Shown: piece by piece, positions 1-64,000 of the stretch
Layout: each line of letters opens with the position of its first letter
How positions within the stretch are numbered: position 1 is the first letter of the stretch
Assembly (NCBI GenBank): GCA_045632145.1
Contig: JAZQWB010000030.1
Span: forward strand, 48,333 to 112,332
From: Eubacteriales bacterium
GTDB lineage: Bacteria > Bacillota > Clostridia > Oscillospirales > CAG-272
Length of the DNA stretch: 64,000 bases
Reading direction: 5' to 3'
The notes under the pieces: model-generated
What the model saw: only the letters and a program-made list of their open reading frames with translations
Databases searched by the model: none
What the model was told of the DNA's origin: nothing
Translations under genes and position numbers: made by a program

Positions 1-2
1 GC

Positions 3-395
3 TATGGCAAGCCTTACATCAAGCTCGATGCAGAGCATTACAAGAGTATGAGCCTTGCAAAACGCGATAATTACGAGCAGATTTATAAGAAGGATCACGT
101 ATCCAAGGTGCTTGACGAGAGCGTTAGACCTATGATGCAGAAGATGTATTATCAGCTTCTCGGTGATCTTAAGGCAGGGAAGAAGTCCTCGCCCATTTAT
201 AAGCATCACGTTGATTTCGTGACCGCAAATCACTATGCACACAGTATGCCTTATATAGAAAACGAGCCTAATCAGATCGTTGTTGACTATATCGCATCTA
301 TGACTGATGACTATTGCACAGAGCTCTATAAATTCCTGTTCCCCACAAGCAAGGTGGATATTAAGTATAACGGATATTTTGAGGATCTTGAATAA
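3..395 (+). CDS. dGTP triphosphohydrolase-like HD-domain protein, C-terminal fragment (5' end outside window)
   Basis: Frame is open from the window edge to the stop at 393-395. The C-terminal ...VVDYIASMTDDYCTELYKFLF resembles the tail of dGTPase-like HD phosphohydrolases. Confidence 0.6.
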   Translation, partial: YGKPYIKLDAEHYKSMSLAKRDNYEQIYKKDHVSKVLDESVRPMMQKMYYQLLGDLKAGKKSSPIYKHHVDFVTANHYAHSMPYIENEPNQIVVDYIASMTDDYCTELYKFLFPTSKVDIKYNGYFEDLE

Positions 396-403
396 TCAAA
401 TTA

Positions 404-431
404 AAATGCACTCTTCGGAGTGCATTTTTTT
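404..431 (+). terminator. rho-independent terminator
   Basis: aaatgcactc-ttcg-gagtgcattt hairpin followed by a T-run. Confidence 0.8.
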
Positions 432-622
432 GTTTGCTATATATATTTTTTTGAAGGATTAAGCAAAACCTATGTGCAATATTTACAAAAACAATTAAAC
501 ATATTTAGAATATTAGTCAATTTACTTTTTTAAAAATATGTGTTATTATATTATATATATAATAATTTTTTGCACGTTTTATTTAAAATTATTATTTAAA
601 ATTCTAAACGGAGGATTTTATC

Positions 623-3600
623 ATGGCAAAAAAACCAAATTGTACTATAAGATTGCTCATTGTTGCGATAGCAATAATGCTTCTTATAGGCATCACATCG
701 GTTGTAACCTTTGCTGCGGATAATGATGCGTCAAGCAACGGAATTGTTTCAGTAAGTTTATCGCTTGATGACAGCATTGTCGTTAAAATTCGCACCACTG
801 CAACCAATGATGATGGAGCTTTCCTGAAGATCAGTCATAATGGAAAGGTCAGCAAGATTACCACTAATTACGGAGGAGTATTCTCATACGTTGACATTGC
901 TCCTCAGAATTTTGGTGATGAGCTTACCGCCGTATTGTATGCTAAAGACGGTAGTCAGATCGGTGCTCCTGTTACATTCAGTGTAAAGTCTTATTTGAAG
1001 GCACTTCTCGCTCTTGATTATGAGAGCAGCGGTTGTGATACCGAATTAGAGTACAGCGCAATGCGTGAGCTTGCGGTAAATCTGCTTAATTACGGTGCAG
1101 CAGCACAGACTTACACGGGTCATAAGGCTGACACGCTTGTGAATGCAGATCTCAGCGACGAGCTTAAGGCTCTTGCCGGCGCTCCTATATCCGTAACAAC
1201 CACTGACAAGGCTGTTAACGGTGATGCTTGGGTAGGCGCAGGTGTTCGTTTTGACTTCAGACTTGGTATTTACTATGTATTTGAGGCAGCATCGCTTGAC
1301 GGAGTTACTGCTACCATTAATGGTGTGAATGTTATTCCCGAGATTTACGATGCAAGTAAAAATCAGTATATCATCCGTTACAGCAGCTTTGGTGCTGATG
1401 AGATGAACAACGTTTTTACGGCGAAGCTTAATATTGGTGGAGCAGAGCAGACCTATTCTTATAGTATCAAGTCCTACGTTGCCGCAAAGGGTGGAGATGA
1501 TTCCGCACTTGCAAAGCTTGTTAATGCTGCTTATACATACGGATATGCGGCGGTTGCTTACGTTGGAGATATCATCTCTCTCGATCCTACCTTCGAAACT
1601 CCCGGTTACGTTGGTATTGATAGCAAGGGATATGATTTTACAGGCTCCAAGTATGAGGCTATGATTCTTCCTGCTCTTAATTATCAGGATTACACTATGA
1701 ATACAGTTGCTACCGCATCTGCTAATCCCAATGCTAAGGCAAGATTTACCTTAACTAAGGGTGCTTTCACTTACTCTGTTGACGTGACTGTTGATGACTG
1801 TATCAGAGTAAACGACAAGTATTATAGCATTTATGATTACGAGGCTCTTAACTCCGAGGGCATTGAGGTGACCTATAACAAGGATACAGGCTATACCTTC
1901 AGAGCAAAGACCGCACAGAATCTTACCTATCTTGCAGCTTACGGTAATGCGCTTACCGTAATTGGTGATATTACTATCACACGCGATACTGATGATTTGG
2001 TTATTGCTAATCAGCTTAATATCGGTACTGAAACCGAAAAGGCAACTGTAACCGTTAACAATGCCGCAGGTGCAACCCGTGCTATGAGATTTAATGACGG
2101 CGCAGGTCTTTATGTTGCGGAAAACAGCACACTGTCCATAACAAAGGGTGGTTCTTATTCTATCATTGGATATTCACAGGCTACATCTATCGTAGTTGAC
2201 GGTACTCTTAATACTCAGGGTATTATCAGACTTGAGAAGGGTGTTGTTCTTAACGAGAATTATGAGTATGGATTTGTTCCTGCACTCTTCGTTAGAAAGG
2301 GAACAGTAAATATTGACGGCGGTCAGGTTCTTTCCAACTCTATTCAGGTCGGTAGTGAGAGAGAGGGCTTTAAGGGTAATCTTATTATCACTCAGAATGC
2401 TGCAGGTGATAGAGCAGGATCCGGTGTTAGCGGTATTGTTTTAAATAACACTATCAGCTATGAAAACCGTACGTTAGCTCTTAGATACGTATTTGCAAAC
2501 GGTAAGGTATCTCTTACTGATAACACCACCGTTGGTCTTACAGCGATGGACGTGAGAACTAACAAGAGCGCTTATGTTGATTTTGGTTCCGGTATTGATG
2601 TTACCACCACGGGCGGCTACGTATATCTTGTAGGTACTTGGTCTGTTGCAGCAGATTACCGTTATGCTATTCATACCGATGCGAAGTTCACCGGTCCTCT
2701 TAGCGGTAATGCGTTGGTTTGTGTAGGTTATGCAACAAGCAATTACTTTATTAATTATACTGACGTAGAGCTTAAGGTTGACGGCGAAACCAAGCTTGTT
2801 CGTGTTGCTAGTTATACAACAGGATCTGCAAAGAGAAATATGGCAACCTCCTTGCTCACCGATAATGGTGATGGAACCAAGAGTATTGCTGATATTTCTG
2901 TTACAAGTGGCGAGTATCTTACCACAGCAGATGCACCTCTTGCCCTTGGCAACCAGGGCAACTTCAACAAGGCTGTATATAATGGAACCGAGATTTATTA
3001 TAAGGCTATTGGCAGTCATACTCATGCTACTGAAACCACAGTTGATAAGGTTGATTCTACCTGTAAGGTAGAGGGTCATGAGGCATACTATGTATGTGAG
3101 TGTGGCAAGCTCTTCTCTGATGAGGCTTGCACAAATGAAATCGCTGCTCCTGCTGTTATTCCTACAAAGGAACATACAGTGGTTGTTGATGCCGCTGTTG
3201 CTCCCACATGTAGTGAAAACGGACTTACTGAGGGTAAGCATTGTAGCGCTTGCGGTACTGTAACCGTACCTCAGAATATCGAGCTTGCACTTGGTCACCT
3301 TGATGCAAACTCCGACTTCGTTTGCGACCGTAACGGTTGTGGTGCTAAGCTTTGCACCAGTCATAATGAGGTTGTTGATGCCGGCAAGGACGCGACCTGT
3401 ACTGAGGACGGTCTTACCGAGGGCAAGCATTGTTCTATCTGCGGCGAGATCACTGTAGCGCAGACCGTTATCCCTTCTCCCGGTCATAACGAGGTTACAG
3501 ATGCGGCTGTTGCTCCTACCTGTACATCCACAGGTCTTACTGAGGGGAAGCATTGTTACAGATGTAATGAGGTGTTCACAGAGCAAACGGTTATCGATGC

Positions 3601-5224
3601 TATTGCTCACAAGAATGCAACATATGTAGAGCTTGTTGATGCAAGCTTCGAGAGCGAGGGCGTTGTTGCTCACTATGCATGTCCTGATTGCGGTAAGTAC
3701 TATCTTGACGTTGAGCTTACAAAGGAGATTTCTTCTCCCATACTTCCTAAGCTTGATACTGTTAAGTATACTACCGCAACAACAAGACCTGCTTTTGCTA
3801 CAACTCTCACACTTGATACCATATTCACTCTTGTCAGTGACGAGATCGAGTATTCTGTCCCCGTTCAGGTTGACAGCATGCTTGTTGTTGATAGAGGCGA
3901 GGGTGAAATCGTTGTAACAAAGTATGACTACCAGAAGCTCAACACCGATATTGTAACCGTAACTTACGATGAAGTAACCGGTTATACATACTCTGTAGCT
4001 GAAGGCCAGACCGAAACCGGTATTACAGGTATTGGTATCCGTTCTGCGGGTAGAGATCTTACTATCACCGGTTCTGTTGAGATTATTGGTGCTGCAAGAT
4101 TTGGTACTAATACAAATCTTATAATCGGTACAGACGATAAGCCCGCTCACGTTAAGTTTGAAGTTACCACAGCAGATACAAACGGTCTTGGTATTTGGGA
4201 CGGTGCTGACCTGACAGTAAACAAGGGAAGTACTCTTGATGTAAAGAATGTTAGTGACAACACTATTTACATTAATGCAAAAGCATCGATAATTACTATT
4301 GCAGGAACATTGACCTCAAACAGCACTATTAATTCCAACGGTTGTACATTTAATGTAACATCTACTGGTTCGGTTGTTACTAAGCAATCCTTCTATAATA
4401 ACGGAGATACAACTCTTAATGTTGACGGTTACTTTGAGGCAACCTACCTTTACATTAAGTCTAATGGTTATGTTACTGTTGGTGGTGAATTGGTTCTTAA
4501 AGCCGATGGAAAGACAACTACAATTGCCGGAGCTGCAGCAGCAAACTCTGACTATGAATATGGCTTCAGACCTCGCCTTCTCGTTTTGGGTACTTTAACT
4601 GCAAACGGCGTTATCAACTGTAACTCCATTCAGGTTGGTAGTGAAAAGGATAATAGATCCGGAGTAATGAATCTTAAACACAGCGGAAATAACGTTGTTG
4701 TTATTAACAAATCTGATGTTAGAATTGTTTTTGCTAAGGGCGAAGTAAATCTTCTCAATACTGCAACCGGAAAGTGTGCTTTTGATGTTGGTAACCAGAA
4801 TGCCACTACCAATGTAGTGATTAAGAGCGGAATGACATTCAATACAAACGTAAATTACGGAAGTATCATAGGTGAATGGAAGAACGGAACCTATAGCGTT
4901 TATATTGAGGACGGTGTAACCTTTAACGGCTCAGTTAATAACTTTACCGCTATGTCAAGCAACACTAAGACAATGTACTTCTTCAGAACAGAAACCGTAA
5001 CTATTGATGGAGTTGAAAAGGCGGTTACTCTTGCATGCTCCAATCCTTCTACAGGAACAGCGGGTTACTATTCTTACGATGCTATCAATAGTATGAACCC
5101 TGTAGTGGCAGGTGCAAATTACGTTTCTACATCTGAAACCGCAACCTACGGTGATCTCGGTAGCTTCATCAAGGCTACCTACACCGATGAGAGCGGTACT
5201 GTTCACACAATTTATTATCAGTAA
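623..5224 (+). CDS. 1,533-aa secreted repeat protein of unknown family (two paralogous large modules flanking His/Cys repeats)
   Basis: GGAGG sits 8 nt upstream of the ATG. Signal peptide ...LLIGITSVVTFAADN. Internal duplication (YEYGF[VR]P...NSIQVGSE occurs twice). No anchor motif recognised. Confidence 0.9.
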   Translation: MAKKPNCTIRLLIVAIAIMLLIGITSVVTFAADNDASSNGIVSVSLSLDDSIVVKIRTTATNDDGAFLKISHNGKVSKITTNYGGVFSYVDIAPQNFGDELTAVLYAKDGSQIGAPVTFSVKSYLKALLALDYESSGCDTELEYSAMRELAVNLLNYGAAAQTYTGHKADTLVNADLSDELKALAGAPISVTTTDKAVNGDAWVGAGVRFDFRLGIYYVFEAASLDGVTATINGVNVIPEIYDASKNQYIIRYSSFGADEMNNVFTAKLNIGGAEQTYSYSIKSYVAAKGGDDSALAKLVNAAYTYGYAAVAYVGDIISLDPTFETPGYVGIDSKGYDFTGSKYEAMILPALNYQDYTMNTVATASANPNAKARFTLTKGAFTYSVDVTVDDCIRVNDKYYSIYDYEALNSEGIEVTYNKDTGYTFRAKTAQNLTYLAAYGNALTVIGDITITRDTDDLVIANQLNIGTETEKATVTVNNAAGATRAMRFNDGAGLYVAENSTLSITKGGSYSIIGYSQATSIVVDGTLNTQGIIRLEKGVVLNENYEYGFVPALFVRKGTVNIDGGQVLSNSIQVGSEREGFKGNLIITQNAAGDRAGSGVSGIVLNNTISYENRTLALRYVFANGKVSLTDNTTVGLTAMDVRTNKSAYVDFGSGIDVTTTGGYVYLVGTWSVAADYRYAIHTDAKFTGPLSGNALVCVGYATSNYFINYTDVELKVDGETKLVRVASYTTGSAKRNMATSLLTDNGDGTKSIADISVTSGEYLTTADAPLALGNQGNFNKAVYNGTEIYYKAIGSHTHATETTVDKVDSTCKVEGHEAYYVCECGKLFSDEACTNEIAAPAVIPTKEHTVVVDAAVAPTCSENGLTEGKHCSACGTVTVPQNIELALGHLDANSDFVCDRNGCGAKLCTSHNEVVDAGKDATCTEDGLTEGKHCSICGEITVAQTVIPSPGHNEVTDAAVAPTCTSTGLTEGKHCYRCNEVFTEQTVIDAIAHKNATYVELVDASFESEGVVAHYACPDCGKYYLDVELTKEISSPILPKLDTVKYTTATTRPAFATTLTLDTIFTLVSDEIEYSVPVQVDSMLVVDRGEGEIVVTKYDYQKLNTDIVTVTYDEVTGYTYSVAEGQTETGITGIGIRSAGRDLTITGSVEIIGAARFGTNTNLIIGTDDKPAHVKFEVTTADTNGLGIWDGADLTVNKGSTLDVKNVSDNTIYINAKASIITIAGTLTSNSTINSNGCTFNVTSTGSVVTKQSFYNNGDTTLNVDGYFEATYLYIKSNGYVTVGGELVLKADGKTTTIAGAAAANSDYEYGFRPRLLVLGTLTANGVINCNSIQVGSEKDNRSGVMNLKHSGNNVVVINKSDVRIVFAKGEVNLLNTATGKCAFDVGNQNATTNVVIKSGMTFNTNVNYGSIIGEWKNGTYSVYIEDGVTFNGSVNNFTAMSSNTKTMYFFRTETVTIDGVEKAVTLACSNPSTGTAGYYSYDAINSMNPVVAGANYVSTSETATYGDLGSFIKATYTDESGTVHTIYYQ
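3010..3700 (+). repeat. five divergent in-frame His/Cys repeats (H-x6-12-C-x8-9-HC-x2-CG, e.g. HTVVVDAAVAPTCSENGLTEGKHCSACG)
   Basis: Repeated peptide motif read from the translation of 623-5224. The DNA copies are diverged. Confidence 0.75.
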
Positions 5225-5242
5225 TGCGAAAGGAGTACTAAA

Positions 5243-6628
5243 ATGAATAGAATAACTAAAGTTTTATCAGCGATTGTTATAATTTTAATACTCGTCGCAT
5301 TTGCGGGTATGATCTACCTTAATGGTGGTTTTGATTTTAGTCACACTTGTGAGAGCGTCTGCTCCGAGTGCGGCAAGTGTACCGACGTTTCTTGCACCGA
5401 AACTGCTTGCGCAGAAAAGTGCGAGGGACATCAGGTTACACCTCCTGCACACATCTGTGAGAGCGTTTGCTCCGAGTGTGGTAAGTGCACCGATGCAGCT
5501 TGTACTGAATCTGCTTGTGCAAACAAGTGTGAGGGTCATCAGGTAACACCTCCTGCACACACCTGTGAGAGCGTTTGCTCCGAATGTGGTAAATGCACCG
5601 ATGCCGCTTGTACTGAATCTGCTTGCGCTAGCAAGTGTCAGGGACACGGTCCTCATGACTGTGAGAGCATTTGTAACGATTGTCAGAAATGTACCGATCT
5701 TGCTTGTACACATAGTGAGTGTGCAAACAAGTGCGATGGACATAATACCAATAATTCGGGTTATGCTTATCAGACATATCAGCTTAATCTTATGTCCTTC
5801 AACATTCGTACTTTTACTAACAATGATACAGGTAATACTCACTGGGATAAGCGTAAGGATGCACTTGTAAGCTTCCTCAACAATTCCGAGGCTGATATCA
5901 TTGGTATGCAGGAAGTTACAAAGACACAGTTCGAGTATATTCAGGCAAATCTTGCCGGCAATTACACTGCTCTTAATTTCCCCAGACAGGGTGGCTCAAA
6001 TCCCGAGGGTCTTTCATTCATTTATGATTCCACTAAGTTTGAGTTTGTTTCCTCTGAAAAGTACTGGCTTTCGGAGACTCCTGAGGAGCAGTCTTACGGT
6101 TGGGGTGAATCCTATTATCGTATTGCGGTAGTTCTTGTTCTCAGACACATAGAGACAGGCGAGATCGTTAAGTCTATAAACACCCACGGTCCTCTCCTTG
6201 ACGAGGCTAACGTAAAGGCATACGAGCTTATTATGGAAAGATCTGTAAACGAGGGTGATCCCTTCACATTCCTTTGTGGTGACTTCAATGCTACACCCGG
6301 TAATATCGGATACGTTGCTGTTGCTGAGGAGCTTCAGGACTGCCGCGTAAGCGCAGATTATAGCTCTGCTCGTGATCATGTAACCTTTACAGGTTGGGGT
6401 AGCTATGTTGACGGTGAAACACCTGATCATATCATCGACTTCTGCTTTGTATCCAAGGGCGATAATGTTGACGTTAAGTCCTACGAGGTTCGCACCGACA
6501 GATGGGGCGACGGAAATTATTATTCCGACCACTATGCAGTACAGACTGTTGTAGAAATCACCTACAAGAGTACCATTCCTTCGCAGGGAGGCAACGGCTT
6601 CGACGGTGAAATCGATACAGCAAAGTAG
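5243..6628 (+). CDS. membrane-anchored endonuclease/exonuclease/phosphatase (EEP) family protein with N-terminal Cys-rich repeats
   Basis: AAAGGAG RBS. N-terminal TM helix VLSAIVIILILVAFAGMIYL. EEP motifs GMQEV, CGDFNATP and YSDHYAV. Four CESVCSECGKCTD..C....C...C.GH repeats. Confidence 0.9.
   Translation: MNRITKVLSAIVIILILVAFAGMIYLNGGFDFSHTCESVCSECGKCTDVSCTETACAEKCEGHQVTPPAHICESVCSECGKCTDAACTESACANKCEGHQVTPPAHTCESVCSECGKCTDAACTESACASKCQGHGPHDCESICNDCQKCTDLACTHSECANKCDGHNTNNSGYAYQTYQLNLMSFNIRTFTNNDTGNTHWDKRKDALVSFLNNSEADIIGMQEVTKTQFEYIQANLAGNYTALNFPRQGGSNPEGLSFIYDSTKFEFVSSEKYWLSETPEEQSYGWGESYYRIAVVLVLRHIETGEIVKSINTHGPLLDEANVKAYELIMERSVNEGDPFTFLCGDFNATPGNIGYVAVAEELQDCRVSADYSSARDHVTFTGWGSYVDGETPDHIIDFCFVSKGDNVDVKSYEVRTDRWGDGNYYSDHYAVQTVVEITYKSTIPSQGGNGFDGEIDTAK
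5342..5743 (+). repeat. tandem in-frame 108-bp (36-codon) repeat: 3 close copies plus 1 divergent shorter copy
   Basis: Copies start at 5342, 5450, 5558 and 5654. Copies 2 and 3 are near-identical at the DNA level. Confidence 0.9.
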
Positions 6629-6642
6629 TTAAATAACACAAT

Positions 6643-6680
6643 AAATCGGAAGGGACTCGCGCCCTTCCGATTTATTTATT
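6643..6680 (+). terminator. rho-independent terminator of the EEP gene
   Basis: aaatcggaaggg...cccttccgattt stem followed by tatttatt. Confidence 0.8.
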
Positions 6681-6681
6681 A

Positions 6682-6716
6682 TAAAAAAGCACCCTGCAAA
6701 TCTGCAGGGTGCTTTT
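6682..6716 (-). terminator. rho-independent terminator of rpsR (hairpin usable in both directions)
   Basis: gcaccctgca-aatc-tgcagggtgc, with a T6 run on the minus strand. Confidence 0.8.
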
Positions 6717-6736
6717 CTCTCTTGTAAAACAAGAAA

Positions 6737-6994
6737 TTAGTTAGAAATGTAGGGAAGAAGTGCCATCTGGCGTGCTCTCTTGATAGCTACGGTGAGCTGT
6801 CTCTGGTGGAGAGCGCAGTTGCCGCTAACACGTCTGGGGAGAATCTTAGCTCTCTCAGAAGTGAACTTTCTAAGCTTAGCGATATCCTTGTAATCGATCT
6901 CGGTAACCTTATCCTGGCAGAAGATGCAAACCTTCTTTCTTCTGTGGTTCTGACGGAATGCAGGACGATTATTGTTTTCCATGAGTTTTATCAC
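6737..6994 (-). CDS. rpsR: 30S ribosomal protein S18
   Basis: RRKKVCIFC...IDYKD...[42 protein letters not shown]. Confidence 0.95.
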
Positions 6995-7065
6995 CTTTCC
7001 GACTCACGATTTCTATATTGCACCTACCACAGTGAGCCTAGTGGCAGATGGACGAGTTACCCAAA

Positions 7066-7518
7066 TTAGAAGGGAAGGCTCTCGTCGCCGGGAATTTCTT
7101 CGAACTCAGCACTGCTGGTGCTGTTGAAAGAGGGAGTACCGTATGCAGCGGGAGTGTAGCCCTGCTGAGCTCTCTCACCTGCCTGTGCTGCTGCGGGCGC
7201 GCCGAAGCTAACCTCGTCTGCAACAACCTCGGTAACGTATCTCTTCTGGCCGTTGTTGTCAGTCCAGTTTCTTGTCTGAATGCTACCGCATACGATGATG
7301 CTGGAGCCCTTCTTGAAGTAACGGGAAACAAACTCAGCCTGCTGACGCCATGCAACTATGTTGATGAAATCAACCGACTGCTGACCCTGATCAGCCTTGG
7401 AATAACGGCGGTTAACACCGATAGAGAAGCTACATACAGAAAGTCCGCTAGTAGTCTGCTTAAGCTCGGGATCTGCCGTCATGTGGCCCATAAGAATGAC
7501 CTTATTTAAATCTGCCAT
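7066..7518 (-). CDS. ssb: single-stranded DNA-binding protein
   Basis: MADLNKVILMGHMTADPELKQT... OB fold and acidic tail ...GDESLPF. The start at 7518 has an AAAGGA RBS, whereas the longer ORF start at 7539 has none. Confidence 0.93.
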   Translation of the reverse strand: MADLNKVILMGHMTADPELKQTTSGLSVCSFSIGVNRRYSKADQGQQSVDFINIVAWRQQAEFVSRYFKKGSSIIVCGSIQTRNWTDNNGQKRYVTEVVADEVSFGAPAAAQAGERAQQGYTPAAYGTPSFNSTSSAEFEEIPGDESLPF

Positions 7519-7575
7519 AGTTATATGCCATCCTTTCAATAAATAGTATGTGGTATTACCACTTTAATGCGTGCA

Positions 7576-7941
7576 TTAAGCCTCGGTTACTTCAACCTCA
7601 GCGGTAGCTGCGGGAGCTTCAACAACTTCCTCAGCCTTAGCTGCCTTCTCGATCTTGGTGGTGGTCATGTAACGAAGAACACCTTCGGTAATGCCAAGCA
7701 CACGCTCAAGCTCAAGAGGGAAGCTGGGTTCGCTCTTATAAGAAACAAGCACATAGTATCCTTCGGTTACGTAGTTGATAGGATATGCGAGTCTGCGCTT
7801 GCCCCACTCGTTAACAGTAACGTCAGAGCCGTTATCGTTAATGAGGTTAACGAACTTCTCAACAGTAGCAGTGATTACATCCTCAGCAAGGTTGCCGCTT
7901 ACTACGAAGAGAGTCTCGTAAGAACAAATCTTCTTTTCCAT
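7576..7941 (-). CDS. rpsF: 30S ribosomal protein S6
   Basis: YETLFVV...WGKRRLAYPI motif; first gene of the rpsF-ssb-rpsR operon; AAAGGAGG RBS. Confidence 0.95.
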   Translation of the reverse strand: MEKKICSYETLFVVSGNLAEDVITATVEKFVNLINDNGSDVTVNEWGKRRLAYPINYVTEGYYVLVSYKSEPSFPLELERVLGITEGVLRYMTTTKIEKAAKAEEVVEAPAATAEVEVTEA

Positions 7942-8020
7942 CTGAATTATACCTCCTTTTGGTCTTTTGGCTGTCTATAGACAGCAAGGGGTTGGACACA
8001 GTTGTCCAAACTACCAGAGT

Positions 8021-8049
8021 ATTATAGCACAAGTTTTTTTGTTTGTCAA
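8021..8049 (-). promoter_or_regulatory. sigma-A promoter of rpsF operon (TTGACA-17-TATAAT, TGn extended -10)
   Basis: The minus strand reads ttgaca aacaaaaaaacttgtgc tataat. Confidence 0.7.
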
Positions 8050-8076
8050 TAGTTAAAATAAATATTTTTTATATAG

Positions 8077-8105
8077 TTGATTTTTTTGAAAAAATATAGT
8101 ATAAT
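8077..8105 (+). promoter_or_regulatory. sigma-A promoter of ispE (TTGATT-17-TATAAT)
   Basis: ttgatt tttttgaaaaaatatag tataat, about 30 nt upstream of the ATG. Confidence 0.6.
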
Positions 8106-8135
8106 ATTTAAGATAAATGCAAAAGGAGTACCGAT

Positions 8136-8969
8136 ATGCAGGTTAATGAGAAGGCATATGCCAAAATAAACCTCTTTCTTGACGTGACAGAGCGTAGGCA
8201 AGACGGCTTTCATAATATTGTAAGCGTTATGCAGTCTGTTAGCCTTTGCGATACTATTTTGTTTAATGCCAGTTGTAGCGATACTACCTTGATTCGAATC
8301 ACGTCTGATGACCCCGGTCTGCCTCTTGATGAAGACAACCTTATTTATAAGGCGGCAGAGAAGTATCTTTCTTACTACGGTATCTGCGCAGAGGTCGATA
8401 TTCATCTGACTAAGCAAATTCCTATTGGTGCAGGTCTCGGTGGCGGATCATCCGATGCCGCCGCTACTCTTCGAGCTCTTGACAAGGTGTTTAATTTATC
8501 TAGTGGAAACGATCTGCTGCGATTGTCTGCAGAAATTGGTAGCGACGTTCCTTTCTGCCTTATTGGTGGACGTGCTTTGTGTACGGGACGAGGCGAGCAT
8601 CTCGAAGCTATAAAGGAGTATCCTATAAACCATTTTGTTATTTCAATAGGTAAGGAAAAGGTTTCTACTCCTAAAGCTTATAGGACACTTGATGAGAAAT
8701 ACAGCAACTTTGACGGTAGTGATTATCATCCTGTTCAGTATAGCGGTCAACTTTATAACATTTTTGAAAGTGTTACCGGCATCAATGAAGTTGATATAAT
8801 CAAAGAAATAATGACTAAAAACGGGGCAGAATCAACCTTAATGAGCGGAAGCGGTCCTTCCGTCTTTGGAATTTTCAGGAATTCCGATGATGCAAAAAAG
8901 GCCGTCGAGATTTTAAGATCAAGCGGTTTTTCAGCCTTCGAATGTCATTCTGTAAGGGAGAATTTATGA
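8136..8969 (+). CDS. ispE: 4-diphosphocytidyl-2-C-methyl-D-erythritol kinase
   Basis: KINLFLDV...RQDGFHNI...IPIGAGLGGGSSDAAATLRAL (GHMP kinase motif). Confidence 0.92.
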   Translation: MQVNEKAYAKINLFLDVTERRQDGFHNIVSVMQSVSLCDTILFNASCSDTTLIRITSDDPGLPLDEDNLIYKAAEKYLSYYGICAEVDIHLTKQIPIGAGLGGGSSDAAATLRALDKVFNLSSGNDLLRLSAEIGSDVPFCLIGGRALCTGRGEHLEAIKEYPINHFVISIGKEKVSTPKAYRTLDEKYSNFDGSDYHPVQYSGQLYNIFESVTGINEVDIIKEIMTKNGAESTLMSGSGPSVFGIFRNSDDAKKAVEILRSSGFSAFECHSVRENL

Positions 8970-9715
8970 TTTACGATCTTCTCGCCCCCTACTATGATGC
9001 TATTAATGCAGACATAGATTACGTTAAATGGGCAGATTTTATTGAAAAAATATTTAACAAAGAATGCAATAGCCGTCCGGATCTTGTTCTTGATCTTGGT
9101 TGTGGCACAGGAAAAATGACCCTTGAGCTTGCTAAACGTGGCTATGATATGACAGGCATAGATTATTCTCCCGAAATGCTTGACATCGCACGTAGTGAGG
9201 CAGAGGAAAAGCGGGCTGACGTGCTTTGGCTTTGCCAGGATATGCGTGAGTTTGAGCTTTACGGTACGGTTGATGCAGCCGTGTGCTGCCTTGACGGTAT
9301 CAATCACCTCGAGGATGAGGATGATCTTATCAGCTGCTTTAAGTTGGTACATAATTATCTTATTCCCGACGGTATCTTCGTATTTGATATTAATGCTAAA
9401 TACAAATTTGAGAACATTTATGCCGACAACACCTATGCTATGGAGGAAGAAGGCGGAATGTGCGTTTGGGAAAATTATTATGATCCCGATAGCAAAATTT
9501 GTGATTTCTATATTACATTATTTAAAGAATGTGCCGACGGTAGATATGAGAGATATGATGAAACTCAGAGCGAAAGAATGTACACTCTTGATGAAATGCG
9601 ATCGGCTCTTGAAAAATGTAATTTAGAGTTTATCGGAGCTTACGGGGATTTTGATTTTACACCCGGAAGCGATGAGTCCGAAAGAATATATATTGTTGCA
9701 AAATGCAGAAAGTGA
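8966..9715 (+). CDS. class I SAM-dependent methyltransferase
   Basis: VLDLGCGTGKMTLELAKRGYDMTGIDYSPEMLDIA motif. Start at 8966 (MIYDLL) follows an AAGGGAG RBS. Confidence 0.85.
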   Translation: MIYDLLAPYYDAINADIDYVKWADFIEKIFNKECNSRPDLVLDLGCGTGKMTLELAKRGYDMTGIDYSPEMLDIARSEAEEKRADVLWLCQDMREFELYGTVDAAVCCLDGINHLEDEDDLISCFKLVHNYLIPDGIFVFDINAKYKFENIYADNTYAMEEEGGMCVWENYYDPDSKICDFYITLFKECADGRYERYDETQSERMYTLDEMRSALEKCNLEFIGAYGDFDFTPGSDESERIYIVAKCRK

Positions 9716-9720
9716 TTATT

Positions 9721-10617
9721 ATGGAAAACAAGAACATACCTACATCAACAATCCTTCGCGCAATGACCAGAGACGGTTCTGCCCGAATTTTAGTTATTAA
9801 TTCTCGCAAAATTGTTAATGATGCGATTTCTTATCACAAGACAACTCCCACCGCGTCTGCAGCTCTCGGTAGACTTGTAACCGCTACTTCTATGATAGGC
9901 ACCATGCTCCCCGAGAACGGTGATAGCGTAACTATCAGCATTCAGGGTGACGGTGAGGCAGGCAGACTTCTTACAGTAGCTGATTACTTCGGTAACGTGA
10001 AGGGATATATCGAAAATCCTCTTGTTGATCCCCCAAAGAAGCCAAACGGTAAGCTTGACGTTGGTGCAGCTATCGGTAACGGTACAATCTCCTTTGTTAG
10101 ATCTGTCGGTGCTATCGATCCCCAGATCGGTACTATCGAGCTTGTAAGCGGTGAGATTGCTGAGGATATTGCAACCTACTTTGCCAAGAGTGAGCAGATT
10201 CCTACTGTTCTTTCTCTTGGTGTACTTGTTGATACTGATTACTCCTGCCTTGCCGCAGGCGGTGTTCTTATCCAGCTTATGCCTTTCCCGGATGATGAGA
10301 CTGTTGATCTTATCGAGAGAAATGCTGCTGATCTCGTTAATATCTCCCGTCACTTTGCTGCGGGATTAACCAATGAGCAGATTATTGAGATCGCAATGCG
10401 TGATATTCCTTTCGACATCTTCGATACCATCGACGTTTCTTACAAGTGCGATTGCTCTCGCAAGCGTATGTTTGAAAAGATTAAGAGCCTTGGTGCAAAG
10501 GAAATCGCCAAGATGCTTGATGAGCAGGAGGAAGAGGGCAAGGCACGTGAGCTTACAGCTATCTGCCGCTTCTGTAATAGCGAGTACACATTCTCCGAAA
10601 ATGAGCTTTTAAAGTAA
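9721..10617 (+). CDS. hslO: Hsp33 family redox-regulated chaperone
   Basis: C-terminal zinc centre YKCDCSRKR...CRFCNSEY. The start at 9721 was chosen over 9703, which lacks an RBS. Confidence 0.9.
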   Translation: MENKNIPTSTILRAMTRDGSARILVINSRKIVNDAISYHKTTPTASAALGRLVTATSMIGTMLPENGDSVTISIQGDGEAGRLLTVADYFGNVKGYIENPLVDPPKKPNGKLDVGAAIGNGTISFVRSVGAIDPQIGTIELVSGEIAEDIATYFAKSEQIPTVLSLGVLVDTDYSCLAAGGVLIQLMPFPDDETVDLIERNAADLVNISRHFAAGLTNEQIIEIAMRDIPFDIFDTIDVSYKCDCSRKRMFEKIKSLGAKEIAKMLDEQEEEGKARELTAICRFCNSEYTFSENELLK

Positions 10618-10626
10618 TAATAAATG

Positions 10627-10667
10627 AAATCCTCGGTACGTATAATTGACCGAGGATTTTTATTTTT
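10627..10667 (+). terminator. rho-independent terminator of hslO
   Basis: aaatcctcggt...accgaggattt followed by tttatttttt. Confidence 0.8.
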
Positions 10668-10678
10668 GGAGAAACGGT

Positions 10679-11197
10679 ATGAATTTTGAAGCTATGAATA
10701 TGTTTTTATCAGCAGAGAATATCAAAAAACATCTGGAGCACCTAAGAACCCTAAGGCTTAAGTATTCTGTGTTGGAAAAAAGTGTTCCCGAAATTGTCGG
10801 ACGGGATATGTTAGAAATCTCAAAACTTCGCATATCCAGTCAAATACGCGAAGAGGCAACTAGACTATTGTGGAATATACGATCACACGAGCTGTTTTTT
10901 GATTCCTTCACCGACAGACCAACCTGGACTAATAAGGAAATTTCAAGAGAAAAGCTGATGTACGATATATTGCAGATGTCTTACGACAAGGATTATGGCT
11001 TTATTTATATATATAACGATAGAAATGGAAGAATAAAAATCTCCCATTCTATAGAATATGACGGGGCTTTTGTTACTTATACTCCGGGTCTTTGCATTGA
11101 TGTTTGTGAGCACGTCTATTTTTGTGATTACGGATTTAAAAGGGATAGGTATGTAGGCGGAGCCTTAAGTTATTTAAATACAGGTAAACTGACTTGA
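10679..11197 (+). CDS. short divergent Fe/Mn superoxide dismutase-like protein
   Basis: IDVCEHVYFCDYGFKRDRYV resembles DVWEHAYYLxYQNRRPDYI, and RSHELFF resembles NHSLFW. The start at 10679 follows GGAGAAA. The longer ORF start overlaps the terminator. Confidence 0.5.
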   Translation: MNFEAMNMFLSAENIKKHLEHLRTLRLKYSVLEKSVPEIVGRDMLEISKLRISSQIREEATRLLWNIRSHELFFDSFTDRPTWTNKEISREKLMYDILQMSYDKDYGFIYIYNDRNGRIKISHSIEYDGAFVTYTPGLCIDVCEHVYFCDYGFKRDRYVGGALSYLNTGKLT

Positions 11198-11253
11198 CAA
11201 ATAATCAATAAAAGGGTATAATAATTGTAAAAACAATTAAAAGGATGAAGAAA

Positions 11254-12486
11254 ATGGCTATATTAAAAGGTAATGCTGTTGTCGGTCAGTCCGGCGGTCC
11301 TACTGCGGCAATAAATGCAACGCTTGCAGGTGTTATCAGAGGCGCTCTCGCTGCCAAAGATACTATTCCTACCATTTATGGTATGAGAAACGGTATTGAA
11401 GGCTTCCTTGAAGAAAAGCTTGTAAACTTAAGCGAGGTGTTTGCTGATGAAAATAAGCTTTCTACACTTGAGCTTACCCCATCTGCAGCACTCGGCTCAT
11501 GCCGTAAAAAGATGAAGTCACCCGAGGATGATCCCGAGACATATAATAGACTTATCCAGCTTTTCAAAAAGTATGACATCAGATACTTCTTCTATATCGG
11601 CGGTAATGACTCTATGGATACCGTTTCGAAGCTTTCTCGTTATGCTATGGATCATGACTATGAGTTAAAGGTTGTTGGTGTGCCTAAGACTATTGACAAC
11701 GATCTTATGGCTACCGACCACACACCCGGATTCGGTTCTGCCGCAAAATTTGTGGCGGTTACGATAAAAGAGATCCTCCGTGACGTGTCTGTATATCGGA
11801 TGAAGGCGGTTACTATCGTTGAGATTATGGGTCGCGATGCAGGTTGGCTTACTGCTTCCGCATCTCTTGCAGGACTTACAGACGGCAAGGGCGCAGATCT
11901 TATTTATCTCCCTGAGGCTGAGTTTGACCCCGAGAAATTTCTCTCCGATATCGAGAGAATTCAGAAGGATCATCCAGCGGTGCTTGTTGCTGTATCCGAG
12001 GGCATTAGATTTGCCGACGGTAGATACGTAGGTGAGGGACTTGGTGGACGAAAGATCGATGCCTTCGGCCACGTTGCACTTTCCGGTGCAGGCAGAGTGC
12101 TTGAGGGACTTGTGAAGGAGCATCTTGGCTGCAAGGTAAGATCTATTGAACTTAACCTTCCTCAGCGCTGTGCCTCTCATCTTGCTTCCAAGACAGACAT
12201 CGAGGAGTCTGTTGGTGTTGGCAAGGCTGCTGTTATTGCGGCCACAAATGGAAAAACAGGAGTAATGATGACCATCAATAGAAATGAAGGGGAGGATTAT
12301 TCTGTTTATTATGACTCTGCAGACATCTTTGGCATTGCAAACGGAGTTAGATCTGTACCTAAGGAATACATTAATAATGAAGGCAACGGTGTAACCGAGG
12401 AGTGCGTTAAGTATCTTGCGCCCCTTATTGTAGGTGAGGTTTCACCCACTTACATAAGCGGCTTGCCAGATCATCTAGTATTATAA
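11254..12486 (+). CDS. 6-phosphofructokinase (long type, possibly PPi-dependent)
   Basis: GGPTAAINA, YIGGNDSMDT, VGVPKTIDNDL, MGRDAGWL. Asp at the Gly104-equivalent position (GGNDS) correlates with PPi use in characterised enzymes. Confidence 0.88.
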   Translation: MAILKGNAVVGQSGGPTAAINATLAGVIRGALAAKDTIPTIYGMRNGIEGFLEEKLVNLSEVFADENKLSTLELTPSAALGSCRKKMKSPEDDPETYNRLIQLFKKYDIRYFFYIGGNDSMDTVSKLSRYAMDHDYELKVVGVPKTIDNDLMATDHTPGFGSAAKFVAVTIKEILRDVSVYRMKAVTIVEIMGRDAGWLTASASLAGLTDGKGADLIYLPEAEFDPEKFLSDIERIQKDHPAVLVAVSEGIRFADGRYVGEGLGGRKIDAFGHVALSGAGRVLEGLVKEHLGCKVRSIELNLPQRCASHLASKTDIEESVGVGKAAVIAATNGKTGVMMTINRNEGEDYSVYYDSADIFGIANGVRSVPKEYINNEGNGVTEECVKYLAPLIVGEVSPTYISGLPDHLVL

Positions 12487-12504
12487 TATATAGGTATAAA
12501 TTAA

Positions 12505-12535
12505 GGGACTGTCGCAAAAGCGACAGTCCCATTTT
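12505..12535. terminator. bidirectional terminator between convergent genes
   Basis: gggactgtcgc-aaaa-gcgacagtccc followed by atttt; it lies between stop codons on opposite strands. Confidence 0.8.
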
Positions 12536-12552
12536 GTTGTTATTAAACTAAA

Positions 12553-14814
12553 TTAATGATAGAACTCGAAGGTTACAGAAAGACCGCCCTGGGTAAGAGT
12601 AATGGTTTCAGCCTGATTAAATGCAGCGAGGATAGCCGCGTGGCTTGCATCAGTACCAATTACCTTCATATTAAGGTCCATAAAGGTAGAACCATTATAG
12701 AAAATGCTGTAAACATTACCATCTGCACCTGTAACAGTGAAGAAGGGGGGGATCGATTTAAAAAGATCAACATCAGGCTTCTGATTATCGGGATCACTCA
12801 TAGCACCTTCAGTTATAGCCTTGATGGATGCCCAGTTAAGGTTATCTGCAGTCTGGAATCTGCTGAAGGTGGTGTCATCGATTGTAAGAGAGCCCTGAGC
12901 AGCGATACCGGTGATAACGCTTGTTGCATCGTTACCGGTTGCCATAACTGCACCGATGATATTCATCTTGCCGTTGGCATCAACAAAGCTACCAACACCA
13001 AGGCCATACTGTAAGCCCTGGCTGAGAGCCTTGATACCACCAACAAGGGTGTCTGCGCCTACTGCCTTGAACCAGATCTCGTTACCTGCTACGTGAGTCT
13101 CGGTAACGGTGTTGTTAAGGTTAACAACGGGGTGCTGGCCAGCGATATCAAGCTTGCTCTGAGCGATGATAACGGGACCACCGCAGCCGTAAATGTAGGA
13201 GTCGGTGAAGTTAACCTCGCACTTACCCCATGCAAAGATCGCATTCTGGTAGGAGTCGAAGCACTTTACGTTGGTTGCATCAAGAGTTGCATCGTAGTCT
13301 ACGAAATAGGTGATGAATCCGGAGTTGCCGATAACGTTATCAACGGTTGTCTGTGTGTAGTGGCTGGACTTCAAGAAGATGAGACCGCCTGCAGAAGCAA
13401 GCTTTTCAGTTGCATCAACGTAGTTGTCTCTTGCCGCGTTACCGATGAACTGAAGGTTGTTGATGTCAACAACAGCAACGTCCTCACCACAAGGATAATA
13501 TGTGTTTGTGGAATAGTCGTAGTAGATCGAAATAGTAGCTACTCTGATAAGAGCCGCGTTAGAGAAGTCGGCGCCGTAATCCTTGTTAGCATCTGCACCA
13601 AAAACAGCAGGGGAAGCAACAAGGGGGAATTCTCTGGTATCGATTGCAAAGAAGTTACCCTCGATTCTAAGGTCCTCAGAGCCTACGCGAGTGTAAACAA
13701 TGCTACCGTCAATGAAGAACTTGGTTCCTGCGGGAATAGTCTTTGTTTCGCCGGTCTCAGAGTTGGTGTAAACGGTTTCCTTTTCGGAGGTGTAGAAGAA
13801 GGACTCGGGAACATCATCAGCAGTAAGCTTGATATCAGCATGGAGAACAATACCTGTAACCGTAACATTGGTAATGCCGTGGGAGTACTTAAAGCCGTCC
13901 CATGCGGGATTATTGTTATCAATAACAGCAAGCTGCCAAGCCTCGTAAATGTTATAAGCCTTGATAATCTCTGCCTCGAATACAACAGCATTGAAATCGC
14001 TTGCATTGAGGTAGTAATCAGCAGAGGGAAGAACGCTGATCTTAACCTTGCAGTTTTCAGCAGCTGCGCTGAAGGAATACTCACCCTTGAAGGCATCAAC
14101 AGTTACGATGAGAGTCTCACCGTCATAGAAGGAAAGGAAATTGTTTTCGCCCTCAACAGAGGTAAGCTCAACATATTCGCCATCCTTTTCGATGGAGATC
14201 ATAACGTCGGTATAGAAGCTAGAGCGCTCTGCGGGAACACCGTTTTCATCAAGAATTGCAAAGAGAGGAGAAAGCTTGAACGCGTTTTGGTTACCAATAA
14301 CATAGGTCTTGTCGCCAACTGCAAACTGACCCTCGAAGCCAGGCTGACCGTAAGAAAGAGAGCCAGCAGACTCATTAGCGGAATTAAAAGCGGTAAGGTT
14401 AGTGGGATTCTCGAACTGAACAACAATCTGAGGTGTGGTAATATCAGCACCGTCTTCTGTAACAGTAATCTCAACCTCTGCCTTCTGCTCAACATTAAGG
14501 TTGGGATCAAGGAAGGATACGGTTACCTTCTTTTTACCAACGGTATCAGTAATACCGTCCTCGTAATCGATAGTAAGCTCATCGTAGGTGTAAACCTTGT
14601 TAAGAGATGCGTCGGAATACTTAGCTGTAGCCTTGATTCCGGTGAAATCGATCTCTTCGCCAACAATGTAGTTGGTTTTGATGGTGCTGCGGTCAACGGT
14701 AAATGACTCGAGCTTCAAGCTTCCGCCGAAAATGTCGCAGGAAGCGAAGGACAGAACGAGTGCAAACACAACAACAGCTGCAAAGAGCTTAGAAAGGGTG
14801 TGAACTGTTTTCAT
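12553..14814 (-). CDS. 753-aa putative lipoprotein with N-terminal Ig-like (Big_3-like) domain; remainder unknown
   Basis: Signal peptide plus lipobox ...LVLSFASC. Y.VGEEIDFTGIKATAKYSD...GKKKVTVSF resembles bacterial Ig-like domains. Last gene of the operon. Confidence 0.85.
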   Translation of the reverse strand: MKTVHTLSKLFAAVVVFALVLSFASCDIFGGSLKLESFTVDRSTIKTNYIVGEEIDFTGIKATAKYSDASLNKVYTYDELTIDYEDGITDTVGKKKVTVSFLDPNLNVEQKAEVEITVTEDGADITTPQIVVQFENPTNLTAFNSANESAGSLSYGQPGFEGQFAVGDKTYVIGNQNAFKLSPLFAILDENGVPAERSSFYTDVMISIEKDGEYVELTSVEGENNFLSFYDGETLIVTVDAFKGEYSFSAAAENCKVKISVLPSADYYLNASDFNAVVFEAEIIKAYNIYEAWQLAVIDNNNPAWDGFKYSHGITNVTVTGIVLHADIKLTADDVPESFFYTSEKETVYTNSETGETKTIPAGTKFFIDGSIVYTRVGSEDLRIEGNFFAIDTREFPLVASPAVFGADANKDYGADFSNAALIRVATISIYYDYSTNTYYPCGEDVAVVDINNLQFIGNAARDNYVDATEKLASAGGLIFLKSSHYTQTTVDNVIGNSGFITYFVDYDATLDATNVKCFDSYQNAIFAWGKCEVNFTDSYIYGCGGPVIIAQSKLDIAGQHPVVNLNNTVTETHVAGNEIWFKAVGADTLVGGIKALSQGLQYGLGVGSFVDANGKMNIIGAVMATGNDATSVITGIAAQGSLTIDDTTFSRFQTADNLNWASIKAITEGAMSDPDNQKPDVDLFKSIPPFFTVTGADGNVYSIFYNGSTFMDLNMKVIGTDASHAAILAAFNQAETITLTQGGLSVTFEFYH

Positions 14815-14855
14815 TTTAGTGCCTCCTAAAATATATTTTATTGTTTTAAGATATA

Positions 14856-15353
14856 TTATTTCTGGATAAGTCTACCCATAATTGATATCTGGTTTTTAAC
14901 TAACGAACCGTCTGTGGATTCAATAGTTATAGTGTAAATTACATTGGGACGAAGGAATATAAAGGTTTTTGACAGCTCGTCAAATACAACCGAGCCTGCC
15001 ATAGAATCCTTGTCGTAAACAAACTTTACACTTGTATTATCCGCATTGTGAGGAAGTACCTCATAATTGATTTGGACAGCATTGGGGTTGGAAATAATAC
15101 TTAAATCATCTGTTGTATAGCTTGATCCGTCGGGAGCAGGGATAAAATCGAAAATATACAGAGGAATTCCGTGAAGCGTAGAGGATGATTCTATAGTAAC
15201 GGGATTCTCATTTTGTACAGTTATTGATGTAACCTGAATTCCGTTTACATAAGTAACACCATCAAAAACCTGATCCTTAAGACCAAAGAAGTTTACCACC
15301 GCAATCGAAGCAACGTAAACTGCAAGGATAATTATAACTAATGTTTTTTTCAT
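14856..15353 (-). CDS. 165-aa membrane-anchored extracytoplasmic protein (Ig/Big_2-like fold suspected)
   Basis: N-terminal TM helix KKTLVIIILAVYVASIAVVNFF; ...VLPHNADNTSVKF...ITIESTDG pattern. Confidence 0.75.
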   Translation of the reverse strand: MKKTLVIIILAVYVASIAVVNFFGLKDQVFDGVTYVNGIQVTSITVQNENPVTIESSSTLHGIPLYIFDFIPAPDGSSYTTDDLSIISNPNAVQINYEVLPHNADNTSVKFVYDKDSMAGSVVFDELSKTFIFLRPNVIYTITIESTDGSLVKNQISIMGRLIQK

Positions 15354-15355
15354 TC

Positions 15356-17053
15356 TTATTTCTCCTTGTAGAATGCTTTGATTTTGGACAGATAAGTGTA
15401 TACCTTGAATGCTGCAATTGCCATCGAGATAATACCAAGCTTAATCCATGTGGTGGTATCACCACGGGAAGAAAGGAAAAGCGCAACAACAAACACAACA
15501 ACCGAAATAACCAAGGCGGAGATTCCTGACGATGATTCGTTAGGATTATTTGTCTGCTCGTTAAAGGTAGCATACTGGCTGTACTGAGGATTCATAATAT
15601 CGCTCTCGGCGCTTATAAACAAGTGCGCGATGTATAACGAATAAATAGTTATAGCGATCATTATAGCATCCAAAGGATTCATCGATGATTCGATAGCAAA
15701 GATGTTAACCGAAAGTATTGCACCAACCAGAGATATAGCGGCAGGGAATACCAACTTCGAGATAAGCAGAGTAACGTAGGGCGCGGGCTGAACCTTATTA
15801 AGATAAGAGCTGGACCCGTCGCGGCTGTAAACCGAGGCTATGTCAATATTCGTCATCAGCATAATGAGCATGATAATAAGAACGTTGAAACATACGGTCA
15901 TCTGTGTACCAAGGAACTTGGTATCCATTGCAGAATAAAGCTTGTTAAGCAAATATATTGCCATAGGCATAATTACAACAAGTAAGCCGCCAAGCTTGAT
16001 GAAGGCGTTGGATCGGAGATCGACAGTAACTTCCTTCTTCAGTGCAGACAAGAAGGGAGAGAGCTTGATGTTTTTCTTTTCCCTTATTGCATTATTCTTT
16101 TTAAACTCAAAGGGAGTTGAGGCCATACGGCAGAACAGAGGTTTTGAGCAAACAAAGCAAAGGACAAGAAGAACAATGCCTATTCCAATAATAGAAAGCA
16201 ACGAAATAAGGGTTGCCGAATGGAAAATAACGCTTGTAAGTCCGATGGTTTTTCCAACAATCAGTTCGGTAAAGATGTAGATAGGAGCAAAGTTAGTAGT
16301 AAACTGCTTGAGGAATGCCTGAATATCCCAGTATGTGTCTCCCCAGGATTCGAGGAAATTGATATTCTCGGGGATAAGACCGATTAAATACCAAAGAAGG
16401 AGAATTCCCGCAATTGCAGCGGCAGAATATAAGATATACTGAAGAATCTTTACTCTGTCGAGGAATATTTTAGCAAACATAGCAGGGATAGAAAGCAATG
16501 CTGCGATAAGAACGGGAATAGTCGAAATGAGGATAAACATAAGTATCAACCAAGGGTAGTAAATAGCGGAATAGCCCTTTACAATACCGTAGGCGATAAA
16601 CATAGGGATAGTGAACATAAAGCTTCTGCGAAGCTCGTAAACATAGTATGCCACAAGCTTGGAGAAGAAAATCAACGAGGGGGTTGCAGGGAAGGTTAAG
16701 AGGACTGTGTTATCCTTTGAGAAATAAAGAGATTTCATTAGTCCGATAGTATCGGTTACCAGTGAAATAAGAAGCATAATTCCAAATATCAGTGAAATTA
16801 CCGATACAGGAATGTCGTGGACCAGTGAAAATAGGCCCAAAAGCTTTATGAAATAGAACAGAATTGAAATTGCAGTAGTAATTACAGCAAATTCAACTAA
16901 GAGCCAAATTATCTTAAAGATAATCTGCCTTGGCGATTTTGTAAAGCTGAAATCAAGTTTTTCCCTGAGCTGCATCTTAACAAGAGTTTTTAAGGCTCTG
17001 AAGTTTTCGCTGAAGGTTTCCTTGAAATATCCTTTATTTGCGGTTTTTGTCAT
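15356..17053 (-). CDS. polytopic ABC exporter permease (putative ABC-exporter family)
   Basis: About 12 hydrophobic spans. The start overlaps the upstream ATPase stop (ATGA, 17050-17053). Confidence 0.8.
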   Translation of the reverse strand: MTKTANKGYFKETFSENFRALKTLVKMQLREKLDFSFTKSPRQIIFKIIWLLVEFAVITTAISILFYFIKLLGLFSLVHDIPVSVISLIFGIMLLISLVTDTIGLMKSLYFSKDNTVLLTFPATPSLIFFSKLVAYYVYELRRSFMFTIPMFIAYGIVKGYSAIYYPWLILMFILISTIPVLIAALLSIPAMFAKIFLDRVKILQYILYSAAAIAGILLLWYLIGLIPENINFLESWGDTYWDIQAFLKQFTTNFAPIYIFTELIVGKTIGLTSVIFHSATLISLLSIIGIGIVLLVLCFVCSKPLFCRMASTPFEFKKNNAIREKKNIKLSPFLSALKKEVTVDLRSNAFIKLGGLLVVIMPMAIYLLNKLYSAMDTKFLGTQMTVCFNVLIIMLIMLMTNIDIASVYSRDGSSSYLNKVQPAPYVTLLISKLVFPAAISLVGAILSVNIFAIESSMNPLDAIMIAITIYSLYIAHLFISAESDIMNPQYSQYATFNEQTNNPNESSSGISALVISVVVFVVALFLSSRGDTTTWIKLGIISMAIAAFKVYTYLSKIKAFYKEK

Positions 17054-19326
17054 GCCATCTCTCCTGCTTGAACAGATTCCATGGCTTCTGCCTCCTTAAC
17101 AGTAACGGGAGGCTGGGTGTTTCCGTCTATCATGCTCATATAGAACTTTTCAAGAGGAATGCCACTTTCTTTGATTTCTGCTACAGTTTTAGTGCAGAGA
17201 ATCTGACCCTTGCGGATAATAGCAATTCTGTCACAAATATTTTCAACAACGTCGATGATATGGCTGGAGAAGAATACGAGGTTACCGCGAGCCGCGTGCT
17301 CCTTCATACACTCCTTAACCTGGAAGATAGACTCGGGGTCAAGACCTGTAAGAGGTTCGTCAAGAATCCAAATCTTTGGATTATGGACAAGGGCAGACAT
17401 AATGGTAATCTTCTGCTTCATACCGTGAGAGTATGTTTTCATAGGGTTATCAATGGCTGCTTCAAGACGGAATCTTTCTACGTATTCGGAGATTCTGGCA
17501 TCTCTGTCTTCCTTAGAAACGTTGTAAAGGTCTGCGATATAGTTGATATACTCTCTGCCCGAGAGGTTTTCGTAAAGAGCATAGTGGTCGGGAACAAAGC
17601 CGATCTGCATCTTTGCTTCAACAGACTGCTTGTTAACGTCAAAGCCGGAGACCTCGATTTCACCCGAGGTAATGGTCTGAATACCAACTATGGTCTTGAT
17701 GATTGTGGATTTACCTGCACCGTTGGGACCAAGGAAGCCGAAAATCTGTCCGCCATCGATCTCGAGGTTTGCTTTATATACAGCGTAAACGTCGCTGGTT
17801 GAATATCTCTTTGAGAAATCGCGAAGGATAAGCTTGCCTTCGTTTTGAGGATTTAAGGGTTCCTGCATGCTTCTACCTGCAAGCTGTGCCTCAAGAGCGA
17901 GTCTGTCGGCTTTAATCTTGCGGTTCCTTTCAGTAATAATATCGTTAATATCTGTAATTTCAAATACCTGCTCGTATACAAACCACATTGCAAGCGAAAG
18001 CAATACGTAAGCAATAAAATACAAAAGCTGATATACGGGGTAGAATATGAATGTGTATTCTTTGAAGGGAATTTTGATTACAATGTCACGAAGATCTTCT
18101 GCCCATTCACCAAGTTTTGAAGCAACAAAATCTGTATTAATGAAGAAGAAGTCGGTGGCGTGACCTATGCCTGTGCAAATAGCATTGGCGATAAGGACTA
18201 TCAAATAGTATCCAAAGAACCCGACGAGCGAATAAACAAACTGCTTGAATTTAGGTCTTTCGAATATTCCAAGGCTCATCATTAACAGGGGGAGAAGCAT
18301 AGCAATGTAATGAGTATTCCAGAATTCAACCGAAATGCTGGACAACCAATGTGTGCTATCGCTTAAGTTAGGGAGTATCATTGCAATCAACGCACCGAAT
18401 ACGTTGATAAAAATAGTGAAGTAATAGAGCTTGTCCAACTTGAATATGAGAATAATAGGAAGAATGAACAAAGCAAGATTGCAAAGGTGGAGAGGCCACT
18501 GATAAATTTTTCCAAAGGTAGAGAAATCATATCTATAGGAGAAGTTTATCATGGTTGCCATACTGATATAGATAAGTGCGTATCTTTTCTGATCGTACTC
18601 ACATCCTTTAAAGAGGAAGTGAAGAGCAAGACCAAAAAGGGGAATAACGTAAATGAAAAGTCTGTGAGCTAAAGTAAAGTCTTTAACAACAAAATCATAG
18701 GGATGACCAAAGATAGCTTGAGGCGCCCAGCTAGGCATTGCAACAACAAGCATGCCGAGGAAAATAGCCACTGACATAAGATGCTGTTTAACGGAAAGTT
18801 TTATCTGCTTAAGGTCGAAGAGGCTAAACAGGGAAAGAGCAAGACCTACACCAATTTCAAGTGCAAACGCAAGAAGTCTGTAGTGGAATTCCTCAAATCC
18901 ATCACCATTAAGAGCGCGGTTCAGGGTAGGAATGAAAATAAGAGATAAAGCGTAAACCGCTGTGCCACCGAACTTTACCACAGGACCCACACAAGGAACG
19001 TGCTTTTCAAAGAAGGGGAAGGTAACCTCTGCGAGCTGTACAGCAAAAATAAGCCACAAAAGAACTATCGACAAGAATGTTTCGGGAATACCGTGAACTC
19101 CGAAGGGGGAGAACTGGTTCAGACCAATAGTTGACTGAATCTTAGGCACTCCACCAAGGAAACGAACAAAGAAAAGTGCACCGTATATTAATGCTACAAA
19201 CTGCTTGTTGGTCAATTTAGAACCAAAAATGCTTTTATCCTTACAGAAAAACAAAAAACTAAAGACAGCAAGGCAAGCAATTATTGCCGAGCCGTAATAC
19301 ATAAATGACAAGTTGATTTCCTCCAA
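17050..19326 (-). CDS. fusion protein: ~480-aa polytopic membrane domain (YwaF/TIGR02206-like, WPLHLCN) + C-terminal ABC ATPase
   Basis: GPNGAGKS, YSHGMKQK, IWILDEP, SSH. The start is ambiguous: TTG 19326, TTG 19311 (GGAGG 8 nt upstream) or ATG 19302. Confidence 0.88.
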   Translation of the reverse strand: MEEINLSFMYYGSAIIACLAVFSFLFFCKDKSIFGSKLTNKQFVALIYGALFFVRFLGGVPKIQSTIGLNQFSPFGVHGIPETFLSIVLLWLIFAVQLAEVTFPFFEKHVPCVGPVVKFGGTAVYALSLIFIPTLNRALNGDGFEEFHYRLLAFALEIGVGLALSLFSLFDLKQIKLSVKQHLMSVAIFLGMLVVAMPSWAPQAIFGHPYDFVVKDFTLAHRLFIYVIPLFGLALHFLFKGCEYDQKRYALIYISMATMINFSYRYDFSTFGKIYQWPLHLCNLALFILPIILIFKLDKLYYFTIFINVFGALIAMILPNLSDSTHWLSSISVEFWNTHYIAMLLPLLMMSLGIFERPKFKQFVYSLVGFFGYYLIVLIANAICTGIGHATDFFFINTDFVASKLGEWAEDLRDIVIKIPFKEYTFIFYPVYQLLYFIAYVLLSLAMWFVYEQVFEITDINDIITERNRKIKADRLALEAQLAGRSMQEPLNPQNEGKLILRDFSKRYSTSDVYAVYKANLEIDGGQIFGFLGPNGAGKSTIIKTIVGIQTITSGEIEVSGFDVNKQSVEAKMQIGFVPDHYALYENLSGREYINYIADLYNVSKEDRDARISEYVERFRLEAAIDNPMKTYSHGMKQKITIMSALVHNPKIWILDEPLTGLDPESIFQVKECMKEHAARGNLVFFSSHIIDVVENICDRIAIIRKGQILCTKTVAEIKESGIPLEKFYMSMIDGNTQPPVTVKEAEAMESVQAGEMA

Positions 19327-19374
19327 AACCTATGCTAAACGACACAAAATGTCGAAATATTATTTCACGCTATC

Positions 19375-19403
19375 ATTTTATCACAAATAATTACAAAAGT
19401 AAA
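19375..19403 (-). promoter_or_regulatory. candidate sigma-A promoter of the ABC operon (TTTACT-17-TGaTAAAAT)
   Basis: The minus strand reads tttact tttgtaattatttgtga taaaat. Confidence 0.4.
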
Positions 19404-19483
19404 TATTAATTAATTTATTTAATAATTTTTAATAATTAGAATACTTAGTAAATATTTCTTTCAAAAAAAGTGCAAAATAGGGG

Positions 19484-19512
19484 TTGATTTTTTGGATTTT
19501 ATGTGCTATAAT
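19484..19512 (+). promoter_or_regulatory. sigma-A promoter of metK leader (TTGATT-17-TGcTATAAT)
   Basis: ttgatt ttttggattttatgtgc tataat, about 20 nt upstream of the riboswitch. Confidence 0.65.
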
Positions 19513-19533
19513 AGGCAAGAAAATAAAATAATG

Positions 19534-19613
19534 CTTATCAAGAGTGGCGGAGGGACTGGCCCTATGAAACCCGGCAACCTGTTTTTTCAAGGTGCTAAAT
19601 CCCGATAGATGAG
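19534..19613 (+). promoter_or_regulatory. SAM-I (S-box) riboswitch aptamer, unusually short (no P4 hairpin evident)
   Basis: CTTATCAAGAGTGGCGGAGGGACTGGCCCTATGAAACCCGGCAACC...AAGGTGCTAAATCC..AGATGAG matches the S-box core; located upstream of metK. Confidence 0.9.
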
Positions 19614-19623
19614 TTATGCTCTA

Positions 19624-19662
19624 AAGCTCGGGAGGAATGCCATCTTCCGAGCTTTTGATTTT
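19624..19662 (+). terminator. riboswitch expression-platform terminator
   Basis: aagctcgggag-gaatgccat-cttccgagctt followed by ttgatttt, 16 nt before the metK ATG. Confidence 0.8.
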
Positions 19663-19677
19663 CTGAAAGGTGAAAAA

Positions 19678-20859
19678 ATGAAAAAGATTCTCTTTACTTC
19701 CGAGTCCGTAACTGAAGGACATCCCGACAAAATTTGTGACAAAATTTCCGATGCTATTCTTGACGAGATGCTTGCACAGGACCCTATGTCCCGTGTTGCT
19801 TGTGAGACCTTTGCTACTACCGGTATTATTACCGTAATGGGCGAAATTACCACACAGGCTCGCGTTGATATCCAGGATATCGTACGTAAGACCGTTGCTG
19901 AGATTGGCTATGACAGAGCAAAGTATGGCTTTGATGCTACTACCTGCGCGGTGCTCAGCTCTATTCACGAGCAGAGTGCTGACATCGCTCTTGGCGTTGA
20001 CAAGTGCCTTGAGGCTAAGGAGGGTGAGCTTAACGATGAGCTTGATACAGGTGCAGGTGACCAGGGTCTTATGTTTGGTTACGCGTGTGACGAGACTCCC
20101 GAGCTAATGCCTCTCCCCATTTCTCTTGCTCACAAGCTTGCGAAGCGTCTTACCGAGGTAAGAAAGAACGGTACTCTCAACTATCTCCGTCCCGACGGAA
20201 AGACTCAGGTTACTGTTGAATACGTTGACGGTGTTCCTACCAGAATTGATACTATCGTAGTTTCCTCTCAGCACTCTGCAGAGATTGATTCTGCTACCAT
20301 CCGTAAGGATATTATTGACAAGGTTATTCTTCCTATTATTCCTTCCGAGCTTCTTGACGGTAAGGTTAATATCTACGTTAACCCCACGGGCAGATTTGTA
20401 ATCGGTGGTCCTCAGGGTGACACAGGTCTTACCGGTAGAAAGATCATTGTAGATACATACGGTGGATATTCTCGTCACGGTGGCGGTGCATTCTCCGGTA
20501 AAGACCCCACAAAGGTTGACCGCAGTGCATCCTATGCCGCTAGATACGTTGCAAAGAATATCGTTAAGGCTGGTCTTGCAAAAAAGTGCGAGGTGCAGAT
20601 TGCATATGCTATCGGTATTGCAAAGCCCGTATCCGTTATGATCGATACCTTTGGTACCGCAACCGTTGATGAGGAGAAGATTGTTAATGCTGTAAACCAG
20701 CTTGTTGACCTTCGTCCTGCTGCAATTATCAAGAAGTTTGAGCTTCGCAAGCCCATCTACAAGCAGCTTGCTGCATATGGCCATATGGGTAGAGAAGAGC
20801 TTGGTGTAAAGTGGGAAGAGTGCGATATTGCAGATCAGCTCAAGGCTCTTTGCAACTAA
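19678..20859 (+). CDS. metK: S-adenosylmethionine synthase
   Basis: [21 protein letters not shown]..., [38 protein letters not shown]. The ORF-track start at 19609 lies inside the riboswitch. Confidence 0.96.
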
Positions 20860-20886
20860 TTCTTTACAATTATTATATATAAGCAA

Positions 20887-20928
20887 AGCGCAAGTGAACC
20901 GTAGAGATTCACTTGCGCTGATTTTTTT
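20887..20928. terminator. terminator between convergent metK and ruvB
   Basis: agcgcaagtgaa...ttcacttgcgct followed by gattttttt. Confidence 0.8.
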
Positions 20929-22009
20929 AGTTGTCTAAATCAAATATTTTCTGTCCGAGAAGCTGTGCTGATCCATTGCTTGTTGATACGAAGGGAATAC
21001 CAAGATGATCGTATGCAAGCTTGGTAACGCATCTGCCTCGGGGAGTTCTTGCCAAGAAGCCGATCTGCATAAGATAGGGCTCATAAACGTCCTCGATGGT
21101 AACGGTTTCCTCGCCGATTGTTGCAGCGAGGGTATCAAGTCCCACAGGACCTCCTCCATAATATTTAATGATAGCTTCGAGAAGACGTCTGTCGATGTTG
21201 TCAAGTCCAAGCTCATCAATTTCGAGAGCCTCAAGTGCATAGTTTGCAATATCGGATGTAATTACACCGTTACCCTTAACCAAGGCAAAATCGCGGACTC
21301 TCTTAAGCAGTCTGTTTGCGATTCTTGGTGTGCCTCTGGAACGGGATGCAATTCCGTATGCTCCGTCATCGGTGATGGGGATTTCAAGAATAGATGCCGA
21401 ACGTTTTACGATTGTTGCAAGCTCCTCAGCTGAGTAAAGCTCAAGCTTCAAAAGAACACCGAATCTATCACGCAGGGGAGTAGTAAGCTGACCTGCACGA
21501 GTGGTAGCACCAATAAGAGTAAACTTGGGAATTGGCATATGGATAGTACGGGCACTAGGGCCCTTACCAATTATAATATCCAATGCATAATCCTCCATAG
21601 CGGGGTAGAGGATTTCCTCTGCAACTCTGGAGAGACGGTGAATCTCGTCAATAAAAAGAACGTCACCGGGGGCAAGGTTGGTAAGTATTGCCGCAAGATC
21701 TCCTGCCTTTTCAATTGCAGGACCTGATGTAGTACGGATGTTTACACCCATTTCATTTGCAATAATAGCAGAAAGGGTAGTTTTACCGAGACCGGGAGGG
21801 CCATAGAGAAGCACGTGGTCAAGCGGCTCCTGACGAAGCTTTGCACTTTCGATATAAACCTTAAGATTAGACTTCGCTTTTTCCTGTCCGATATATTCGG
21901 TTAATGTTTTCGGACGGAGATAGTTTTCAACGTCACCGTCTGCGGTGGAATCATATTCATTTGATAGAATTCGATTTTCAAAATCAAATTCGTTTACTTC
22001 TTCCATCAT
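20927..22009 (-). CDS. ruvB: Holliday junction branch migration helicase RuvB
   Basis: [23 protein letters not shown]...[15 protein letters not shown]...FIDEIHRL. Confidence 0.96.
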
Positions 22010-22030
22010 AAATAAACAGTTCCTTTCTGA

Positions 22031-22645
22031 TTATCGTGTCAGGCTCTTAAGAGCGTGCTTGATTATTTCACCAACATCTGTTATGGCAGGATCAACCTTC
22101 TTGAGGGATGCGGTGATTGTTGCTTTATCATACCCAAGAACAGCAAGTGCCTCGGAGGCTTCGGAAAATGCTGAATTTGACATATAAGATGCGGCAGAAT
22201 CGCTAGTGCCCGCGTTTATGATAGCATCGTCAAGCATTTCCTTGGACATTTTATCCTTAAGCTCAAGTATAATTCTTGCCGCGGATTTTGCTCCGATTCC
22301 GGGGGATTTAGCAATAGCCTTTGCGTCGTTTGTGCATATGGCAACTGCGAGCTTATCTGGGGACATGGTAGAGAGTATGCTCATTGCGGCCTTAGGGCCT
22401 ATTCCACTTACTGTAGTAAGCTTGTTGAAGCATTCCTTCTCTTCGTATGAGCCAAATCCAAAGAGCTCAACATCATCCTCACGTACGGCAAGGTGAGTGT
22501 AAAGCTTAACCTCTTTACCAAGCTTAGTTATACATGCCTCGGACGTAAGATAGCTTACAGTAAGCTTGTATCCAACGCCGCCACAGTCGATAACACAGGT
22601 GTTTTGGTTTCTATATTCAAGCTGTCCTTTAAGATAATAAAACAT
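22031..22645 (-). CDS. ruvA: Holliday junction DNA-binding protein RuvA
   Basis: MFYYLKGQL...GVGYKL...F.L.TVSGIGPKAAMSIL; located upstream of ruvB. Confidence 0.93.
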   Translation of the reverse strand: MFYYLKGQLEYRNQNTCVIDCGGVGYKLTVSYLTSEACITKLGKEVKLYTHLAVREDDVELFGFGSYEEKECFNKLTTVSGIGPKAAMSILSTMSPDKLAVAICTNDAKAIAKSPGIGAKSAARIILELKDKMSKEMLDDAIINAGTSDSAASYMSNSAFSEASEALAVLGYDKATITASLKKVDPAITDVGEIIKHALKSLTR

Positions 22646-22912
22646 AAAAAAGCACCTTTCTTAATCGGATATGTCAATAAATGTTTGCAAAAACAGTCAA
22701 AACCAAAGAAATCATGTCTTGTTTAGACCTCTAACAATCAACAAAATCGTTTGTTGATTTTTGCAAAAAAAACAACATTTTCTAACACCTATATCATATC
22801 ATAAAAAAAATCTTTTTGCAACATAAAAATTGAAAAACATTGGCCGAATTTATATGATTTTTGTTATTGATGCATAAAAATGCAGAAAATGAATAATTTA
22901 AGGTTAAATTGG

Positions 22913-22941
22913 TTGACTTTTTAATTTTTATATAGTATAAT
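22913..22941 (+). promoter_or_regulatory. sigma-A promoter of nusB operon (TTGACT-17-TATAAT)
   Basis: ttgact ttttaatttttatatag tataat. Confidence 0.65.
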
Positions 22942-22977
22942 AAATTATATTTTATAAATTTTAAGAGGTTTTATATT

Positions 22978-23379
22978 ATGCAAAGAAAATTAGCGAGAGA
23001 AAACGCGTTTATTCTCATCTTCGAAAGCATTTGCAAGAAGGATGAGTGCGCTGAAGAGATTTTTGAAAAGGCAACTATGGTTCGTGAGCTTGAAACCGAT
23101 GATTATGTAAGAAACGTTTTCTTCGGCTCTTGTGAGCAGGCCGCACTTATTGATGAGAAGATGGAGCCTCACCTTAAGGGGTGGAAGAAGGAGAGAATTT
23201 CTCCCGTTTCCATGGCAATTCTTCGTCTTGGCTGCTATGAGATGCTTTTCCTCACAGACATTCCTACTCGTGTAACAATTAATGAGGCGATTGAGCTTGC
23301 TAAGAAGTATGACGATGAAAAGTCCTATTCCTTTGTGAACGGTGTACTTAATTCCTTCTCCAAGGCAATTGCGGAGTGA
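22978..23379 (+). CDS. nusB: transcription antitermination factor NusB
   Basis: RKLARENAFILIF...INEAIELAKKYDDEKSYSFVNGVLNSF. Confidence 0.92.
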   Translation: MQRKLARENAFILIFESICKKDECAEEIFEKATMVRELETDDYVRNVFFGSCEQAALIDEKMEPHLKGWKKERISPVSMAILRLGCYEMLFLTDIPTRVTINEAIELAKKYDDEKSYSFVNGVLNSFSKAIAE

Positions 23380-24338
23380 TGGATAAACAAAAGGTTGTGC
23401 TCGGTATAGACTGCAGTAATTATACTACGTCTGTATCGGTGCTTTCGATAGACGGGGAGCTTATAGCTAATATCAAAAAGCTTCTACGTGTTAAGCATGG
23501 TGAAAGAGGACTTCGTCAGTCTGATGCAGTTTTTGCACATACTGTAAATATTCCCGAGCTTATGGATCTTGCCAAGACTCATCTTGAGGGGCGAGAGATT
23601 GTTGCTGTGGGTGTAAGCGATAAGCCCAGAAACCAAGAGGGCTCTTATATGCCTTGCTTCCTCTGTGGTGTTGCTGCTGCTACAAGCATTGCTACCGCAC
23701 TTGGAGTGCCAATGTATCGCTTTTCTCATCAGTGCGGGCATATTATGGCTGCAATTTATTCCTCGGGTTACACCGAGCTTCTTGATGGGGAATTCGGAGC
23801 TTTTCATATTTCTGGAGGAACGACCGAGCTTGTACGTGTTACTCCAGATGCTCTTGGATTTAAGGCCGAGCTTATCGGTGGCACCCTTGATCTCAACGCA
23901 GGGCAGGTAATCGACCGTATAGGAGTATATCTTGGTATGCATTTTCCTGCAGGACCTGCGCTTGAGGCAGAAGCCTTGAAAAATACGAAGAAGATACCAA
24001 AGAAGAAGATTTCATCTGTTGGTGCTGCTGTTAATCTTTCAGGCCTTGAAAATATGGCTATTAAGCTTTATTCCGAGACCGAGGATAAGGCCTTGACCGC
24101 TGCCTTCGTTTTTGATTATCTTGGAAGAGCAATTTCTACCATGATTGAGGCATACCAGGATAAATACGGAGAAGGCAAGATCGTATGCGCCGGCGGAGTT
24201 ATGTGTAATTCTATAATAAAAAATATGCTTTCAAGTAAGTACGACGTATGCTTTGCCGAGCCGGCTATGTCGGCCGATAATGCGGTTGGTATTGCTTCGC
24301 TTACCTTGAGAGCTTATAAAACGGAGAACAATTTGTGA
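23376..24338 (+). CDS. Kae1/TsaD (glycoprotease, ASKHA-fold) family paralogue
   Basis: VLGIDCSNYTTSV, SHQCGHIMAA (HxxxH), HISGGTTEL, AGGVMCNS, SADNAVGIA. ATGA overlap with nusB. Confidence 0.6.
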   Translation: MMDKQKVVLGIDCSNYTTSVSVLSIDGELIANIKKLLRVKHGERGLRQSDAVFAHTVNIPELMDLAKTHLEGREIVAVGVSDKPRNQEGSYMPCFLCGVAAATSIATALGVPMYRFSHQCGHIMAAIYSSGYTELLDGEFGAFHISGGTTELVRVTPDALGFKAELIGGTLDLNAGQVIDRIGVYLGMHFPAGPALEAEALKNTKKIPKKKISSVGAAVNLSGLENMAIKLYSETEDKALTAAFVFDYLGRAISTMIEAYQDKYGEGKIVCAGGVMCNSIIKNMLSSKYDVCFAEPAMSADNAVGIASLTLRAYKTENNL

Positions 24339-25582
24339 TTGATATAAATTCTCTCAGAGAACGGGATAATACCGAGATTTTTTCGGTTGCCGAGCTGAAC
24401 AATTACATCAAAAGCATATTTGAAAATAATCGTACGTTATCCTCTGTGAGCATTAGAGGTGAAATATCTAATTTTGTTAATCACAGAAGCGGACATCTGT
24501 ATTTTTCACTTAAGGATGCGGAAGGGCAGATCAGGGCTGTAATGTTCAGATCGCGTGCTATGACTTTAAAATTTCAGCCCGAATCGGGCATGAAGGTTAT
24601 TGTTCATGGCTCTGTGACTGTTTACCCTCGTGACGGATCCTACCAGATTTACGTAACCTCAATGCAGCCTGACGGTATAGGTGCTCTTTACCTCGCTTAT
24701 GAGCAGCTTAAGGCGCGTCTTGCCGAGGAGGGATTGTTTGATGAGGAGAACAAAAAGCCTATTCCTATTATTCCTCGCAGGATTGGTGTAATTACATCTC
24801 CCACAGGCGCGGCTGTACGCGATATTATTAACGTTACAGGAAGAAGATACCCGGGAGCTGATTTGTTTATTTATCCTGCTTTGGTTCAGGGAGAAGGTGC
24901 AGAGCAGAGCCTTATCAAAGCCCTTGATTATCTTGACAATAGCCGTCTTTGCGACGTTATAATTATCGGTCGAGGCGGTGGATCTATCGAGGATCTTTGG
25001 GCATTTAACGGTGAGGGATTAGCTAGGAGAATATTCGCAGCTACCACACCTATTATTTCTGCCGTTGGTCACGAGACAGACTTTACTATTTGTGATTTCG
25101 TTGCTGACCTTCGTGCACCCACCCCGTCTGCCGCTGCAGAAATTGCTGTGCCTGATACAAGAGATTTGATGCTCAGGATAGATTCTTATGACGAAAGACT
25201 TGCTATTGCCTTGAAGAGGCGGGTTGAAAGAGCTAGAGAAAGGCTCGCCAGCCTTGCTCACTCTACCGATAAGAGCAGGATATTTACACTTTTGGACAAC
25301 AAACGCCAGAGCCTTATGTATCTTGATGAAAAATCTCGATTTTTGGCTAACGGTGTGCTTAATAAAGCAAGAGAAGTTCTTTCAAAAAATGCGGCTCGCG
25401 TAGATGCATTGAGTCCGCTTTCTACACTTTCCCGAGGATATTCCATAGCAGAAAAGAATGGCAAGACTGTGAAAAGTGTAAATGAGCTTAAGGTTGGCGA
25501 TACCGTTTCGTTAAGAGTTTTTGACGGTAATGCCAGATTAAATGTAATGGAGATAAGAAAGGAGAAGGATAACTGTGACTGA
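24335..25582 (+). CDS. xseA: exodeoxyribonuclease VII large subunit
   Basis: GTG start with GGAGAA RBS. SVSIRGEISNF..HRSGHLYFSLKD OB fold; RIGVITSPTGAAVRDI; IIIGRGGGSIEDLWAFN. Confidence 0.94.
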   Translation: MIDINSLRERDNTEIFSVAELNNYIKSIFENNRTLSSVSIRGEISNFVNHRSGHLYFSLKDAEGQIRAVMFRSRAMTLKFQPESGMKVIVHGSVTVYPRDGSYQIYVTSMQPDGIGALYLAYEQLKARLAEEGLFDEENKKPIPIIPRRIGVITSPTGAAVRDIINVTGRRYPGADLFIYPALVQGEGAEQSLIKALDYLDNSRLCDVIIIGRGGGSIEDLWAFNGEGLARRIFAATTPIISAVGHETDFTICDFVADLRAPTPSAAAEIAVPDTRDLMLRIDSYDERLAIALKRRVERARERLASLAHSTDKSRIFTLLDNKRQSLMYLDEKSRFLANGVLNKAREVLSKNAARVDALSPLSTLSRGYSIAEKNGKTVKSVNELKVGDTVSLRVFDGNARLNVMEIRKEKDNCD

Positions 25583-25808
25583 TTTTAACTTTGAGGAAGC
25601 CTTAAAAAAGCTCGAGGATGAGGTTAAAAGACTTGAGAGCGGTAATATGAGTCTCGATGAGTCTATTGCATCCTTCGAGGAAGCGGTTAAGCTTGTCAGA
25701 ATTTGTAATGAGAAGCTGGAGCAGGCAGAAAGAAAGGTTGCGCTTTTAACAGAAATGAGTGACGGTACAGTTACTGACGTACCTTTTGCTGTTGACGATG
25801 AGGCTTGA
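25575..25808 (+). CDS. xseB: exodeoxyribonuclease VII small subunit
   Basis: FEEALKKLEDEVKRLESGNMSLDESIASFEEAVKL...C.EKLEQAE; GTG start overlapping the xseA end. Confidence 0.9.
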   Translation: MTDFNFEEALKKLEDEVKRLESGNMSLDESIASFEEAVKLVRICNEKLEQAERKVALLTEMSDGTVTDVPFAVDDEA

Positions 25809-26523
25809 CGTATATTTAGCCGAAAATTCTCTTGTTGACAGCAGAACCGACGCAAAGAATTTTATTCTTGCAGGTGCTGTTACCGTTGACGGAAGGGTAA
25901 TCAACAAGCCTTCCTTTGACGTTAGAGGCGAAGAGAATATTTTGGTAGATAAAAGCGGTAAAAGATTTGTAAGTCGAGGCGGACTGAAGCTTGAGGCGGC
26001 CCTCGATAGCTTTAATGTTACTGTAAACAGCTTAACTGCCATTGACGTTGGTGCTTCAAGCGGTGGATTCACCGATTGCCTTTTGAAACGCGGTGCCAAC
26101 AAGGTTATTGCTGTTGACTCTGGCTCAGGACAGATGGTGCAGAGCCTTCGTGAAGATTCTCGTGTTGTGGTTGTTGAAAACTATAATGCAAGATACATGT
26201 CACGTGATGATTTTAATGATACACCAGATATTGCGGTTATGGACGTTTCCTTTATTTCCGCAAGACTTATTATTCCTGCCGTATATTCGGTTTTGTCCGA
26301 CAAAGGAACGTTTGTATGCCTTATCAAGCCTCAATTTGAGGTTGGTAAGGGCGGTCTTAATAAGAAGGGCATCGTTAAAAATGAAACACTTAGAAAACAG
26401 GCTGTAGCCGATGTTATAGAATGTGCAGAGTCTGTTGGTTTTATTAATCTCGGCTTAATTGAATCTCCCATTTTAGGCGGAGACGGCAACACCGAGTATT
26501 TGGCACACTTTAAAAAGAAATAA
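25798..26523 (+). CDS. tlyA: TlyA family rRNA (cytidine-2'-O)-methyltransferase
   Basis: MRLDVYLAEN...SRTDAKNFILAGAVTVDGRVINKPS (S4 domain); IDVGASSGGFTDCLLKRGA. The start at 25798 overlaps the xseB end. Confidence 0.88.
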   Translation: MRLDVYLAENSLVDSRTDAKNFILAGAVTVDGRVINKPSFDVRGEENILVDKSGKRFVSRGGLKLEAALDSFNVTVNSLTAIDVGASSGGFTDCLLKRGANKVIAVDSGSGQMVQSLREDSRVVVVENYNARYMSRDDFNDTPDIAVMDVSFISARLIIPAVYSVLSDKGTFVCLIKPQFEVGKGGLNKKGIVKNETLRKQAVADVIECAESVGFINLGLIESPILGGDGNTEYLAHFKKK

Positions 26524-26580
26524 TATTTGTATGTGATTTAATTTTGATGCATTTTTGCACAAAACATTTAGGAGTTTATT

Positions 26581-27042
26581 ATGAAAAACGCAAGACAACA
26601 GAAAATTCTTGAGCTAATCAAGAAATATGATATCGATACCCAGGATACTCTTATCAAGAGACTTGCTGATGAGGGCTACGTTGTTACGCAGACAACCATT
26701 TCGAGAGATATAAGACAGCTTAATCTCATTAAAGGAATCGCATCAAACGGAAATTATAAATATATCGCTCCCGGCTCGGGATACGGTGGAGAGAAGAAGG
26801 GCCCTGTAATTAATTCTGCTATTACCGATTCGATTATCAGAGTTGAGGCTGCGGGTCATATCGTTGTTGTAAAGACATACGCAGGTATGGCGAATGCTAT
26901 TGCCGTATGCGTGGACTCTCTTCATCACGATGATATCGTTGGCTCTGTTGCAGGTGATGACACCATTCTTCTTGTTGTAAAGACCAGTGACGGTGCAAGA
27001 GCACTTGAGAACGAGCTTAGAAATATTTTTGGATTAAACTAA
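26581..27042 (+). CDS. argR: arginine repressor
   Basis: ARQQKILELI....IDTQDTLIKRLADEGYVVTQTTISRDIRQL; GSVAGDDTILLV. Confidence 0.92.
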   Translation: MKNARQQKILELIKKYDIDTQDTLIKRLADEGYVVTQTTISRDIRQLNLIKGIASNGNYKYIAPGSGYGGEKKGPVINSAITDSIIRVEAAGHIVVVKTYAGMANAIAVCVDSLHHDDIVGSVAGDDTILLVVKTSDGARALENELRNIFGLN

Positions 27043-27054
27043 CGGAGAAATATA

Positions 27055-28752
27055 ATGCTTTTTTCCTTGCATATTGAGAATATCGCGGTAGTAAAATCCT
27101 GTGATTTTGATTTTTCATCAGGATTTATGGTGCTGACCGGTGAAACCGGTGTGGGTAAGTCGGTTATTCTCGACAGTATCAACCTTCTGCTTGGCGGTAA
27201 GGCTGAGCGTGAGCTTATAAGACACGGTGAGCAGACTGCTTTTGTAAGCGGTCTTTTTGGCAACCTCTCGGCATATACTAAGGAAAGATTATTTGAACTT
27301 GGTGTTGCTCCCGATGAGGAGGGGACATACTTTGTTCAGCGCAGTATGTCGGTTGATGGAAGGAACAAGATTACCATCAATGGCAGACCTGCTAATCTCG
27401 GATTATTGAAGAGTGTGATGTCCTATCTTGCAACTATCCATGGACAGGATGACACACATAGTCTTGTTAACCCCAAGCATCACCTGGAGCTTATTGACAG
27501 ATACGCTGGATGTGAGGATTTGCTTGAGAAATACAGAAGCGCTTATTCCGTACTTGAGGATATAAGAAAAGAAAAAAACAACCTTATCGACAAGGCTCGC
27601 GAGGGACAGAGAATGAAGGAAATCCTTGAGTATCAGATCAAGGATATTGACTCTGTAGGACTTCATGTAGGTGAGGAAGAGGAGCTTGTTGACAAGAAGG
27701 TTAAGATAAAAAATAGCGAGCGTATTACAAAAAATTCGGAGTTCGTATTCAAGGCTCTTAAGGGAAGTGAAAGGGGAAGCGTGTCCTATCTTCTTGATAG
27801 AAGTATCACCGCACTTTCTCAGCTTTCTGACGTTGTTCCCGGCTTTGGGGAATATTCCGAGCGTCTACGCGATATGCTTTATCAGGTTGATGACATATCC
27901 GAGGAGGTTTACTCGGTTCTTAGCGAAATTGATGACGATCCCACGCGCACTCTTAATGATATTGAGTCAAGACTTGATAGGATATCAAAGCTTAAACGTA
28001 AATACGGCTATACTGTCGAGGAAATACTAGCCTTCAGAGATCGGGCATTTAAGGAATATGAGATGCTTGAAAACTCGGATGAAATGCTTAAGGTGCTTTC
28101 CTCGAAGGAGAAAAATGCCTATAACGAGGCACTTCTTTTAGCAAATGAGCTTCATGATATCAGAGTAAAATCTGCAAAGGAGCTTGAAAGCAATATAAAG
28201 GAAACTCTCGAATTCCTTGATATGCCTAAGGTAGTATTCTTTGCATCCATAAAAGAGGAATTTTCCTCGGGCGAGAAGGTTCTTAACAGAGACGGATCTG
28301 ACAACGTAGAATTCTATATCAGTGCCAACAGAGGTGCAGAGCCTCAGCCTCTTTCCAAGATTGCATCTGGCGGTGAAATGTCGAGAATAATGCTTGCATT
28401 AAAGAGCGTTATAGCAGACAAGGATAATATGCCTACCGTAATTTATGACGAAATTGATGCAGGTGTATCAGGTAAGACCGCAAGAAAAATCGGTATAAAG
28501 ATGCTGATGCTTTCTAAAAATACCCAGATTTTCTGTGTTACACATAGTGCACAGATTGCCTCCCTTGGTGACGAGCATTTTCTTATCAGCAAGTCTGACG
28601 TTAACGGAGTTACCGAGACTAGTGTAAATCTCCTTGACTATGAGGGCAGAGTGCGTGAGCTTTCCAGAATCCTCGGCGGTATTGAGGTAACCGAGTCGCA
28701 GCGTGCTGCAGCAATAGATATGCTTCAGGAAAGGTCTGTTTACAAAAATTAA
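27055..28752 (+). CDS. recN: DNA repair protein RecN
   Basis: MLFSLHIENIAVV...VLTGETGVGKSVILDSINLLLG; ASGGEMSRIMLALK; IYDEIDAGVSG. Confidence 0.95.
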   Translation: MLFSLHIENIAVVKSCDFDFSSGFMVLTGETGVGKSVILDSINLLLGGKAERELIRHGEQTAFVSGLFGNLSAYTKERLFELGVAPDEEGTYFVQRSMSVDGRNKITINGRPANLGLLKSVMSYLATIHGQDDTHSLVNPKHHLELIDRYAGCEDLLEKYRSAYSVLEDIRKEKNNLIDKAREGQRMKEILEYQIKDIDSVGLHVGEEEELVDKKVKIKNSERITKNSEFVFKALKGSERGSVSYLLDRSITALSQLSDVVPGFGEYSERLRDMLYQVDDISEEVYSVLSEIDDDPTRTLNDIESRLDRISKLKRKYGYTVEEILAFRDRAFKEYEMLENSDEMLKVLSSKEKNAYNEALLLANELHDIRVKSAKELESNIKETLEFLDMPKVVFFASIKEEFSSGEKVLNRDGSDNVEFYISANRGAEPQPLSKIASGGEMSRIMLALKSVIADKDNMPTVIYDEIDAGVSGKTARKIGIKMLMLSKNTQIFCVTHSAQIASLGDEHFLISKSDVNGVTETSVNLLDYEGRVRELSRILGGIEVTESQRAAAIDMLQERSVYKN

Positions 28753-28767
28753 TTTGGAGCATTCATT

Positions 28768-29664
28768 ATGCAAGAGATAATCGATTTCTTCAAAATGAAT
28801 GACGTGAAATATAAGGAAAATTTTGATTTATCAAGGATTTCTCCTGTTAGAATCGGAGGTAAAGCACTTTTTGTGGCATATCCTAGGACTACAGAAGAAA
28901 TGATTAAAATCATTGATTTTCTCGAGAATTTGAAAATTAACTATAAAATCGTGGGCAGAATGTCAAACATGCTCATTTCTCGCGATTTATATGATGGTGT
29001 AATTATTAGGACCGATTTGATGAGCCTTTATGAATTCTCAGGCGAATCGGCTTATGTAAATGCGGGTATATCACTTCCGCAGATTGCCAAATTAGCAGCA
29101 GATGCAGGATTATCCGGGCTTGAGCAGCTGTCTGGCATACCGGGTAGTATTGGTGGTGCTATTCGAGGTAACGCAGGCGCATTTGGTAGAGATATCTCAG
29201 AACTGGTAAGTATCGTTAGTGCTTATGATAAGCATACCCGTCAAGTAATAGACTTAAGTCGCAAGGAAATCGATTTCTATTATCGACAATCAAGTCTTAT
29301 GGACGAAAACTATATTATACTTGGTGCGACGATATTACTTTCCGCATCGGATTCCCAAAAGGTCAAAAGATGTATGACGGATATTCATCAAATCAGGGTA
29401 TATACTCAGCCATATAACGAGCCTTCACTTGGCAGTGTATTCAAGCGGCCTGTGGAGGGCTTATCTGCAGGCAAGCTTATAGACGACTGTGGACTTAAGG
29501 GTTATAGAATTGGAAAGGCAAAAATATCCGAGAAGCACGCAGGGTTTATTATAAACTGTGGCGGTGCAACAGCACAAGACTATCTTTCACTAGTAGATTA
29601 TGCTGCCGATGAGGTGTATAAAAAAATTGGAATAAATCTCGAAAAGGAAATAGAAATTTTTTAG
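28768..29664 (+). CDS. murB: UDP-N-acetylenolpyruvoylglucosamine reductase
   Basis: RIGGKA; GIPGSIGGAIRGNAGAFG; SLGSVFKRP; HAGFIIN. Confidence 0.93.
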   Translation: MQEIIDFFKMNDVKYKENFDLSRISPVRIGGKALFVAYPRTTEEMIKIIDFLENLKINYKIVGRMSNMLISRDLYDGVIIRTDLMSLYEFSGESAYVNAGISLPQIAKLAADAGLSGLEQLSGIPGSIGGAIRGNAGAFGRDISELVSIVSAYDKHTRQVIDLSRKEIDFYYRQSSLMDENYIILGATILLSASDSQKVKRCMTDIHQIRVYTQPYNEPSLGSVFKRPVEGLSAGKLIDDCGLKGYRIGKAKISEKHAGFIINCGGATAQDYLSLVDYAADEVYKKIGINLEKEIEIF

Positions 29665-29673
29665 GAGAAGCGT

Positions 29674-30579
29674 ATGTCGTTTTCAGCAGAGCAGAAAAAA
29701 GAGATAATTGAATATACATACAAGTCAGCTTGCTGTCGACGTGCACTTCTTTCAGGACTTCTCTTTGGAAAGGGACGTGTAAGCGGAAAGACCGTTACCA
29801 TATCCTTTGCCGAGGTTGAATATGCCGACTTTGCTTATAAGCTTATACATGAGTTTTACAGCAAGGATGGTAACATATTCAGGCAGAAAACAGGTGGTAG
29901 AAGAATTGATATCTCCTTTGAATCTCCTTCTGCCGCAAAATATATCAACGAAATCGATGCTTTGGTTGATTTTGATGTCTGTGATATTATAACACAAAGG
30001 TGTGCATCCTGCTTGCCTTCATTCCTTCGCGGAGTTTTTTTGGCTGCAGGTAGACTCTCTGATCCCAAGAAACAGTTTTCTCTTGAGTTTTCCCTTAGTG
30101 AACGTACCGAAAAGTTCAAGAAGGTGCTGGAGGATCTTTCCTTATCTCCCTTGATTTCGCACAAAAAGAGCGGAGACCTGCTTTATTTCCGCAAGGAGGA
30201 TGAGATCGAGAGCTTTTACGGTCACGCAGGACTTAACCACGTTGTGTTTGATATTATTGAAGCAAAGATTAAATCTCTTGCACGTAGAGAATCACAGAGA
30301 TATCTCAACTGTGTAACAAGCAATTTTGACAGAATGACAGCCGTATCCGAAAGACAGGTTGGTATTATTTCTAGACTTGATGAGCTTCAGCTTCTTTCCT
30401 CGTTGCCCGACGAGCTTGAGGAGACCGCAAGAATCAAGCTCAAATATCCCGATCTTCCGCTTTCGGCACTTGCGGCTCAGATGGTACCTGCCATTTCAAA
30501 ATCAGGACTTTCGCACCGACTTAAGAAAATTGAAGAGATTGGTGCCAGATTACTAAATTTAAACGAAGAACAATACTAA
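29674..30579 (+). CDS. whiA: DNA-binding protein WhiA
   Basis: CCRRALLSGLLFGKG; FLRGVFLAAGRLSDP; C-terminal HTH ...ISKSGLSHRLKKIEEIG. Confidence 0.92.
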   Translation: MSFSAEQKKEIIEYTYKSACCRRALLSGLLFGKGRVSGKTVTISFAEVEYADFAYKLIHEFYSKDGNIFRQKTGGRRIDISFESPSAAKYINEIDALVDFDVCDIITQRCASCLPSFLRGVFLAAGRLSDPKKQFSLEFSLSERTEKFKKVLEDLSLSPLISHKKSGDLLYFRKEDEIESFYGHAGLNHVVFDIIEAKIKSLARRESQRYLNCVTSNFDRMTAVSERQVGIISRLDELQLLSSLPDELEETARIKLKYPDLPLSALAAQMVPAISKSGLSHRLKKIEEIGARLLNLNEEQY

Positions 30580-30593
30580 AGAAAGGGTTAGCT

Positions 30594-33500
30594 ATGGGAG
30601 AGTTTGTACATTTACATCTTCATACAGAATATAGCCTGCTTGATGGCGCTACCAGAATATCTTCCATTGCTGACAAGGCTTTGGAGCTTGGACAGGATGC
30701 CGTTGCCATAACCGATCACGGTGTTATGTACGGTGCGGTAGAATTTTATACCGCGTTGAAGGAGAAGGGAATCAAGCCTATTATCGGATGCGAGGTTTAC
30801 GTTGCCCCCAGAGGCAGACTTTCAAAAGAGGGAAAGCAGGATTCCTCGGGCAATCATCTTATTCTTTTATGTAAGAATGAGATAGGCTATAAGAACCTCT
30901 CTTATATGGTTTCCAAGAGCTTTATTGACGGCTTTTATTCCAAGCCTCGTGTTGATATGGAGCTTATACGTGCCCACAGCGAGGGCCTTATCGCACTTTC
31001 TGCTTGCATAGCGGGTAAAATTCCTCAGCTCATTCTTGCAGGTAGTATGGCAGAGGCAGAGGCTGCAGCCCTTGAATTTAAGAGCATTTTCGGTGATGAT
31101 TTTTATCTTGAGGTTCAAAACCACGGCTTAGACGATGAGCGCAAGGCTAATTATGGCTTGAAGCTTATCAGCGAAAAGTACGGTATTCCTCTTGTGGCGA
31201 CAAACGACGTTCATTATCTTGAGCGAGGTGACGCGGATACTCAGTCCACCCTTATGTGTATACAGATGAATACACAGGTGAGCGACGGTCGTCCTCTCGG
31301 TTTCGAGACCGATGAGTTTTATTTTAAGAGTGCCGAAGAAATGAAGGTGCTTTTTGCTCAGTTCAAGGATGCTGTAGCAAATACCGTTAAAATAGCAGAG
31401 AAATGCAACTTTGATTTTGAATTTGATAATTTACACCTTCCCGATTTCAGACCCGAGGGTGGTGTTTCACATAAGGACAAGCTTAGAAAAGATGCTATTG
31501 ATGGTTTTAATAGGAAGATAAAAGAGGGCAGAATTGATTTTAGCCTGCATACTCGTGAAGAATATGAGACCAGAATTGAGTACGAGCTTTCTGTTATTGA
31601 TAAAATGGGCTTTAATGCTTACTTCCTTATAGTAAGCGACTTCGTTACCTGGGCAAAGTCCCACGGTATTCCCGTTGGTCCCGGTAGAGGCTCGGGTGCA
31701 GGTAGCCTTGTTGCCTTCCTTATCGGTATCACCGACGTGGACTCTATGGCCTTCGACTTACTCTTTGAAAGATTTCTTAATCCCGAGAGAGTTTCTATGC
31801 CTGATTTTGATATTGACTTCTGCTATAACCGTCGAGAAGAGGTTATAGATTACGTTAAATCAAAGTACGGCGAGGACAAGGTTGCACAGATCGTTACATT
31901 TGGTACTTTAGCAGCCAGAGCCGCTGTCCGCGATGTTGGACGAGCCATCGGTATGCCTTACAGCAAGGTTGATACTGTCGCAAAGCTTATACCGAGAGAT
32001 GCGGCAAAGATTGAGGACGCATTGTCTACCAATGAGTTAAAGGCTCTATATTCGGGTGATGAGGAAATCAGACATCTGCTCGACCTCAGTATGAAGCTTG
32101 AGGGTATGCCTCGCCATGCCTCTACTCACGCGGCGGGTGTTGTTATGACTGAGAAGCCTACCTACGAGTACGTTCCTCTTTCATATAGCGGAACAGGTGT
32201 AGTTACACAGTTTGATATGAATACCGATGCAAGACTTGGACTTGTTAAGTTTGATTTCCTCGGACTCAGATATTTGACGGTTATTCAGGATGCCGTAAAT
32301 GAGATCAGAAAGCATAACCCCACCTTTGACATTTCAAACATAGACTACAACGATAAAGAAACCTTCGACCTTCTTTGCGATGCAAAGACAGATGGAGTGT
32401 TCCAGCTTGAGTCGGGAGGAATGAAGCAAGTGCTTTCCAAGCTTGCGCCATCCTGTCTTGAGGATATTATTGCGTGCGTGGCTTTGTATCGTCCCGGTCC
32501 TATGGATTCAATCGATACTTTTATAGCGAGAAAGCACGGTCAGGAGCCTATTGCATATAAGCTTCCCGAGCTACGTAGTATTCTTGAGGTTACCTACGGT
32601 TGTATAGTATACCAGGAGCAGGTTATGCAGATATGCAGAAGCCTGGCTGGATATTCCTATGCAAGAGCTGATATCGTAAGACGTGCTATGTCCAAGAAAA
32701 AGACCTCTGCAATGCAGGCGGAGAGAGCGGATTTTGTTGCAGGATGCCTAGAGCATGGTGTCTCGGCAGAAATTGCAGAAGAGATATTAGAGGAAATGCT
32801 TGGCTTTGCGAAATACGCATTTAACAAGAGCCACGCAACCGCATATGCAATTATTTCCTATCGAACAGCATATCTTAAGGCACATTATCCGGCAGAATAT
32901 TTCACAGCACTTTTAACCAGTGTGCTCGATAACGCAGGTAAGGTTAGGGAATATATCGCCGATGCTGCTCGCTTTGGTGTAAAGGTGCTTCCTCCCGATA
33001 TTAACACAAGCGGAGAGACATTTACCGCTGATGGCAGCAACATCAGATTTGGTTTGCTTGCAATCAAGAACGTGGGTAGAAACTTTGCTCGTGCTATCAT
33101 AAAATCCCGTTCTGCCACAAAATATCGTTCGTTTGACGAATTTGTTTCACGAATGGTTGATTTTGACCTTAACAAGAGAACAGTGGAGTCACTTATAAAG
33201 TGCGGTGCTTTTGACAGCTTTGGAATTACCAGAAGCTCGCTTATGGACTGCTACGAAAAGATTATTGATGCGGAGCATGACAGAGCGAGAAATAACATCG
33301 CAGGTCAGATGGACCTCTTTGCACAGAGCTCGGGTAGTAGTGCTACCGTTCAGTATAATTATCCCAGTATACCTGAATATTCTGCCAAGGAGCTTCTTAT
33401 TCTTGAAAAAGAAAGCTCTGGAATGTATTTCTCGGGTCATATTATCGATAGCTATTCAAAACATATTTCCAAGATTTCTCCCGATAAGATTTCCGACATT

Positions 33501-34058
33501 ATCGAGTCGGTTGCCGAGGATGAGCTTGGTGGAAACGGGAAATACAAGGATAAGAGTCAGGTGAAGATTGCTGGTATTATCACCGCAAAACGCACCAAGG
33601 TTACCAAGAATGGTTCTACCATGGCTTTTCTTACAGTCGAGGATAGATACGGCGATATCGACGTTATAGTTTTCGCAAAGAGCTATGATAAGTACTATGA
33701 AATTCTTGGTGAAGAAAATGCCGTAATTATAAGCGGTAATCTTTCGCTTGAGGAAGGAGAAGCCCCCAGGATTCTCTTGTCGGATGCCGAGGTGCTGATT
33801 GAGGACACCGATTATGATTCATCAGCCAAGCCCGTCGAGGAGATTCGCGTATTTATCAAGGTAAGTGACCTTAATGATAAGAGAATAAATAACTTAAGAC
33901 GTATTTCTTCGCTTAACCGAGGAAATGCTAAAGTTATACTTTTTGACGAGAGCACTAAAAAATATTGTGCCTTGAAGGATGCCTTGATTGATCCGTCCGA
34001 AAGGGTACTTACAAGACTTGCTTCGCTCTTCGGAGAGGAGTGCGTAATACTTAAATAA
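30594..34058 (+). CDS. dnaE: DNA polymerase III alpha subunit (DnaE type)
   Basis: FVHLHLHTEYSLLDGA PHP domain; GPGRGSGAGSLVAFLIGIT; PDFDIDF; 1,154 aa. Confidence 0.96.
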   Translation: MGEFVHLHLHTEYSLLDGATRISSIADKALELGQDAVAITDHGVMYGAVEFYTALKEKGIKPIIGCEVYVAPRGRLSKEGKQDSSGNHLILLCKNEIGYKNLSYMVSKSFIDGFYSKPRVDMELIRAHSEGLIALSACIAGKIPQLILAGSMAEAEAAALEFKSIFGDDFYLEVQNHGLDDERKANYGLKLISEKYGIPLVATNDVHYLERGDADTQSTLMCIQMNTQVSDGRPLGFETDEFYFKSAEEMKVLFAQFKDAVANTVKIAEKCNFDFEFDNLHLPDFRPEGGVSHKDKLRKDAIDGFNRKIKEGRIDFSLHTREEYETRIEYELSVIDKMGFNAYFLIVSDFVTWAKSHGIPVGPGRGSGAGSLVAFLIGITDVDSMAFDLLFERFLNPERVSMPDFDIDFCYNRREEVIDYVKSKYGEDKVAQIVTFGTLAARAAVRDVGRAIGMPYSKVDTVAKLIPRDAAKIEDALSTNELKALYSGDEEIRHLLDLSMKLEGMPRHASTHAAGVVMTEKPTYEYVPLSYSGTGVVTQFDMNTDARLGLVKFDFLGLRYLTVIQDAVNEIRKHNPTFDISNIDYNDKETFDLLCDAKTDGVFQLESGGMKQVLSKLAPSCLEDIIACVALYRPGPMDSIDTFIARKHGQEPIAYKLPELRSILEVTYGCIVYQEQVMQICRSLAGYSYARADIVRRAMSKKKTSAMQAERADFVAGCLEHGVSAEIAEEILEEMLGFAKYAFNKSHATAYAIISYRTAYLKAHYPAEYFTALLTSVLDNAGKVREYIADAARFGVKVLPPDINTSGETFTADGSNIRFGLLAIKNVGRNFARAIIKSRSATKYRSFDEFVSRMVDFDLNKRTVESLIKCGAFDSFGITRSSLMDCYEKIIDAEHDRARNNIAGQMDLFAQSSGSSATVQYNYPSIPEYSAKELLILEKESSGMYFSGHIIDSYSKHISKISPDKISDIIESVAEDELGGNGKYKDKSQVKIAGIITAKRTKVTKNGSTMAFLTVEDRYGDIDVIVFAKSYDKYYEILGEENAVIISGNLSLEEGEAPRILLSDAEVLIEDTDYDSSAKPVEEIRVFIKVSDLNDKRINNLRRISSLNRGNAKVILFDESTKKYCALKDALIDPSERVLTRLASLFGEECVILK

Positions 34059-34098
34059 TTTGTCCATCCGTTTTACATAATTTCTTGTTGCGGAGGAT

Positions 34099-34641
34099 AT
34101 GCGCTTGCTTATAAATATTCTTGTTGACCTTGCCATTATTTTAACGGTTCTTCTAGGCTTTATGTATGGGTATAAAAGAGGATTGTTTCTTATGACGGCA
34201 GGTCCTGCAAGAAGGCTTTTATGCTTTGTTGCATCCTTTTCCTACTCGGGTGTGGTTGGCAGCAGAATCGTCGCTCCAATCCTTAAAAGGCTGATTGATA
34301 TCAGAGATAATCAAATAACAAAATCTATTGTTAACGGATTATCCACCGTTATTGCCTTTGTTCTGTTGTTTTTGTTGACAAAGGTGATACTGTCTTTTAC
34401 CTTTTATTTAATTGGACGTATTCTTGATTTTGGCCTTATAGGTATAGTCAACAAGGGGGTAGGAATGGCACTGTCAGGGATGATAGCATTCGGTTTATCG
34501 GTCTGCCTTGTGTCGGTGATGGATTATTTATACTCAAACGATTATTTTAGTGACGTTTTATTAATGAACAGCTTTTCGGGCGGTCCTCTCTATAGGCTAC
34601 TTAAGCTTATTAATCCTATAGGAAGGATTCCTCCCGTATAA
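34099..34641 (+). CDS. cvpA: CvpA family membrane protein
   Basis: N-terminal LINILVDLAIILTVLLGFMYGYKRGLF and 4 TM spans. The exact start is uncertain because GGAGG is too close to the ATG; TTG at 34105 is possible. Confidence 0.6.
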   Translation: MRLLINILVDLAIILTVLLGFMYGYKRGLFLMTAGPARRLLCFVASFSYSGVVGSRIVAPILKRLIDIRDNQITKSIVNGLSTVIAFVLLFLLTKVILSFTFYLIGRILDFGLIGIVNKGVGMALSGMIAFGLSVCLVSVMDYLYSNDYFSDVLLMNSFSGGPLYRLLKLINPIGRIPPV

Positions 34642-34685
34642 ATTACTATTTTAACTTGTCGCAGGTGCGACGGAATGGAAAATAA

Positions 34686-36980
34686 ATGAAAATTCAAGTT
34701 TGTGTCAGATGTAAAAAAAGACCTGCATCGGTCTATATAACCCGTCTTGACGGTGGCAATTCTATCAACGAGGGCCTCTGCTTCCAGTGTGCGGCAGAGC
34801 TTGGCATTAAGCCGCCTCCTGTAATGGATATGCTTAAGAAGATGGGCATTGACGAGGATGCCATTGAGGGTATGACCGACGAGATAAACGGTATGATGGA
34901 AAATGCACTTGTTGAATCCGAAAACGGCGACGACAATAGCAAGGTTCCCACGCTCAATCTTGGCGAGCTTTTTGGCCTCCCCATGAAGCAACCCGAAAAC
35001 AACTCAGGAAAGAAAAACTCCGCTGATGGAAAAAAGCAGGATCAGAACAAAAAGCTTCTTTCTACCTATTGCAATAATCTTAACGATAAGGCAAAGGAAG
35101 GGAAGATTGACAGAATTGTAGGACGTGACCGTGAGATCGATCGTATGATCCAGATTCTTTCCAGAAGACAGAAGAATAATCCTTGTCTCATCGGTGAGCC
35201 CGGTGTTGGTAAGACTGCAATCGTTGAGGCACTTGCTCTTCGTATTGTTGAAGGCAACGTGCCCGAGGCTCTTGCTGATTTTGAGGTATGGCAGCTCGAC
35301 CTTACCGCCCTTGTGGCAGGAACACAGTTCCGCGGTCAGTTTGAGTCGAGAATTCTTGGCTTGCTTAAGGAAATTAAGGCTGCAGGAAATATTATTCTTA
35401 TGATCGATGAGGTGCATAATATTGCAGGTGCAGGCGAGACCTCCGACGGTAGTATGAGCGCGGCAAACCTTCTTAAGCCGGCACTTTCAAGAGGCGAAAT
35501 TCGTGTTATTGGTGCAACAACCCTCAAGGAATACAGAAAATGTATCGAAAAGGATAGTGCTCTTGAACGTCGATTCCAGCCTGTAAAGATTGAGGAGCCC
35601 TCGGTTGACGAGACGGTTGATATTATCAAGGGCATCAAGAAGTATTACGAAGGCTTCCATGGTGTATATATCTCCGACGAGGTGGCTCGTCTTGCGGTAA
35701 CTCTTTCCGAGAGATATATTACAGACCGTTTCTTGCCTGACAAGGCTATCGACCTTATTGACGAGGCGTGCGCTAAGGTTGCACTCACTTGTCCTGAGCT
35801 TAACGAGAAGCGTCGCAATGATAAGCGTCTCGGTGAGATTGATGGCAGAATGAGCCAGCTTGAAACCCTGCTTGAAAAGCCCGAGGAGCAGACAGAGTCT
35901 AACTACAAGGAGCTTGCAGACCTCAAATCCGAAAAAATAAGACTTGAAACAAGGCAGAAAATTATTATTCCTGTAATTGATAATTTGAAGCTTACTCCTG
36001 ACGATCTTCTTCGCGTTATCGAGATATGGACGGGCATTCCTGCGGCAGAGCTTTCTGCAGGAGAGCTTTCCGAGCTTACAGGCCTTTACGAGAGAATATC
36101 TCAAAAGGTTATCGGTCAGGATGAGGCTGTAAATGCGGTGGTTCGCGCTATCAGACGTAAGAGAGCAGGCGTTTCCTACCGACAGAATCCTGTATCCATG
36201 ATTTTTGCTGGACCTACAGGTGTTGGTAAGACCGAGCTTGTAAAGGTGCTTGCACAGGATCTCTTTAAGCAGCCTGAGTCACTTATCCGCCTTGATATGT
36301 CCGAGTTTATGGAGAAGCATGCCGTTTCACGTATTGTTGGAGCTCCTCCCGGATACGTTGGATATGACGAGGCAGGTCAGCTTACTGAAAAGATTCGTCG
36401 CCGTCCTTACTCGGTTGTTCTGTTTGATGAGATCGAGAAGGCTCATCCCGACGTGCTTAATATACTCCTTCAGGTTCTTGATGACGGTAAAATAACCGAT
36501 GCGCAGGGCAGACAGGTTAATTTTGAAAATACCGTTATTATTATGACTACCAACGCAGGTAGTGAAGCATCCTCTTCTATTTCAGGCTTCAGCGAGAAGA
36601 GAGAGGAGAAGGCAAAGGACAGAACAGAGAAGGCTCTTTCCACATTCCTGCGTCCCGAGTTTATCAACCGTATTGATGAGATAATCACCTTCCGCCATCT
36701 TGATAAGGATGACTTTGTTAAGATTGCAGACATTATGCTTTCAAAGCTTCGTGTTCACTTCGAGGAGAAGGGAATCAATCTTCTTTACGGTAATGATGTG
36801 CTTGAGCTTATTGCAAGGGAATCTTATTCCGAAAAATACGGTGCAAGAAATATGAGAAGATATATCGAGCGCCAGGTTGAGGATAAGCTTGCAAACGTTA
36901 TACTTGAAAATTATCACACCGGCCTTACAGGCATATCGCTTGTGGTTTCTGATGATGAAATTAATGTTGAATATATATAA
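34686..36980 (+). CDS. clpE: ClpE-like AAA+ Clp ATPase with N-terminal zinc finger
   Basis: CVRC-x22-CFQC (CX2CX22CX2C). Two AAA modules (GEPGVGKT, GPTGVGKT). Coiled-coil linker. No ClpC-type N-domain repeats. Confidence 0.85.
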   Translation: MKIQVCVRCKKRPASVYITRLDGGNSINEGLCFQCAAELGIKPPPVMDMLKKMGIDEDAIEGMTDEINGMMENALVESENGDDNSKVPTLNLGELFGLPMKQPENNSGKKNSADGKKQDQNKKLLSTYCNNLNDKAKEGKIDRIVGRDREIDRMIQILSRRQKNNPCLIGEPGVGKTAIVEALALRIVEGNVPEALADFEVWQLDLTALVAGTQFRGQFESRILGLLKEIKAAGNIILMIDEVHNIAGAGETSDGSMSAANLLKPALSRGEIRVIGATTLKEYRKCIEKDSALERRFQPVKIEEPSVDETVDIIKGIKKYYEGFHGVYISDEVARLAVTLSERYITDRFLPDKAIDLIDEACAKVALTCPELNEKRRNDKRLGEIDGRMSQLETLLEKPEEQTESNYKELADLKSEKIRLETRQKIIIPVIDNLKLTPDDLLRVIEIWTGIPAAELSAGELSELTGLYERISQKVIGQDEAVNAVVRAIRRKRAGVSYRQNPVSMIFAGPTGVGKTELVKVLAQDLFKQPESLIRLDMSEFMEKHAVSRIVGAPPGYVGYDEAGQLTEKIRRRPYSVVLFDEIEKAHPDVLNILLQVLDDGKITDAQGRQVNFENTVIIMTTNAGSEASSSISGFSEKREEKAKDRTEKALSTFLRPEFINRIDEIITFRHLDKDDFVKIADIMLSKLRVHFEEKGINLLYGNDVLELIARESYSEKYGARNMRRYIERQVEDKLANVILENYHTGLTGISLVVSDDEINVEYI

Positions 36981-36991
36981 GGAGAATTAAA

Positions 36992-37810
36992 ATGGGTTGT
37001 TCACATGATTGCTCTAATTGCTCTGAAAAGTGCTCCAAGGAATCACTCCTTGCACCTGCTAATCAGGCCAGCAATGTAAAGCGTGTAATTGGTGTTGTCA
37101 GCGGCAAGGGAGGAGTTGGTAAGTCTCTCGTTACCTCTATGCTCGCTGTTACAATGCAGAGAAGGGGATATAAGACAGCTATTCTTGATGCTGACATTAC
37201 AGGTCCCTCTATTCCCAAGGCCTTTGGATTAAAGTGCGGATGTGTTGAGGGCAGTGACCTTGGTATGTTCCCCCCTAAGACTAAAACGGGCATCGAGGTT
37301 ATGAGTGTTAACCTTCTTATGGACGAGGAGACCAAGCCTGTTGTATGGCGTGGCCCTGTAATTGCTAACGTTGTTAAGCAGTTTTGGAGCGAGGTTGTAT
37401 GGAACGAGGTAGACTTTATGTTCGTTGATATGCCTCCCGGAACAGGAGACGTGCCTCTTACCGTTTTCCAGAGCCTTCCTCTTGACGGTATCATTATCGT
37501 AGGTAGCCCTCAGGAGCTTGTTTCTATGATAGTTGAGAAGGCTGTTAATATGGCATCTATGATGGATATTAACGTTATCGGTCTCGTTGAGAACTACAGC
37601 TATATTCTTTGTCCCGACTGTGGCAAGGTTATCAGACCTTACGGTGAGAGCAAGATCGAGGATCTTGCAAAGACCTATAATACATCTGCACTTGCAGAGC
37701 TTCCTATTGACCCCAGTCTTGCAGCACTTTGCGACAAAGGTGTTATCGAGCTCTTCGAGGGAGATTATATGGAAAGAGCCGCAGACAAGATTGAGGCACT
37801 TTTAAAATAA
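36992..37810 (+). CDS. mrp: Mrp/NBP35 (ApbC) family Fe-S cluster carrier ATPase
   Basis: VVSGKGGVGKSLVTS deviant Walker A; DMPPGTGD; N-terminal CSHDCSNCSEKC. Confidence 0.9.
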   Translation: MGCSHDCSNCSEKCSKESLLAPANQASNVKRVIGVVSGKGGVGKSLVTSMLAVTMQRRGYKTAILDADITGPSIPKAFGLKCGCVEGSDLGMFPPKTKTGIEVMSVNLLMDEETKPVVWRGPVIANVVKQFWSEVVWNEVDFMFVDMPPGTGDVPLTVFQSLPLDGIIIVGSPQELVSMIVEKAVNMASMMDINVIGLVENYSYILCPDCGKVIRPYGESKIEDLAKTYNTSALAELPIDPSLAALCDKGVIELFEGDYMERAADKIEALLK

Positions 37811-37828
37811 TGTAATAACATACTGTTT

Positions 37829-37866
37829 ACAGGATCTATGAGTTAATCATAGGTCCTGTTTTTTAT
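37829..37866 (+). terminator. rho-independent terminator of mrp
   Basis: acaggatctatg...cataggtcctgt followed by ttttt. Confidence 0.75.
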
Positions 37867-37889
37867 AAAATTTTTTCTTGGTACTTATT

Positions 37890-37922
37890 TTGACAAGTTA
37901 TTTTACCCCTTTGTGCTACAAT
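37890..37922 (+). promoter_or_regulatory. spoIIG-type promoter with over-long spacer (TTGACA-21-TACAAT)
   Basis: ttgaca + 21 nt + tacaat, about 20 nt upstream of the spoIIGA ATG. Confidence 0.5.
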
Positions 37923-37943
37923 GTATGAGGAAGGGAGGAACAA

Positions 37944-38810
37944 ATGAAAACACTTTATATTGACGTATATTTTTTAATCAATTTTGTTGTTGACCTGCTT
38001 TCGCTATATTTTGCATCCTTGTTTTCAAAAACACCTACCACGACCCGAAGGCTTATTGCTTCATCAACTATTGGAGCGACGATAGCGGTTCTTACGGTGT
38101 TTCTGCCTGAAAATTTCTTTATTAAAATCGCATTTTCGTTTATAGGATTATTTGCCATGGGATATGTAGCTCCAAAGCCTATGAAGGCAAAAAGGAAGGT
38201 GAAATTTATAATATCCTTTCTTATTTTCATCTCACTTACAGGTGGAGGAGTAACCTTTATTTGGAGCTTTCTCGATAAATATGCCTCGCAAATTTTTGCT
38301 AACGCGAGTGGAAGCGCTGTTAATCGAAAAACCTTATTTTTATCAATAATTCTTCTTTTATCGATAGGAGTTTTTAAAATGATAGTTTCCTTCTTTTCTA
38401 CAAATGAAAGTGAAAGCTCTGTGGAGCTTGAAATATCCTTTCTTAACAAAACGACAAAGGTTTCTGCCTTTGTAGACAGCGGCAATCTAGCGGTTGATCC
38501 AATGGATATGAGTCCGTTGCTTATTATTAAAAAAGACGTGGCAAGGGAAGTGCTTCCCGAAAATATTATAGAGCTTTCCGATATCGATGCGCTTGATAGG
38601 AGTGTAAAAAAAAGGATTCGTCTGGTACCAGTCTCAAGAGGCGGTGTAACTCACGTGCTTGTTGGAGTAAAGGCTGATAAGATATCTGTATTAAACGGTA
38701 ATCAAAGAGAGGAGATAACGGTTACCTTGGCTGTAGATAAGGAAGGGGGTACTTTCGGTGGATTTGGTGCATTGATGCCATCTGCCGCATTAGATAATGC
38801 AATTCACTAG
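37944..38810 (+). CDS. spoIIGA: sigma-E processing peptidase SpoIIGA
   Basis: [23 protein letters not shown]; [12 protein letters not shown] aspartyl-protease motif; upstream of sigE. Confidence 0.92.
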
Positions 38811-39510
38811 TTTTATTGATTTTATCAAAAGAATAATTTCAAAAATCAAAGGGTATTTTTATAAAAACGATATATATTATATAAATGGTAATGAGACTTT
38901 GCCTGCACCACTTTCAACCGAGGACGAGGAAATGATGATAAGGAATATTGAGAGCGAGGAGGCGCGGAATATCCTTATAGAGCATAACTTACGCCTGGTG
39001 GCCTACATAGCCAAGCGGTTTGAGAACACGGGAGCAAATATCGAGGAGCTCATATCCATAGGCACAGTCGGACTTGTTAAGGCGATATCAACATTTAATT
39101 CAGATAAAAACATCAAGCTTGCAACCTATGCCTCGAAATGCATTGAAAATGAAATCCTGATGTTTATAAGAAAAACCACGACCCACAAGAAGGAAATTTC
39201 TATTGACGAGCCATTAAGCGTGGACTGGGACGGCAACGAGCTGCTTCTCTCGGACATTTTGGGTAGTGATTCTGACATTGTAACAAAGGATATGGAGATA
39301 GAGGAGGAGAGACGAATCGTAAGGGAAGCAGTATCCGATTTATGTGACAGAGAAAGAATTATAGTTGAGTTAAGATTCGGGCTTGGTGGCAGAGAAGAGC
39401 TTACGCAAAAGGAGGTTGCAGATGCTCTTGGGATAAGTCAAAGCTACATTTCTCGCCTCGAGAAGAAAATTATGACCTGTTTACGTAAAAAAATAGAAGA
39501 AAAGATATAA
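38797..39510 (+). CDS. sigE: RNA polymerase sporulation sigma factor E (pro-sigma-E)
   Basis: ...[19 protein letters not shown]...[36 protein letters not shown]...[20 protein letters not shown]. Confidence 0.93.
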
Positions 39511-39527
39511 TTTTTTTCAAAAAAGTA

Positions 39528-39556
39528 TTGCAAAAGTGAAAAATATATGATATAAT
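39528..39556 (+). promoter_or_regulatory. sigma-A promoter of rpmE (TTGCAA-17-TATAAT)
   Basis: ttgcaa aagtgaaaaatatatga tataat. Confidence 0.6.
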
Positions 39557-39597
39557 AAGCCGTATTAAAATGACTTTAATGTAAAAGAGGTGTTAAA

Positions 39598-39810
39598 ATG
39601 AAGGCAGGATTACATCCCGAATACAAAGAGGCTACCATTAAGTGTGCATGTGGTGCAACCGTACAGACTCACTCCGTTAAGGGTGATTTGAACGTGGAAA
39701 TTTGCTCCAAGTGCCATCCTTTCTATACAGGTAAGCAGAAGTTTGTTGATGCAGGCGGTCGTCTTGACAAGTTCAAGAAGCGTCTTGCAGCTGCACAGAA
39801 CAACAAGTAA
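39598..39810 (+). CDS. rpmE: 50S ribosomal protein L31 (Cys-containing type A)
   Basis: [19 protein letters not shown]...[29 protein letters not shown]. Confidence 0.95.
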
Positions 39811-39823
39811 TCTATGTATTATA

Positions 39824-39857
39824 AAAGAGCGCTCGGATTTTTCCCGCGCTCTTTTTG
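39824..39857 (+). terminator. rho-independent terminator of rpmE
   Basis: aaagagcgc...gcgctcttt followed by tt. Confidence 0.75.
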
Positions 39858-39877
39858 CTTATTAAAGGGATTTTATT

Positions 39878-41140
39878 ATGAAGGATTCAGAAATTGTAAA
39901 AAGCTCTGCTATCATTGTTGGTATAGCCGAGCGCGGTAGTGATCTCCCCGAGTGCGAGCTTTCTCTTGATGAACTTGAGAGACTGCTTGATACCGCAGGA
40001 GGCACGGTATTCGCACGTGTTATTCAGGTAAAAGACAGCTTTGACCCTAGAACCTGTATCGGTAGCGGTAAGGTTAAGGAAATTTCCGAGCTTTGCAAGA
40101 ACAATTGCATTGAGCTTGTTATCTTCGACTTTGAGCTTACTCCTGCACAGATAAGAAATCTTGAGAATGACATTGGCGAGGATGTTAGGGTAATTGATAG
40201 AAGCATGCTTATACTTGATATTTTTGCTCTCCATGCTACCAGCGGTGAGGGTAAGCTTCAGGTTGAGCTTGCTCAGCTTAAATATAGTGCACCCAGACTT
40301 ATGGGACGCGGAACAGAGCTTTCAAGACTCGGTGGCGGTATCGGTACAAGAGGTCCCGGTGAATCTAAGCTTGAGAGCGATCGTCGTCATATGAAGGAAA
40401 AGGTATATGCTCTTGAGCGCCGTCTTGCAGAGATGGAGCATAACAGGGCGGTAATGCGTGCTCAGCGTGACAGAAGCGGTCTTACCAAGGTTGCTCTTGT
40501 TGGATACACAAACGCGGGAAAATCCACCTTGCTTAACGCATTGACAGGTGCAGGAGTTTTGTCCGAGGACAAGCTTTTTGCCACTCTTGACCCCACCACA
40601 CGTAAGCTTGAGCTTCCTTCTGGAGAAAACGTTCTGCTCACCGATACTGTTGGATTCATCAGAAAGCTTCCTCACCATCTTGTAAAGGCATTTAAATCCA
40701 CACTTGATGAGGTTGTTTATGCCGATATTCTTCTTATAGTTTCGGATATTACAGACCCCGAGGTTGCCGAACATATCGAGGTAACCAAGAACGTTGTCGA
40801 GGAGCTCGGTGCATCGGATAAGCCTATTATCTTTGTCTACAACAAGTGTGATAAGCTTGAGGGTGGTATTCCTGTGCCTGATGACGAGAATACAGTCGTG
40901 GTATCAGGTGTAAGCGGACAGGGAATTGATAGCCTTCTTTCTGCTATTGAAGATACAATTCACCAATTTAAGAAAAAATACACTCTACTTATCCCTTATT
41001 CAAATCAGTCTGTAGTCAGTGCACTTTATAACGGATATAGTGTAGAAAGTGTTGATTACGTTGACGATGGAATCAGCGTTACCGTTATTCTAGACGAGCG
41101 CGGAAGGGGGATGTACGGTAAGTATATTACCTCTATATAA
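39878..41140 (+). CDS. hflX: GTPase HflX
   Basis: LILDIFALHATSGEGKLQVELAQLKY; GGGIGTRGPGESKLE; VGYTNAGKSTLLNALT; DTVGF. Confidence 0.94.
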   Translation: MKDSEIVKSSAIIVGIAERGSDLPECELSLDELERLLDTAGGTVFARVIQVKDSFDPRTCIGSGKVKEISELCKNNCIELVIFDFELTPAQIRNLENDIGEDVRVIDRSMLILDIFALHATSGEGKLQVELAQLKYSAPRLMGRGTELSRLGGGIGTRGPGESKLESDRRHMKEKVYALERRLAEMEHNRAVMRAQRDRSGLTKVALVGYTNAGKSTLLNALTGAGVLSEDKLFATLDPTTRKLELPSGENVLLTDTVGFIRKLPHHLVKAFKSTLDEVVYADILLIVSDITDPEVAEHIEVTKNVVEELGASDKPIIFVYNKCDKLEGGIPVPDDENTVVVSGVSGQGIDSLLSAIEDTIHQFKKKYTLLIPYSNQSVVSALYNGYSVESVDYVDDGISVTVILDERGRGMYGKYITSI

Positions 41141-41144
41141 TAAT

Positions 41145-41762
41145 ATGGAAAGCTATATTACAGTCAAACAGCCATCCTACTTTGAATATGAGGATAAAAA
41201 ATCGGTGTTTATCGGTCAGGCTTGTCCTGTATCGACAGAGGCTGATGCTATTGCTTTTATTGATGCTGTTAAGAAGAAATATCCCGATGCCCGTCATCAC
41301 GTTTATGCGTATGTGCTTAGAGAGAACTTTGCAATGCGATTTACAGATGACCACGAGCCTGCAGGAACGGCAGGTATGCCCGTGCTTGACGTAATTCGTA
41401 AGAATGGATGCACAGATACGGTTATTGTGGTAACAAGATATTTCGGTGGCACACTCCTTGGCACAGGCGGTTTGGTGCGAGCGTATACCTCTGCCGCACT
41501 TGGCGCGCTCGAGAATGCCGAGATTATTAGATATGATATATATTCTACTGTAAAAATGTCTGTCAGCTATTCGGATTACGGTAAGATTACCGCACCTCTT
41601 TCGGATATGGGATTTAGAGTAGAGGATACTCTTTATGACACAGGCGTAACCCTTGTCGGTCGAATTATCAAGTCAAAGCTTGAAGATTTAAAGGCCGAGC
41701 TTACCGAAGCAACTGCAGGAAGAATAGAATTTGAAACTCTTAGCGAGGAGTTTGGATATTAA
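41145..41762 (+). CDS. yigZ: YigZ/IMPACT family protein
   Basis: KKSVFIG...YPDARHHVYAY......DDHEPAGTAGMPVLDVI....VVTRYFGGTLLGTGGLVRAY. Confidence 0.88.
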   Translation: MESYITVKQPSYFEYEDKKSVFIGQACPVSTEADAIAFIDAVKKKYPDARHHVYAYVLRENFAMRFTDDHEPAGTAGMPVLDVIRKNGCTDTVIVVTRYFGGTLLGTGGLVRAYTSAALGALENAEIIRYDIYSTVKMSVSYSDYGKITAPLSDMGFRVEDTLYDTGVTLVGRIIKSKLEDLKAELTEATAGRIEFETLSEEFGY

Positions 41763-41833
41763 TTTACGAAATTAAAAGTGTTTTTAAAAAAGCACTCGTA
41801 TATTATGGTGAATTTAGAAAAGGAGGCGCTCTT

Positions 41834-43600
41834 TTGATTAGTAAAGAAACGATTGAACAGGTTTTGATGCGTAATGACATCGAAACGTTGATTGGCAGCT
41901 ATGTATCGCTTAAAAGAGCAGGCTCCAATCTTAAGGGACTCTGTCCCTTCCATAGTGAGAAATCTCCCTCATTTACCGTTTATCCCGCTGACAATAGCTT
42001 TTATTGCTTTGGATGCGGTGCAGGTGGAGATGCAATCACCTTTATTCGTAAGAGAGAAAATCTCGATTATCCTGATGCGGTTGAGTTTTTGGCAAATCGA
42101 GCAGGAATTACGATTGTTAAGGAAGAACGCGGTGTGGTGAGCTCTGCGCCCAAGTTTGACAGAAATCGTATGTTCCAAATGAACGTCGATGCAGCAAAAT
42201 TCTTTAATAAGTGCCTCTTTGCCGATGACCCTGATGCGAAGAATGCTCTGGCATATTTCACAGAGGTTAGAGGACTTTCCATGGCTACCATAAAGCATTT
42301 CGGACTCGGCTTTGCTCCTAATAGCTTTGATGTATTTTCAAAATATATGCTTGCCAAGGGATACACTTATGACGAGCTTGTTGCAGGCTTCCTTTGTGGC
42401 AAAAATGATAAGGGCAGATATTACGATGCCTTCCGTAATCGTATAATGTTTCCTATTATCGATGTATCGGGTAACGTTATTGCCTTTGGTGGCAGAGTTA
42501 TGGATGACTCCAAGCCTAAGTATAAGAATTCCTCCGATACACCGGTATTTAAGAAGTCGAGAAATCTTTTCGCCCTTAACTTTGCCCGTCATAACTGTCA
42601 GGAGTCCCTGATACTTTGCGAAGGTTATATGGACGTTATTGCTATGCATGCTGCAGGCTTTGAAAATGCGGTTGCGACCCTTGGTACTGCAATTACATCC
42701 GAGCAGGCAAGGATGATGAGCCGTTATACAAAGAAGGTCATTATCTCCTACGATGCCGATGAGGCAGGGCAGAAGGCCGCAATGCGTGCGGTTAAAATGC
42801 TTACCGACGTTGGACTTGATGTCTCAATTTTGAAGGTTCCCGGTGCAAAGGACCCCGACGAATATATCAAGAAATTTGGCGCGGACAAGTTCAGAAATCT
42901 TCTGTCCGAATCTAAATCTAAGTTTGATTATAATCTTGAAATCATACTTTCCAAGTATGATATAAATCTTTCCCAGGATAAGATCAAGGCGCTTCACGAG
43001 AGTGAAAAGTTAATTTGCGAGACTTATTCCTCGGCAGAAAGAGATATTTATATTCAAAACGTTTCCAAGATTTTTGGAGTTGATGCGAAGAGTATCAAGG
43101 CTGACGTTAATTCGCTTTTATCTAAGGCCGAGAAGGCTTGGCGCAAGGATGAGTCCAATAAGATAAAGCAGGATGCCGTTGGTTACTCGGACAGAGTAAA
43201 TCCTGATTTTATCAAGGCTCCCGCCGCTGCAAAATGCGAGGAGAATCTGCTGGGCCTTTTACTTATGTATCCCGAGCACCGTAAGGCTGTCTTTGAAGGA
43301 AATCTTCTTACATATGATGACTTCTTTACCGAGCTTAACAAACGCATTTTTACCTATCTCGAGAATGCATATCACAATAATGGAGATTCTCATCTTGATA
43401 TCGATGAGCAGTTTACTGTTGACGAGCGAGGCAGAATTACCAGAATGAAGCTTTCCAGAATGGAGCTTAGCGACAACGGAGTGGTTGTTCTTAATGACGC
43501 TATAGACAAGCTTCGCCGTGCTGTGGAGAAGAAGAAAAATGAGAAAAACGACTCCTTCGAAAGCTTAAATAAAATACTTGAATTAAAAAGAAAAAAATAA
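41834..43600 (+). CDS. dnaG: DNA primase
   Basis: TTG start 7 nt after AAGGAGG. Zinc finger CPFHSEKSPSFTVYP..FYCFGCGAGGDAITF. TOPRIM EGYMDVI. Confidence 0.94.
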   Translation: MISKETIEQVLMRNDIETLIGSYVSLKRAGSNLKGLCPFHSEKSPSFTVYPADNSFYCFGCGAGGDAITFIRKRENLDYPDAVEFLANRAGITIVKEERGVVSSAPKFDRNRMFQMNVDAAKFFNKCLFADDPDAKNALAYFTEVRGLSMATIKHFGLGFAPNSFDVFSKYMLAKGYTYDELVAGFLCGKNDKGRYYDAFRNRIMFPIIDVSGNVIAFGGRVMDDSKPKYKNSSDTPVFKKSRNLFALNFARHNCQESLILCEGYMDVIAMHAAGFENAVATLGTAITSEQARMMSRYTKKVIISYDADEAGQKAAMRAVKMLTDVGLDVSILKVPGAKDPDEYIKKFGADKFRNLLSESKSKFDYNLEIILSKYDINLSQDKIKALHESEKLICETYSSAERDIYIQNVSKIFGVDAKSIKADVNSLLSKAEKAWRKDESNKIKQDAVGYSDRVNPDFIKAPAAAKCEENLLGLLLMYPEHRKAVFEGNLLTYDDFFTELNKRIFTYLENAYHNNGDSHLDIDEQFTVDERGRITRMKLSRMELSDNGVVVLNDAIDKLRRAVEKKKNEKNDSFESLNKILELKRKK

Positions 43601-43627
43601 CATTTTCTTAAGAAATGAGGTTTAAAT

Positions 43628-44695
43628 ATGAGCAGAGACAAAATTGATGTAAACGAGTATATTGATTCCAAGGGCGACGGTGGTATTGGTAACTCCGATA
43701 TTATGAAGGCACTTGAGGATATCGATTACGATATTTCCCAGGCCGATATTGATTCCACTAGCCCTGACGAGCTGGAAACCGACGAGCTTAAGGAAATTGA
43801 GCAGGATGCCAGAAACTTTGACGCGACCGAAAATATGGACAAGTACTTCTCCCAGGAGGGTCTTGCTATTGACGATCCCGTTCGTATGTATCTTAAGGAG
43901 ATTGGTAAAATTCCTCTTCTCACTCCCGAGCGTGAGATGTATCTTGCAGAGCAGATTTCTCTTGGTAACAAGCAGGCTAAGGACGAGCTTATTGAAGCAA
44001 ACCTTCGTCTTGTTGTAAGTATTGCAAAGCGCCACGTAGGTAAGGGTATGTACTTCCTTGACCTAATCCAGGAGGGTAACCTTGGACTTATTAAGGCGGT
44101 TGAGAAGTTTGACTATAGCAAGGGCTATAAGTTCTCCACCTATGCAACGTGGTGGATTCGTCAGGCTATCACAAGAGCAATTGCTGACCAGGCAAGAACC
44201 ATCAGAATCCCCGTTCACATGGTTGAAACTATACATAAGGTTTCCAGAACAACCCGTCAGCTTCTTCAGGAGCTTGGCAGAGAGCCTACCACCGCAGAGA
44301 TTGCAGAGGCACTCGATATGACTCCCGATAAGGTTCGCGAGATTATGAAGATTGCACAGGATCCCGTTTCTCTTGAAACTCCCATCGGTGAGGAAGAGGA
44401 TAGCCATCTTGGTGACTTCGTTGAGGATAGCGATTCTCCTGCACCCTCCGACAGTGCTTCTTATTCTCTCCTTCGCGAGCAGCTCTGCAACATTCTTCAC
44501 ACCCTTACTCCCAGAGAGGAGCAGGTAATTAAGCTTCGTTTCGGCCTCGAGGACGGCCGTCCCAGAACTCTCGAGGAGGTTGGTAAGAAGTTTGAGATTA
44601 CCAGAGAGCGTATCAGACAGATCGAGGCTAAGGCTCTTCGTAAGCTTAGACACCCCTCCAGATCCAAGACTCTTAAGGATTACCTTTCTAACTAA
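43628..44695 (+). CDS. rpoD: RNA polymerase primary sigma factor
   Basis: [11 protein letters not shown]; [38 protein letters not shown]; [17 protein letters not shown]. Confidence 0.96.
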
Positions 44696-44700
44696 TAATT

Positions 44701-44730
44701 AAAGGCTGCCTAAAAGGGCAGCCTTTTTTT
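44701..44730. terminator. bidirectional terminator between rpoD and spoVT
   Basis: ggctgcc-taaaag-ggcagcc with A-run and T-run flanks. Confidence 0.8.
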
Positions 44731-45283
44731 AACTCTCCATTTGCTTACCGATAAACATTCCTGCGGTTTGAATAAGCTTGGATTCAACCTCGTCGGATAT
44801 TTTACCGCTTGTAGAGGTGTCATATTGCCAAGCCGACACAACGCAGCCGATAATATCTCCTTCACTTAATATGGGCATTGCACAGTTAACGTAGTGTGAT
44901 CCGCCGTCATTTATAATCGAAATAGGCTCTCGACCGCTTCCTCTTACATACAACGAGCGCGATTCTACAATTTCTTCGAGCCCCCTCGAAATCTTCCTTT
45001 CAAGATAATCTCGCTTTGATGCACCCGATACGGCAATTACGGCGTCTCTGTCGCAGATGAAAATAGGGGAGGATGAGGTCTTTTGAAGCGTGTCAGCATA
45101 ATCTGTAGCAAAATCCTGCATCTCACCGATAGGTGAGTATTTTTTGAAGATAACCTCACCCTCGCGGTCTGTGTAAATTTCTAAAGGATCTCCTTCCTTA
45201 ATACGCATAGTGCGACGGATCTCCTTGGGTATAACAACTCGTCCAAGATCATCGATCCTGCGGACAATTCCTGTGGCTTTCAT
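44729..45283 (-). CDS. spoVT: stage V sporulation protein T (AbrB-type N-domain + GAF-like C-domain)
   Basis: MKATGIVRRIDDLGRVVIPKEIRRTMRIKEGDPLEIY. The 184-aa length matches SpoVT rather than AbrB. Confidence 0.9.
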   Translation of the reverse strand: MKATGIVRRIDDLGRVVIPKEIRRTMRIKEGDPLEIYTDREGEVIFKKYSPIGEMQDFATDYADTLQKTSSSPIFICDRDAVIAVSGASKRDYLERKISRGLEEIVESRSLYVRGSGREPISIINDGGSHYVNCAMPILSEGDIIGCVVSAWQYDTSTSGKISDEVESKLIQTAGMFIGKQMES

Positions 45284-45320
45284 ATATATAAAAATCTCCT
45301 TTAATTTTAAGGTACGTTGT

Positions 45321-45349
45321 TAGTATCTGTAAATAAAGGAGATTTATAC
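45321..45349 (-). promoter_or_regulatory. candidate forespore (sigma-G/F type) promoter of spoVT: GTATA-17-GATACTA
   Basis: The minus strand reads gtata aatctcctttatttaca gatacta, compared with the remembered consensus GHATR-17/18-CATXHTA. Confidence 0.45.
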
Positions 45350-45361
45350 TTTTAATTAGAT

Positions 45362-46444
45362 TTAGGATGTAAAATTAATTCCGGATTGTCTTGATGAGGG
45401 AATAATTGAAATGTAACTATTGCCTCTGTTTATGATTAGATCATTATCATCAAAAGTAGTAAATTTTATTGTTCCGTTTTGGTCTATTGACCATTTTATC
45501 CTTTCGTATGTGCCACCTGTCAGGCAAAGGCCTTCGCCGTTGCCAATCGTATCCATAACAAGATGTTGTCCGCTGGATCTATCATATATCGTAGAATCGG
45601 CAAATAAAATAAAGCAGTTTGTAAAACCTAGACTTTTATTACTTGATTGATCGATTACTGTAGCGCCGTTTTTGATATATGTGTACGTACCGACCGAAGC
45701 ATCAAATTTTAGCTGTATATATGAGTTATCCGATATTCCGACACTTACATTCCATGCCTTGTTATTAAATTCTACCTTGCTATCGGTAAAGCAAAAAGGT
45801 ATTACTTTGCTACTGTCTACATCCGTATTTATTCCACAGTCATTAATGGCCGATAAAAGCAGGTTGGAGTTAGTAAAAATCTTGCTTGATTGTTCGGTAT
45901 AATGATAATCATTTTTGATAGATAAATCAACCGATTGATTTGTTATGTCGCAGTTATCATAAATGATCATATCATCGCATTCGCTGTATATTCCAATACC
46001 ACCGAAGGCTTTTATAACGTTATTTATGTATCCTCGAGTGTGTGTTATTGAACCAACTTTCCATAAGTCCTCTTGATTACTTATAAAAGCAACATACCTG
46101 GTTTTACCGTTTTCTATAGGTATTTCAACTAGCAAATCAGCGCCGGATATACCGTAGGTTGAATTTTCATTATCCATAACAAATGCAAGCGGACGGCTAT
46201 TTGCATTAGCCTCGACCGTTTCTAACCCGGTCAAATAACTATAGAATTTTGGAAGGGAGCTTGTCTCTTTATCAGGTAATAAAGTGTCTGTTTTACTGTT
46301 GTTGACAGACTCGCCTTCTGCAAGATTTTCCTTATTTGATGCCTGCCAACCGTCAACAGTAAGCCCAAAAGTGCATATTAAAGTCGTTGCGGTGAGAAAA
46401 AAAGCAATCAGCCTAACGTGATTGCTTGTTTTTTTATTATTCAT
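45362..46444 (-). CDS. DUF3048 (YerB-like) extracytoplasmic protein
   Basis: N-terminal anchor; RPLAFVMDNENSTYGISGADLLVEIPIENGKTRYVAF resembles the DUF3048 core. Confidence 0.65.
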   Translation of the reverse strand: MNNKKTSNHVRLIAFFLTATTLICTFGLTVDGWQASNKENLAEGESVNNSKTDTLLPDKETSSLPKFYSYLTGLETVEANANSRPLAFVMDNENSTYGISGADLLVEIPIENGKTRYVAFISNQEDLWKVGSITHTRGYINNVIKAFGGIGIYSECDDMIIYDNCDITNQSVDLSIKNDYHYTEQSSKIFTNSNLLLSAINDCGINTDVDSSKVIPFCFTDSKVEFNNKAWNVSVGISDNSYIQLKFDASVGTYTYIKNGATVIDQSSNKSLGFTNCFILFADSTIYDRSSGQHLVMDTIGNGEGLCLTGGTYERIKWSIDQNGTIKFTTFDDNDLIINRGNSYISIIPSSRQSGINFTS

Positions 46445-46490
46445 TTTTTACCTCCTTACGCACCCAAGGTGCGCACGTTAACCTTCAAAG

Positions 46491-46784
46491 TTAATCCTTG
46501 TCATTATAACGGAGCCATGCTTCTGCAAATTCAAAAGCCTCCGCAAGTCCGTTGGTAATTTTCTGCTTTTCAGGCTTCTTGGTAGCGCTGTCAAGCAGCT
46601 GAACCATAATAGTGCCGGGGATAGTTGCGTCACCCTTAGGAGACTTCTTGTCCGACATTATCATCATATAAACGTAATATTTTTCTGACAGATCACCGTA
46701 GAAAATATCGTCGCCCTGGCGTACGAGGGGCTTGCCTTTGTATTCAACAAACTCATCAATATTTACGCCTTCAAAGTTTAACAT
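46491..46784 (-). CDS. 97-aa hypothetical protein
   Basis: AAAGGAG RBS and its own promoter. No motif recognised. Confidence 0.7.
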   Translation of the reverse strand: MLNFEGVNIDEFVEYKGKPLVRQGDDIFYGDLSEKYYVYMMIMSDKKSPKGDATIPGTIMVQLLDSATKKPEKQKITNGLAEAFEFAEAWLRYNDKD

Positions 46785-46843
46785 AAGATTATACTCCTTT
46801 CAAATTATTTAGAAATGACGGCTATTCTGTCCACCTCGATACT

Positions 46844-46872
46844 ATATTAACAGTATTTATGTAGCTTGTAAA
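46844..46872 (-). promoter_or_regulatory. candidate sigma-A promoter (TTTACA-17-TAATAT) for the 97-aa gene and DUF3048 gene
   Basis: The minus strand reads tttaca agctacataaatactgt taatat. Confidence 0.45.
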
Positions 46873-46916
46873 TATATTCGACAAAGGTCGACCGAGTGAA
46901 CATTTCGCGAAAAGAA

Positions 46917-48134
46917 CTATTCCTTTACATAAGGAGTGAAGGTTAGTGCAAATCTGCCCGAATCTGCCTTTTTAAGAGTTAATGCGTATACCGCATCGGC
47001 TCTGTTTGACAGCTCCTTTTGACGTATTACCTCATCATCCATATCCTTGTAGGAGGAGGGCTTGGTAATAACAGGGAAGTCACTAATCTTCTTGATTTCT
47101 TTTAACGCAGCTCGCCCCACAGAATCCATAGCAAGAACCTGTGTGTAAGATGGCATAGTGCGTATATCGGAGGAGGTAACGCCGAAATAGCTATTCCATA
47201 TTGCACGTCTTATTCTTGCTGTGGTGTACTTCTTTGTTTCGGTGCGTTTCGTCAAGTTAGAAATGCTTGTTGCTTCTGCGCTCATTTCGCAGAGGCGATT
47301 ATATAAACCTCCCGCAGCATCGTGAATATCCACGTCAGCCTTGGTGGAGTTTAATCTGAAGAATGAAATCAAAGCCAAGTCAAGCTTTGATATGTCGGAA
47401 GGCATTTTGCCTTCATCAATTGCTTTTTGATAAACGATTTTTGCGTTATCAGGTACAAAATCAAGGGCAGAAATATTTCCGTCTGCAATTTCTTCTCTTA
47501 TAGCAGATGCACTCTGGAATTCTGCCATAGGGTTAATAACGTCAAGATAGCCCGCCCCCTCGCGACGTATTGTAAGAGGAGAAATGCTGCTACCAAGAGA
47601 CATTAATGCCTTGATATACTCAATTCCAAGTATATTGTTGGGGGAGAAAAACTCTCTTGAAATCTTCTTGCCATAAATATCCGAGAGTGCCTTTTCGCAA
47701 AGCTCGGGATAGCCTGCATCACGATACTCGGGGTCACCCTTTAAGGTGTCGAGGCAGAGCTGATACTCGGTGGAGAGCATAATAGATGCAATATCCGAAA
47801 GCTCTCTTATATCGCCGCTCTCGCTACCGAAAGCGAGGTAATCTACTACACCAATCGCATTTGCTATATAAACACCCGACTTGGCAAAAAACTCGGCGCT
47901 GGACATAGAGTAGGGGAAAGGAAGCTCGAGCACAAGGTTAACACCGCAATCAACGGCAGATTTTGCTCTTACTGTTTTGTCTGCAACGGCAATTTCGCCA
48001 CGCTGAGTAAAGTTTCCACTCATAATAGCAATTACGACGGTATCCTCACCAAGCAAATCGCGAATTTTATCTACCTGATACTTATGTCCGTTATGAAAAG
48101 GATTGTATTCGGTAATAATTGCAGCAACCTTCAT
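46917..48134 (-). CDS. tmcAL: tRNA(Met) cytidine acetate ligase (YlbM/TmcAL family nucleotidyltransferase)
   Basis: MKVAAIITEYNPFHNGHKYQVDKIR...IMSGNFTQRGE...LELPF..SMSSAEFFA closely parallels B. subtilis YlbM. Confidence 0.88.
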   Translation of the reverse strand: MKVAAIITEYNPFHNGHKYQVDKIRDLLGEDTVVIAIMSGNFTQRGEIAVADKTVRAKSAVDCGVNLVLELPFPYSMSSAEFFAKSGVYIANAIGVVDYLAFGSESGDIRELSDIASIMLSTEYQLCLDTLKGDPEYRDAGYPELCEKALSDIYGKKISREFFSPNNILGIEYIKALMSLGSSISPLTIRREGAGYLDVINPMAEFQSASAIREEIADGNISALDFVPDNAKIVYQKAIDEGKMPSDISKLDLALISFFRLNSTKADVDIHDAAGGLYNRLCEMSAEATSISNLTKRTETKKYTTARIRRAIWNSYFGVTSSDIRTMPSYTQVLAMDSVGRAALKEIKKISDFPVITKPSSYKDMDDEVIRQKELSNRADAVYALTLKKADSGRFALTFTPYVKE

Positions 48135-48165
48135 AGCTTTATCCTTTCAAAAATTTTAAAAACAG

Positions 48166-48194
48166 TTGAATATTTGAAACAAATGATGTATAAT
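48166..48194 (+). promoter_or_regulatory. sigma-A promoter of ackA (TTGAAT-17-TATAAT)
   Basis: ttgaat atttgaaacaaatgatg tataat. Confidence 0.6.
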
Positions 48195-48233
48195 AGATGT
48201 GTTAAACAAAAAAGATTGGAGTTTTTCTAAAAA

Positions 48234-49436
48234 ATGAAAGTTCTTGTTATCAATGCAGGCTCAAGCTCGCTGAAATATCAGCTTATGGATACCGAGAGCG
48301 AGGCTGTTCTTGCAAAGGGCGTGTGCGAAAGAATCGGAATCGACGGTAGAATAGTACACAAGGTACCCGGCAAGCCTAATTATGCTAAGGAATATGCTAT
48401 GCCTGACCACTCGGTTGCGATGAGCCTTCTTGTTGCAACACTTATTGATGCTGAGGTAGGCTGCATCAGCTCTATCGGCGATATTGATGCAGTTGGTCAC
48501 CGTATCGTGCACGGCGGACAGCATTTCACCGATTCTGTTCTTCTTACCGATGAGGTACTTAAGGAGTTTGAAAAGTGCATCGTTTACGCTCCTCTTCACA
48601 ATCCTGCTCACCTTATGGGTATCAAGGGATGTCTTGATGCTATGCCTAACGTACCTCAGGTGCTTGTATTTGATACAGCATTCCACCAGACAATGGCCAA
48701 AGAGGTTTACACCTACGGTGTATCCTACGATATGTACGAGGAATACGGAATCCGTCGTTACGGTATGCACGGCAGCTCTCATAGATTTGTATCAGGCGAG
48801 ATGATTAATATCCTCGGTGGTAAGGCTGAGGGCACAAGGATTGTTACCTGTCACATCGGAAACGGCTCGTCCATCACAGCTATCAAGGATGGAAAATGTG
48901 TTGATACCTCGATGGGCTTCACTCCTCTTGACGGTGTAATTATGGGTACCAGATGCGGAGCTATCGACCCTGCGATCGTTCCTTTCATTATGGAAAAGAA
49001 GGGATATACTCCTGCAGAGATGGATAATTATATGAACAAGCAGTGCGGTTTTGCAGGCATTGGCGGAGTTGGATCCGACTCTCGTGACGTTGAAAAGGCT
49101 ATGCTTGAGGGCAACGAAAGAGCAAAGCTTGCTTTCGATATGCTTTCTTACCAGATCAAGAAGTACATTGGCTCCTACTCGGCTGCTATGGGCGGTCTTG
49201 ACGCCATCGTATTTACCGCAGGCATTGGTGAGCACACTCCTTACATCAGAGAGCATGCACTTTCCGGTCTTGAGTATCTTGGTGTAAAGCTCGACCTTGA
49301 AAGAAACACCTTTGAGCATTCTAACGATCCTGTAAAGCTTTCTGCAGATGACTCCAGGGTTCAGGTATATATGATACCCACTAACGAGGAGCTTGTAATC
49401 GCAAGGGATACCGCTAGAATCGTTTCTTCACTTTAA
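48234..49436 (+). CDS. ackA: acetate kinase
   Basis: MKVLVINAGSSSLKYQL; GHRIVHGG; YAPLHNPA; RRYGMHGSSH; HIGNGSS; IPTNEELVIA. Confidence 0.96.
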   Translation: MKVLVINAGSSSLKYQLMDTESEAVLAKGVCERIGIDGRIVHKVPGKPNYAKEYAMPDHSVAMSLLVATLIDAEVGCISSIGDIDAVGHRIVHGGQHFTDSVLLTDEVLKEFEKCIVYAPLHNPAHLMGIKGCLDAMPNVPQVLVFDTAFHQTMAKEVYTYGVSYDMYEEYGIRRYGMHGSSHRFVSGEMINILGGKAEGTRIVTCHIGNGSSITAIKDGKCVDTSMGFTPLDGVIMGTRCGAIDPAIVPFIMEKKGYTPAEMDNYMNKQCGFAGIGGVGSDSRDVEKAMLEGNERAKLAFDMLSYQIKKYIGSYSAAMGGLDAIVFTAGIGEHTPYIREHALSGLEYLGVKLDLERNTFEHSNDPVKLSADDSRVQVYMIPTNEELVIARDTARIVSSL

Positions 49437-49444
49437 TAACGTTG

Positions 49445-49475
49445 AAAGGCACGCACAGAGCGTGCCTTTTATTAT
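49445..49475 (+). terminator. rho-independent terminator of ackA
   Basis: aaaggcacgc-acaga-gcgtgccttt followed by tattatttt. Confidence 0.8.
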
Positions 49476-49521
49476 TTTATCATAATAATATCGATAAGTC
49501 AATAAAAGTAGGGAAATAATC

Positions 49522-50580
49522 TTAAATTTGAAGAATATTCTCTATTTCCTTGATTTTTTTATCGAATATTACATCGTTGTTACTGAAATCCATAGCCACA
49601 CCGTATATCTCCTCTAGCTTAAAGTGAAGGTCGGATGCGATAGCAAACCATCTTTCAGCCTCCTCAAGAGCCTCCTTTCGCATTTCCTTAGCACGTCTTA
49701 TTCTTTCTGTGTGGAGCTTATCGTTCTTAAAAAATCTGGACAAATCTATCTCTCCAAAATCGGATTTTATAAGTGTGGTTTTTGAGTCAGGGAAGTACAT
49801 TCCCTCACAGAAAGACGGGTTAAATGGAGAAAGAAAGCTATCGAAGCTTAAGCTCTTTAAAAGTGCATATTGATGGATTATATCAATGAAAATTTCAGAG
49901 GAATATTCGTCACCGTAGACCCTAATTGTGTGACCTTGAGTTGTTTCATTTTCATCAATTTTGTATCTTCCGTATCTTCCAAAGGAGGATATAAAATATT
50001 CTTCATGTGAAGCTGTGTTTGACGAAGGAATGCTCGATAAAATCTCTTCTGCCTTAATTTTTGCTTCATTTATAATAAAAACGCTTTTATATCCATCTGC
50101 AATAAAATTGTATGCCGAACCTGCAATTCTAAGGTAAGAGTAGGCTGTTTTGTAGGCATTTTTCTTCTCCTCGTTCAATTCGAGAATATCCTTTTTCCTA
50201 GCGATTAGCCATGGCAGGTCGAAGCCTGAAGCGAGGTCGATTATCTCATCAATCGCACCCGGTATATTAGCGTCTCTTTCGTGTGGGGCTGTGCCGTCAA
50301 TAATTGCAATTTTTTTATCACAATTCTTGGCAATAACACCGTCCAAGGATTTAGGGTCGGATGAGCAATATATTTCATCAACATCGCATCTTTTATCCTT
50401 TAGATGAGAGGCTATTTTTTTCATTAAGCTGCTTTTTCCTGTGCCAGGTCCACCCTTTAGCAGATAAATTCGGTTAAAATCTTCGGATTTAAAAACCTTG
50501 TCAAACAGGCTCACAAACCCGTTATAGCTATTCGCAGCCGCAAAATATTTGCGGTTCCTTGGATTCTTGGATTCACACAT
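49522..50580 (-). CDS. P-loop NTPase of unknown function (resembles the PRK06851-type family from memory)
   Basis: YLLKGGPGTGKSSLMKKIA; CSSDPKSLDGV; IIDGTAPHERD (Walker B-like); monocistronic. Confidence 0.6.
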   Translation of the reverse strand: MCESKNPRNRKYFAAANSYNGFVSLFDKVFKSEDFNRIYLLKGGPGTGKSSLMKKIASHLKDKRCDVDEIYCSSDPKSLDGVIAKNCDKKIAIIDGTAPHERDANIPGAIDEIIDLASGFDLPWLIARKKDILELNEEKKNAYKTAYSYLRIAGSAYNFIADGYKSVFIINEAKIKAEEILSSIPSSNTASHEEYFISSFGRYGRYKIDENETTQGHTIRVYGDEYSSEIFIDIIHQYALLKSLSFDSFLSPFNPSFCEGMYFPDSKTTLIKSDFGEIDLSRFFKNDKLHTERIRRAKEMRKEALEEAERWFAIASDLHFKLEEIYGVAMDFSNNDVIFDKKIKEIENILQI

Positions 50581-50635
50581 TATTCGATTTCTCCTTAAAA
50601 GTTTATATATTTTGTAAACTAAGGCTACAAAAATC

Positions 50636-50665
50636 TTGACATTTACTATTATTTTATTGTATAAT
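50636..50665 (+). promoter_or_regulatory. sigma-A promoter of coaE (TTGACA-18-TATAAT)
   Basis: ttgaca tttactattattttattg tataat. Confidence 0.55.
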
Positions 50666-50689
50666 ATTTTATCGGAGGAATATACACAT

Positions 50690-51295
50690 ATGAAGGTAAT
50701 TGGACTTTGTGGGGGAAGCGGAAGCGGTAAAGCTGCCGTTTCGGCCTTGTTTTTAAAGCAGGGTATACCCTCAATTGATACAGACGCAATTTATCGCCAG
50801 CTTACATCAAAAGACGGCTCATGCCTTAGGGCATTGTCCCTGGAATTCGGTGAAGAAATTATATCCACCGACGGCTCTCTTAATCGTAAAGCATTAAGCA
50901 AAATTGTTTTTACCGGTGACGGTGCAAAATCAAGACTCACGAGACTTAATGAAATCTCGCACAAATTCATCCTTGATGAAGCGAGAGCCAGGCTGACCGA
51001 ATATCAAAAGCAAGGTGTAAAGGCTGCTATAGTAGATGCCCCGGTGCTTTTTGAGTCGGGATTCAATACCGAGTGCGACGTAATCGTTGCTGTTTTGGCC
51101 GATAAAGAGGTCAGGGTAAATAGAATTATGCTTCGAGACGGAATAGATAGGGAATCCGCTATTTCAAGAATTGATTCTCAGCTTACCGATGAGTGGCTTG
51201 CGTCCCATGCCGATTATGTGATAGAAAACAACTCCGATCTTGCCGCCTTGGAAAACAGGGTTTGCGAGGTCGCAAGACTTATTTTGAATAATTAA
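50690..51295 (+). CDS. coaE: dephospho-CoA kinase
   Basis: MKVIGLCGGSGSGKAAV...IDTDAIYRQL...DAPVLFESG. The start at 50690 follows GGAGG. Confidence 0.9.
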   Translation: MKVIGLCGGSGSGKAAVSALFLKQGIPSIDTDAIYRQLTSKDGSCLRALSLEFGEEIISTDGSLNRKALSKIVFTGDGAKSRLTRLNEISHKFILDEARARLTEYQKQGVKAAIVDAPVLFESGFNTECDVIVAVLADKEVRVNRIMLRDGIDRESAISRIDSQLTDEWLASHADYVIENNSDLAALENRVCEVARLILNN

Positions 51296-51313
51296 ACGAA
51301 AGGTGATAATACA

Positions 51314-52714
51314 ATGAGCGAAAAAACTATTGGACAGGAAATGCTTGATAAGCTTTCCTACAAAAAGAGAAACATTTACGAGGAGGCAACTCCCGAGAAG
51401 ATCAAGGCGATCTATGACTACGCAGAGGGCTATAAGACCTTCCTTGATAATTCCAAGACCGAGCGCGAGGCTACCGAAACAGCTATTGAGATGGCTAAGA
51501 AAAACGGCTTTACCGAGTACAAGCTTGGTGATAAGCTTGCAAAGGGTGACAAGAAGTATCTTAACCAGCATGGCAAGAGCCTTATTCTTTTCAAGGTTGG
51601 TGAGAAGGATCTTGAGACCGACGGTATCAGAATCATTGCTGCACATATCGACTCTCCCAGACTTGATCTCAAGCAGGTTCCTATGTACGAGGACAGCGGT
51701 ATGGCATTCCTCAAGACCCACTACTACGGTGGTGTAAAGAAGTATCAGTGGACATCCATTCCTCTCGCCCTTCATGGCGTAATGATCAAGGCGGACGGTG
51801 AGTCTGTTAAGGTTTCTATCGGTGAGGATGATGGAGATCCTATCTTCTATATCAATGATCTTCTTCCTCATCTTGGTGCAAAGCAGTCTCAGGAGCCTCT
51901 TGGCACCGCTATCAGCGGCGAGACCCTTAATATCCTTATCGGTGGTCTTCCTTATGATGACAAGGAGGTTTCCGACAAGATTAAGCTTACCGCACTTTCT
52001 ATCCTTCACGATAAGTACGGTGTAACAGAGGAGGACTTCATCTCCGCAGAGCTTTCTCTCGTTCCTGCATTTAAGGCACGTGACATCGGCTTTGACAGAG
52101 CACTTATCGCTTCCTACGGCCACGATGACAGAGTGTGTGCATATCCTGCTGTAACCGCACTTATTGACAACGCAGATACCAAGGAGACCGTTATGATCGT
52201 TCTCGCAGATAAGGAGGAGGTTGGCTCTGTTGGCATTACAGGTATGCAGTCAGAGTTCCTTGTAGACCTTATGGCCGAGATCTCTACCTCCCTTGGTAAG
52301 AATCCTATCGTTGTTAGATCTAAGAGCAAGTGCCTTAGCGCAGACGTTACCGCTTGCTTCGATCCTAACTTTGCAGAGGTTTATGAAAAGAGAAACAGTG
52401 CGCTTATCTCCTGCGGTACTGCGATGAGCAAGTACACAGGCTCCAGAGGTAAGTCCGGCACCAGCGATGCTACCGCAGAGCTTGTTGGCTTTGTTCGTAA
52501 GCTTTTCGCAGAGAACGGTGTTATCTGGCAGACAGGTGAGCTTGGTAGAGTTGATATGGGTGGCGGCGGAACCGTTGCTATGTACATTGCAAACCACAAC
52601 ATCGAGACCGTTGATATCGGTGTACCCGTAATCTCTATGCATGCACCTTATGAGGTTGTATCCAAGGCTGACGTATATTCTACCTACGAGGCATTCTGCG
52701 CATTTGTAAAATAG
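51314..52714 (+). CDS. M18 family aminopeptidase
   Basis: IIAAHIDSPRLDLKQ; HYYGGVKKYQW; DKEEVGS; ISMHAPYE. Confidence 0.88.
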   Translation: MSEKTIGQEMLDKLSYKKRNIYEEATPEKIKAIYDYAEGYKTFLDNSKTEREATETAIEMAKKNGFTEYKLGDKLAKGDKKYLNQHGKSLILFKVGEKDLETDGIRIIAAHIDSPRLDLKQVPMYEDSGMAFLKTHYYGGVKKYQWTSIPLALHGVMIKADGESVKVSIGEDDGDPIFYINDLLPHLGAKQSQEPLGTAISGETLNILIGGLPYDDKEVSDKIKLTALSILHDKYGVTEEDFISAELSLVPAFKARDIGFDRALIASYGHDDRVCAYPAVTALIDNADTKETVMIVLADKEEVGSVGITGMQSEFLVDLMAEISTSLGKNPIVVRSKSKCLSADVTACFDPNFAEVYEKRNSALISCGTAMSKYTGSRGKSGTSDATAELVGFVRKLFAENGVIWQTGELGRVDMGGGGTVAMYIANHNIETVDIGVPVISMHAPYEVVSKADVYSTYEAFCAFVK

Positions 52715-52760
52715 TTGTTATTTCTCAAAATATGAAAAAAACATTTTTTGAGGTGTAATA

Positions 52761-53843
52761 ATGATTTTTAGTAAATTACAAAAGGCTGACGATCGATACA
52801 GGGAGATAGAGCAGATGATGACTCTCCCTGAGATCGTCGGAAACAATAAAAGATATGCCGAGCTCATCAAGGAGTATAAATCTCTTGAGCCTATTATTGA
52901 AAAGTTCAGAGAGTATAAAGAGGCAGATCGTATCTTCCGCGAGGCAGAGGAAATGATGCGCGAGTCAGGTCTTGACCCCGAGCTTCGCGACCTTGCAGAA
53001 GAAGAATATAAGGAATATAAGGTTATCCTTGAAAGGCTGACGGAGGAGATTAAAATCCTCCTGATGCCCAAGGATCCTAATGATTTGAGAAACGTTATTG
53101 TAGAAATAAGACAGGGAGCCGGCGGCGAAGAGGCGGCTCTTTTTGGCGCGGACCTTTACCGTATGTACTCTATGTATGCGACCGCCAGACGCTTTAAGAC
53201 CGAGGTTGTAAGCATCAATGAAACAGAGCTTGGCGGTATCAAGGAAATCAGCTTTAACGTAATAGGTGAGGGTGCTTACTCCAGATTTAAGTTTGAGAGC
53301 GGTGTTCATCGCGTACAGCGTATTCCTGTTACCGAGTCAAACGGCAGAATTCAGACGTCTACCGTTACGGTTGCCGTTTTACCCGAGGCCGAGGACGTTG
53401 AGGTAGAGGTTAATCCTGCAGACCTTAAGTTTGAGTCCTGTAAGTCAAGCGGTGCGGGCGGTCAGCATATTAATAAGACCGAGTCCGCCGTGCGTCTTAC
53501 TCACAAGCCTACAGGTATTGTTATTGAGTGCGATCAGGAGAGAAGCCAGCTTCAGAATAAGGAAAAGGCCCTTAAGCTTCTTTACACCAAGCTTTATGAT
53601 ATGAAGCTTCGTGCACAGGAGGAGGCTATTGCATCAACAAGAAAGAGTCAGGTTGGTAGCGGTGACCGTAGCGAGAAGATCAGAACCTATAATTTCCCTC
53701 AGTCACGTGTTACCGATCATAGAATCAACAAGACTATTTATTCGCTTGGAGCTTTCCTTAACGGAGATATAGACTGTATTGTTGATGATCTTATCGCAGC
53801 AGACACAGCCGAGCGCTTGAAGGGAGAACAGAATGGAAACTAA
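52761..53843 (+). CDS. prfA: peptide chain release factor 1
   Basis: RIPVTES (PxT tripeptide); SGAGGQHINKTESAVRLTHKPTG. Confidence 0.95.
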   Translation: MIFSKLQKADDRYREIEQMMTLPEIVGNNKRYAELIKEYKSLEPIIEKFREYKEADRIFREAEEMMRESGLDPELRDLAEEEYKEYKVILERLTEEIKILLMPKDPNDLRNVIVEIRQGAGGEEAALFGADLYRMYSMYATARRFKTEVVSINETELGGIKEISFNVIGEGAYSRFKFESGVHRVQRIPVTESNGRIQTSTVTVAVLPEAEDVEVEVNPADLKFESCKSSGAGGQHINKTESAVRLTHKPTGIVIECDQERSQLQNKEKALKLLYTKLYDMKLRAQEEAIASTRKSQVGSGDRSEKIRTYNFPQSRVTDHRINKTIYSLGAFLNGDIDCIVDDLIAADTAERLKGEQNGN

Positions 53844-54900
53844 AATTATCCGCGTTTCTCCCGATAATGTAGAAATATCAATTAACGATATAAAAACCGC
53901 GGCAGAAATTATCATTTCTGGCGGACTCGTTGCGTTTCCTACCGAAACCGTTTACGGACTTGGCGGTGATGCGACCAGCCCCGATGCCGCACTTAAAATA
54001 TATTCTGCCAAGGGCAGACCCTCGGATAATCCTTTGATCATTCACATTTCAAGACCCGAGGAAGCAGAGGATTATACCTTTACAAACGAGATTTATTATA
54101 GGCTTGCTGAAAGATTTATGCCCGGTCCTCTTACCGTTGTTATGAGGGCCAAGGACAGCGTTCCTAAGGAAACTCGCGGCGGCTTATCTACCGTAGCTGT
54201 AAGATGTCCCTCGAATCAGGTTGCAAGAAAGCTCATCGAGCTTTCAGGAAGACCAATTGCAGCCCCCTCTGCTAATCTTTCGGGCAGTCCTTCTCCCACG
54301 AATGCAGACCACGTTATAGATGATATGCAGGGAAGAATAGAAATGATAATTGACGGTGGCGGATGTGAAATAGGTCTCGAGTCGACAATTGTCAAAATTG
54401 AGGACGACGGTAGTCTCACGCTCCTTCGTCCCGGTAAAATTACAATAGACGAGCTTGCTTGTATAGCACCTGTATCTATTGCAGATGCGGTAACCGATAT
54501 GCTTAAGGAAGGTCAGGTTGTTTTGTCTCCCGGTATGAAGTACCGTCACTATGCACCCTCGTCTCCTGTTGTACTTCTTGATGGCGATTTGGATGATGTT
54601 ATCTCGTTCATTATTGACGAGGACCTTGAAAAGACGGCTATACTGTGTTATACAGACGATAAGCCTTCTTTAAGAAATGCTATCCCCAATGCTGATATTT
54701 ACGTTCTTGGTGAAAGAGAAAATATCAACGAGCAGGCTAAATCTCTGTTCTCGGTGCTTCGTGACACAGACAAGCATAGCTATGATAGAATTTACGCACC
54801 TCTTCCTACCAAGGAGGGTGTTGGACTTGCATTATACAATAGAATGATTCGTGCTGCGGCACACACAATAATCGATTTAAGGAAGGGAAGAAATGGCTAA
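53833..54900 (+). CDS. tsaC: L-threonylcarbamoyladenylate synthase (Sua5/YwlC/TsaC, long form)
   Basis: GGLVAFPTETVYGLGGDA; KGRPSDNPLIIHI; APSANLSGSPSPT; plus a C-terminal Sua5 domain. Confidence 0.92.
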   Translation: METKIIRVSPDNVEISINDIKTAAEIIISGGLVAFPTETVYGLGGDATSPDAALKIYSAKGRPSDNPLIIHISRPEEAEDYTFTNEIYYRLAERFMPGPLTVVMRAKDSVPKETRGGLSTVAVRCPSNQVARKLIELSGRPIAAPSANLSGSPSPTNADHVIDDMQGRIEMIIDGGGCEIGLESTIVKIEDDGSLTLLRPGKITIDELACIAPVSIADAVTDMLKEGQVVLSPGMKYRHYAPSSPVVLLDGDLDDVISFIIDEDLEKTAILCYTDDKPSLRNAIPNADIYVLGERENINEQAKSLFSVLRDTDKHSYDRIYAPLPTKEGVGLALYNRMIRAAAHTIIDLRKGRNG

Positions 54901-57115
54901 GAAAAAAGTAATAGTAAACCCCATGGAAAATGAGGCAACCCCTACTATACAACCTATAACCGAAACACTTGAAAAGAACTATATGCCTTACGCCATGAGT
55001 GTAATTGTTTCGAGAGCTCTTCCCGAAATTGACGGCTTTAAGCCCGCTCACCGTAAGCTTTTATACACTATGTACGAAATGGGCCTTCTGACAAAGCAGA
55101 AGACCAAGAGTGCAAATATAGTTGGACAAACTATGCGTCTTAACCCCCACGGTGATGCCTCCATTTATGAAACAATGGTGCGTCTTACCAAGGGACACGA
55201 GGCATTGCTTCACCCCTTTATCGATTCCAAGGGATCGTTCGGTAAGCATTATTCAAGAGATATGGCTTATGCTGCTTCACGTTATACAGAAGCAAAGCTT
55301 GATGATTTCTGCCACGAATTATTCTCGGGAATTGACAAAGATGCCGTAGATTTTGTTCCCAACTATGATAATACAATGGAAGAGCCCTCGCTTCTTCCTA
55401 CCACTTTCCCCAACATTTTGGTATCTCCTAATCTCGGTATTGCGGTTGGTATGGCATGCTCTATCTGCTCGTTTAATCTTGCCGAGATTTGCGACGGAAC
55501 AATTGCGCTTCTTAAGAATCCCAACACCTCAATCGATCGTATGCTTGATATCGTAAAGGCGCCCGATTTCCCCGGTGGCGCGCAGATCATTTATGACCGC
55601 GAGCAGATGCGCAAGATTTATGAGACCGGATCGGGAAGCTTTAAGATGAGATGTAAGTATGAGTACGTTAAGAAGGATAGCTGCATCGACGTGCTTGAAA
55701 TTCCTTATTCCTCATCTATTGAGGCTATAATGAAGAAGGCCACTGATATGATAAAGTCAGGCAAGCTTCGTGAGGTTACCGACGTACGTGATGCTATCGA
55801 CCTTAACGGCTTTAAGCTTACCTTCGACCTTAAGAAGGATGCAAATCCCGACCTTGTAATGAAAAAGCTCTTTGCAGTAACCGAGCTTGAGAACAACTTT
55901 GACTGTAATTTCAATATTCTTGTTAACGGTGTTCCCATGCAGCTTGGTATCCGCGAGATTCTTACCGAGTGGATCAAGTTCCGCGTTAAGTGTGTGACTC
56001 GCGAGCTCACCTTCGAGCTTGGCAAGAAGGAGCATAAGCTTGAGCTGCTTCAGGGTCTAGCTGCAATTCTTCTTGATATTGACAAGGCTATCAGGATCAT
56101 CAGAAACACCGAGCGCGAGGAGGACGTTGTTCCTAACCTCGCACAGGGCTTTAATCTTACAAAGATTCAGGCTGAGTATATCGCCGACATCAAGCTTCGT
56201 AACCTTAACCGTCAGTATATTATCAACCGCGTTGAGGAAATTGCCGAGCTTGAAAAGCAGATTGCCGACATCAAGGAAACTCTCCGCGATGAAATCAAGC
56301 TTAAGGGTACAATTATCACTAAGCTTCAAGAGGTTAAGAAGAAGTACGGCAAGCCCAGAAAGACCGAGATCGTTGTTAAGGATGAGACCCACGCACCAAC
56401 AGCCACAGAGGATCTCTTCTTTGAGAACTATAACTGCCGACTTATTCTTACAAAGGGCGGCTACTTCAAGAAGCTGTCTGTCCAGGCGGCTCGTTCTGCC
56501 GATGAGCAGAAGGTTAAGGAGGGCGACTTCGTTATTTACGAGGAGGACACCGACAACCGCGGCGACGTGCTCTTCTTTACCGATAAGGGACAGATTTATA
56601 GAGCAAGAGTTGCAGACTTTGAGCTTACAAAGGCCAGCATGATGGGTGATTACGTTCCTACCAAGCTTCAGATGGGTGATGACGAGCACGTTGTTGCCTG
56701 CAAGATGGTTTACGAGCTTAATCCCAAGCATCATATGGTTTACATATTCGAGAACGGAAAGGGCCTTCGTGTCAGTCTTGGTGCTTACGAGGCTAAATCC
56801 AAGCGCCGTAAGATTACAGGTGCATATTCTACCGAATCACCTCTTGCGGGTGCTGTGTATGAGGCTGATAAGCCTGTCAACCTATTTATTCGTAGTGACG
56901 GAGGCAGAGGAATGCTTATCAAGAGTAGCCTTATCCCCGAAAAGGCAACCAGAACAGCCGCAGGTGTTCAGATTATGAAATTACCCAAGAAGGGAGTTAA
57001 GGTGGATCTTGTCACCGATAGAATCGATGATATCGGTCAGGACGCACTTAAGTGCAAAAAGCTTGCACTTCCTTCAACAGGCTCACCCCTCGATCAGCTT
57101 ACATTTAATTTCTAA
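54893..57115 (+). CDS. type IIA topoisomerase subunit A (ParC-like; no GyrA box)
   Basis: YAMSVIVSRALPEIDGFKPAHRKLLY; catalytic AASRYTEAKL. The GyrA-box position reads ARSADEQKVKEGD. 740 aa. Overlaps the tsaC end. Confidence 0.88.
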   Translation: MAKKKVIVNPMENEATPTIQPITETLEKNYMPYAMSVIVSRALPEIDGFKPAHRKLLYTMYEMGLLTKQKTKSANIVGQTMRLNPHGDASIYETMVRLTKGHEALLHPFIDSKGSFGKHYSRDMAYAASRYTEAKLDDFCHELFSGIDKDAVDFVPNYDNTMEEPSLLPTTFPNILVSPNLGIAVGMACSICSFNLAEICDGTIALLKNPNTSIDRMLDIVKAPDFPGGAQIIYDREQMRKIYETGSGSFKMRCKYEYVKKDSCIDVLEIPYSSSIEAIMKKATDMIKSGKLREVTDVRDAIDLNGFKLTFDLKKDANPDLVMKKLFAVTELENNFDCNFNILVNGVPMQLGIREILTEWIKFRVKCVTRELTFELGKKEHKLELLQGLAAILLDIDKAIRIIRNTEREEDVVPNLAQGFNLTKIQAEYIADIKLRNLNRQYIINRVEEIAELEKQIADIKETLRDEIKLKGTIITKLQEVKKKYGKPRKTEIVVKDETHAPTATEDLFFENYNCRLILTKGGYFKKLSVQAARSADEQKVKEGDFVIYEEDTDNRGDVLFFTDKGQIYRARVADFELTKASMMGDYVPTKLQMGDDEHVVACKMVYELNPKHHMVYIFENGKGLRVSLGAYEAKSKRRKITGAYSTESPLAGAVYEADKPVNLFIRSDGGRGMLIKSSLIPEKATRTAAGVQIMKLPKKGVKVDLVTDRIDDIGQDALKCKKLALPSTGSPLDQLTFNF

Positions 57116-57116
57116 A

Positions 57117-57150
57117 TAAAAAAGGGCTTGCAAATGCAAGCCCTTAATCT
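57117..57150. terminator. terminator between parC-like gene and response regulator (better T-run on minus strand)
   Basis: aagggcttgc-aaat-gcaagccctt. Confidence 0.8.
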
Positions 57151-57151
57151 T

Positions 57152-57844
57152 TTAAATAAGTGTTTCAAACTTGTATCCAACACCCCAAACGGTCTTAAGA
57201 ATCCATTTATCAGAGACGTTCTCAATTTTTTCTCTGAGACGCTTTACGTGCACGTCAACAGTTCTGGAGTCACCGAGGTAATCGAAGCCCCAAACCTTGT
57301 CAAGAAGCTGGTCACGGGTAAACACTCTGTTGGAGTTAGATGCAAGGAAGTAGAGAAGCTCAAGCTCCTTGGGAGGAATGTCGATAATCTTATCGTTAAG
57401 CTTAAGCTCATATTTCTGGAGGCTGATTTCGATATTCTCGAATCTTACCACCTCATCGTCATTTTCCTTGGAATGAGAATTGTATCTACGAAGCACCGCC
57501 TTAATTCTTGCAGAAAGCTCCTTCATATCAAAGGGCTTTACAATAAAATCGTCAGCGCCAAGCTCAAGGCCAAGAACCTTATCAAAGACCTCGCCCTTTG
57601 CGGTGATCATAATAACAGGCTTTGCAGAGATTTCACGAATCTCGCGGCATACCTGCCAGCCATCCTTCTTGGGCATCATAATATCGAGAAGCACAAGATC
57701 AGGCTCGAAGGTCTTGAAATAATTTACACCCTCAACACCGTCGTTTGCGGTCTTTACGGTATATCCCTCGTTCTCAAAATAGAGGCGGAGCAGGTCGCAT
57801 ATATTAAGGTCATCATCAACAACAAGGAGTTTTTTGTTATCCAT
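57152..57844 (-). CDS. OmpR/PhoB-family response regulator
   Basis: LLVVDDD...PDLVLLDIMMPKKDG receiver domain; winged helix ...RTVDVHVKRLREKI. Confidence 0.92.
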   Translation of the reverse strand: MDNKKLLVVDDDLNICDLLRLYFENEGYTVKTANDGVEGVNYFKTFEPDLVLLDIMMPKKDGWQVCREIREISAKPVIMITAKGEVFDKVLGLELGADDFIVKPFDMKELSARIKAVLRRYNSHSKENDDEVVRFENIEISLQKYELKLNDKIIDIPPKELELLYFLASNSNRVFTRDQLLDKVWGFDYLGDSRTVDVHVKRLREKIENVSDKWILKTVWGVGYKFETLI

Positions 57845-58021
57845 ATCAAATTTCCTTTCTTTTATGTAGAATTATTAACTTTGTTAAAAAACTTTAAATC
57901 TTAATAATTACATTATACATTATAATTTTGTAATGTTCAAGAACTTTTTATGAATTTTTTTATAATATTTTTCTAAGAAAAGATATTTATACTAAAATTA
58001 CGATATTTTGACATATAACTA

Positions 58022-58050
58022 TTGAAATATAACTCCTTATATGATATAAT
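58022..58050 (+). promoter_or_regulatory. sigma-A promoter of ychF (TTGAAA-17-TATAAT)
   Basis: ttgaaa tataactccttatatga tataat. Confidence 0.6.
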
Positions 58051-58090
58051 ATACAAGTTAAATTGTCTTTTTAGATAAAGGAGTAATAAA

Positions 58091-59185
58091 ATGAAGCTTG
58101 GTATCGTAGGTCTTCCTAACGTAGGAAAGAGTACGCTTTTTAATGCATTAACTAACGCAGGTGCTGAATCTGCAAACTATCCCTTCTGTACAATCGACCC
58201 CAACGTTGGTGTTGTTGCAGTCCCCGACAAGCGTCTTGATAAGCTTGCAGAGATGTACAACCCCGATAAGTATACCCCCGCCATCATCGAGTTCGTTGAT
58301 ATCGCAGGTCTTGTTAAGGGTGCGTCCAGAGGTGAGGGCCTTGGCAACAAATTCCTTGGCAACATCCGCGAGGTTGATGCGGTTGTTCACGTTGTTCGTT
58401 GCTTTGAGAATAATGATATCGTTCACGTAGAGGGTAGCGTTGATCCCATCCGCGACGTTGAGACAATCAATCTTGAGCTTATCCTCTCCGACCTTGAGGT
58501 TATTGAGAGAGCAATCGATAGAACAACCAAGGCTGCCAGAGCTGACAAGAAGCTTCTCGAGAAGCTTGCTGTTCTTGAAAAGGTAAAGGCTGTACTTGAG
58601 GCAGGTAAGTGTGCACGTACAGTTGAGCTTGATGACGAAGAGATCGCATGGATCGAGGAGTCCAGACTTCTCACTCTTAAGCCCACCATTTATGCCGCTA
58701 ACATCTCCGAGGACGAGGTTAACGGTGATTACGTAAATAACGAGCACTTTGGTGCGCTCAAGGCTCACGCAGACAGCGAGGGTAGTGAGATTATCGCTGT
58801 AAGTGCACAGATTGAGGCAGAGCTTGCTGCTCTTGACGGCGAGGAGAAGGAAATGTTCCTTGCAGACCTTGGCATCGAGGAGAGCGGTCTTGACAAGCTT
58901 ATCAAGTCCTCCTATAGCCTTCTCGGTCTTATCTCCTTCCTTACCGCAGGTCCAAAGGAGGTACGTGCTTGGACAATTAAGAAGGGCACAAAGGCTCCCG
59001 GTGCTGCAGGAAAGATTCACACCGACTTTGAGCGTGGCTTTATCAGAGCCGAGGTTGTTGCTTTTGATGACCTTGTACGCGAGGGTGACAGAAACAAGGT
59101 TAAGGAAAAGGGCCTTCTTCGTTCCGAGGGTAAGGAATACGTTATGAAGGACGGCGACGTTGTAGAATTCCTCTTCAACGTATAA
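58091..59185 (+). CDS. ychF: ribosome-binding ATPase YchF
   Basis: [21 protein letters not shown]...[12 protein letters not shown]; C-terminal TGS ...[14 protein letters not shown]. Confidence 0.96.
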
Positions 59186-59203
59186 TCTAAATATAATAGT
59201 TAT

Positions 59204-59232
59204 GGCAGGGCTTTTGGCCCTGCCGCTTTTTT
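59204..59232. terminator. terminator between ychF and comEC
   Basis: ggcagggc-ttttg-gccctgcc followed by gctttttt. Confidence 0.8.
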
Positions 59233-61468
59233 ATTTGTAGTAAACAATTTCTTCAGGGTGCGAGTATATTTCACAACCGTTGTTAAGGTACATCTCCATA
59301 TTTTCTTGCTTAAGATATATGTTTTCACCTTGGATTATAATGCTATCAAGATCATTAAAGAATTCCTCTATATACGTCTTGCTTGAGTATTTTTTGCCAT
59401 GCTCACCCAGTATAAGATGATCCGAGAGAGAAATACAGTTCTTTAGATATTCTGCCTTATCACTAGCTAAAAGACCCGAGGAAATATATGTATACACCTC
59501 ATCTCCCTTTGCGACAGTAAAGGCATTCATCGAGGTTTCTCCATACGATGACGAATATAGCAGATTAATACTGTACTTACCGACAGAAACGGTTTCATAT
59601 TCCTGGAATAAAACAACCTCGGCACGATAATCCTCAACCGTTTTATAGATAACCTTAAGTATAGTTTCCTCGTCATCATTTCTGGGGGTAGGAAGATATA
59701 TTTTCTCAACCAAAACGTTGCTCAAAAGCACCTCTAGCTCGTCGTCAATACTCCAGGAATAGTGGGTAAGATAGTATTTATCAAGATACGTAACGTTCGC
59801 GTCCTCAAGAAAATCTATAGTTGTATATGCAAGATTTTTAGCATATTGGGCAGAATTTATTAGGCAGACTTGATTTTCCGATCTAACAAGGACCTCATCA
59901 CACTTTGCTGATGAATAGTATCCTACAGTTTCATCGTTGCTTACGTAAACGGTGGCCACAGCAGGCACAACCGTAATTATCATAAACAAAACAACGATCA
60001 AGTTCATCATTTTAATGGGCTTCTTAAACTTCAAGATCAGGTAAAGGAAGAATATCATTGTATAGACAATAATCATAACCTTCACAAAGTCGAAATTTGA
60101 GGAAACGTATGCAAACTCTAAAGAGGATAGAAGCAACGCCAGTTTTGTCATCAGGAAGCAAACAGGTGTCAAAAGCCAACCTACAGGCAATATCCAACCG
60201 ACTAGGAGCAGTAAGCATCCAAGATACATTATAATCTCGGCAATAATAGAAAAGATGATAGTAGCAATGGGTGCTAAAATTGAGAATCCACCGAAGTTAT
60301 ACGTTGAAACCGCCAAGGTGGCACTAATAGCAAATACAGAAGCAAGAATTCCAAAAGAGATATACCTTAAAATCTTCCCTAGAATATCTTCTGCCTGCTT
60401 GAATTTCCTTGTATTCTCGCCAAGTGCAATAATACCGAAGGTTGCAAGAGCTGAAAGGTGCAAGGAAACGTCATATATTGCATTAGGATTAATAATACAA
60501 ATAATTGTTACGGCTACCGCAAGAGAGGTGAGTGAATCCTTGCCTCTCGACAGAAGAAATAGCAACGAGCCGATTATAAGCATCAAGCCTGCTCGGACTA
60601 CAGAAACTGAGAAGCCTGTAAATGCCATGTATAGACATACGAAAATTACAGTAGTTATTATACGTTTCTTTTTACCAATCCTCAATAGCATCAGTAGCTT
60701 CTCAATACCGAGAGATAGTATTGCAAGATGCATACCGCTGAGAGCAAGTATATGCGATATACCTATTCTCCTGAAATCCAGCCTCAGCTGCGAGGGTAGG
60801 TAATCGCGTTCACCAAGCAAAAGAGCAGAAACGATAGCACCAGAGTCCTTGTCCGACCTGGATATAATATATCTTGTCACGTATTCTCTTGCCTTACTTA
60901 CCAGAGTTGTTAAATCTCCGCTTGTATATTCAATTATTTTAAAATCCCGAACGTCGCTTGCATAGGCATTGATGCCTTTAGAAATATTGTAGCTCCTGCT
61001 TTCATCGGAAAAGCCCTCTAGCAGAGCATAAAAGCTAACTCTTGTGCCCTCTACAACTCCTTTAGCCTCCGCCTTTTTCACATAGGCATAAACACTATAG
61101 GATTTACCGTATTTATCATTTAACCTCTCAACGTTAACGTGCAAACGAGTAGTGTATGAGGAGCTTTCACTAACACCGATAACAACACCCTCAATTTTAA
61201 CCTCGTCCTCATATATGTCGTATGCGTTAAAATAGCAATCAAAATACAGATATGAGAGCAAAGATGCAAGGATAAGCGCAAATGATACCAAAGCTATAAG
61301 TATTTGCTTTGCTCGGTGCTTTCTTAAAAATAAGCAGATAATTAATAGCAGAAGGGAAATACAACATAAACCAATTCTAATAATCGGTATGTCGAGTGAA
61401 AATAAGAAAAAGCCACAAAGTCCAATACAGAGTATCAAGCAAAGTGGCCTTTTATTAAATATGTTCAT
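59231..61468 (-). CDS. comEC: ComEC/Rec2 family DNA internalisation channel protein with degenerate C-terminal MBL domain
   Basis: RRIGISHILALSGMHLAILS competence-domain motif; many TM spans. The C-terminal region aligns to the MBL domain but reads LTHYSWSI instead of HxHxDH. Confidence 0.85.
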   Translation of the reverse strand: MNIFNKRPLCLILCIGLCGFFLFSLDIPIIRIGLCCISLLLLIICLFLRKHRAKQILIALVSFALILASLLSYLYFDCYFNAYDIYEDEVKIEGVVIGVSESSSYTTRLHVNVERLNDKYGKSYSVYAYVKKAEAKGVVEGTRVSFYALLEGFSDESRSYNISKGINAYASDVRDFKIIEYTSGDLTTLVSKAREYVTRYIISRSDKDSGAIVSALLLGERDYLPSQLRLDFRRIGISHILALSGMHLAILSLGIEKLLMLLRIGKKKRIITTVIFVCLYMAFTGFSVSVVRAGLMLIIGSLLFLLSRGKDSLTSLAVAVTIICIINPNAIYDVSLHLSALATFGIIALGENTRKFKQAEDILGKILRYISFGILASVFAISATLAVSTYNFGGFSILAPIATIIFSIIAEIIMYLGCLLLLVGWILPVGWLLTPVCFLMTKLALLLSSLEFAYVSSNFDFVKVMIIVYTMIFFLYLILKFKKPIKMMNLIVVLFMIITVVPAVATVYVSNDETVGYYSSAKCDEVLVRSENQVCLINSAQYAKNLAYTTIDFLEDANVTYLDKYYLTHYSWSIDDELEVLLSNVLVEKIYLPTPRNDDEETILKVIYKTVEDYRAEVVLFQEYETVSVGKYSINLLYSSSYGETSMNAFTVAKGDEVYTYISSGLLASDKAEYLKNCISLSDHLILGEHGKKYSSKTYIEEFFNDLDSIIIQGENIYLKQENMEMYLNNGCEIYSHPEEIVYYK

Positions 61469-61486
61469 GGGTAAATCTCGGTAATA

Positions 61487-62431
61487 TTATTTTTCAATGC
61501 CGGTATAAAGAAGCTGAGAACCCTTGGGAACAACAAAATTGAATCCTGCGGGTACAACCTTAAAGTCAACCTTCTTACCGTGGAAAATCTCACCGTCAAT
61601 ACAAATAGGCTGATCGTTTTCGAATTCCATCTTAAAGTGATTGGTACGAATATACTTAAACACCTTCTGAGCATTCTTTTTAACCAAGAACGTACCTTCC
61701 TTATAGCAACCGATAAGCTGTATAAAGTTAAGCCTAGAAACCTTCTTGATAATGGTAATATCCATAAGTCCGTCGCTAAGATTAGCAAGGGGGCAGGTAA
61801 GGAATCCGCCACCGCAGAACTTTCCGTTGCCGATAGCAGTAAGCGTAAGTGTACCATCAATAACAGTACCGTCATCAAGAGTAATCTTCATCTTAGTGCC
61901 AAGAGGGCGAAGGAAGAAGCCAACCACAACGCCAAGAATGTATGAAAGGCTAGGGGAGAGGAACTTATACTTACGGAATCTGTCAGCCTCGATTACTACC
62001 GCACAGTCAAAGCCGATGTTAACCATATTAACGCAATAATCGTCATTAACCTTAATAAGGTCAAAGGAATGAACAGTACCGTCGATCTGACTGTCAATCT
62101 CATAGAAGCGCTTCTTGTCGGTAAAGTTTCTAACAAAGTCGTTACCGGAGCCACTGGGAATAACACCAAACTCGACGTTAGGGTTACCGGGAGCGCTGTT
62201 GGCGATCTCGTTAATTGTACCGTCACCACCAACGCAAATGAATCTCTGGCGCTCGTCAGGATATTCCTTGATCATCTTTCTGACGTAGTCGATAGAATCT
62301 CTCGCCTTTGTGGTGTAATAAATGTGATAGCTCAGCTGTCTCTTAAGACAGCCTTCAACAATATCCTGTTCCATTTTCTTTTGCTGGAAGCTGCTACCGG
62401 ATTTTGGATTAAGAATAAAGTGAAAAATCAT
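61487..62431 (-). CDS. diacylglycerol kinase catalytic-domain lipid kinase (YegS/BmrU/DagK family)
   Basis: FILNPKSGS; ICVGGDGTINEIAN; IPSGSGNDF. Confidence 0.88.
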   Translation of the reverse strand: MIFHFILNPKSGSSFQQKKMEQDIVEGCLKRQLSYHIYYTTKARDSIDYVRKMIKEYPDERQRFICVGGDGTINEIANSAPGNPNVEFGVIPSGSGNDFVRNFTDKKRFYEIDSQIDGTVHSFDLIKVNDDYCVNMVNIGFDCAVVIEADRFRKYKFLSPSLSYILGVVVGFFLRPLGTKMKITLDDGTVIDGTLTLTAIGNGKFCGGGFLTCPLANLSDGLMDITIIKKVSRLNFIQLIGCYKEGTFLVKKNAQKVFKYIRTNHFKMEFENDQPICIDGEIFHGKKVDFKVVPAGFNFVVPKGSQLLYTGIEK

Positions 62432-62461
62432 GTTGATTCTCCTATAAATATTTATGCACGT

Positions 62462-62490
62462 ATTATAGCAGATAATTATAAAAATGTCAA
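62462..62490 (-). promoter_or_regulatory. consensus sigma-A promoter (TTGACA-17-TATAAT) for lipid kinase-comEC
   Basis: The minus strand reads ttgaca tttttataattatctgc tataat. Confidence 0.65.
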
Positions 62491-62503
62491 GTTTTTTGTA
62501 TTT

Positions 62504-63751
62504 TTATGCTTTTTTGCCGTTTTTACAATTGCTTACAATGTAATCGTGATATGCCTTGGCGGCCTGCTCGGTCTTGTTATTGCCGTAATTATAATAGTGC
62601 TTGCCGACAAGGTCCCCTGGCAAATAGGTTTGATTAACGTAATTGTTTTCGTATTCGTGAGGGTAAAGATAGCCTTCAAAATTGGGGCTCTGCAAATGCT
62701 TGGGCACCTGCTGACCAAGTCCCTTGGCAAGATCGTCACTTGCAGCATGGTATGCAATATAAGATGAGTTGGATTTCGGTGCTGTTGCAAGAATAGTTAC
62801 TATATTTGCTAAAGGTATAGCAGCCTCGGGCAATCCAAGAGATCTTGCACTTTCCGTACAAGCATAAGCCAGGGAAGCAGCCTGAGGATATGCACAACCG
62901 ATGTCTTCACTTGCAATGACAAGAATTCTTCTGCAGGCAGAAAGAAGATCGCCCGACGCAAGAATTTTAGCAAGGTAGAATATAGCGGCGTCAGGATCAG
63001 ATCCGCGAATAGACTTCTGCAAGCAGGAGAGAAGATCGTAGTGCACGTCACCGTTTCTGTCATAATGACCAACAACAGAGGGCAGAAGATCGGTCACCGC
63101 ATCGTGAGTAATCTCGTTATCCGAAATATAAAAGGCATTCTCAAGAACACCAATGCTCATTCTGACGTCTCCTGCACAGGCTCTGGCTATAGAGAGCATA
63201 ACAGAATTGTCAGCCGTTTTAGACGTGCCAAAATCACCGTTTAATAGCTCCAGAGCACGGTAAAGTGAGGGAATACAATCCTCGGGAGTTACAGATTTGA
63301 ACTCAAATACAGATGAACGGGAAAGCAGAGCATTGTAAACGTAATAATAGGGATTCTCGGTAGTAGAAGCAATAAGAGTAATCTTGCCGTTCTCCATAAA
63401 CTCAAGGAGAGACTGCTGCTGCTTCTTATTAAAGTACTGTATCTCGTCGAGATAGAGAAGAGTACCGTTCTCGCTGAATATGTTATCAACCGAAAGAATT
63501 ACGTCCTTTACGTCGGAGAGTGATGCACTGGTCGCATTTAGCCTATGAAGTTGCATGCCCGACTGTTCTGCAATAATATTGGCAACGGTTGTTTTTCCTG
63601 TGCCGGGAGGGCCGTAAAATATCATATTTGGAATTCTATTGCTATCAGTAAGACGGCGCAATATTCCTTTTGGGCCAACAAGATGAGCTTGTCCTGCAAT
63701 TTGATCGAAGCAGGTAGGTCGCATTCTGTCGGCAAGTGGTTTCTGTGCCAT
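62504..63751 (-). CDS. rarA: replication-associated recombination protein A (RarA/MgsA)
   Basis: LADRMRPTCFDQIAGQAHLVG; MIFYGPPGTGKTT; YLDEIQYFNK; HLQSPNF..Y.YPHEY. Confidence 0.94.
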   Translation of the reverse strand: MAQKPLADRMRPTCFDQIAGQAHLVGPKGILRRLTDSNRIPNMIFYGPPGTGKTTVANIIAEQSGMQLHRLNATSASLSDVKDVILSVDNIFSENGTLLYLDEIQYFNKKQQQSLLEFMENGKITLIASTTENPYYYVYNALLSRSSVFEFKSVTPEDCIPSLYRALELLNGDFGTSKTADNSVMLSIARACAGDVRMSIGVLENAFYISDNEITHDAVTDLLPSVVGHYDRNGDVHYDLLSCLQKSIRGSDPDAAIFYLAKILASGDLLSACRRILVIASEDIGCAYPQAASLAYACTESARSLGLPEAAIPLANIVTILATAPKSNSSYIAYHAASDDLAKGLGQQVPKHLQSPNFEGYLYPHEYENNYVNQTYLPGDLVGKHYYNYGNNKTEQAAKAYHDYIVSNCKNGKKA

Positions 63752-63773
63752 AGTAAATTACCTTTCTATTTAA

Positions 63774-63998
63774 CTACGAAATGGTAGAGGGGGAGACCAA
63801 GATACGTCTGTTTATTTCTTCACGAAGCAATTTATGTTCATCAAGCTTCAGCTCAGGATCGATAGAAGTAATCGATTTTGCAACAGAGAATGCTTTTTGA
63901 AGAAGGTCTGAGTTGTCGCAGAGGTTTGCGAACCTGAATTCAAATCCGCCACTCTGCCTTAAATTATCATTGGAAATCGAAGCAAATATATCTCCCGG
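63774..63998 (-). CDS. C-terminal fragment of an unidentified protein (5' end outside window)
   Basis: The minus frame is open from the window edge: ...FEFRFANLCDNSDLLQKAFSVAKSITSIDPELKLDEHKLLREEINRRILVSPSTIS*. The stop lies 23 nt before the rarA ATG. Confidence 0.5.
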   Translation of the reverse strand, partial: PGDIFASISNDNLRQSGGFEFRFANLCDNSDLLQKAFSVAKSITSIDPELKLDEHKLLREEINRRILVSPSTIS

Positions 63999-64000
63999 GC

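Follow-up and report, generated by a model that had tools for sequence, protein, structure and literature searches.

Two genes lie on the plus strand between an HD/dGTPase-like gene and the rpsF-ssb-rpsR genes, in the window analysed here (the whole stretch of DNA, 64,000 nucleotides). The first encodes a giant surface protein and the second an EEP phosphoesterase. They run in the same direction with 18 nt between them, and an intrinsic terminator is found on either side:

403-435, plus strand: upstream intrinsic terminator, of the HD/dGTPase-like gene; left boundary (hairpin 403-428, 11-bp stem, then U7)
482-511, plus strand: candidate sigma-70-type promoter TTTACA-18-TAGAAT (consensus scan only)
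521-549, plus strand: candidate sigma-70-type promoter TTTACT-17-TATTAT with extended TG (consensus scan only)
610-615, plus strand: Shine-Dalgarno site GGAGGA, 7 nt upstream of the giant gene's ATG (read off the sequence)
623-5224, plus strand: gene of the giant surface protein, 1533 aa (ORF list)
5230-5235, plus strand: Shine-Dalgarno site AAGGAG of the EEP gene, within the 18-nt gap (read off the sequence)
5243-6628, plus strand: gene of the EEP phosphoesterase, 461 aa (ORF list, PF03372 match)
6640-6688, plus strand: intrinsic terminator of the two-gene unit; right boundary (hairpin 6640-6676, U-rich tail)
6685-6716, minus strand: convergent rpsR terminator, outside the unit (-26.2 kcal/mol, then U6 on the minus strand)

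On folding, the upstream hairpin (403-428) reached -14.4 kcal/mol (z -5.8) and the downstream one (6640-6676) -21.8 kcal/mol (z -7.4). Both ends of the unit combine a stable hairpin with a U-rich tract, as expected of Rho-independent terminators. The exact ORFs, the 18-nt gap and both hairpins confirmed the original prediction of a terminator-bounded two-gene unit. Its flanks were also as predicted, with a Pfam match to HD_assoc on the upstream ORF, and S18, SSB and S6 on the minus strand to the right. The remaining ORFs of the interval are shadow ORFs overlapping the giant gene or the EEP gene. Given the 18-nt gap, a Shine-Dalgarno site for each gene and a terminator at either end, the pair appears to form an operon-like, bicistronic unit. 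No island signature was seen in the base composition, and no paralogues of the pair were found elsewhere in the window, where the sole Rfam match is an unrelated SAM riboswitch at 19.5 kb.

The giant surface protein

The giant protein consists, in order, of a signal peptide, an N-domain of about 315 aa, a module A of about 455 aa and, beyond a Zn-ribbon-like Cys array, a further copy of that module. Its full-length homologues are 43-96% identical to it. All parts are on the plus strand:

623-715, plus strand: Sec-type signal peptide, aa 1-31 (hydrophobic 19-mers within aa 4-34; ends ...VTFA, before AD)
716-1657, plus strand: N-domain, aa 32-345 (AF2 pLDDT 91, pTM 0.88)
1658-3022, plus strand: module A, aa 346-800, all-beta, beta-solenoid-like, family-specific (AF2 pLDDT 87, pTM 0.88)
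3023-3727, plus strand: Cys/His array type A, aa ~801-1035, about five to six Zn-ribbon-like units
3728-5221, plus strand: module A', aa 1036-1533, copy of module A by internal duplication (27% identical to aa 348-729, E 1e-13)

By hydropathy and conservation the N-terminus, MAKKPNCTIR-LLIVAIAIMLLIGITSVVTFA followed by AD, is signal-peptide-like, and the FAAD/FAxE cleavage site is kept across the family alignment. Hydropathy found a single N-terminal hydrophobic segment per protein, in the giant and the EEP proteins alike, and no LPXTG sortase signal was found in the giant protein. Searched whole against Pfam, NCBIfam, PADLOC and PHROGs, and against Pfam also by sub-region, it gave nothing above threshold, and no PDB sequence matched it even at E 10.

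The N-domain is predicted by AF2 to fold into two beta-sandwiches, each with long helical caps. Foldseek found no relative among PDB folds (TM at most 0.2, generic Ig/FN3 matches only), and no Pfam model matched. The domain is carried by 5,916 representative proteins. Among 140 proteins for which its placement was scored, it was N-terminal in 61, C-terminal in 79 and internal in none, and not one of the 140 had an LPXTG signal or a C-terminal TM segment. Its companions in other proteins are BspA-LRR, InlB-repeat, MBG, LamG and cohesin modules. The N-domain is found at the ends of very many Clostridial surface proteins, and is not specific to the giant/EEP pair. From its position and conservation, it probably anchors proteins to the surface non-covalently, or binds glycans. 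In Firmicute surface proteins, SLH, CWB2 and GW domains serve as terminal modules that attach to the wall non-covalently. Like them, the N-domain is terminal in secreted multidomain proteins without other anchors, and occurs together with LRR, cohesin, enzyme and adhesin modules, but it shares neither their sequence nor, with its two beta-sandwiches and helical caps, their fold.

Module A is predicted to be all-beta and solenoid-like, as are the beta-helix adhesins and depolymerases (pertactin, FHA/EtpA, the SRRP binding region, phage tailspikes), which head its sub-threshold Foldseek and Pfam lists, no match being significant. In the PDB the best Foldseek match, among beta-helix tailspikes and adhesins, had an E of 0.1 and a TM of 0.20; in the BFVD viral library the best E was 0.09. 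The Pertactin model of Pfam scored 15.5 bits on module A' against a cutoff of 22. Neither Pfam nor Foldseek thus placed modules A and A' with Pertactin or the right-handed beta-helices. Because the Foldseek matches are non-significant, a beta-helix class for module A is only tentative, and in the AF2 model its C-terminal half has long antiparallel strands, which are atypical for simple beta-helices. Modules A and A' share the motifs YEYGFxP and SxQVGSE, which most family members also keep. However, the invariant positions of module A are Gly and hydrophobic residues only, and across 25 diverse members no polar residue reached 90% conservation, which argues for binding or scaffolding over catalysis. 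Conservation and position together suggest that module A has a non-catalytic, binding or scaffold role.

Between the two modules, at aa ~810-1025, the units of array type A follow the pattern T-C-x10-H-C-x2-C-G ... G-H, for which Pfam gave only sub-threshold zinc-ribbon matches. Half-size members of the family do without this array. As judged from the family alignment and the comparison of loci, the conserved core of the partner protein is the N-domain plus one module, only about 800 aa. The giant size, and the Cys arrays of both proteins, are lineage-specific additions that the pairing can do without.

The EEP phosphoesterase

Three features were mapped in the second protein:

5261-5317, plus strand: N-terminal hydrophobic segment, aa 7-25 (hydropathy; R3 and K6 precede)
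5342-5743, plus strand: Cys/His array type B, aa 34-167, four 36-aa units with 7 Cys and 2 His each
5792-6592, plus strand: EEP catalytic domain, aa ~184-450, of the BT3783-type clade (Pfam; nearest PDB entries 3g6s, 3l1w, 3mpr, 4c1r)

Since MNRITK precedes the hydrophobic segment, an N-in signal anchor is favoured for the N-terminus, which may alternatively be a signal peptide, either uncleaved or cleaved after AFA. In the orthologues of four other loci (L009, L010, L017, L091) lipoprotein signals are found at this end.

The units of array type B (aa 34-63, 70-99, 106-135 and 138-167 by regular expression) share the consensus H-x-C-x3-C-x2-C-x2-C-x4-C-x4-C-x3-C-x-G-H, and their DNA is a tandem repeat with a 108-nt period at 5342-5646. 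Homologues have 0 to 9 copies, and elsewhere the repeat is fused to SGNH/GDSL, DUF4886 and NAGPA enzymes. We interpret the array as a stalk or spacer holding the catalytic domain. Neither Cys array matched any PDB sequence, even at E 10.

The match to PF03372 (Exo_endo_phos) scored 49 bits against a cutoff of 24.5 and extends over aa 184-430 and over the whole profile (positions 1-225 of 225). Nothing else in Pfam, NCBIfam, PADLOC or PHROGs was above threshold for this protein; models of anti-phage defence (PADLOC) and of phage proteins (PHROGs) matched neither member of the pair. The catalytic set N187, E224, H315, D347, N349, D399, D429 and H430 is invariant in 37 homologues. By its sequence, the product is an EEP enzyme with an intact active site, and it is predicted to carry out divalent-metal-dependent phosphoester hydrolysis.

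The family profile matched the BT3783 clade far better than anything else: 3g6s at 5e-50, 3l1w at 2.5e-45, and 3mpr/4c1r, which are BT3783 itself, at about 1e-43. With the window EEP as a single sequence, the E-values to this clade were 5e-21 to 2e-12. The next clades for the profile were Angel2 (6e-15), and Nocturnin and TDP2 (1e-10 to 1e-13). Nucleases came much lower (ExoIII 1e-4, DNase I 3e-3), and so did sphingomyelinases (beta-hemolysin 2e-5, SMase C 1e-3, and nSMase2 6e-4, or 0.035 with the single sequence), whose similarity is far below that of the BT3783 clade. The MnuA and ExoIII nuclease models NF045851, TIGR00195 and TIGR00633 reached 19.1, 13 and 12.5 bits against cutoffs of 185, 182.6 and 99. 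The protein is thus assigned by sequence to the BT3783-type phosphatase clade, to which it is closer than to any other EEP clade.

BT3783 (3MPR/4C1R) is a mannosyl-6-phosphatase of the yeast-mannan PUL of Bacteroides thetaiotaomicron; it acts on phosphorylated mannan and N-glycans, a phosphorylated high-mannose glycan being its phosphatase substrate (PMC4978465). Our literature search found no other characterised member of the clade. The structures 3G6S (Bacteroides) and 3L1W (Enterococcus) are uncharacterised structural-genomics relatives. The window EEP has the same catalytic residue set as BT3783 and belongs, by sequence, to the same EEP sub-clade; both are extracytoplasmic and from gut bacteria. 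However, its host is Gram-positive, its membrane tether includes a stalk of Cys-rich repeats, it lies outside any SusC/D PUL with GH76, GH92 or GH38, and it is paired with a large protein of an unnamed family.

The original prediction had made both products extracytoplasmic, and this agrees with the N-terminal hydrophobic segments in both, with the lipoprotein signals of orthologous EEPs and with the presence of the Cys stalk on other exo-enzymes (SGNH/GDSL, DUF4886, NAGPA). It had also noted two different Cys/His repeat types, which indeed differ in their spacing patterns, intact EEP motifs, which are present with invariant catalytic residues, and large modules and repeats outside named families, for which Pfam, NCBIfam, the PDB sequence search and Foldseek gave nothing significant. 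Among the activities it had offered, phosphatase is favoured by the BT3783 clade, whereas nuclease and sphingomyelinase are disfavoured, their matches being more than 30 orders of magnitude weaker in E-value.

Conservation of the gene pair

We compared loci from MAGs and metagenome contigs of different species. In 14 of the 16 evaluable loci an EEP gene lies at most 1.4 kb from a gene with N-domain and module A (the window, L001-L004, L007, L009, L010, L012, L013, L017, L089, L091 and L092). As a background, an EEP gene was found near only 2 of 144 loci encoding the N-domain without module A (1.43 Mb). The pairing is highly significant against this background (Fisher p ~1e-14, not corrected for phylogeny). 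Among paired loci the N-domains are 38 to 77% identical, and the flanks vary (rpsB-tsf, HD/rpsR, integrase, ligA, AraC, GH3). The two genes thus behave as a cassette, being adjacent in several species, between varied flanks and above background. All-vs-all clustering of the loci revealed no third conserved component, and a metagenome scan added one family fragment, and otherwise background loci only.

Two loci (L011 and L015) lack an adjacent EEP gene. In L011 a secreted LamG and Metallophos protein is encoded directly upstream, in place of the EEP, and another protein (P0132) is a fusion of Metallophos, N-domain and module. That an unrelated phosphoesterase takes the place of the EEP, or is fused to the partner, points to a functional link between the partner and the phosphoesterase. 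At L089, the locus of a Metallophos fusion, the fusion does not replace the EEP: tblastn found a second family gene, then a 373-aa EEP, and L089 was therefore counted as EEP-linked. Conversely, three loci (L005, L006, L008) have arrays of EEP genes without a family gene in view.

L089 and L091 are larger clusters, in which up to five EEP paralogues are accompanied by AraC regulators, an SGNH esterase and a TIM barrel of sugar-phosphate-isomerase-like type, and they resemble glycan-utilisation loci. No GH76, GH92, GH38 or GH125 gene was found in the 17 loci, so that they do not qualify as mannan-utilisation loci; the sole glycoside hydrolase is a sporadic GH3, nearby in 3 loci.

Co-occurrence and adjacency in related genomes, on which the original prediction had staked its case, held in those 14 loci, of different species and flanks. 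The recurrence of the pair across many related gut and rumen bacteria shows it to be a real, uncharacterised surface module. This supports the proposal of an undescribed surface system, as adjacency is conserved and the partner domains have no known relatives; our literature search found no paper describing a giant/EEP pair.

Possible functions of the pair

The reading that we prefer, at a little less than even odds, is a conserved bicistronic surface module belonging to uncultured gut and rumen Clostridia, in which a BT3783-type EEP and a binding or scaffold partner act on a phosphorylated extracellular polymer. The EEP catalytic domain would be tethered to the membrane through the N-terminal hydrophobic segment and kept off it by the Cys-rich repeat stalk, a lipoprotein anchor and a Gly-rich linker taking the place of both in other lineages. 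The giant protein would be secreted, and its N-domain would probably attach it non-covalently to the cell surface. Module A, duplicated here with the Zn-ribbon-like spacer array between the copies, would probably bind the polymeric substrate or dock the enzyme. Coupled physically or functionally, as we infer, the two proteins would capture a phosphorylated extracellular polymer and then hydrolyse its phosphoester groups, so that the polymer is unmasked for further degradation, or phosphate is harvested. A phosphorylated glycan is our leading guess for the EEP substrate, the most likely target being a phosphoglycan, for example fungal phosphomannan or a polymer resembling teichoic acid. Against a phosphoglycan it may be said that only BT3783 is characterised in the clade, that the substrates of the next-nearest EEP clades are nucleotides or nucleic-acid ends, and that no mannan-specific glycoside hydrolases lie beside the pair.

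A more far-reaching version, which we consider unlikely to hold in full, would join two propositions: that the N-domain is an unrecognised, extremely abundant wall anchor, analogous to SLH or CWB2, and that the N-domain plus module A protein and the EEP are physically joined in a surface complex that removes phosphate or phosphodiester decorations from a specific phosphoglycan, for instance fungal phosphomannan or the teichoic-acid-like polymers of neighbouring bacteria. In a Gram-positive host the pair would then correspond to the de-phosphorylation step known from Bacteroides mannan PULs, but with entirely new binding domains.

The partner protein could instead be itself a novel beta-helix glycan depolymerase, which the EEP would assist by removing phosphate, much as BT3783 serves the mannanases in the mannan PUL of Bacteroides. 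We give this a low probability. The sub-threshold Foldseek list of module A does consist mostly of tailspike depolymerases, pectate-lyase-like proteins and alginate epimerases, the two motifs of modules A and A' are widely kept, and AraC, SGNH esterase and GH3 genes occur in the cluster context. However, the adhesins Awp1, EtpA, SRRP, FHA and Ag43 stand in the same list, no lyase or hydrolase gave a significant fold or sequence match, and highly conserved polar residues are lacking in module A.

Scavenging of extracellular nucleic acids or nucleotides seems comparably doubtful. Here the EEP would serve as a surface nuclease or as a nucleotide, 2',3'-cyclic or 3'-phosphatase, and the giant protein would bind eDNA or RNA, or be a biofilm adhesin. 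EEP enzymes do include surface nucleases: MnuA and those of the SpnA/SsnA type are found at the cell surface of Firmicutes and Mollicutes, and share with the window protein a surface-anchored EEP fold in a Gram-positive-type envelope. MnuA gave a weak match (E 0.0011, 19 bits), and phosphoesters of nucleotides or nucleic acids are the substrates in every one of the next-nearest solved clades (Angel2, Nocturnin, TDP2, CCR4, PDE12). The Metallophos family, which substitutes for the EEP, also has nucleotide-acting surface members, among them 5'-nucleotidases and cyclic phosphodiesterases. But the MnuA and exoIII models stay far below their cutoffs, ExoIII and DNase I reach only ~1e-3 to 1e-4 as compared to 1e-50 for the BT3783 clade, and the window EEP differs from MnuA and SpnA/SsnA in lacking OB-fold domains and an LPXTG. 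In neither member of the pair did the domain searches reveal an OB-fold or any other domain that binds nucleic acids.

Less probable still, the two genes could be uncoupled neighbours, one coding for a surface or adhesin protein and the other for a phosphate-scavenging exo-enzyme, which work independently and share only regulation or a surface-gene neighbourhood. Surface-protein genes often cluster, and each gene has loci where it occurs without the other (EEP paralogue arrays at L005, L006 and L008, family genes at L011 and L015). Yet adjacency holds down to the lowest N-domain identity, with varied flanks and variable anchors, it is rare in the background, and an unrelated phosphoesterase is substituted or fused. 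Finally, a host- or membrane-directed factor, with a sphingomyelinase or phospholipase-C-like EEP delivered by a giant adhesin, is very improbable: sphingomyelinases are EEP enzymes with weak matches (nSMase2, beta-hemolysin) and the partner resembles adhesins in overall design, but those matches are more than 35 orders of magnitude weaker than that to the BT3783 clade, the organisms are MAGs of commensal gut and rumen Clostridia, and the cluster context resembles carbohydrate loci.

For the most part, the surface proteomes of uncultured Clostridia from gut and rumen lack annotation. The locus adds to them a reproducible two-gene module, made of an undescribed partner family and a BT3783-clade phosphoesterase, and exposes parts that had not been modelled: the terminal N-domain of thousands of proteins, a beta-solenoid-like module and both types of Cys-rich spacer repeat. 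Should the N-domain prove to be a wall anchor, thousands of hypothetical proteins could be assigned a location. If, as in our preferred reading, the pair acts on phosphorylated glycans, the small soluble EEP ectodomain would be an experimental handle, and glycan de-phosphorylation, known from one Bacteroides enzyme, would extend to Firmicutes.

Layout of the gene pair

ORF calling returned two co-directional genes at exactly the positions of the original prediction, and the terminators proposed on both sides of them were recovered as hairpins, each with a U tract:

403-428, hairpin of the left boundary, -14.4 kcal/mol, z -5.8, U7 next
610-615, + strand, Shine-Dalgarno sequence of the giant gene, GGAGGA
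623-5224, + strand, gene of the giant protein, 1533 aa
5230-5235, + strand, Shine-Dalgarno sequence of the EEP gene, AAGGAG
5243-6628, + strand, gene of the EEP protein, 461 aa
6640-6676, hairpin of the right boundary, -21.8 kcal/mol, z -7.4, U-rich tail
6685-6716, third hairpin, the convergent rpsR terminator

With 18 nt between its genes, the pair is terminator-bounded and bicistronic-looking. Its flanks were also as expected: the upstream ORF, taken for a dGTPase-like gene, contains an HD_assoc domain, and the S18, SSB and S6 genes (rpsF-ssb-rpsR) lie on the minus strand at the other flank. Every further ORF in the interval overlaps these genes and is a shadow ORF, and base composition does not differ between the interval and its flanks.

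An antisense ORF of 558 aa (2474-4150, minus strand) lies entirely within the giant gene. Its translation is of low complexity, with abundant Cys, Ile, Ser and Thr. Most likely the ORF is a shadow produced by codon bias in the sense frame, for which there are conserved homologues. A perfect AT-rich tandem repeat (579-603, 13 nt, 1.9 copies, TTATTTAAAATTA) precedes the giant gene, in its 5' leader or promoter. A SAM riboswitch (RF00162, 19532-19615, plus strand, 66 bits, gathering score 44.4) has no relation to the pair.

Association of the partner family with phosphoesterases

Genes encoding an N-domain followed by a module A, as in the giant protein, are called family genes here. Neighbourhoods were taken for family members whose N-domain identity ran from 96% to ~38%; locus L014 was left out of the count, as it is cut by a contig edge. 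An EEP gene was found at most 1.4 kb from the family gene at 14 of the 16 evaluable loci:

EEP-linked loci: the window, L001, L002, L003, L004, L007, L009, L010, L012, L013, L017, L089, L091, L092
Loci with several EEP genes: L007, L009 and L010 (two each), L091 (five in a cluster)
L012: EEP gene upstream of the family gene

At L089, tblastn revealed a second family gene followed downstream by a 373-aa EEP. The flanking contexts vary (rpsB-tsf, HD/rpsR, integrase, ligA, AraC regulators, GH3), and the conserved co-occurrence and adjacency of the two genes, on which the original prediction had been staked, stood across them. Of the two loci lacking an EEP gene, L011 has a secreted LamG+Metallophos phosphoesterase directly upstream on the same strand, and L015 has no comparable phosphoesterase gene. 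One protein of L089 (P0132) fuses Metallophos, N-domain and module in a single chain. As background, weak EEP matches were present at 2 of 144 loci carrying the N-domain only (1.43 Mb), giving a Fisher p of ~1e-14 when kinship among loci is ignored. The partner family is linked specifically and conservedly to extracellular phosphoesterases. All-vs-all ORF clustering of 17 family loci yielded no third conserved component. The converse relation is not universal: arrays of EEP paralogues occur with no family gene in view at L005, L006 and L008.

In some species the family is present in multiple copies, with several family or N-domain paralogues in a single genome (L007 and L092 in GCA_054265695.1; L014, L016, L017 and L019 in MAG RGIG5059). 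At L091 (1115-12372), an AraC-headed cluster contains one family gene together with five EEP paralogues, the gene of a lipoprotein of ~500 aa that L010 and L089 also have, and an AP_endonuc_2 gene encoding a xylose-isomerase-like TIM barrel; it resembles an enlarged form of the gene-pair system. Tiny ORFs of 38-50 aa stand right after family or EEP genes at several loci, often across the preceding stop codon, and could represent either a conserved micro-protein or an artefact of gene calling; the window, with its short intergenic gap, has none.

L089: 6363-6479 and 8637-8753
L091: 5852-5986
L092: 5574-5726
L007: 6121-6270 and 7729-7875

The EEP enzyme and its putative stalk

Pfam PF03372 matched aa 184-430 of the EEP protein over the whole model (49 bits, cutoff 24.5). 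The catalytic motifs, predicted to be intact, are so: the complete set (N187, E224, H315, D347, N349, D399, D429, H430) is invariant among 37 aligned homologues, down to ~30% identity. The family profile matched its closest solved structures, 3G6S, 3L1W and 3MPR/4C1R, at 5e-50 to 3e-43, compared with 6e-15 to 1e-7 for Angel2, Nocturnin, TDP2 and CCR4-type enzymes, 2e-5 to 2e-3 for beta-hemolysin and sphingomyelinases, 1e-4 for ExoIII and 3e-3 for DNase I. NCBIfam nuclease models scored far under their cutoffs. The 3MPR/4C1R protein is BT3783, from a Bacteroides yeast-mannan system, whose phosphatase activity was assayed with phosphorylated sugars and with a phosphorylated high-mannose N-glycan (PMC4978465).

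The enzyme has a single hydrophobic segment at its N-terminus (aa 7-25, after MNRITK), and is an intact, extracytoplasmic member of the BT3783 clade. Next come four 36-aa repeats (type-B, aa 34-167) that have 7 Cys and 2 His per copy, are encoded by a tandem DNA repeat of 108-nt period and gave no Pfam or PDB match. Copy number ranges from 0 to 9 among EEP homologues. Within the 90% identity cluster to which this protein belongs (P0001, P0155, P0159, P0162), lengths of 425, 461 and 533 aa match 3, 4 and 6 repeats, so that repeat number differs among closely related strains. The repeat is also joined to SGNH/GDSL, DUF4886 and NAGPA enzymes, and orthologous EEPs of other lineages have lipoprotein signals and Gly-rich linkers in its place. 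This variation, these fusions and these replacements lead us to read it as an exchangeable stalk. Small ORFs made of the type-B repeat alone occur upstream of the pair at L002 (5206-5439) and L004 (6854-7715); these may be remnants of pseudogenes or mini-proteins in their own right, made of Cys repeats.

The partner protein and the role of the pair

Alignment with 11 homologues revealed a conserved core: the signal peptide, then the N-domain (aa 32-345), which is highly conserved, and one module (A, aa 346-800), after which family members of about 800-870 aa end. Only in the window's lineage do a Cys/His array (aa ~801-1035) and a second module, A', follow; in self-comparison aa ~1040-1470 proved to be a second copy of aa ~348-729 (27% identity, E 1e-13). 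The array, with C-x10-HC-x2-C units and only sub-threshold zinc-ribbon matches, differs from the 36-aa, 7-Cys repeat of the enzyme, as had been noticed from the sequence. Both arrays would act as spacers.

No part of the giant protein matched Pfam, NCBIfam or PDB sequences, and Foldseek gave nothing significant for module A (best match E 0.1, TM 0.2), which bears out the claim that modules and repeats lie outside named families. The AlphaFold model of module A is confident and all-beta (pLDDT 87), and its sub-threshold Foldseek list includes both tailspike depolymerases and beta-helix adhesins. Among 25 diverse family members, its invariant or near-invariant positions are Gly, Leu and Tyr only, which favours a structural or binding role; the N-domain, unlike it, has many invariant polar residues. 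Modules A and A' share the motifs YEYGFxP and SxQVGSE, whose conservation is not universal. Module A would bind substrate or dock the EEP enzyme, and could, as a less favoured reading, itself be a novel enzyme.

The N-domain was confidently modelled as two beta-sandwiches, each capped with long helices (pLDDT 91), for which Foldseek found generic tandem Ig/FN3 matches only (TM at most 0.2). An exhaustive HMMER search detected it in 5,916 representative proteins at E <= 1e-3 (2,811 at <= 1e-10). A scan of species-representative genomes gave 422 copies, every one of them in uncultured Clostridia of the gut or rumen (Oscillospiraceae, Faecousia, Ruminococcus and Lachnospiraceae among them). Of the best 140 matches, 61 have it at the N-terminus and 79 at the very C-terminal end; it was internal in none, and none had an LPXTG motif or C-terminal TM segment. 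Such terminal usage without another anchor is that of non-covalent wall-anchoring modules, and the N-domain would probably hold the giant protein at the cell surface. It is joined to BspA-LRR, InlB B-repeat, MBG, LamG, Metallophos and cohesin domains. The ~480-aa proteins P0189-P0200 combine cohesin (PF00963) with the N-domain, which suggests a link to cellulosome-type anchoring scaffoldins.

The pair would act on a phosphorylated polymer, with a phosphoglycan as the leading candidate because of the BT3783 affiliation, of the other enzymes sharing the stalk, and of the glycan-locus-like extended clusters at L089 and L091 (AraC, SGNH esterase, TIM-barrel isomerase, multiple EEPs). Nucleotides or nucleic acids are a serious rival, since the next-nearest EEP clades after the BT3783 type act on these. 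A more far-reaching reading, to which we give a low probability, joins two claims: the N-domain would be a major wall anchor so far overlooked, and the pair would be a complex dedicated to phosphoglycan processing. No profile model covers the partner family, the N-domain or either repeat, and the literature searched held no description of them. The EEP protein is a new member of an already known clade, and pairing a surface-tethered exo-enzyme with a protein for binding or scaffolding is a design of a known kind; the partner is built from undescribed domains.

Follow-up and report, generated by a model that had tools for sequence, protein, structure and literature searches.

Exported proteins of Firmicutes usually contain little cysteine, and to our knowledge tandem Cys/His metal modules have been regarded as an intracellular and largely eukaryotic device. 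In zf-CXXC domains eight ligands serve two zinc ions, with three motif cysteines and a distal one holding one of the ions, and in SmtA His acts alongside Cys as a metal ligand. Fer4 domains are recognized by a C-x2-C-x2-C-x3-C-P motif, and the proteins that contain them either stay in the cytoplasm or are exported by Tat once folded around their cofactor. SCIFF peptides are made by the ribosome as free-standing products that a radical-SAM maturase then modifies, and the eukaryotic EGF-like and granulin-like extracellular repeats provide the comparison for disulfide-bonded modules. Here we describe a gene that places four tandem Cys/His units between an N-terminal anchor and a phosphoesterase domain, and the family of exported proteins to which these units belong.

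The gene and its four repeat units

In the 64,000-nucleotide stretch of DNA analyzed (the window), the ORF list gives a forward-strand gene at positions 5243..6628 encoding a 461-residue protein composed of an N-terminal anchor, four Cys7His2 units, and an EEP (endonuclease/exonuclease/phosphatase) phosphoesterase domain (Pfam PF03372). A ribosome-binding site read from the sequence (AAGGAG, 5230..5235, same strand) lies 7 nt 5' of the ATG and begins 6 nt past the stop codon (5222-5224) of the upstream ORF, indicating that the two genes are probably co-transcribed. The upstream gene of this probable operon (623..5224, forward strand) encodes a 1533-residue secreted surface protein with a different Cys/His repeat, and the downstream neighbors in the ORF list are rpsF-ssb-rpsR and ispE-like genes. 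The order of surface-protein gene and EEP gene is also kept in a relative, L025, whose short-read sequence ends within the array. In L001 and L002 a giant surface protein with the same kind of Cys/His repeats as the 623..5224 product contains within it an EEP domain plus one unit. No exact copy of the 461-residue protein is on record in the assembly collection.

Following MNRITK, residues 7-26 (5261..5320, forward strand) form a hydrophobic segment, VLSAIVIILILVAFAGMIYL, predicted to be a signal-anchor, or an uncleaved or SPase-I signal, with an N-in/C-out orientation. This segment might be cleaved off as a signal peptide, and the protein would then be released instead of staying tethered. A lipobox (L-[ASTVI]-[GAS]-C) is absent from the protein and no Cys precedes the first unit, which gives the class 'hydrophobic N-term, no lipobox'. 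In this respect the window protein differs from most carriers of the module, since 150 of the 187 have a lipobox.

The original prediction of four in-frame units, beginning at 5342, 5450, 5558, and 5654, was borne out exactly. All four have the spacing H-x-C-x3-C-x2-C-x2-C-x4-C-x4-C-x3-C-x2-H within a core of 90 nt (30 residues) on the forward strand, and each scores 35-45 bits with the family profile. Unit 1 (HTCESVCSECGKCTDVSCTETACAEKCEGH, residues 34-63, 5342..5431, 42.9 bits) and unit 2 (HICESVCSECGKCTDAACTESACANKCEGH, residues 70-99, 5450..5539, 44.8 bits) are each followed by the linker QVTPPA (5432-5449 and 5540-5557), and unit 3 (HTCESVCSECGKCTDAACTESACASKCQGH, residues 106-135, 5558..5647, 45.3 bits) is followed by the linker GP (5648-5653). 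Unit 4 (HDCESICNDCQKCTDLACTHSECANKCDGH, residues 138-167, 5654..5743, 35.3 bits) is offset by 96 nt rather than 108 and is the most divergent copy, having 60-70% amino acid identity to the other three. Tandem Repeats Finder reported positions 5342-5646 with a period of 108, 2.8 copies, 85% matches, and a score of 435, and a six-frame search with the family profile found no further units elsewhere in the window. A chance origin of the four units is excluded, and low complexity and a frame artefact were likewise rejected as the source of the repeat. The EEP domain and the homologues set the coding frame, and the ORFs on the opposite strand and in the other frames over the array are shadows of the repeat.

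The array lies between the hydrophobic segment and the EEP catalytic domain (residues 184-430, 5792..6532, forward strand), as had been proposed. The PF03372 (Exo_endo_phos) match covers the whole model (1-225) and scores 49 bits (cut-off 24.5; E 8.2e-13), and sequence relatives in the PDB are 3g6s (E 2.5e-21), 3l1w, 3mpr, and the mannosyl-6-phosphatase 4c1r (E 1.3e-12). All of the EEP motifs were found (SFNIR at 185, GMQEV at 221, NTHG at 313, GDFN at 346, and SDHY at 428), and their catalytic and metal-binding roles (N...E...H...D-x-N...D-H) are presumably those generally ascribed to the family. With a profile score above the gathering cut-off and the conserved motifs, the C-terminal domain is, by these sequence criteria, an EEP domain.

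Copies 2 and 3 had been described as nearly identical in DNA, which proved incorrect: they share 80 of 90 nt (88.9%), with seven synonymous codon differences and a longest exact match of 21 nt. Nor did the suggested recent expansion or ongoing homogenization survive for the window gene, as its synonymous sites are far diverged (dS 0.56 for copies 2 and 3, with the remaining pairs above 1 or saturated) and dN/dS among the copies is 0.05-0.26. Since dS is at least 0.56 between copies, recent duplication and gene conversion were rejected; together with the dN/dS values this indicates that the four copies are old and under purifying selection.

Distribution, copy number, and export of the module

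An exhaustive search of 1.84 billion representatives with the unit profile matched 448 protein clusters at E<=1e-3 and 207 at E<=1e-10, with 1-15 units per protein, and 631 units across 187 carrier proteins were examined. A two-unit profile matched short fragments only, and the short stand-alone matches came mostly from short contigs. The hosts are represented by 24 genome loci, all of them metagenome-assembled genomes from animal gut contents. As judged from these loci the family seems to occur in uncultured gut Clostridia, which are presumed to be strict anaerobes.

The original prediction had not recognized the module, and our searches agree. The source annotation of module proteins is 'hypothetical protein' only, and neither Pfam nor NCBIfam has a family that covers the module in the window protein, in a single unit, or in 8+88 carriers. 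A PDB sequence search with the stalk gave no match at E<=10, and the only matches of a profile search of the PDB were 7-residue zinc-finger knuckles that fell short of significance (E 0.06-4). Foldseek searches of the PDB returned no match for the single-unit model and five for the four-unit model, all with E>5 and TM<=0.1. No description of the module was found in literature searches. The 30-residue module thus appears to be an undescribed domain family missed by current libraries.

The expectation that copy number could vary holds across the family, the variation being seen in carriers other than the window protein. EEP homologues have 1, 3, 4, or 7 units, and carriers P0023 and P0206 are 100% identical apart from exactly one 35-residue unit plus linker.

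The array had been placed outside the membrane on the basis of the positively charged N-terminus of the protein. These charges are present, and the family data support the placement. A lipoprotein-type Sec signal directly precedes the module in 150 of the 187 carriers, in which the first unit starts a median of 10.5 residues past the lipobox Cys, and an RR-like (Tat-type) motif is present in only three. The partner domains are all of extracytoplasmic types (among them Flg_new, Big_2, Big_3, CBMs, LRR_5, Endonuclease_1, NS endonuclease, SNase, 5'-nucleotidase, GDSL lipase, and NAGPA), and in the full-length carriers examined the module is joined to enzymes or binding domains in a tether or inter-domain position. 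Exported proteins of anaerobic Firmicutes do not show the cysteine depletion seen in those of aerobic Firmicutes (PMC2823432).

These export signals bear on an iron-sulfur reading, according to which the C-x2-C-x2-C core (C7-x2-C10-x2-C13) would ligate [4Fe-4S] or [2Fe-2S] and the array would be redox-active and possibly electron-conducting. The motif is present, and an anoxic habitat rich in sulfide and iron could conceivably allow spontaneous cluster assembly. However, proteins with Sec/lipoprotein rather than Tat signals cross the membrane unfolded and hence without a cytoplasmically inserted cluster. Moreover, Pfam scans up to E 10 gave no Fer4 match, the motif lacks a following Cys-Pro (at position 19, Thr accounts for 51% of the units and the six commonest residues do not include Pro), the partners are hydrolases and adhesin-type domains rather than redox enzymes, and the conserved histidines suit zinc better. 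The ordinary ferredoxin-like domain that had been named as the alternative is unlikely given the signals and the lack of a Fer4 match, and we regard the iron-sulfur reading as a whole as extremely improbable.

The position of the units beside the membrane anchor, or between the domains of giant adhesin-like proteins, would also suit a module that does more than space the protein, anchoring or targeting it by binding to peptidoglycan, to a secondary wall polymer, or to a ligand from host or diet. The stalk is acidic overall (21 D/E versus 8 K/R) and such a charged surface could bind cations or polymers. Binding of this kind is nevertheless quite unlikely, as the surface residues vary across units whereas the ligand core is invariant, copy number is highly variable among homologous enzymes, and Pfam scans showed no likeness to known wall-binding repeats.

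Candidate ligand pattern, predicted fold, and proposed role

Within the 631 units H1 is conserved in 96%, the seven cysteines in 98-100%, and K26, which adjoins C27, in 98%. The ligand-like residues are accompanied by conserved positions of other kinds: D/N15 (97%), Gly at position 11 (80%), and Pro at position 8 (41%), with positions 7-11 forming a CPxCG-type knuckle. Positions 12 and 25 covary, in that K12 occurs with D/E25 in 288 units versus 7 and G12 with T25 in 38 versus 8 (Fisher p 2.5e-35, a value that ignores shared ancestry). Cysteine makes up 23% of the unit and candidate ligand residues 30%. At position 29/30, H30 is found in 440 units and is replaced by C29 in 83 (13%), with both present in eight and neither in 55; in two units His takes the place of C23.

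AlphaFold2 predicted a single unit to be compact and without regular secondary structure (pLDDT 83.9). In the four-unit model block-mean pLDDT was mostly 73-85 within units and 57-70 around the two QVTPPA linkers, and the pTM of 0.29 indicates no fixed orientation between units. Across the family the linkers between units are of 0-8 residues and 25% proline. The model is consistent with four units that would form a beads-on-a-string array.

A compact fold lacking regular secondary structure suits knotted mini-proteins as well as metal folds. A disulfide-knotted module, with intramodule cysteine pairs plus one intermodule or free cysteine, would give a rigid stalk without metal, its extracytoplasmic location would be appropriate, and some Clostridia encode DsbA/VKOR-type enzymes (PMC12453122). 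However, the number of cysteines is odd (seven in 495 of 631 units), and H1 and H30 are conserved although histidine cannot pair. The exchange of H30 for C29 and of C23 for His, the CPxCG-type knuckle, and hosts that are gut-content MAGs of presumed strict anaerobes also argue against disulfides, and we consider a knot unlikely. Of the two possibilities between which the original prediction had left the choice, metal ligation seems the better reading of the Cys/His pattern.

If metals are bound, their sequestration might be the main role. The module would then be a metallothionein-like surface buffer for Zn, Cu, or Cd, in which spacing is secondary. The nine ligands per 30 residues give a density that we take to resemble that of the metallothionein beta-domain, K26 places a Lys beside a Cys, and copy number is variable. 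Against this, spacing and non-ligand residues are strictly kept (D/N15, G11, and the K12-D/E25 covariation), the predicted fold is confident, C-x-C and CC motifs are lacking, and Pfam gave no metallothionein or SmtA match. The full-length carriers examined join the module to an enzyme or a binding domain, whereas stand-alone matches are mostly on short contigs. We therefore hold a buffering role to be quite improbable.

The reading we favor, with moderate confidence, is that the units are metal-organized (probably zinc) extracytoplasmic spacer modules that form a stalk presenting a catalytic or binding domain. Each repeat would be an autonomous mini-domain of about 30 residues within Sec-exported lipoproteins and surface proteins. 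After export the unit would most likely fold around metal ions, with H1, the seven cysteines, and H30 (or C29) as candidate ligands. The most economical arrangement would be two tetrahedral Zn(II) sites per unit, to which the eight near-invariant ligands would contribute four each and position 29/30 would add an accessory ninth. Nine candidate ligands fit tetrahedral sites poorly, and a thiolate cluster of three metals, or a single site with 5-fold coordination, is just as possible. The short proline-rich linkers would string the units into a stalk that holds the cargo domain, here the EEP phosphoesterase, clear of the membrane so that it reaches into the cell wall or out through it. The data show the repeats, the family with its export signals, its conservation pattern and its variable copy number among homologues, together with a confident compact predicted fold; that metal is bound, which metals and how many, and that the array acts as a spacer are inferred.

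A bolder form of the metal-organized stalk is that metal-thiolate beads form outside the cell only under anoxic, reducing conditions, perhaps as Zn3(Cys7His2)-type or spontaneous Fe-S clusters, and that the array is either a redox- or oxygen-sensitive stalk that on oxidation collapses or lets go of its cargo, or a chain of closely spaced redox centers on the surface of Gram-positive gut anaerobes. We think this very unlikely, but if true, either array would represent a type of extracytoplasmic metallo-structure not known before.

Hundreds of surface enzymes and adhesin-like proteins of uncultured gut Clostridia carry this Cys-rich module, in up to 15 copies, immediately after their lipid anchor. 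If the module is metal-organized, strict anaerobes build surface stalks from metal-dependent beads, and this would bear on the display of nucleases, phosphatases, lipases, and glycan-binding proteins and on how much metal the cell surface requires and how sensitive the envelope is to oxygen. For annotation, the module adds a domain family that current libraries miss, and a unit of 30 residues that is apparently autonomous is attractive for structure determination or as a design scaffold.

Comparison with known systems

The zf-CXXC domains of MLL and DNMT1 resemble the module in being small and Cys-dense with a C-x2-C-x2-C motif, and the module shares with them eight near-invariant ligands and little regular secondary structure. 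However, zf-CXXC domains are eukaryotic, nuclear, DNA-binding, and about 45-50 residues long with two CGxCxxC motifs, whereas the module is bacterial, exported, and tandem with His among its candidate ligands. Membership was rejected: a single C-x2-C-x2-C is present per unit, Pfam gave no match, and in the PDB profile search the MLL domain was matched at E 2.5. With the rubredoxin/zinc-ribbon CPxCG and C2H2 knuckles the module shares the local C7-P-x-C10-G-K, and the PDB profile matches are 'KCPECGK' zinc-finger knuckles, but these non-significant matches span only seven residues and the H-C7-H pattern of the module in 30 residues differs.

Metallothioneins (the mammalian beta-domain and SmtA/BmtA) are like the module in having about nine ligands per 30 residues and Lys beside Cys. 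In contrast to them the module has fixed spacing, conserved non-ligand positions, and a confident predicted fold, is exported and fused to enzymes, and is without C-x-C or CC. The fixed spacing, the conservation of K26, D/N15, and G11, and the lack of a Pfam match led us to reject membership in the metallothionein/SmtA group. Fer4 membership was rejected owing to the lack of a match up to E 10, a fourth Cys at x4 rather than x3, and Sec-type export. SCIFF (TIGR03973, six cysteines in forty-five residues) is, like the module, Clostridia-specific, short, and Cys-dense. It too was rejected, since there was no NCBIfam match at E<=1, the immediate neighbors include no maturase, and the units lie inside large Sec-exported proteins.

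The Pro/Thr/Ser-rich or Ig-like stalks of Gram-positive surface proteins and lipoproteins have the same position and presumed job as the module stalk, as spacers of variable length that separate the functional domain from its membrane or wall anchor and whose copy number differs among homologues. Unlike them, the stalk described here consists of Cys/His-rich beads, which are unexpected in exported proteins of Firmicutes, the aerobic members of which largely avoid cysteine in such proteins (PMC2823432).

Architecture, age and surroundings of the window array

The EEP gene (ORF 5243-6628, + strand, 461 aa) starts 18 nt past the stop of ORF 623-5224 (1533 aa), and an AAGGAG site precedes its ATG by 7 nt. 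The encoded protein begins with MNRITK, followed by a hydrophobic segment of 20 residues and then by four tandem units of a seven-Cys, two-His module: HTCESVCSECGKCTDVSCTETACAEKCEGH (starting at nt 5342), HICESVCSECGKCTDAACTESACANKCEGH (5450), HTCESVCSECGKCTDAACTESACASKCQGH (5558) and HDCESICNDCQKCTDLACTHSECANKCDGH (5654), all on the + strand and joined in order by the linkers QVTPPA, QVTPPA and GP. Tandem Repeats Finder gave the array a period of 108, 2.8 copies and a score of 435. The units agree exactly with the spacing originally proposed, H-x-C-x3-C-x2-C-x2-C-x4-C-x4-C-x3-C-x2-H, and a full-length Exo_endo_phos domain (Pfam, E 8e-13; + strand) occupies residues 184-430, the order expected of a cysteine-module stalk between membrane segment and EEP domain. 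The catalytic motifs are intact. The closest solved relatives of the domain are the uncharacterised structural-genomics EEP proteins 3g6s, 3l1w and 3mpr, together with the mannosyl-6-phosphatase 4c1r. The window EEP probably scavenges nucleic acids or phosphoglycans.

The original prediction had read the similarity of copies 2 and 3 as recent expansion or ongoing homogenisation. This is ruled out by the divergence of the copies. Between copies 2 and 3, 80 of 90 nt are identical and seven synonymous codons differ (Nei-Gojobori dS 0.56); the remaining pairs are 68-80% identical with dS above 1 or saturated. Exact DNA matches between copies reach at most 21 nt. Together with dN/dS values of 0.05-0.26 (Nei-Gojobori), these figures argue that the array is old and that purifying selection maintains it at the protein level.

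The surface protein encoded upstream (1533 aa) contains a second, different Cys/His repeat (3000-3720, + strand, residues ~795-1030), roughly H-x10-C-x10-C-x2-C-x15-H (e.g., HTVVVDAAVAPTCSENGLTEGKHCSACGTVTVPQNIELALGH). It had no significant match in Pfam or NCBIfam, and the giant protein of L002, a locus from a related genome, contains numerous copies of it. It seems to be a further unannotated extracellular module of these organisms and probably binds Zn. Immediately past the 3' end of the EEP gene, three small ORFs on the opposite (-) strand (6737-7941) resemble an rpsF-ssb-rpsR cluster and beyond them lies an ispE-like kinase gene (8136-8969), the translations having been judged by eye. These neighbors suggest a housekeeping setting for the surface-protein gene pair, with no obvious mobile element. 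ORF 19609-20859 is immediately preceded by a SAM riboswitch (RF00162, 19532-19615, + strand; 66 bits, E 3e-13).

The unit family and its copy number

Searches of Pfam, NCBIfam and the PDB sequences found no match to the unit. When the stalk was used as a protein-search query, nearly all of the 20 matches consisted of a lipoprotein signal plus one or more units. A family profile (A1) built from 31 units and scored against 1.84 billion representatives matched 448 proteins at E<=1e-3, 207 at E<=1e-10 and 55 at E<=1e-30. These carriers have 1-15 units each and are up to 7394 aa long; in the 187 examined, 631 units were marked. Their source annotation is only "hypothetical protein", and the libraries and literature searched contain no description of the module, which within that scope is an undescribed, unannotated domain family. 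All 24 genome loci recovered are from uncultured Clostridia (Eubacteriales, Oscillospiraceae, Acutalibacteraceae and Christensenellaceae), several genomes having more than one carrier locus, and the metagenome-assembled genomes with a source in their title are of animal-gut origin (roe deer, goat, sheep and rabbit). Some loci have several adjacent array-bearing genes: a 16.6-kb stretch of L004 has 19 units distributed over three reading frames, and L003 has 14 units spread over both strands. Clustering of carrier genes is thus a feature of these genomes.

The suggestion that copy number could vary between strains is partly borne out at the level of the family: EEP homologues have 1, 3, 4 or 7 units. 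Relative to the window protein (4 units), EEP identity is 66% for P0076 (4 units), 47% for P0029 (7), 44% for P0047 (4) and 37% for P0080 (3); the four-member clusters of P0047 and P0080 gave no length variation. Outside the window, the lipoproteins P0023 (611 aa, 7 units) and P0206 (646 aa, 8 units) differ only by one exact 35-aa segment, a unit plus linker, and are otherwise 100% identical; this is either a true unit-number polymorphism or an assembly collapse. The nearest relative keeping the two-gene layout, L025 (upstream protein 61% identical), is broken: its contig ends inside the third unit and two in-frame stops fall within repeat units (L025 6001-6396), probably through short-read misassembly of the repeats and possibly because the gene is a pseudogene. 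In the two closest genome relatives (L002 85-7614 and L001 7701-9200; EEP identity 66.5%) the EEP has a single unit and lies within a giant surface protein of many domains (2509 aa in L002), with no separate anchored gene. The relatives thus differ by a gene fusion or fission.

Candidate metal ligands and predicted structure

Over 527 distinct ungapped units, C7, C10 and C13 are conserved at 100%, C18, C23 and C27 at 99%, C3 and K26 at 98%, D/N15 at 97%, H1 at 96%, G11 at 80% and P8 at 41%. At the ninth position H30 is present in 440 units, C29 instead in 83, both in 8 and neither in 55; 43 of the 51 placeable units of the last group close their run. In two units C23 is replaced by His. This pattern is expected of metal ligands and fits a disulfide knot, one rival reading, poorly, because the Cys count is odd, histidines are near-invariant at both unit ends, His and Cys swap at the ninth position and there is a C-P-x-C-G-K knuckle. 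The eight near-invariant candidate ligands suggest two tetrahedral sites per unit (Cys4 plus Cys3His) with position 29/30 accessory; a three-metal cluster using all nine is also conceivable. The module is best classed as a new family of domains within the broad type of small Cys/His metal-organised modules.

Position 12 covaries strongly with position 25, where K goes with D/E and G with T (Fisher p 2.5e-35), and also with the H30/C29 state (p 9e-21), both values being inflated by shared ancestry. This points to either a compact fold with the C10-C13 loop beside the C23-H30 segment or two subfamilies. Family-wide (units from P0021-P0168), there are two covarying types, K12/D-E25/G29-H30 and G12/T25/C29, and also length variants, one a 29-aa form with C13-x3-C ("CGKCTSDC") and another with an insertion ahead of the knuckle ("CPVEGCGKC").

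An AlphaFold2 model of one unit, from an alignment of 150 diverse units, was confident (mean pLDDT 83.9; at least 90 for 19 residues), and its only secondary structure was isolated bridges and one short helical turn. Every unit of the four-unit model repeats this pattern. Block-mean pLDDT is mostly 73-85 in units and 57-70 around the two QVTPPA linkers (pTM 0.29). The stalk is thus predicted to be beads on a string, the mutual orientation of the units not being fixed. Linkers across the family are 0-8 residues long and 25% proline. Foldseek found nothing comparable to either model in the PDB.

A probable extracytoplasmic spacer

In 150 of the 187 carriers the N-terminus has a hydrophobic segment that ends with a lipobox, with a median of 10.5 residues from the lipid-attachment Cys to the first unit. 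A further 23, the window protein among them, have a hydrophobic N-terminus lacking a lipobox; an RR-like motif is found in only three. Giant carriers have their units between domains. Partner domains in the 88 carriers scanned are all of extracytoplasmic types, including repeat or binding domains (Listeria-Bacteroides repeats, Big_2, Big_3, CBM-like, CBM26, CBM6 and BspA-type LRR) and enzymes (EEP, Endonuclease I, non-specific endonuclease, SNase, 5'-nucleotidase, metallophosphoesterase, GDSL lipases and NAGPA). At the level of sequence, these signals and partners settle that the module acts outside the cytoplasm, exported via Sec and thus unfolded, and they give the predicted extracytoplasmic stalk far better support than does the positive-inside rule alone.

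The reading with the best support is a modular extracytoplasmic spacer, probably Zn-organised, which would tether the EEP phosphoesterase at a distance from the membrane. Besides the disulfide knot, rival readings are that the units may hold Fe-S clusters, act as a metallothionein-like buffer or bind the wall or a ligand. Aerobic Firmicutes exclude cysteine from exported proteins (70% are without it) and this exclusion is much weaker in anaerobic Firmicutes (33%; Daniels et al., PMC2823432), so reduced, metal-binding surface cysteines are plausible on strict anaerobes, although some clostridia have Dsb-type enzymes (PMC12453122). What is unusual is that Gram-positive anaerobes use a small Cys/His module in tandem as a stalk outside the cell.

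Follow-up and report, generated by a model that had tools for sequence, protein, structure and literature searches.

Within the window, which comprises 64,000 nucleotides, four genes lie tightly packed on the minus strand. Gene 1 occupies an open reading frame (ORF) at 17050-19326; gene 2 (15356..17053) encodes 565 residues with a match to PF16949, gene 3 (14856..15353) encodes 165 residues with one transmembrane (TM) segment, and gene 4 extends over 12553-14814. All four ORFs were found where a first-pass annotation had placed them, and the junctions listed there were reproduced as well: genes 1 and 2 overlap by ATGA (17050-17053), genes 2 and 3 are 2 nt apart (15354-15355), and 41 nt separate genes 3 and 4 (14815-14855). 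Every downstream start is preceded by a Shine-Dalgarno sequence (AGGAGA for genes 2 and 3, AGGAGG for gene 4), and we describe genes 1-4 as a translationally coupled unit. The length of gene 1 had been given as 758 residues; an ORF reaching 19326 does exist, but the most likely start is the TTG at 19311, because GGAGG lies 8 nt upstream and because both an identical database protein (P0121) and the homologues have 753 residues. Gene 1 would then span 17050..19311. Upstream of it, in the AT-rich intergenic region common to a divergent SAM riboswitch/metK, a consensus scan detected a candidate sigma-70-type promoter with a TG-extended -10 element (TTTACT-17-TAAAAT; 19375..19403, minus strand). 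The extended -10 promoter proposed previously, with the TG and only 9/12 consensus matches, is plausible; matches of this type, however, number 22 in the region versus 16 +/- 4 in shuffled sequences, which is not above the shuffled expectation. Between gene 4 and a convergent PFK gene, an intrinsic-terminator hairpin (12505..12530; 11-bp stem with eight G-C pairs, 4-nt loop) is seen on both strands. It had been called bidirectional; the hairpin is strong, and the T-run is good on the plus strand but weaker on the minus strand.

Gene 1 combines a large membrane part with an ABC ATPase. Its residues 447-753 (17053..17973, minus strand) comprise a conserved linker helix and a nucleotide-binding domain (ABC_tran, PF00005, E=9e-28) with Walker A (17704-17730), the ABC signature YSHGMKQK (17410-17433), Walker B (17353-17373), and the H-loop (17254-17268); all these motifs are invariant. 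Among the NCBIfam models, that of the DrrA subfamily scores highest (207.7 bits) without reaching its cut-off, and no NCBIfam equivalog scored above its own. By these criteria the ATPase belongs to the DrrA class, is predicted to be catalytically intact, and is fused to the membrane domain through a conserved cytoplasmic helix. Across close relatives it is 86-92% identical, compared with 41-76% for the other parts, which suggests very high purifying selection; its location is in the core genome.

The membrane part had been taken for a plain transporter domain, and no enzyme gene was thought to be present. Both statements had to be revised: residues 213-446 (17974..18675, minus strand) match the TMEM164 family (PF14808) with E=3.7e-16 and 59.7 bits versus a cut-off of 25, as do 10/10 distant relatives tested, and form a seven-TM domain of the YwaF/TMEM164 type (ATGY superfamily). 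This assignment changes the functional reading of the locus. Hydropathy and charge bias indicate a six-TM extension (helices a-f) in residues 1-212 (18676..19311, minus strand), for which there is no Pfam match even at E<=10 and in which hhalign detects no resemblance to the next domain; it is common to fused and stand-alone members of the family. A positive-inside analysis of 34 diverse sequences gave a charge bias that alternates without exception over 13 TM helices, and the C-terminal end of the last one lies inside because the ATPase is cytoplasmic. Gene 1 is thus predicted to be a 13-TM membrane protein, whose last six or seven helices constitute the YwaF/TMEM164-type domain. This domain carries a PLHLC motif (residues 273-277; 18481..18495, minus strand), in which Cys277, located where core TM2 reaches the outer face, is the putative nucleophile; the candidate catalytic His334 (18310..18312, minus strand) is located at the outer end of core TM4. 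In the ATGY fold as described by Reed et al., nucleophile and histidine likewise reside on core TM2 and core TM4, respectively. In a family alignment reaching 21% identity, Pro273 is found in 34/34 and Cys277 in 32/34 sequences; the other two have Ser and Thr, which are described as alternative nucleophiles of the superfamily. His334 is present in 31/34, and two of the three exceptions are the sequences devoid of Cys277. The pair is placed at extracytoplasmic helix ends, in a topology predicted from hydropathy and charge bias, and the membrane part appears to be an enzyme-like Cys-His domain of an acyltransferase/hydrolase superfamily.

Gene 2 is the cognate permease of this ATPase. That it has approximately 12 TM segments, as proposed previously, is supported by about 12 hydrophobic segments. 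The protein matches PF16949 (ABC_tran_2; 31.1 bits versus a cut-off of 25.7), to our knowledge an uncharacterised permease family. LVKMQLKE and MASTPFEFKK are invariant cytoplasmic motifs. A profile search found no PDB relative, and Pfam detected neither an FtsX or MacB domain (MacB_PCD) nor a recognisable ABC2_membrane family. Gene 3 has a single TM helix (residues 5-23), whose residues are invariant among relatives at 31-67% identity; this residue-by-residue conservation suggests an intramembrane contact. Of its earlier description as a TM-anchored Ig-like protein, the anchor stands, while the Ig-like part is only probable: weak Big_2 matches occur in two orthologues (loci L033 and L034), and gene 3 of the window itself has no Pfam match. 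It is probably a bitopic protein with a Big_2-like Ig ectodomain.

Gene 4, read from the minus strand like the others, begins with a signal peptide and lipobox (MKTVHTLSKLFAAVVVFALVLSFAS followed by C; 14737..14814). The predicted lipidated residue, Cys26, does not vary among 38 homologues or in another two at 25% identity, whereas the residues after it are not conserved between distant modules. Residues 34-120 (14455..14715) are assigned to a Big_3-type Ig-like domain on the basis of a weak PF07523 match (E=0.0025-0.008) and a beta-sandwich in the AF2 model; this domain is repeated in longer homologues, seven times in that of L032. Both the lipoprotein nature and the Ig-like N-domain had been recognized in the first-pass annotation, which left about 600 residues unassigned. 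AF2 models these residues with high confidence (pLDDT 88): a second all-beta sandwich without family assignment at residues 129-285 (13960..14430; pLDDT about 90, all strands) and, at residues 286-753 (12553..13959, including the stop codon), a right-handed parallel beta-helix with a C-terminal alpha/beta cap. The domain model of the latter (pLDDT 88.6, pTM 0.88) displays periodic three-strand coils. In a Foldseek search against the PDB, the top 50 matches were all beta-helix enzymes or tailspikes; the best had E=0.025 and a TM value of only 0.28, and no close solved relative was found. A viral library gave the same fold class, so that the beta-helix suspected earlier was right at this level. 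The Pectate_lyase_5 match is weak (E=0.009), and none of the CAZy families' catalytic motifs was recognized; K482, K517, and E579 remain invariant down to homologues that are 25% identical. In the predicted model, gene 4 is a lipoprotein with an Ig/beta-sandwich stalk and a beta-helix head.

The neighbourhoods of 32 related loci were compared. The order of the four genes is kept in 30/30 loci long enough to show it, the remaining two being cut by a contig end, and the unit occurs in at least three different flanking contexts; it is kept intact across uncultured gut Clostridia. In L034, two neighbouring genes encode the membrane protein (478 residues) and the ATPase (255 residues) individually, and the permease, the small protein, and the lipoprotein come after them as in the window; gene 1 of the window therefore joins two functionally linked neighbours in one fusion. 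Translational coupling and the terminator, the constant order within changing flanks, and this split arrangement together argue for a single unit, i.e. one conserved envelope machine, in accordance with the tight, syntenic gene group postulated initially. One distant relative, L043, has the ATPase fusion and the permease but neither of the surface proteins, and homologues of the membrane domain also stand alone, without any ABC genes. Consequently, the lipoprotein is an accessory of a sub-family and not the reason why the machine exists, and the enzyme domain needs no ABC partner in general. A dedicated surface assembly or export of the lipoprotein, as first suggested, is only one of several possibilities. 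In four of five distant fused or split modules a large surface protein is encoded directly downstream, although it is not homologous across all of them.

We tentatively favour a reading that we consider possible, if somewhat short of probable, in which the ABC core supplies the outer leaflet with a lipid or a lipid-linked donor and acyl transfer or removal takes place in the fused Cys-His domain, with the surface proteins as acceptor or processing partners. A single gene 2 permease would carry two copies of gene 1, dimerised through the ATPase domains, and ATP hydrolysis would bring a lipid or a lipid-linked acyl donor or substrate into the outer leaflet, where the Cys-His domain could form an acyl-enzyme intermediate. 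From this the acyl group would be passed to an extracellular acceptor, or removed. Gene 3 may dock in the membrane against the transporter and hold gene 4, which would be the acceptor, or an enzyme or binding module for the surface polymer being modified. We count as a precedent for acyl chemistry at the outer face the ATGY enzyme LhaT, which acetylates lipoproteins outside the cell with a lipid-borne donor. On the other hand, human TMEM164 has, according to Reed et al., a cavity whose portals open to the bilayer and the cytosol, and some ATGY members are hydrolases and not transferases. Also entered on the debit side were the stand-alone membrane-domain homologues, the absence of surface proteins from L043, the non-homologous large proteins, and the uncharacterised PF16949. 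No literature on this four-gene system was found; it could reveal how lipid chemistry on the membrane's outer face is powered in bacteria.

Alternatively, there could be no transported substrate at all: ATP-driven movements of the gene 1 and gene 2 products might, via gene 3, turn the beta-helix lipoprotein on or off, or reposition it, the YwaF-like domain being structural or regulatory. NosFY acts in this manner on the beta-helix protein NosD, and FtsEX on wall hydrolases. Such mechanotransmission would fit an ATPase that falls into the broad class of NosF (116 bits, E=1.6e-32) with an extracytoplasmic beta-helix partner, the strict conservation of the gene 3 helix, the frequent downstream position of a large surface protein, and the composition of L038, where a gene 3-like TM anchor is built into the large surface protein itself. 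We nevertheless regard it as rather unlikely, since the conservation of Cys and His down to 21% identity would be left unexplained, L043 lacks a surface partner, the large proteins are not homologous in all modules, and Pfam detects no NosD/CASH, NosY, or FtsX domain. The beta-helix could also point to glycopolymer export like that of TarGH or Wzm-Wzt, with a lipid-linked polymer that would receive O-acyl groups from the fused domain during export, and with the lipoprotein as the enzyme that trims or epimerises it. The ATPase is of the DrrA/ABC-2 class, the fold matches of gene 4 are without exception polysaccharide lyases, hydrolases, epimerases, or tailspikes, three residues of this protein (K482, K517, E579) are invariant as noted, and many relatives have sugar-nucleotide genes (SIS, two DegT) nearby. 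However, these genes do not occur near the locus in the window or in other contexts, no glycosyltransferase is linked to the locus, the permease is not a recognisable ABC2_membrane family, and the fold matches are weak (E>=0.025, TM<=0.28) and come without a CAZy motif, which makes this explanation unlikely.

The substrate of LhaT, the only characterised bacterial ATGY enzyme, which modifies lipoprotein N-termini outside the cell, suggests that the Cys-His domain might instead act on the lipid anchor of the lipoprotein from the same locus and remodel it (N-acylation, transacylation, or deacylation) while the ABC part handles acyl chains or extracts the protein. In L032-L035 and in every close relative the last gene is in fact a lipoprotein with the invariant lipobox Cys, even where the passenger domains differ. 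This tailoring or release is nonetheless improbable: the surface protein of L038 is TM-anchored and not a lipoprotein, L043 has none, the residues following the lipobox vary between distant modules, and gene 1 belongs to the TMEM164/YwaF family and not to LhaT's DUF1405. Finally, an ordinary DrrAB/Bcr-type drug or antimicrobial-peptide resistance exporter beside unrelated surface proteins would fit the curated models that score best with the ATPase (daunorubicin-resistance DrrA and lantibiotic-protection ATPases), each of them below its cut-off. Translational coupling and strict synteny of the four genes across changing flanks render this highly improbable, as do the fused enzyme-like domain, which is without counterpart in such exporters, the very high purifying selection on a core-genome ATPase, and the lack of an adjacent regulator or two-component system in the window and in the relatives' loci.

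Returning to outward delivery coupled to acyl chemistry, the system can be compared with characterised ones. Gene 1 shares with TMEM164/YwaF proteins (ATGY: AIG1/TMEM164/GPC1/YwaF/YpjA) the above-threshold PF14808 match, the six-TM core with Cys on TM2 and His on TM4, and a nucleophile that varies (Cys, rarely Ser/Thr) while the His is kept. It differs by the six-TM N-terminal extension, and in most members of its family an ABC ATPase and permease are either fused to the domain or encoded next to it; a function is not known for any bacterial YwaF. LhaT (YpjA), the lipoprotein N-acetyltransferase of Bacillus subtilis, belongs to the same superfamily and acts at the outer face of the membrane with a lipid-borne donor on lipoproteins, but is a six-TM stand-alone enzyme of the DUF1405 family, which gene 1 does not match, and has no known ABC partner. 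NosDFY(L), which matures N2O reductase, resembles the locus in its ATPase class, the extracytoplasmic right-handed beta-helix, and the presence of a lipoprotein. Here, in contrast, the beta-helix protein is itself the lipoprotein, and an acyltransferase-like domain and a 12-TM single-chain permease are added; an identity with NosDFY was rejected, as there is no NosD/CASH or NosY-type domain and no nosZ context. Among ABC-2/type V exporters of lipids and lipid-linked polymers (DrrAB, TarGH, Wzm-Wzt, GldAFG, ABCA), the DrrA and GldA models match the ATPase best, the ABCA nucleotide-binding domains are related (about 100-106 bits each), and the signature is of the SGGMKQK type; yet the ATPase stays below every curated cut-off and is fused to a 13-TM enzyme-like domain, and the permease belongs to PF16949 and not to the ABC2_membrane families. 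The type VII mechanotransmission systems (MacB, LolCDE, FtsEX, BceAB) also employ an ABC ATPase to serve extracytoplasmic partners, some of them lipoproteins. Their ATPase class is different, gene 2 lacks FtsX and MacB_PCD, and the host is judged to belong to a monoderm Clostridia lineage; with no equivalog above cut-off, MacB, LolCDE, and the bacitracin/lantibiotic type (BceAB) were rejected as identities, and no other named system is matched. A functional analogy without sequence relationship exists to MprF and to peptidase-containing ABC exporters (PCAT), which unite a cargo-acting enzyme and a translocator in one polypeptide or complex. Their enzymes work on the cytoplasmic side before transport, whereas the candidate active site of gene 1 is predicted to face outward and would therefore act after transport.

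The four minus-strand genes make up a predicted ABC transporter to which an acyltransferase-like, putatively outward-facing domain is fused and which has surface partners of its own. In the ORF listing, gene 1 (17050-19326), gene 2 (15356-17053), gene 3 (14856-15353) and gene 4 (12553-14814) were found where the first-pass annotation had placed them, and its junctions (an ATGA overlap and gaps of 2 nt and 41 nt) all match the sequence; a Shine-Dalgarno sequence precedes every downstream start codon (genes 2, 3, and 4). The proposed terminator is a strong hairpin at 12505-12530 with 11 bp, including 8 G-C pairs, located between gene 4 and a convergent phosphofructokinase gene. For gene 1 the reading frame was retained, whereas the start at 19326 was not: TTG 19311 is most likely the start codon, because GGAGG lies 8 nt before it and the identical database protein consists of 753 residues. 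The promoter suggested upstream of gene 1 does contain a 9/12 consensus match; such matches, however, are not enriched in the region.

The same annotation had listed no enzyme gene. This does not hold for gene 1, whose membrane part matches the acyltransferase-like Pfam domain TMEM164 (PF14808) with 59.7 bits at a cut-off of 25 (E = 3.7e-16). In a Pfam scan, the match spans residues 212-438 of the 753-residue form and profile positions 2-212 of 217; the family was also matched by 10/10 distant relatives tested. The original observation stands; its interpretation is supported in part and had missed the key feature, the YwaF/TMEM164 domain. The ATGY superfamily (AIG1/TMEM164/GPC1/YwaF/YpjA) is defined by a six-TM core whose TM2 carries a nucleophile that varies and whose TM4 carries an invariant histidine, and TMEM164 is a Cys-dependent transacylase (Reed et al.). 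For our membership test, Cys, Ser or Thr was accepted as nucleophile, and the core TM helices h-m were assigned from family-averaged hydropathy. Cys 277 is situated in helix i (core TM2) and His 334 in helix k (core TM4); these are the second and the fourth of the last six helices, in line with the ATGY definition. In a family alignment of 34 sequences, reaching down to 21% identity, Pro 273 is invariant, Cys 277 occurs in 32 sequences and is replaced by Ser or Thr in the remaining two, and His 334 occurs in 31; the two sequences without the cysteine are among the three without the histidine. Judged by its sequence, the membrane domain belongs to the Pfam family TMEM164/YwaF and displays the ATGY hallmarks.

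Family-wide charge counts over the 13 TM helices alternate without exception, giving seven loops which are net positive and six which are net neutral or negative; the orientation of the last helix is fixed, because the ATPase is cytoplasmic. On this charge-bias topology, His 216, the PLHLC motif (273-277), and His 334 would all lie at extracytoplasmic helix ends. The first 212 residues, containing six TM helices, matched no family in profile searches, and hhalign gave no internal duplication relating this N-terminal extension to the core. A PDB sequence search with the membrane domain returned no relative. The wider ATGY superfamily was recognised only in 2022-2023; we know of no function for bacterial YwaF/TMEM164 proteins, and LhaT is to our knowledge the sole characterised bacterial enzyme of the superfamily.

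The ATPase domain of gene 1 (17053-17886, minus strand) matches PF00005 (E = 9e-28). GPNGAGKST, YSHGMKQK, IWILDEP, and SSHII are invariant in 19 homologues, and at the sequence level the ABC motif set (Walker A, Q-loop, signature, Walker B with the catalytic Glu, H-loop) is intact. Among the NCBIfam models, DrrA (207.7 versus a cut-off of 312) and GldA (197.2 versus 402.6) are closest; these scores, like those for NodI (139 versus 549) and galliderm_ABC (146 versus 310), are below every curated cut-off, which points to an ABC-2/DrrA-like ATPase outside all curated equivalogs. In the PDB, phmmer ranked the eukaryotic proteins ABCA3/4/1/7 first, at about 180-210 bits. This ranking is an artefact, because phmmer sums two NBDs per chain: for a total of 209 bits, the per-domain ABCA scores are about 100-106 bits and thus lower than the 139.6 bits of the bacterial single-domain protein 1vpl. 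The ABCA lead was therefore dropped as evidence for a lipid substrate; for inferring such a substrate, the ranking is a trap.

Gene 2, the permease, has about 12 hydrophobic segments and matches PF16949 (ABC_tran_2) over profile positions 20-433 of 542, scoring 31.1 bits at a cut-off of 25.7. This is its sole Pfam match, and no NCBIfam model was matched. Two positively charged cytoplasmic motifs (LVKMQLKE and MASTPFEFKK) are invariant. Neither a single-sequence nor a profile search detected a solved relative in the PDB, an internal duplication into two halves was rejected by hhalign, and a literature search found no characterised PF16949 member. Gene 3 consists of one N-terminal TM helix with nearly invariant residues, followed by an ectodomain of about 140 residues. 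Of its earlier description as an anchored Ig-like protein, the TM anchor was confirmed; the Ig-like ectodomain is probable, because the orthologues give weak Big_2 matches.

The N-terminus of gene 4, MKTVHTLSKLFAAVVVFALVLSFAS-C, starts with a positively charged n-region, which leads via a hydrophobic core into a lipobox, and Cys 26 is invariant in 40 sequences, two of which are at 25% identity. Gene 4 is thus a predicted lipoprotein, i.e. an Lgt/Lsp substrate with a classical signal. Its homologues form at least 287 clusters, all of them unnamed or "hypothetical", which originate from gut and rumen metagenomes and from MAGs of Clostridia, Eubacteriales and Oscillospiraceae; the carriers of the system are uncultured organisms throughout. 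The AlphaFold2 model (pLDDT 88.1 for the whole protein; pLDDT 88.6 and pTM 0.88 for residues 270-753) predicts an Ig domain, a second β-sandwich, and a right-handed β-helix with periodic strand triplets and a C-terminal cap. Foldseek with the whole model gave scattered Ig and β-helix matches only (E > 2e-3). When the C-terminal domain was re-modelled alone for a second round, all of the best 50 PDB matches were β-helix proteins (lyases, hydrolases, epimerases, tailspikes, autotransporters), and β-helix proteins also made up most of the named matches in the viral library. These matches are weak: the best PDB match has E = 0.025 and a TM score of 0.28, none has E < 1e-3, and no TM score exceeds 0.28. 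As the β-helix matches are uniform and none is significant, a β-helix is the probable fold class, whereas a specific family is not assignable. The earlier expectation of a β-helix or lyase fold agrees with the predicted β-helix class; a significant or lyase-family match was not found. The Pfam match to Pectate_lyase_5 remained below threshold, no polysaccharide lyase or glycoside hydrolase family was matched in Pfam or NCBIfam, and the PDB sequence search returned an Ig-domain match only. The only invariant polar residues are Lys 482, Lys 517, and Glu 579, which are kept even at 25% identity, and an Asn ladder is likewise invariant in the homologues at this level. The β-helix may have a groove for binding or catalysis where these three residues and the ladder lie.

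Synteny in relatives, on which the first proposal of a dedicated module hinged, was found: in all 32 loci fetched, genes 1-4 follow each other on one strand wherever the contig reaches. The ATPase is 86-92% identical to that of the window in the 31 close loci and 66% identical in the distant locus L032; the values for the permease are 62-76%, and for gene 3 47-67%. Compared with the fused membrane domain (50-64%) and the lipoprotein (41-56%), the ATPase and the linker helix are under unusually strong constraint. The block occurs in at least three neighbourhoods, namely RuvB-MetK / PFK-Hsp33 in the window, Metallophos / ceramidase-like, and others sharing neither, and thus shows the behaviour of an autonomous unit within a housekeeping chromosomal region. 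A mobile element or island was rejected on account of the flat GC content and the housekeeping neighbours, and the flanking genes were discarded as a functional clue because they vary between lineages. In one lineage (L001-L006, L010, and others), a large Metallophos protein flanks the module on its downstream side, together with an opposite-strand protein of 433 residues which has a faint alkaline-ceramidase match; these are followed by BcrAD_BadFG, SIS, and two DegT aminotransferase genes, a context absent around the window's module. In the window itself, a SAM-I riboswitch (19532-19655, plus strand; Rfam RF00162, 66 bits) precedes metK and includes a terminator-like hairpin (19623-19655). 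The listed metK start, ATG 19609, falls inside the riboswitch; translation probably begins at the Met of MKKILFTSE, at about 19678. Farther away, an ORF of 1533 residues (623-5224, plus strand) had no Pfam match at E ≤ 1e-5 and is directly followed by an endonuclease/exonuclease/phosphatase-family protein (5243-6628, plus strand).

When the membrane part of gene 1 was searched exhaustively against 1.84 billion representative proteins, only 224 clusters were returned (E ≤ 1e-3). The family members comprise about 720-820 residues when fused to the ATPase versus about 450-500 without it. Distant members of 21-38% identity were compared for context. L033 encodes the fusion, the permease, a 141-residue protein, and a 731-residue lipoprotein homologous to gene 4. 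In L034 (8001-14485) the fusion is split into a YwaF-like membrane protein of 478 residues and an ATPase of 255 residues, encoded by adjacent genes and followed by the permease, a 135-residue protein, and a 664-residue lipoprotein not detected by the gene 4 profile; IS21-type genes (IstB, DnaB_2) lie immediately upstream. L035 and L036 combine fusion, permease, and a 168-residue protein with a 1056-residue lipoprotein bearing Listeria-Bacteroides repeats and a weak pectate-lyase-like adhesive domain, and in L038 and L039 fusion and permease are followed by a single TM-anchored Big_2 protein of 775 residues. L043 (8001-12187) contains fusion and permease only, the surface proteins being absent, and stand-alone proteins of 463-471 residues, consisting of the N-terminal extension and the YwaF domain, occur in L040 (8001-9392) and L042 (119-1534) with ABC genes absent nearby. 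The carrier loci range in GC content from 27% to 52%. Across these contexts, conservation therefore reaches deepest for a core formed by the YwaF-like protein together with ATPase and permease; surface proteins tethered to the membrane are accessories which are often, though not always, present and which differ in their passenger domains.

What is conserved is a complex-like gene set in which an intact ABC ATPase is joined to a Cys-His membrane domain, alongside a permease and a pair of tethered ectoproteins. Its most economical reading, a serious possibility somewhat short of probable, is a translocator combined with a transferase. By way of the ABC core, the outer leaflet would receive a lipid or a lipid-linked donor or substrate, and there the fused Cys-His domain would perform acyl transfer or hydrolysis; gene 3 would serve as membrane adaptor, and gene 4 as acceptor or as a polymer-binding or polymer-processing head. 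Pure mechanotransmission to the β-helix protein, as in NosDFY or FtsEX, is unlikely, and the conserved Cys/His pair speaks against any purely mechanical model. That the system exports and modifies a surface glycopolymer, gene 4 being the enzyme, appears quite unlikely; the changing flanks undercut neighbouring sugar genes as evidence for it. A dedicated tailoring of the lipoprotein anchor is still harder to credit. Models which require the lipoprotein as an essential part are all disfavoured by L043 and by the stand-alone homologues. Least of all do we expect an ordinary resistance exporter; if the locus were a plain exporter, better annotation would be the main value of this analysis. Anti-phage defence was considered and rejected, as PADLOC gave generic ATPase-domain matches for gene 1 only and none for genes 2-4.

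A YwaF-like domain fused or adjacent to an ABC ATPase and a permease offers a testable link from ATP hydrolysis to outer-leaflet acyl chemistry. ABC transporters would gain a new architecture, in which the ATPase subunit carries an enzyme-like domain of 13 TM helices and the permease is separate. For the PF16949 permeases there would be a functional handle for the first time, and likewise for a family of surface lipoproteins which is large and abundant in gut and rumen Clostridia and entirely without annotation.

Agreement with a known characterised system would have spoken against the original proposal; among the systems compared (MacB/LolCDE/BceAB, NosDFY, LhaT), none was matched. In contrast to the type VII transporters MacB, LolCDE, FtsEX, and BceAB, gene 2 lacks the FtsX four-TM and MacB-type domain, and the locus is not of this type because the FtsX domain is absent. 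It is not NosDFY either, since the NosD and NosY domains and the nos context are absent: genes 4 and 2 have no NosD or ABC2_membrane match, NosD is not among the best 50 PDB fold matches, and the scanned surrounding genes of the window are housekeeping genes. Full-text literature searches gave nothing on YwaF-ABC fusions, on PF16949 function or on the gene 4 lipoprotein family. Unlike LhaT/YpjA, gene 1 has no DUF1405 match; at E ≤ 0.1, the Pfam scan gave only TMEM164 and ATPase families. LhaT is an ATGY enzyme which acts outside the cell with a lipid-borne acetyl donor, and this pathway is a precedent for combining a translocator with a transferase. It is a long shot that the locus is an ATP-powered extracellular acylation machine of an undescribed type, the ABC half of which would supply or gate a membrane-borne acyl donor, while the fused, outward-facing Cys-His transferase would covalently acylate the co-encoded surface protein or its lipid anchor. 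If true, this machine would lipidate proteins or the wall as a self-contained system carrying its own client, and would identify the missing donor-flipping step for ATGY-type extracellular pathways such as that of LhaT.
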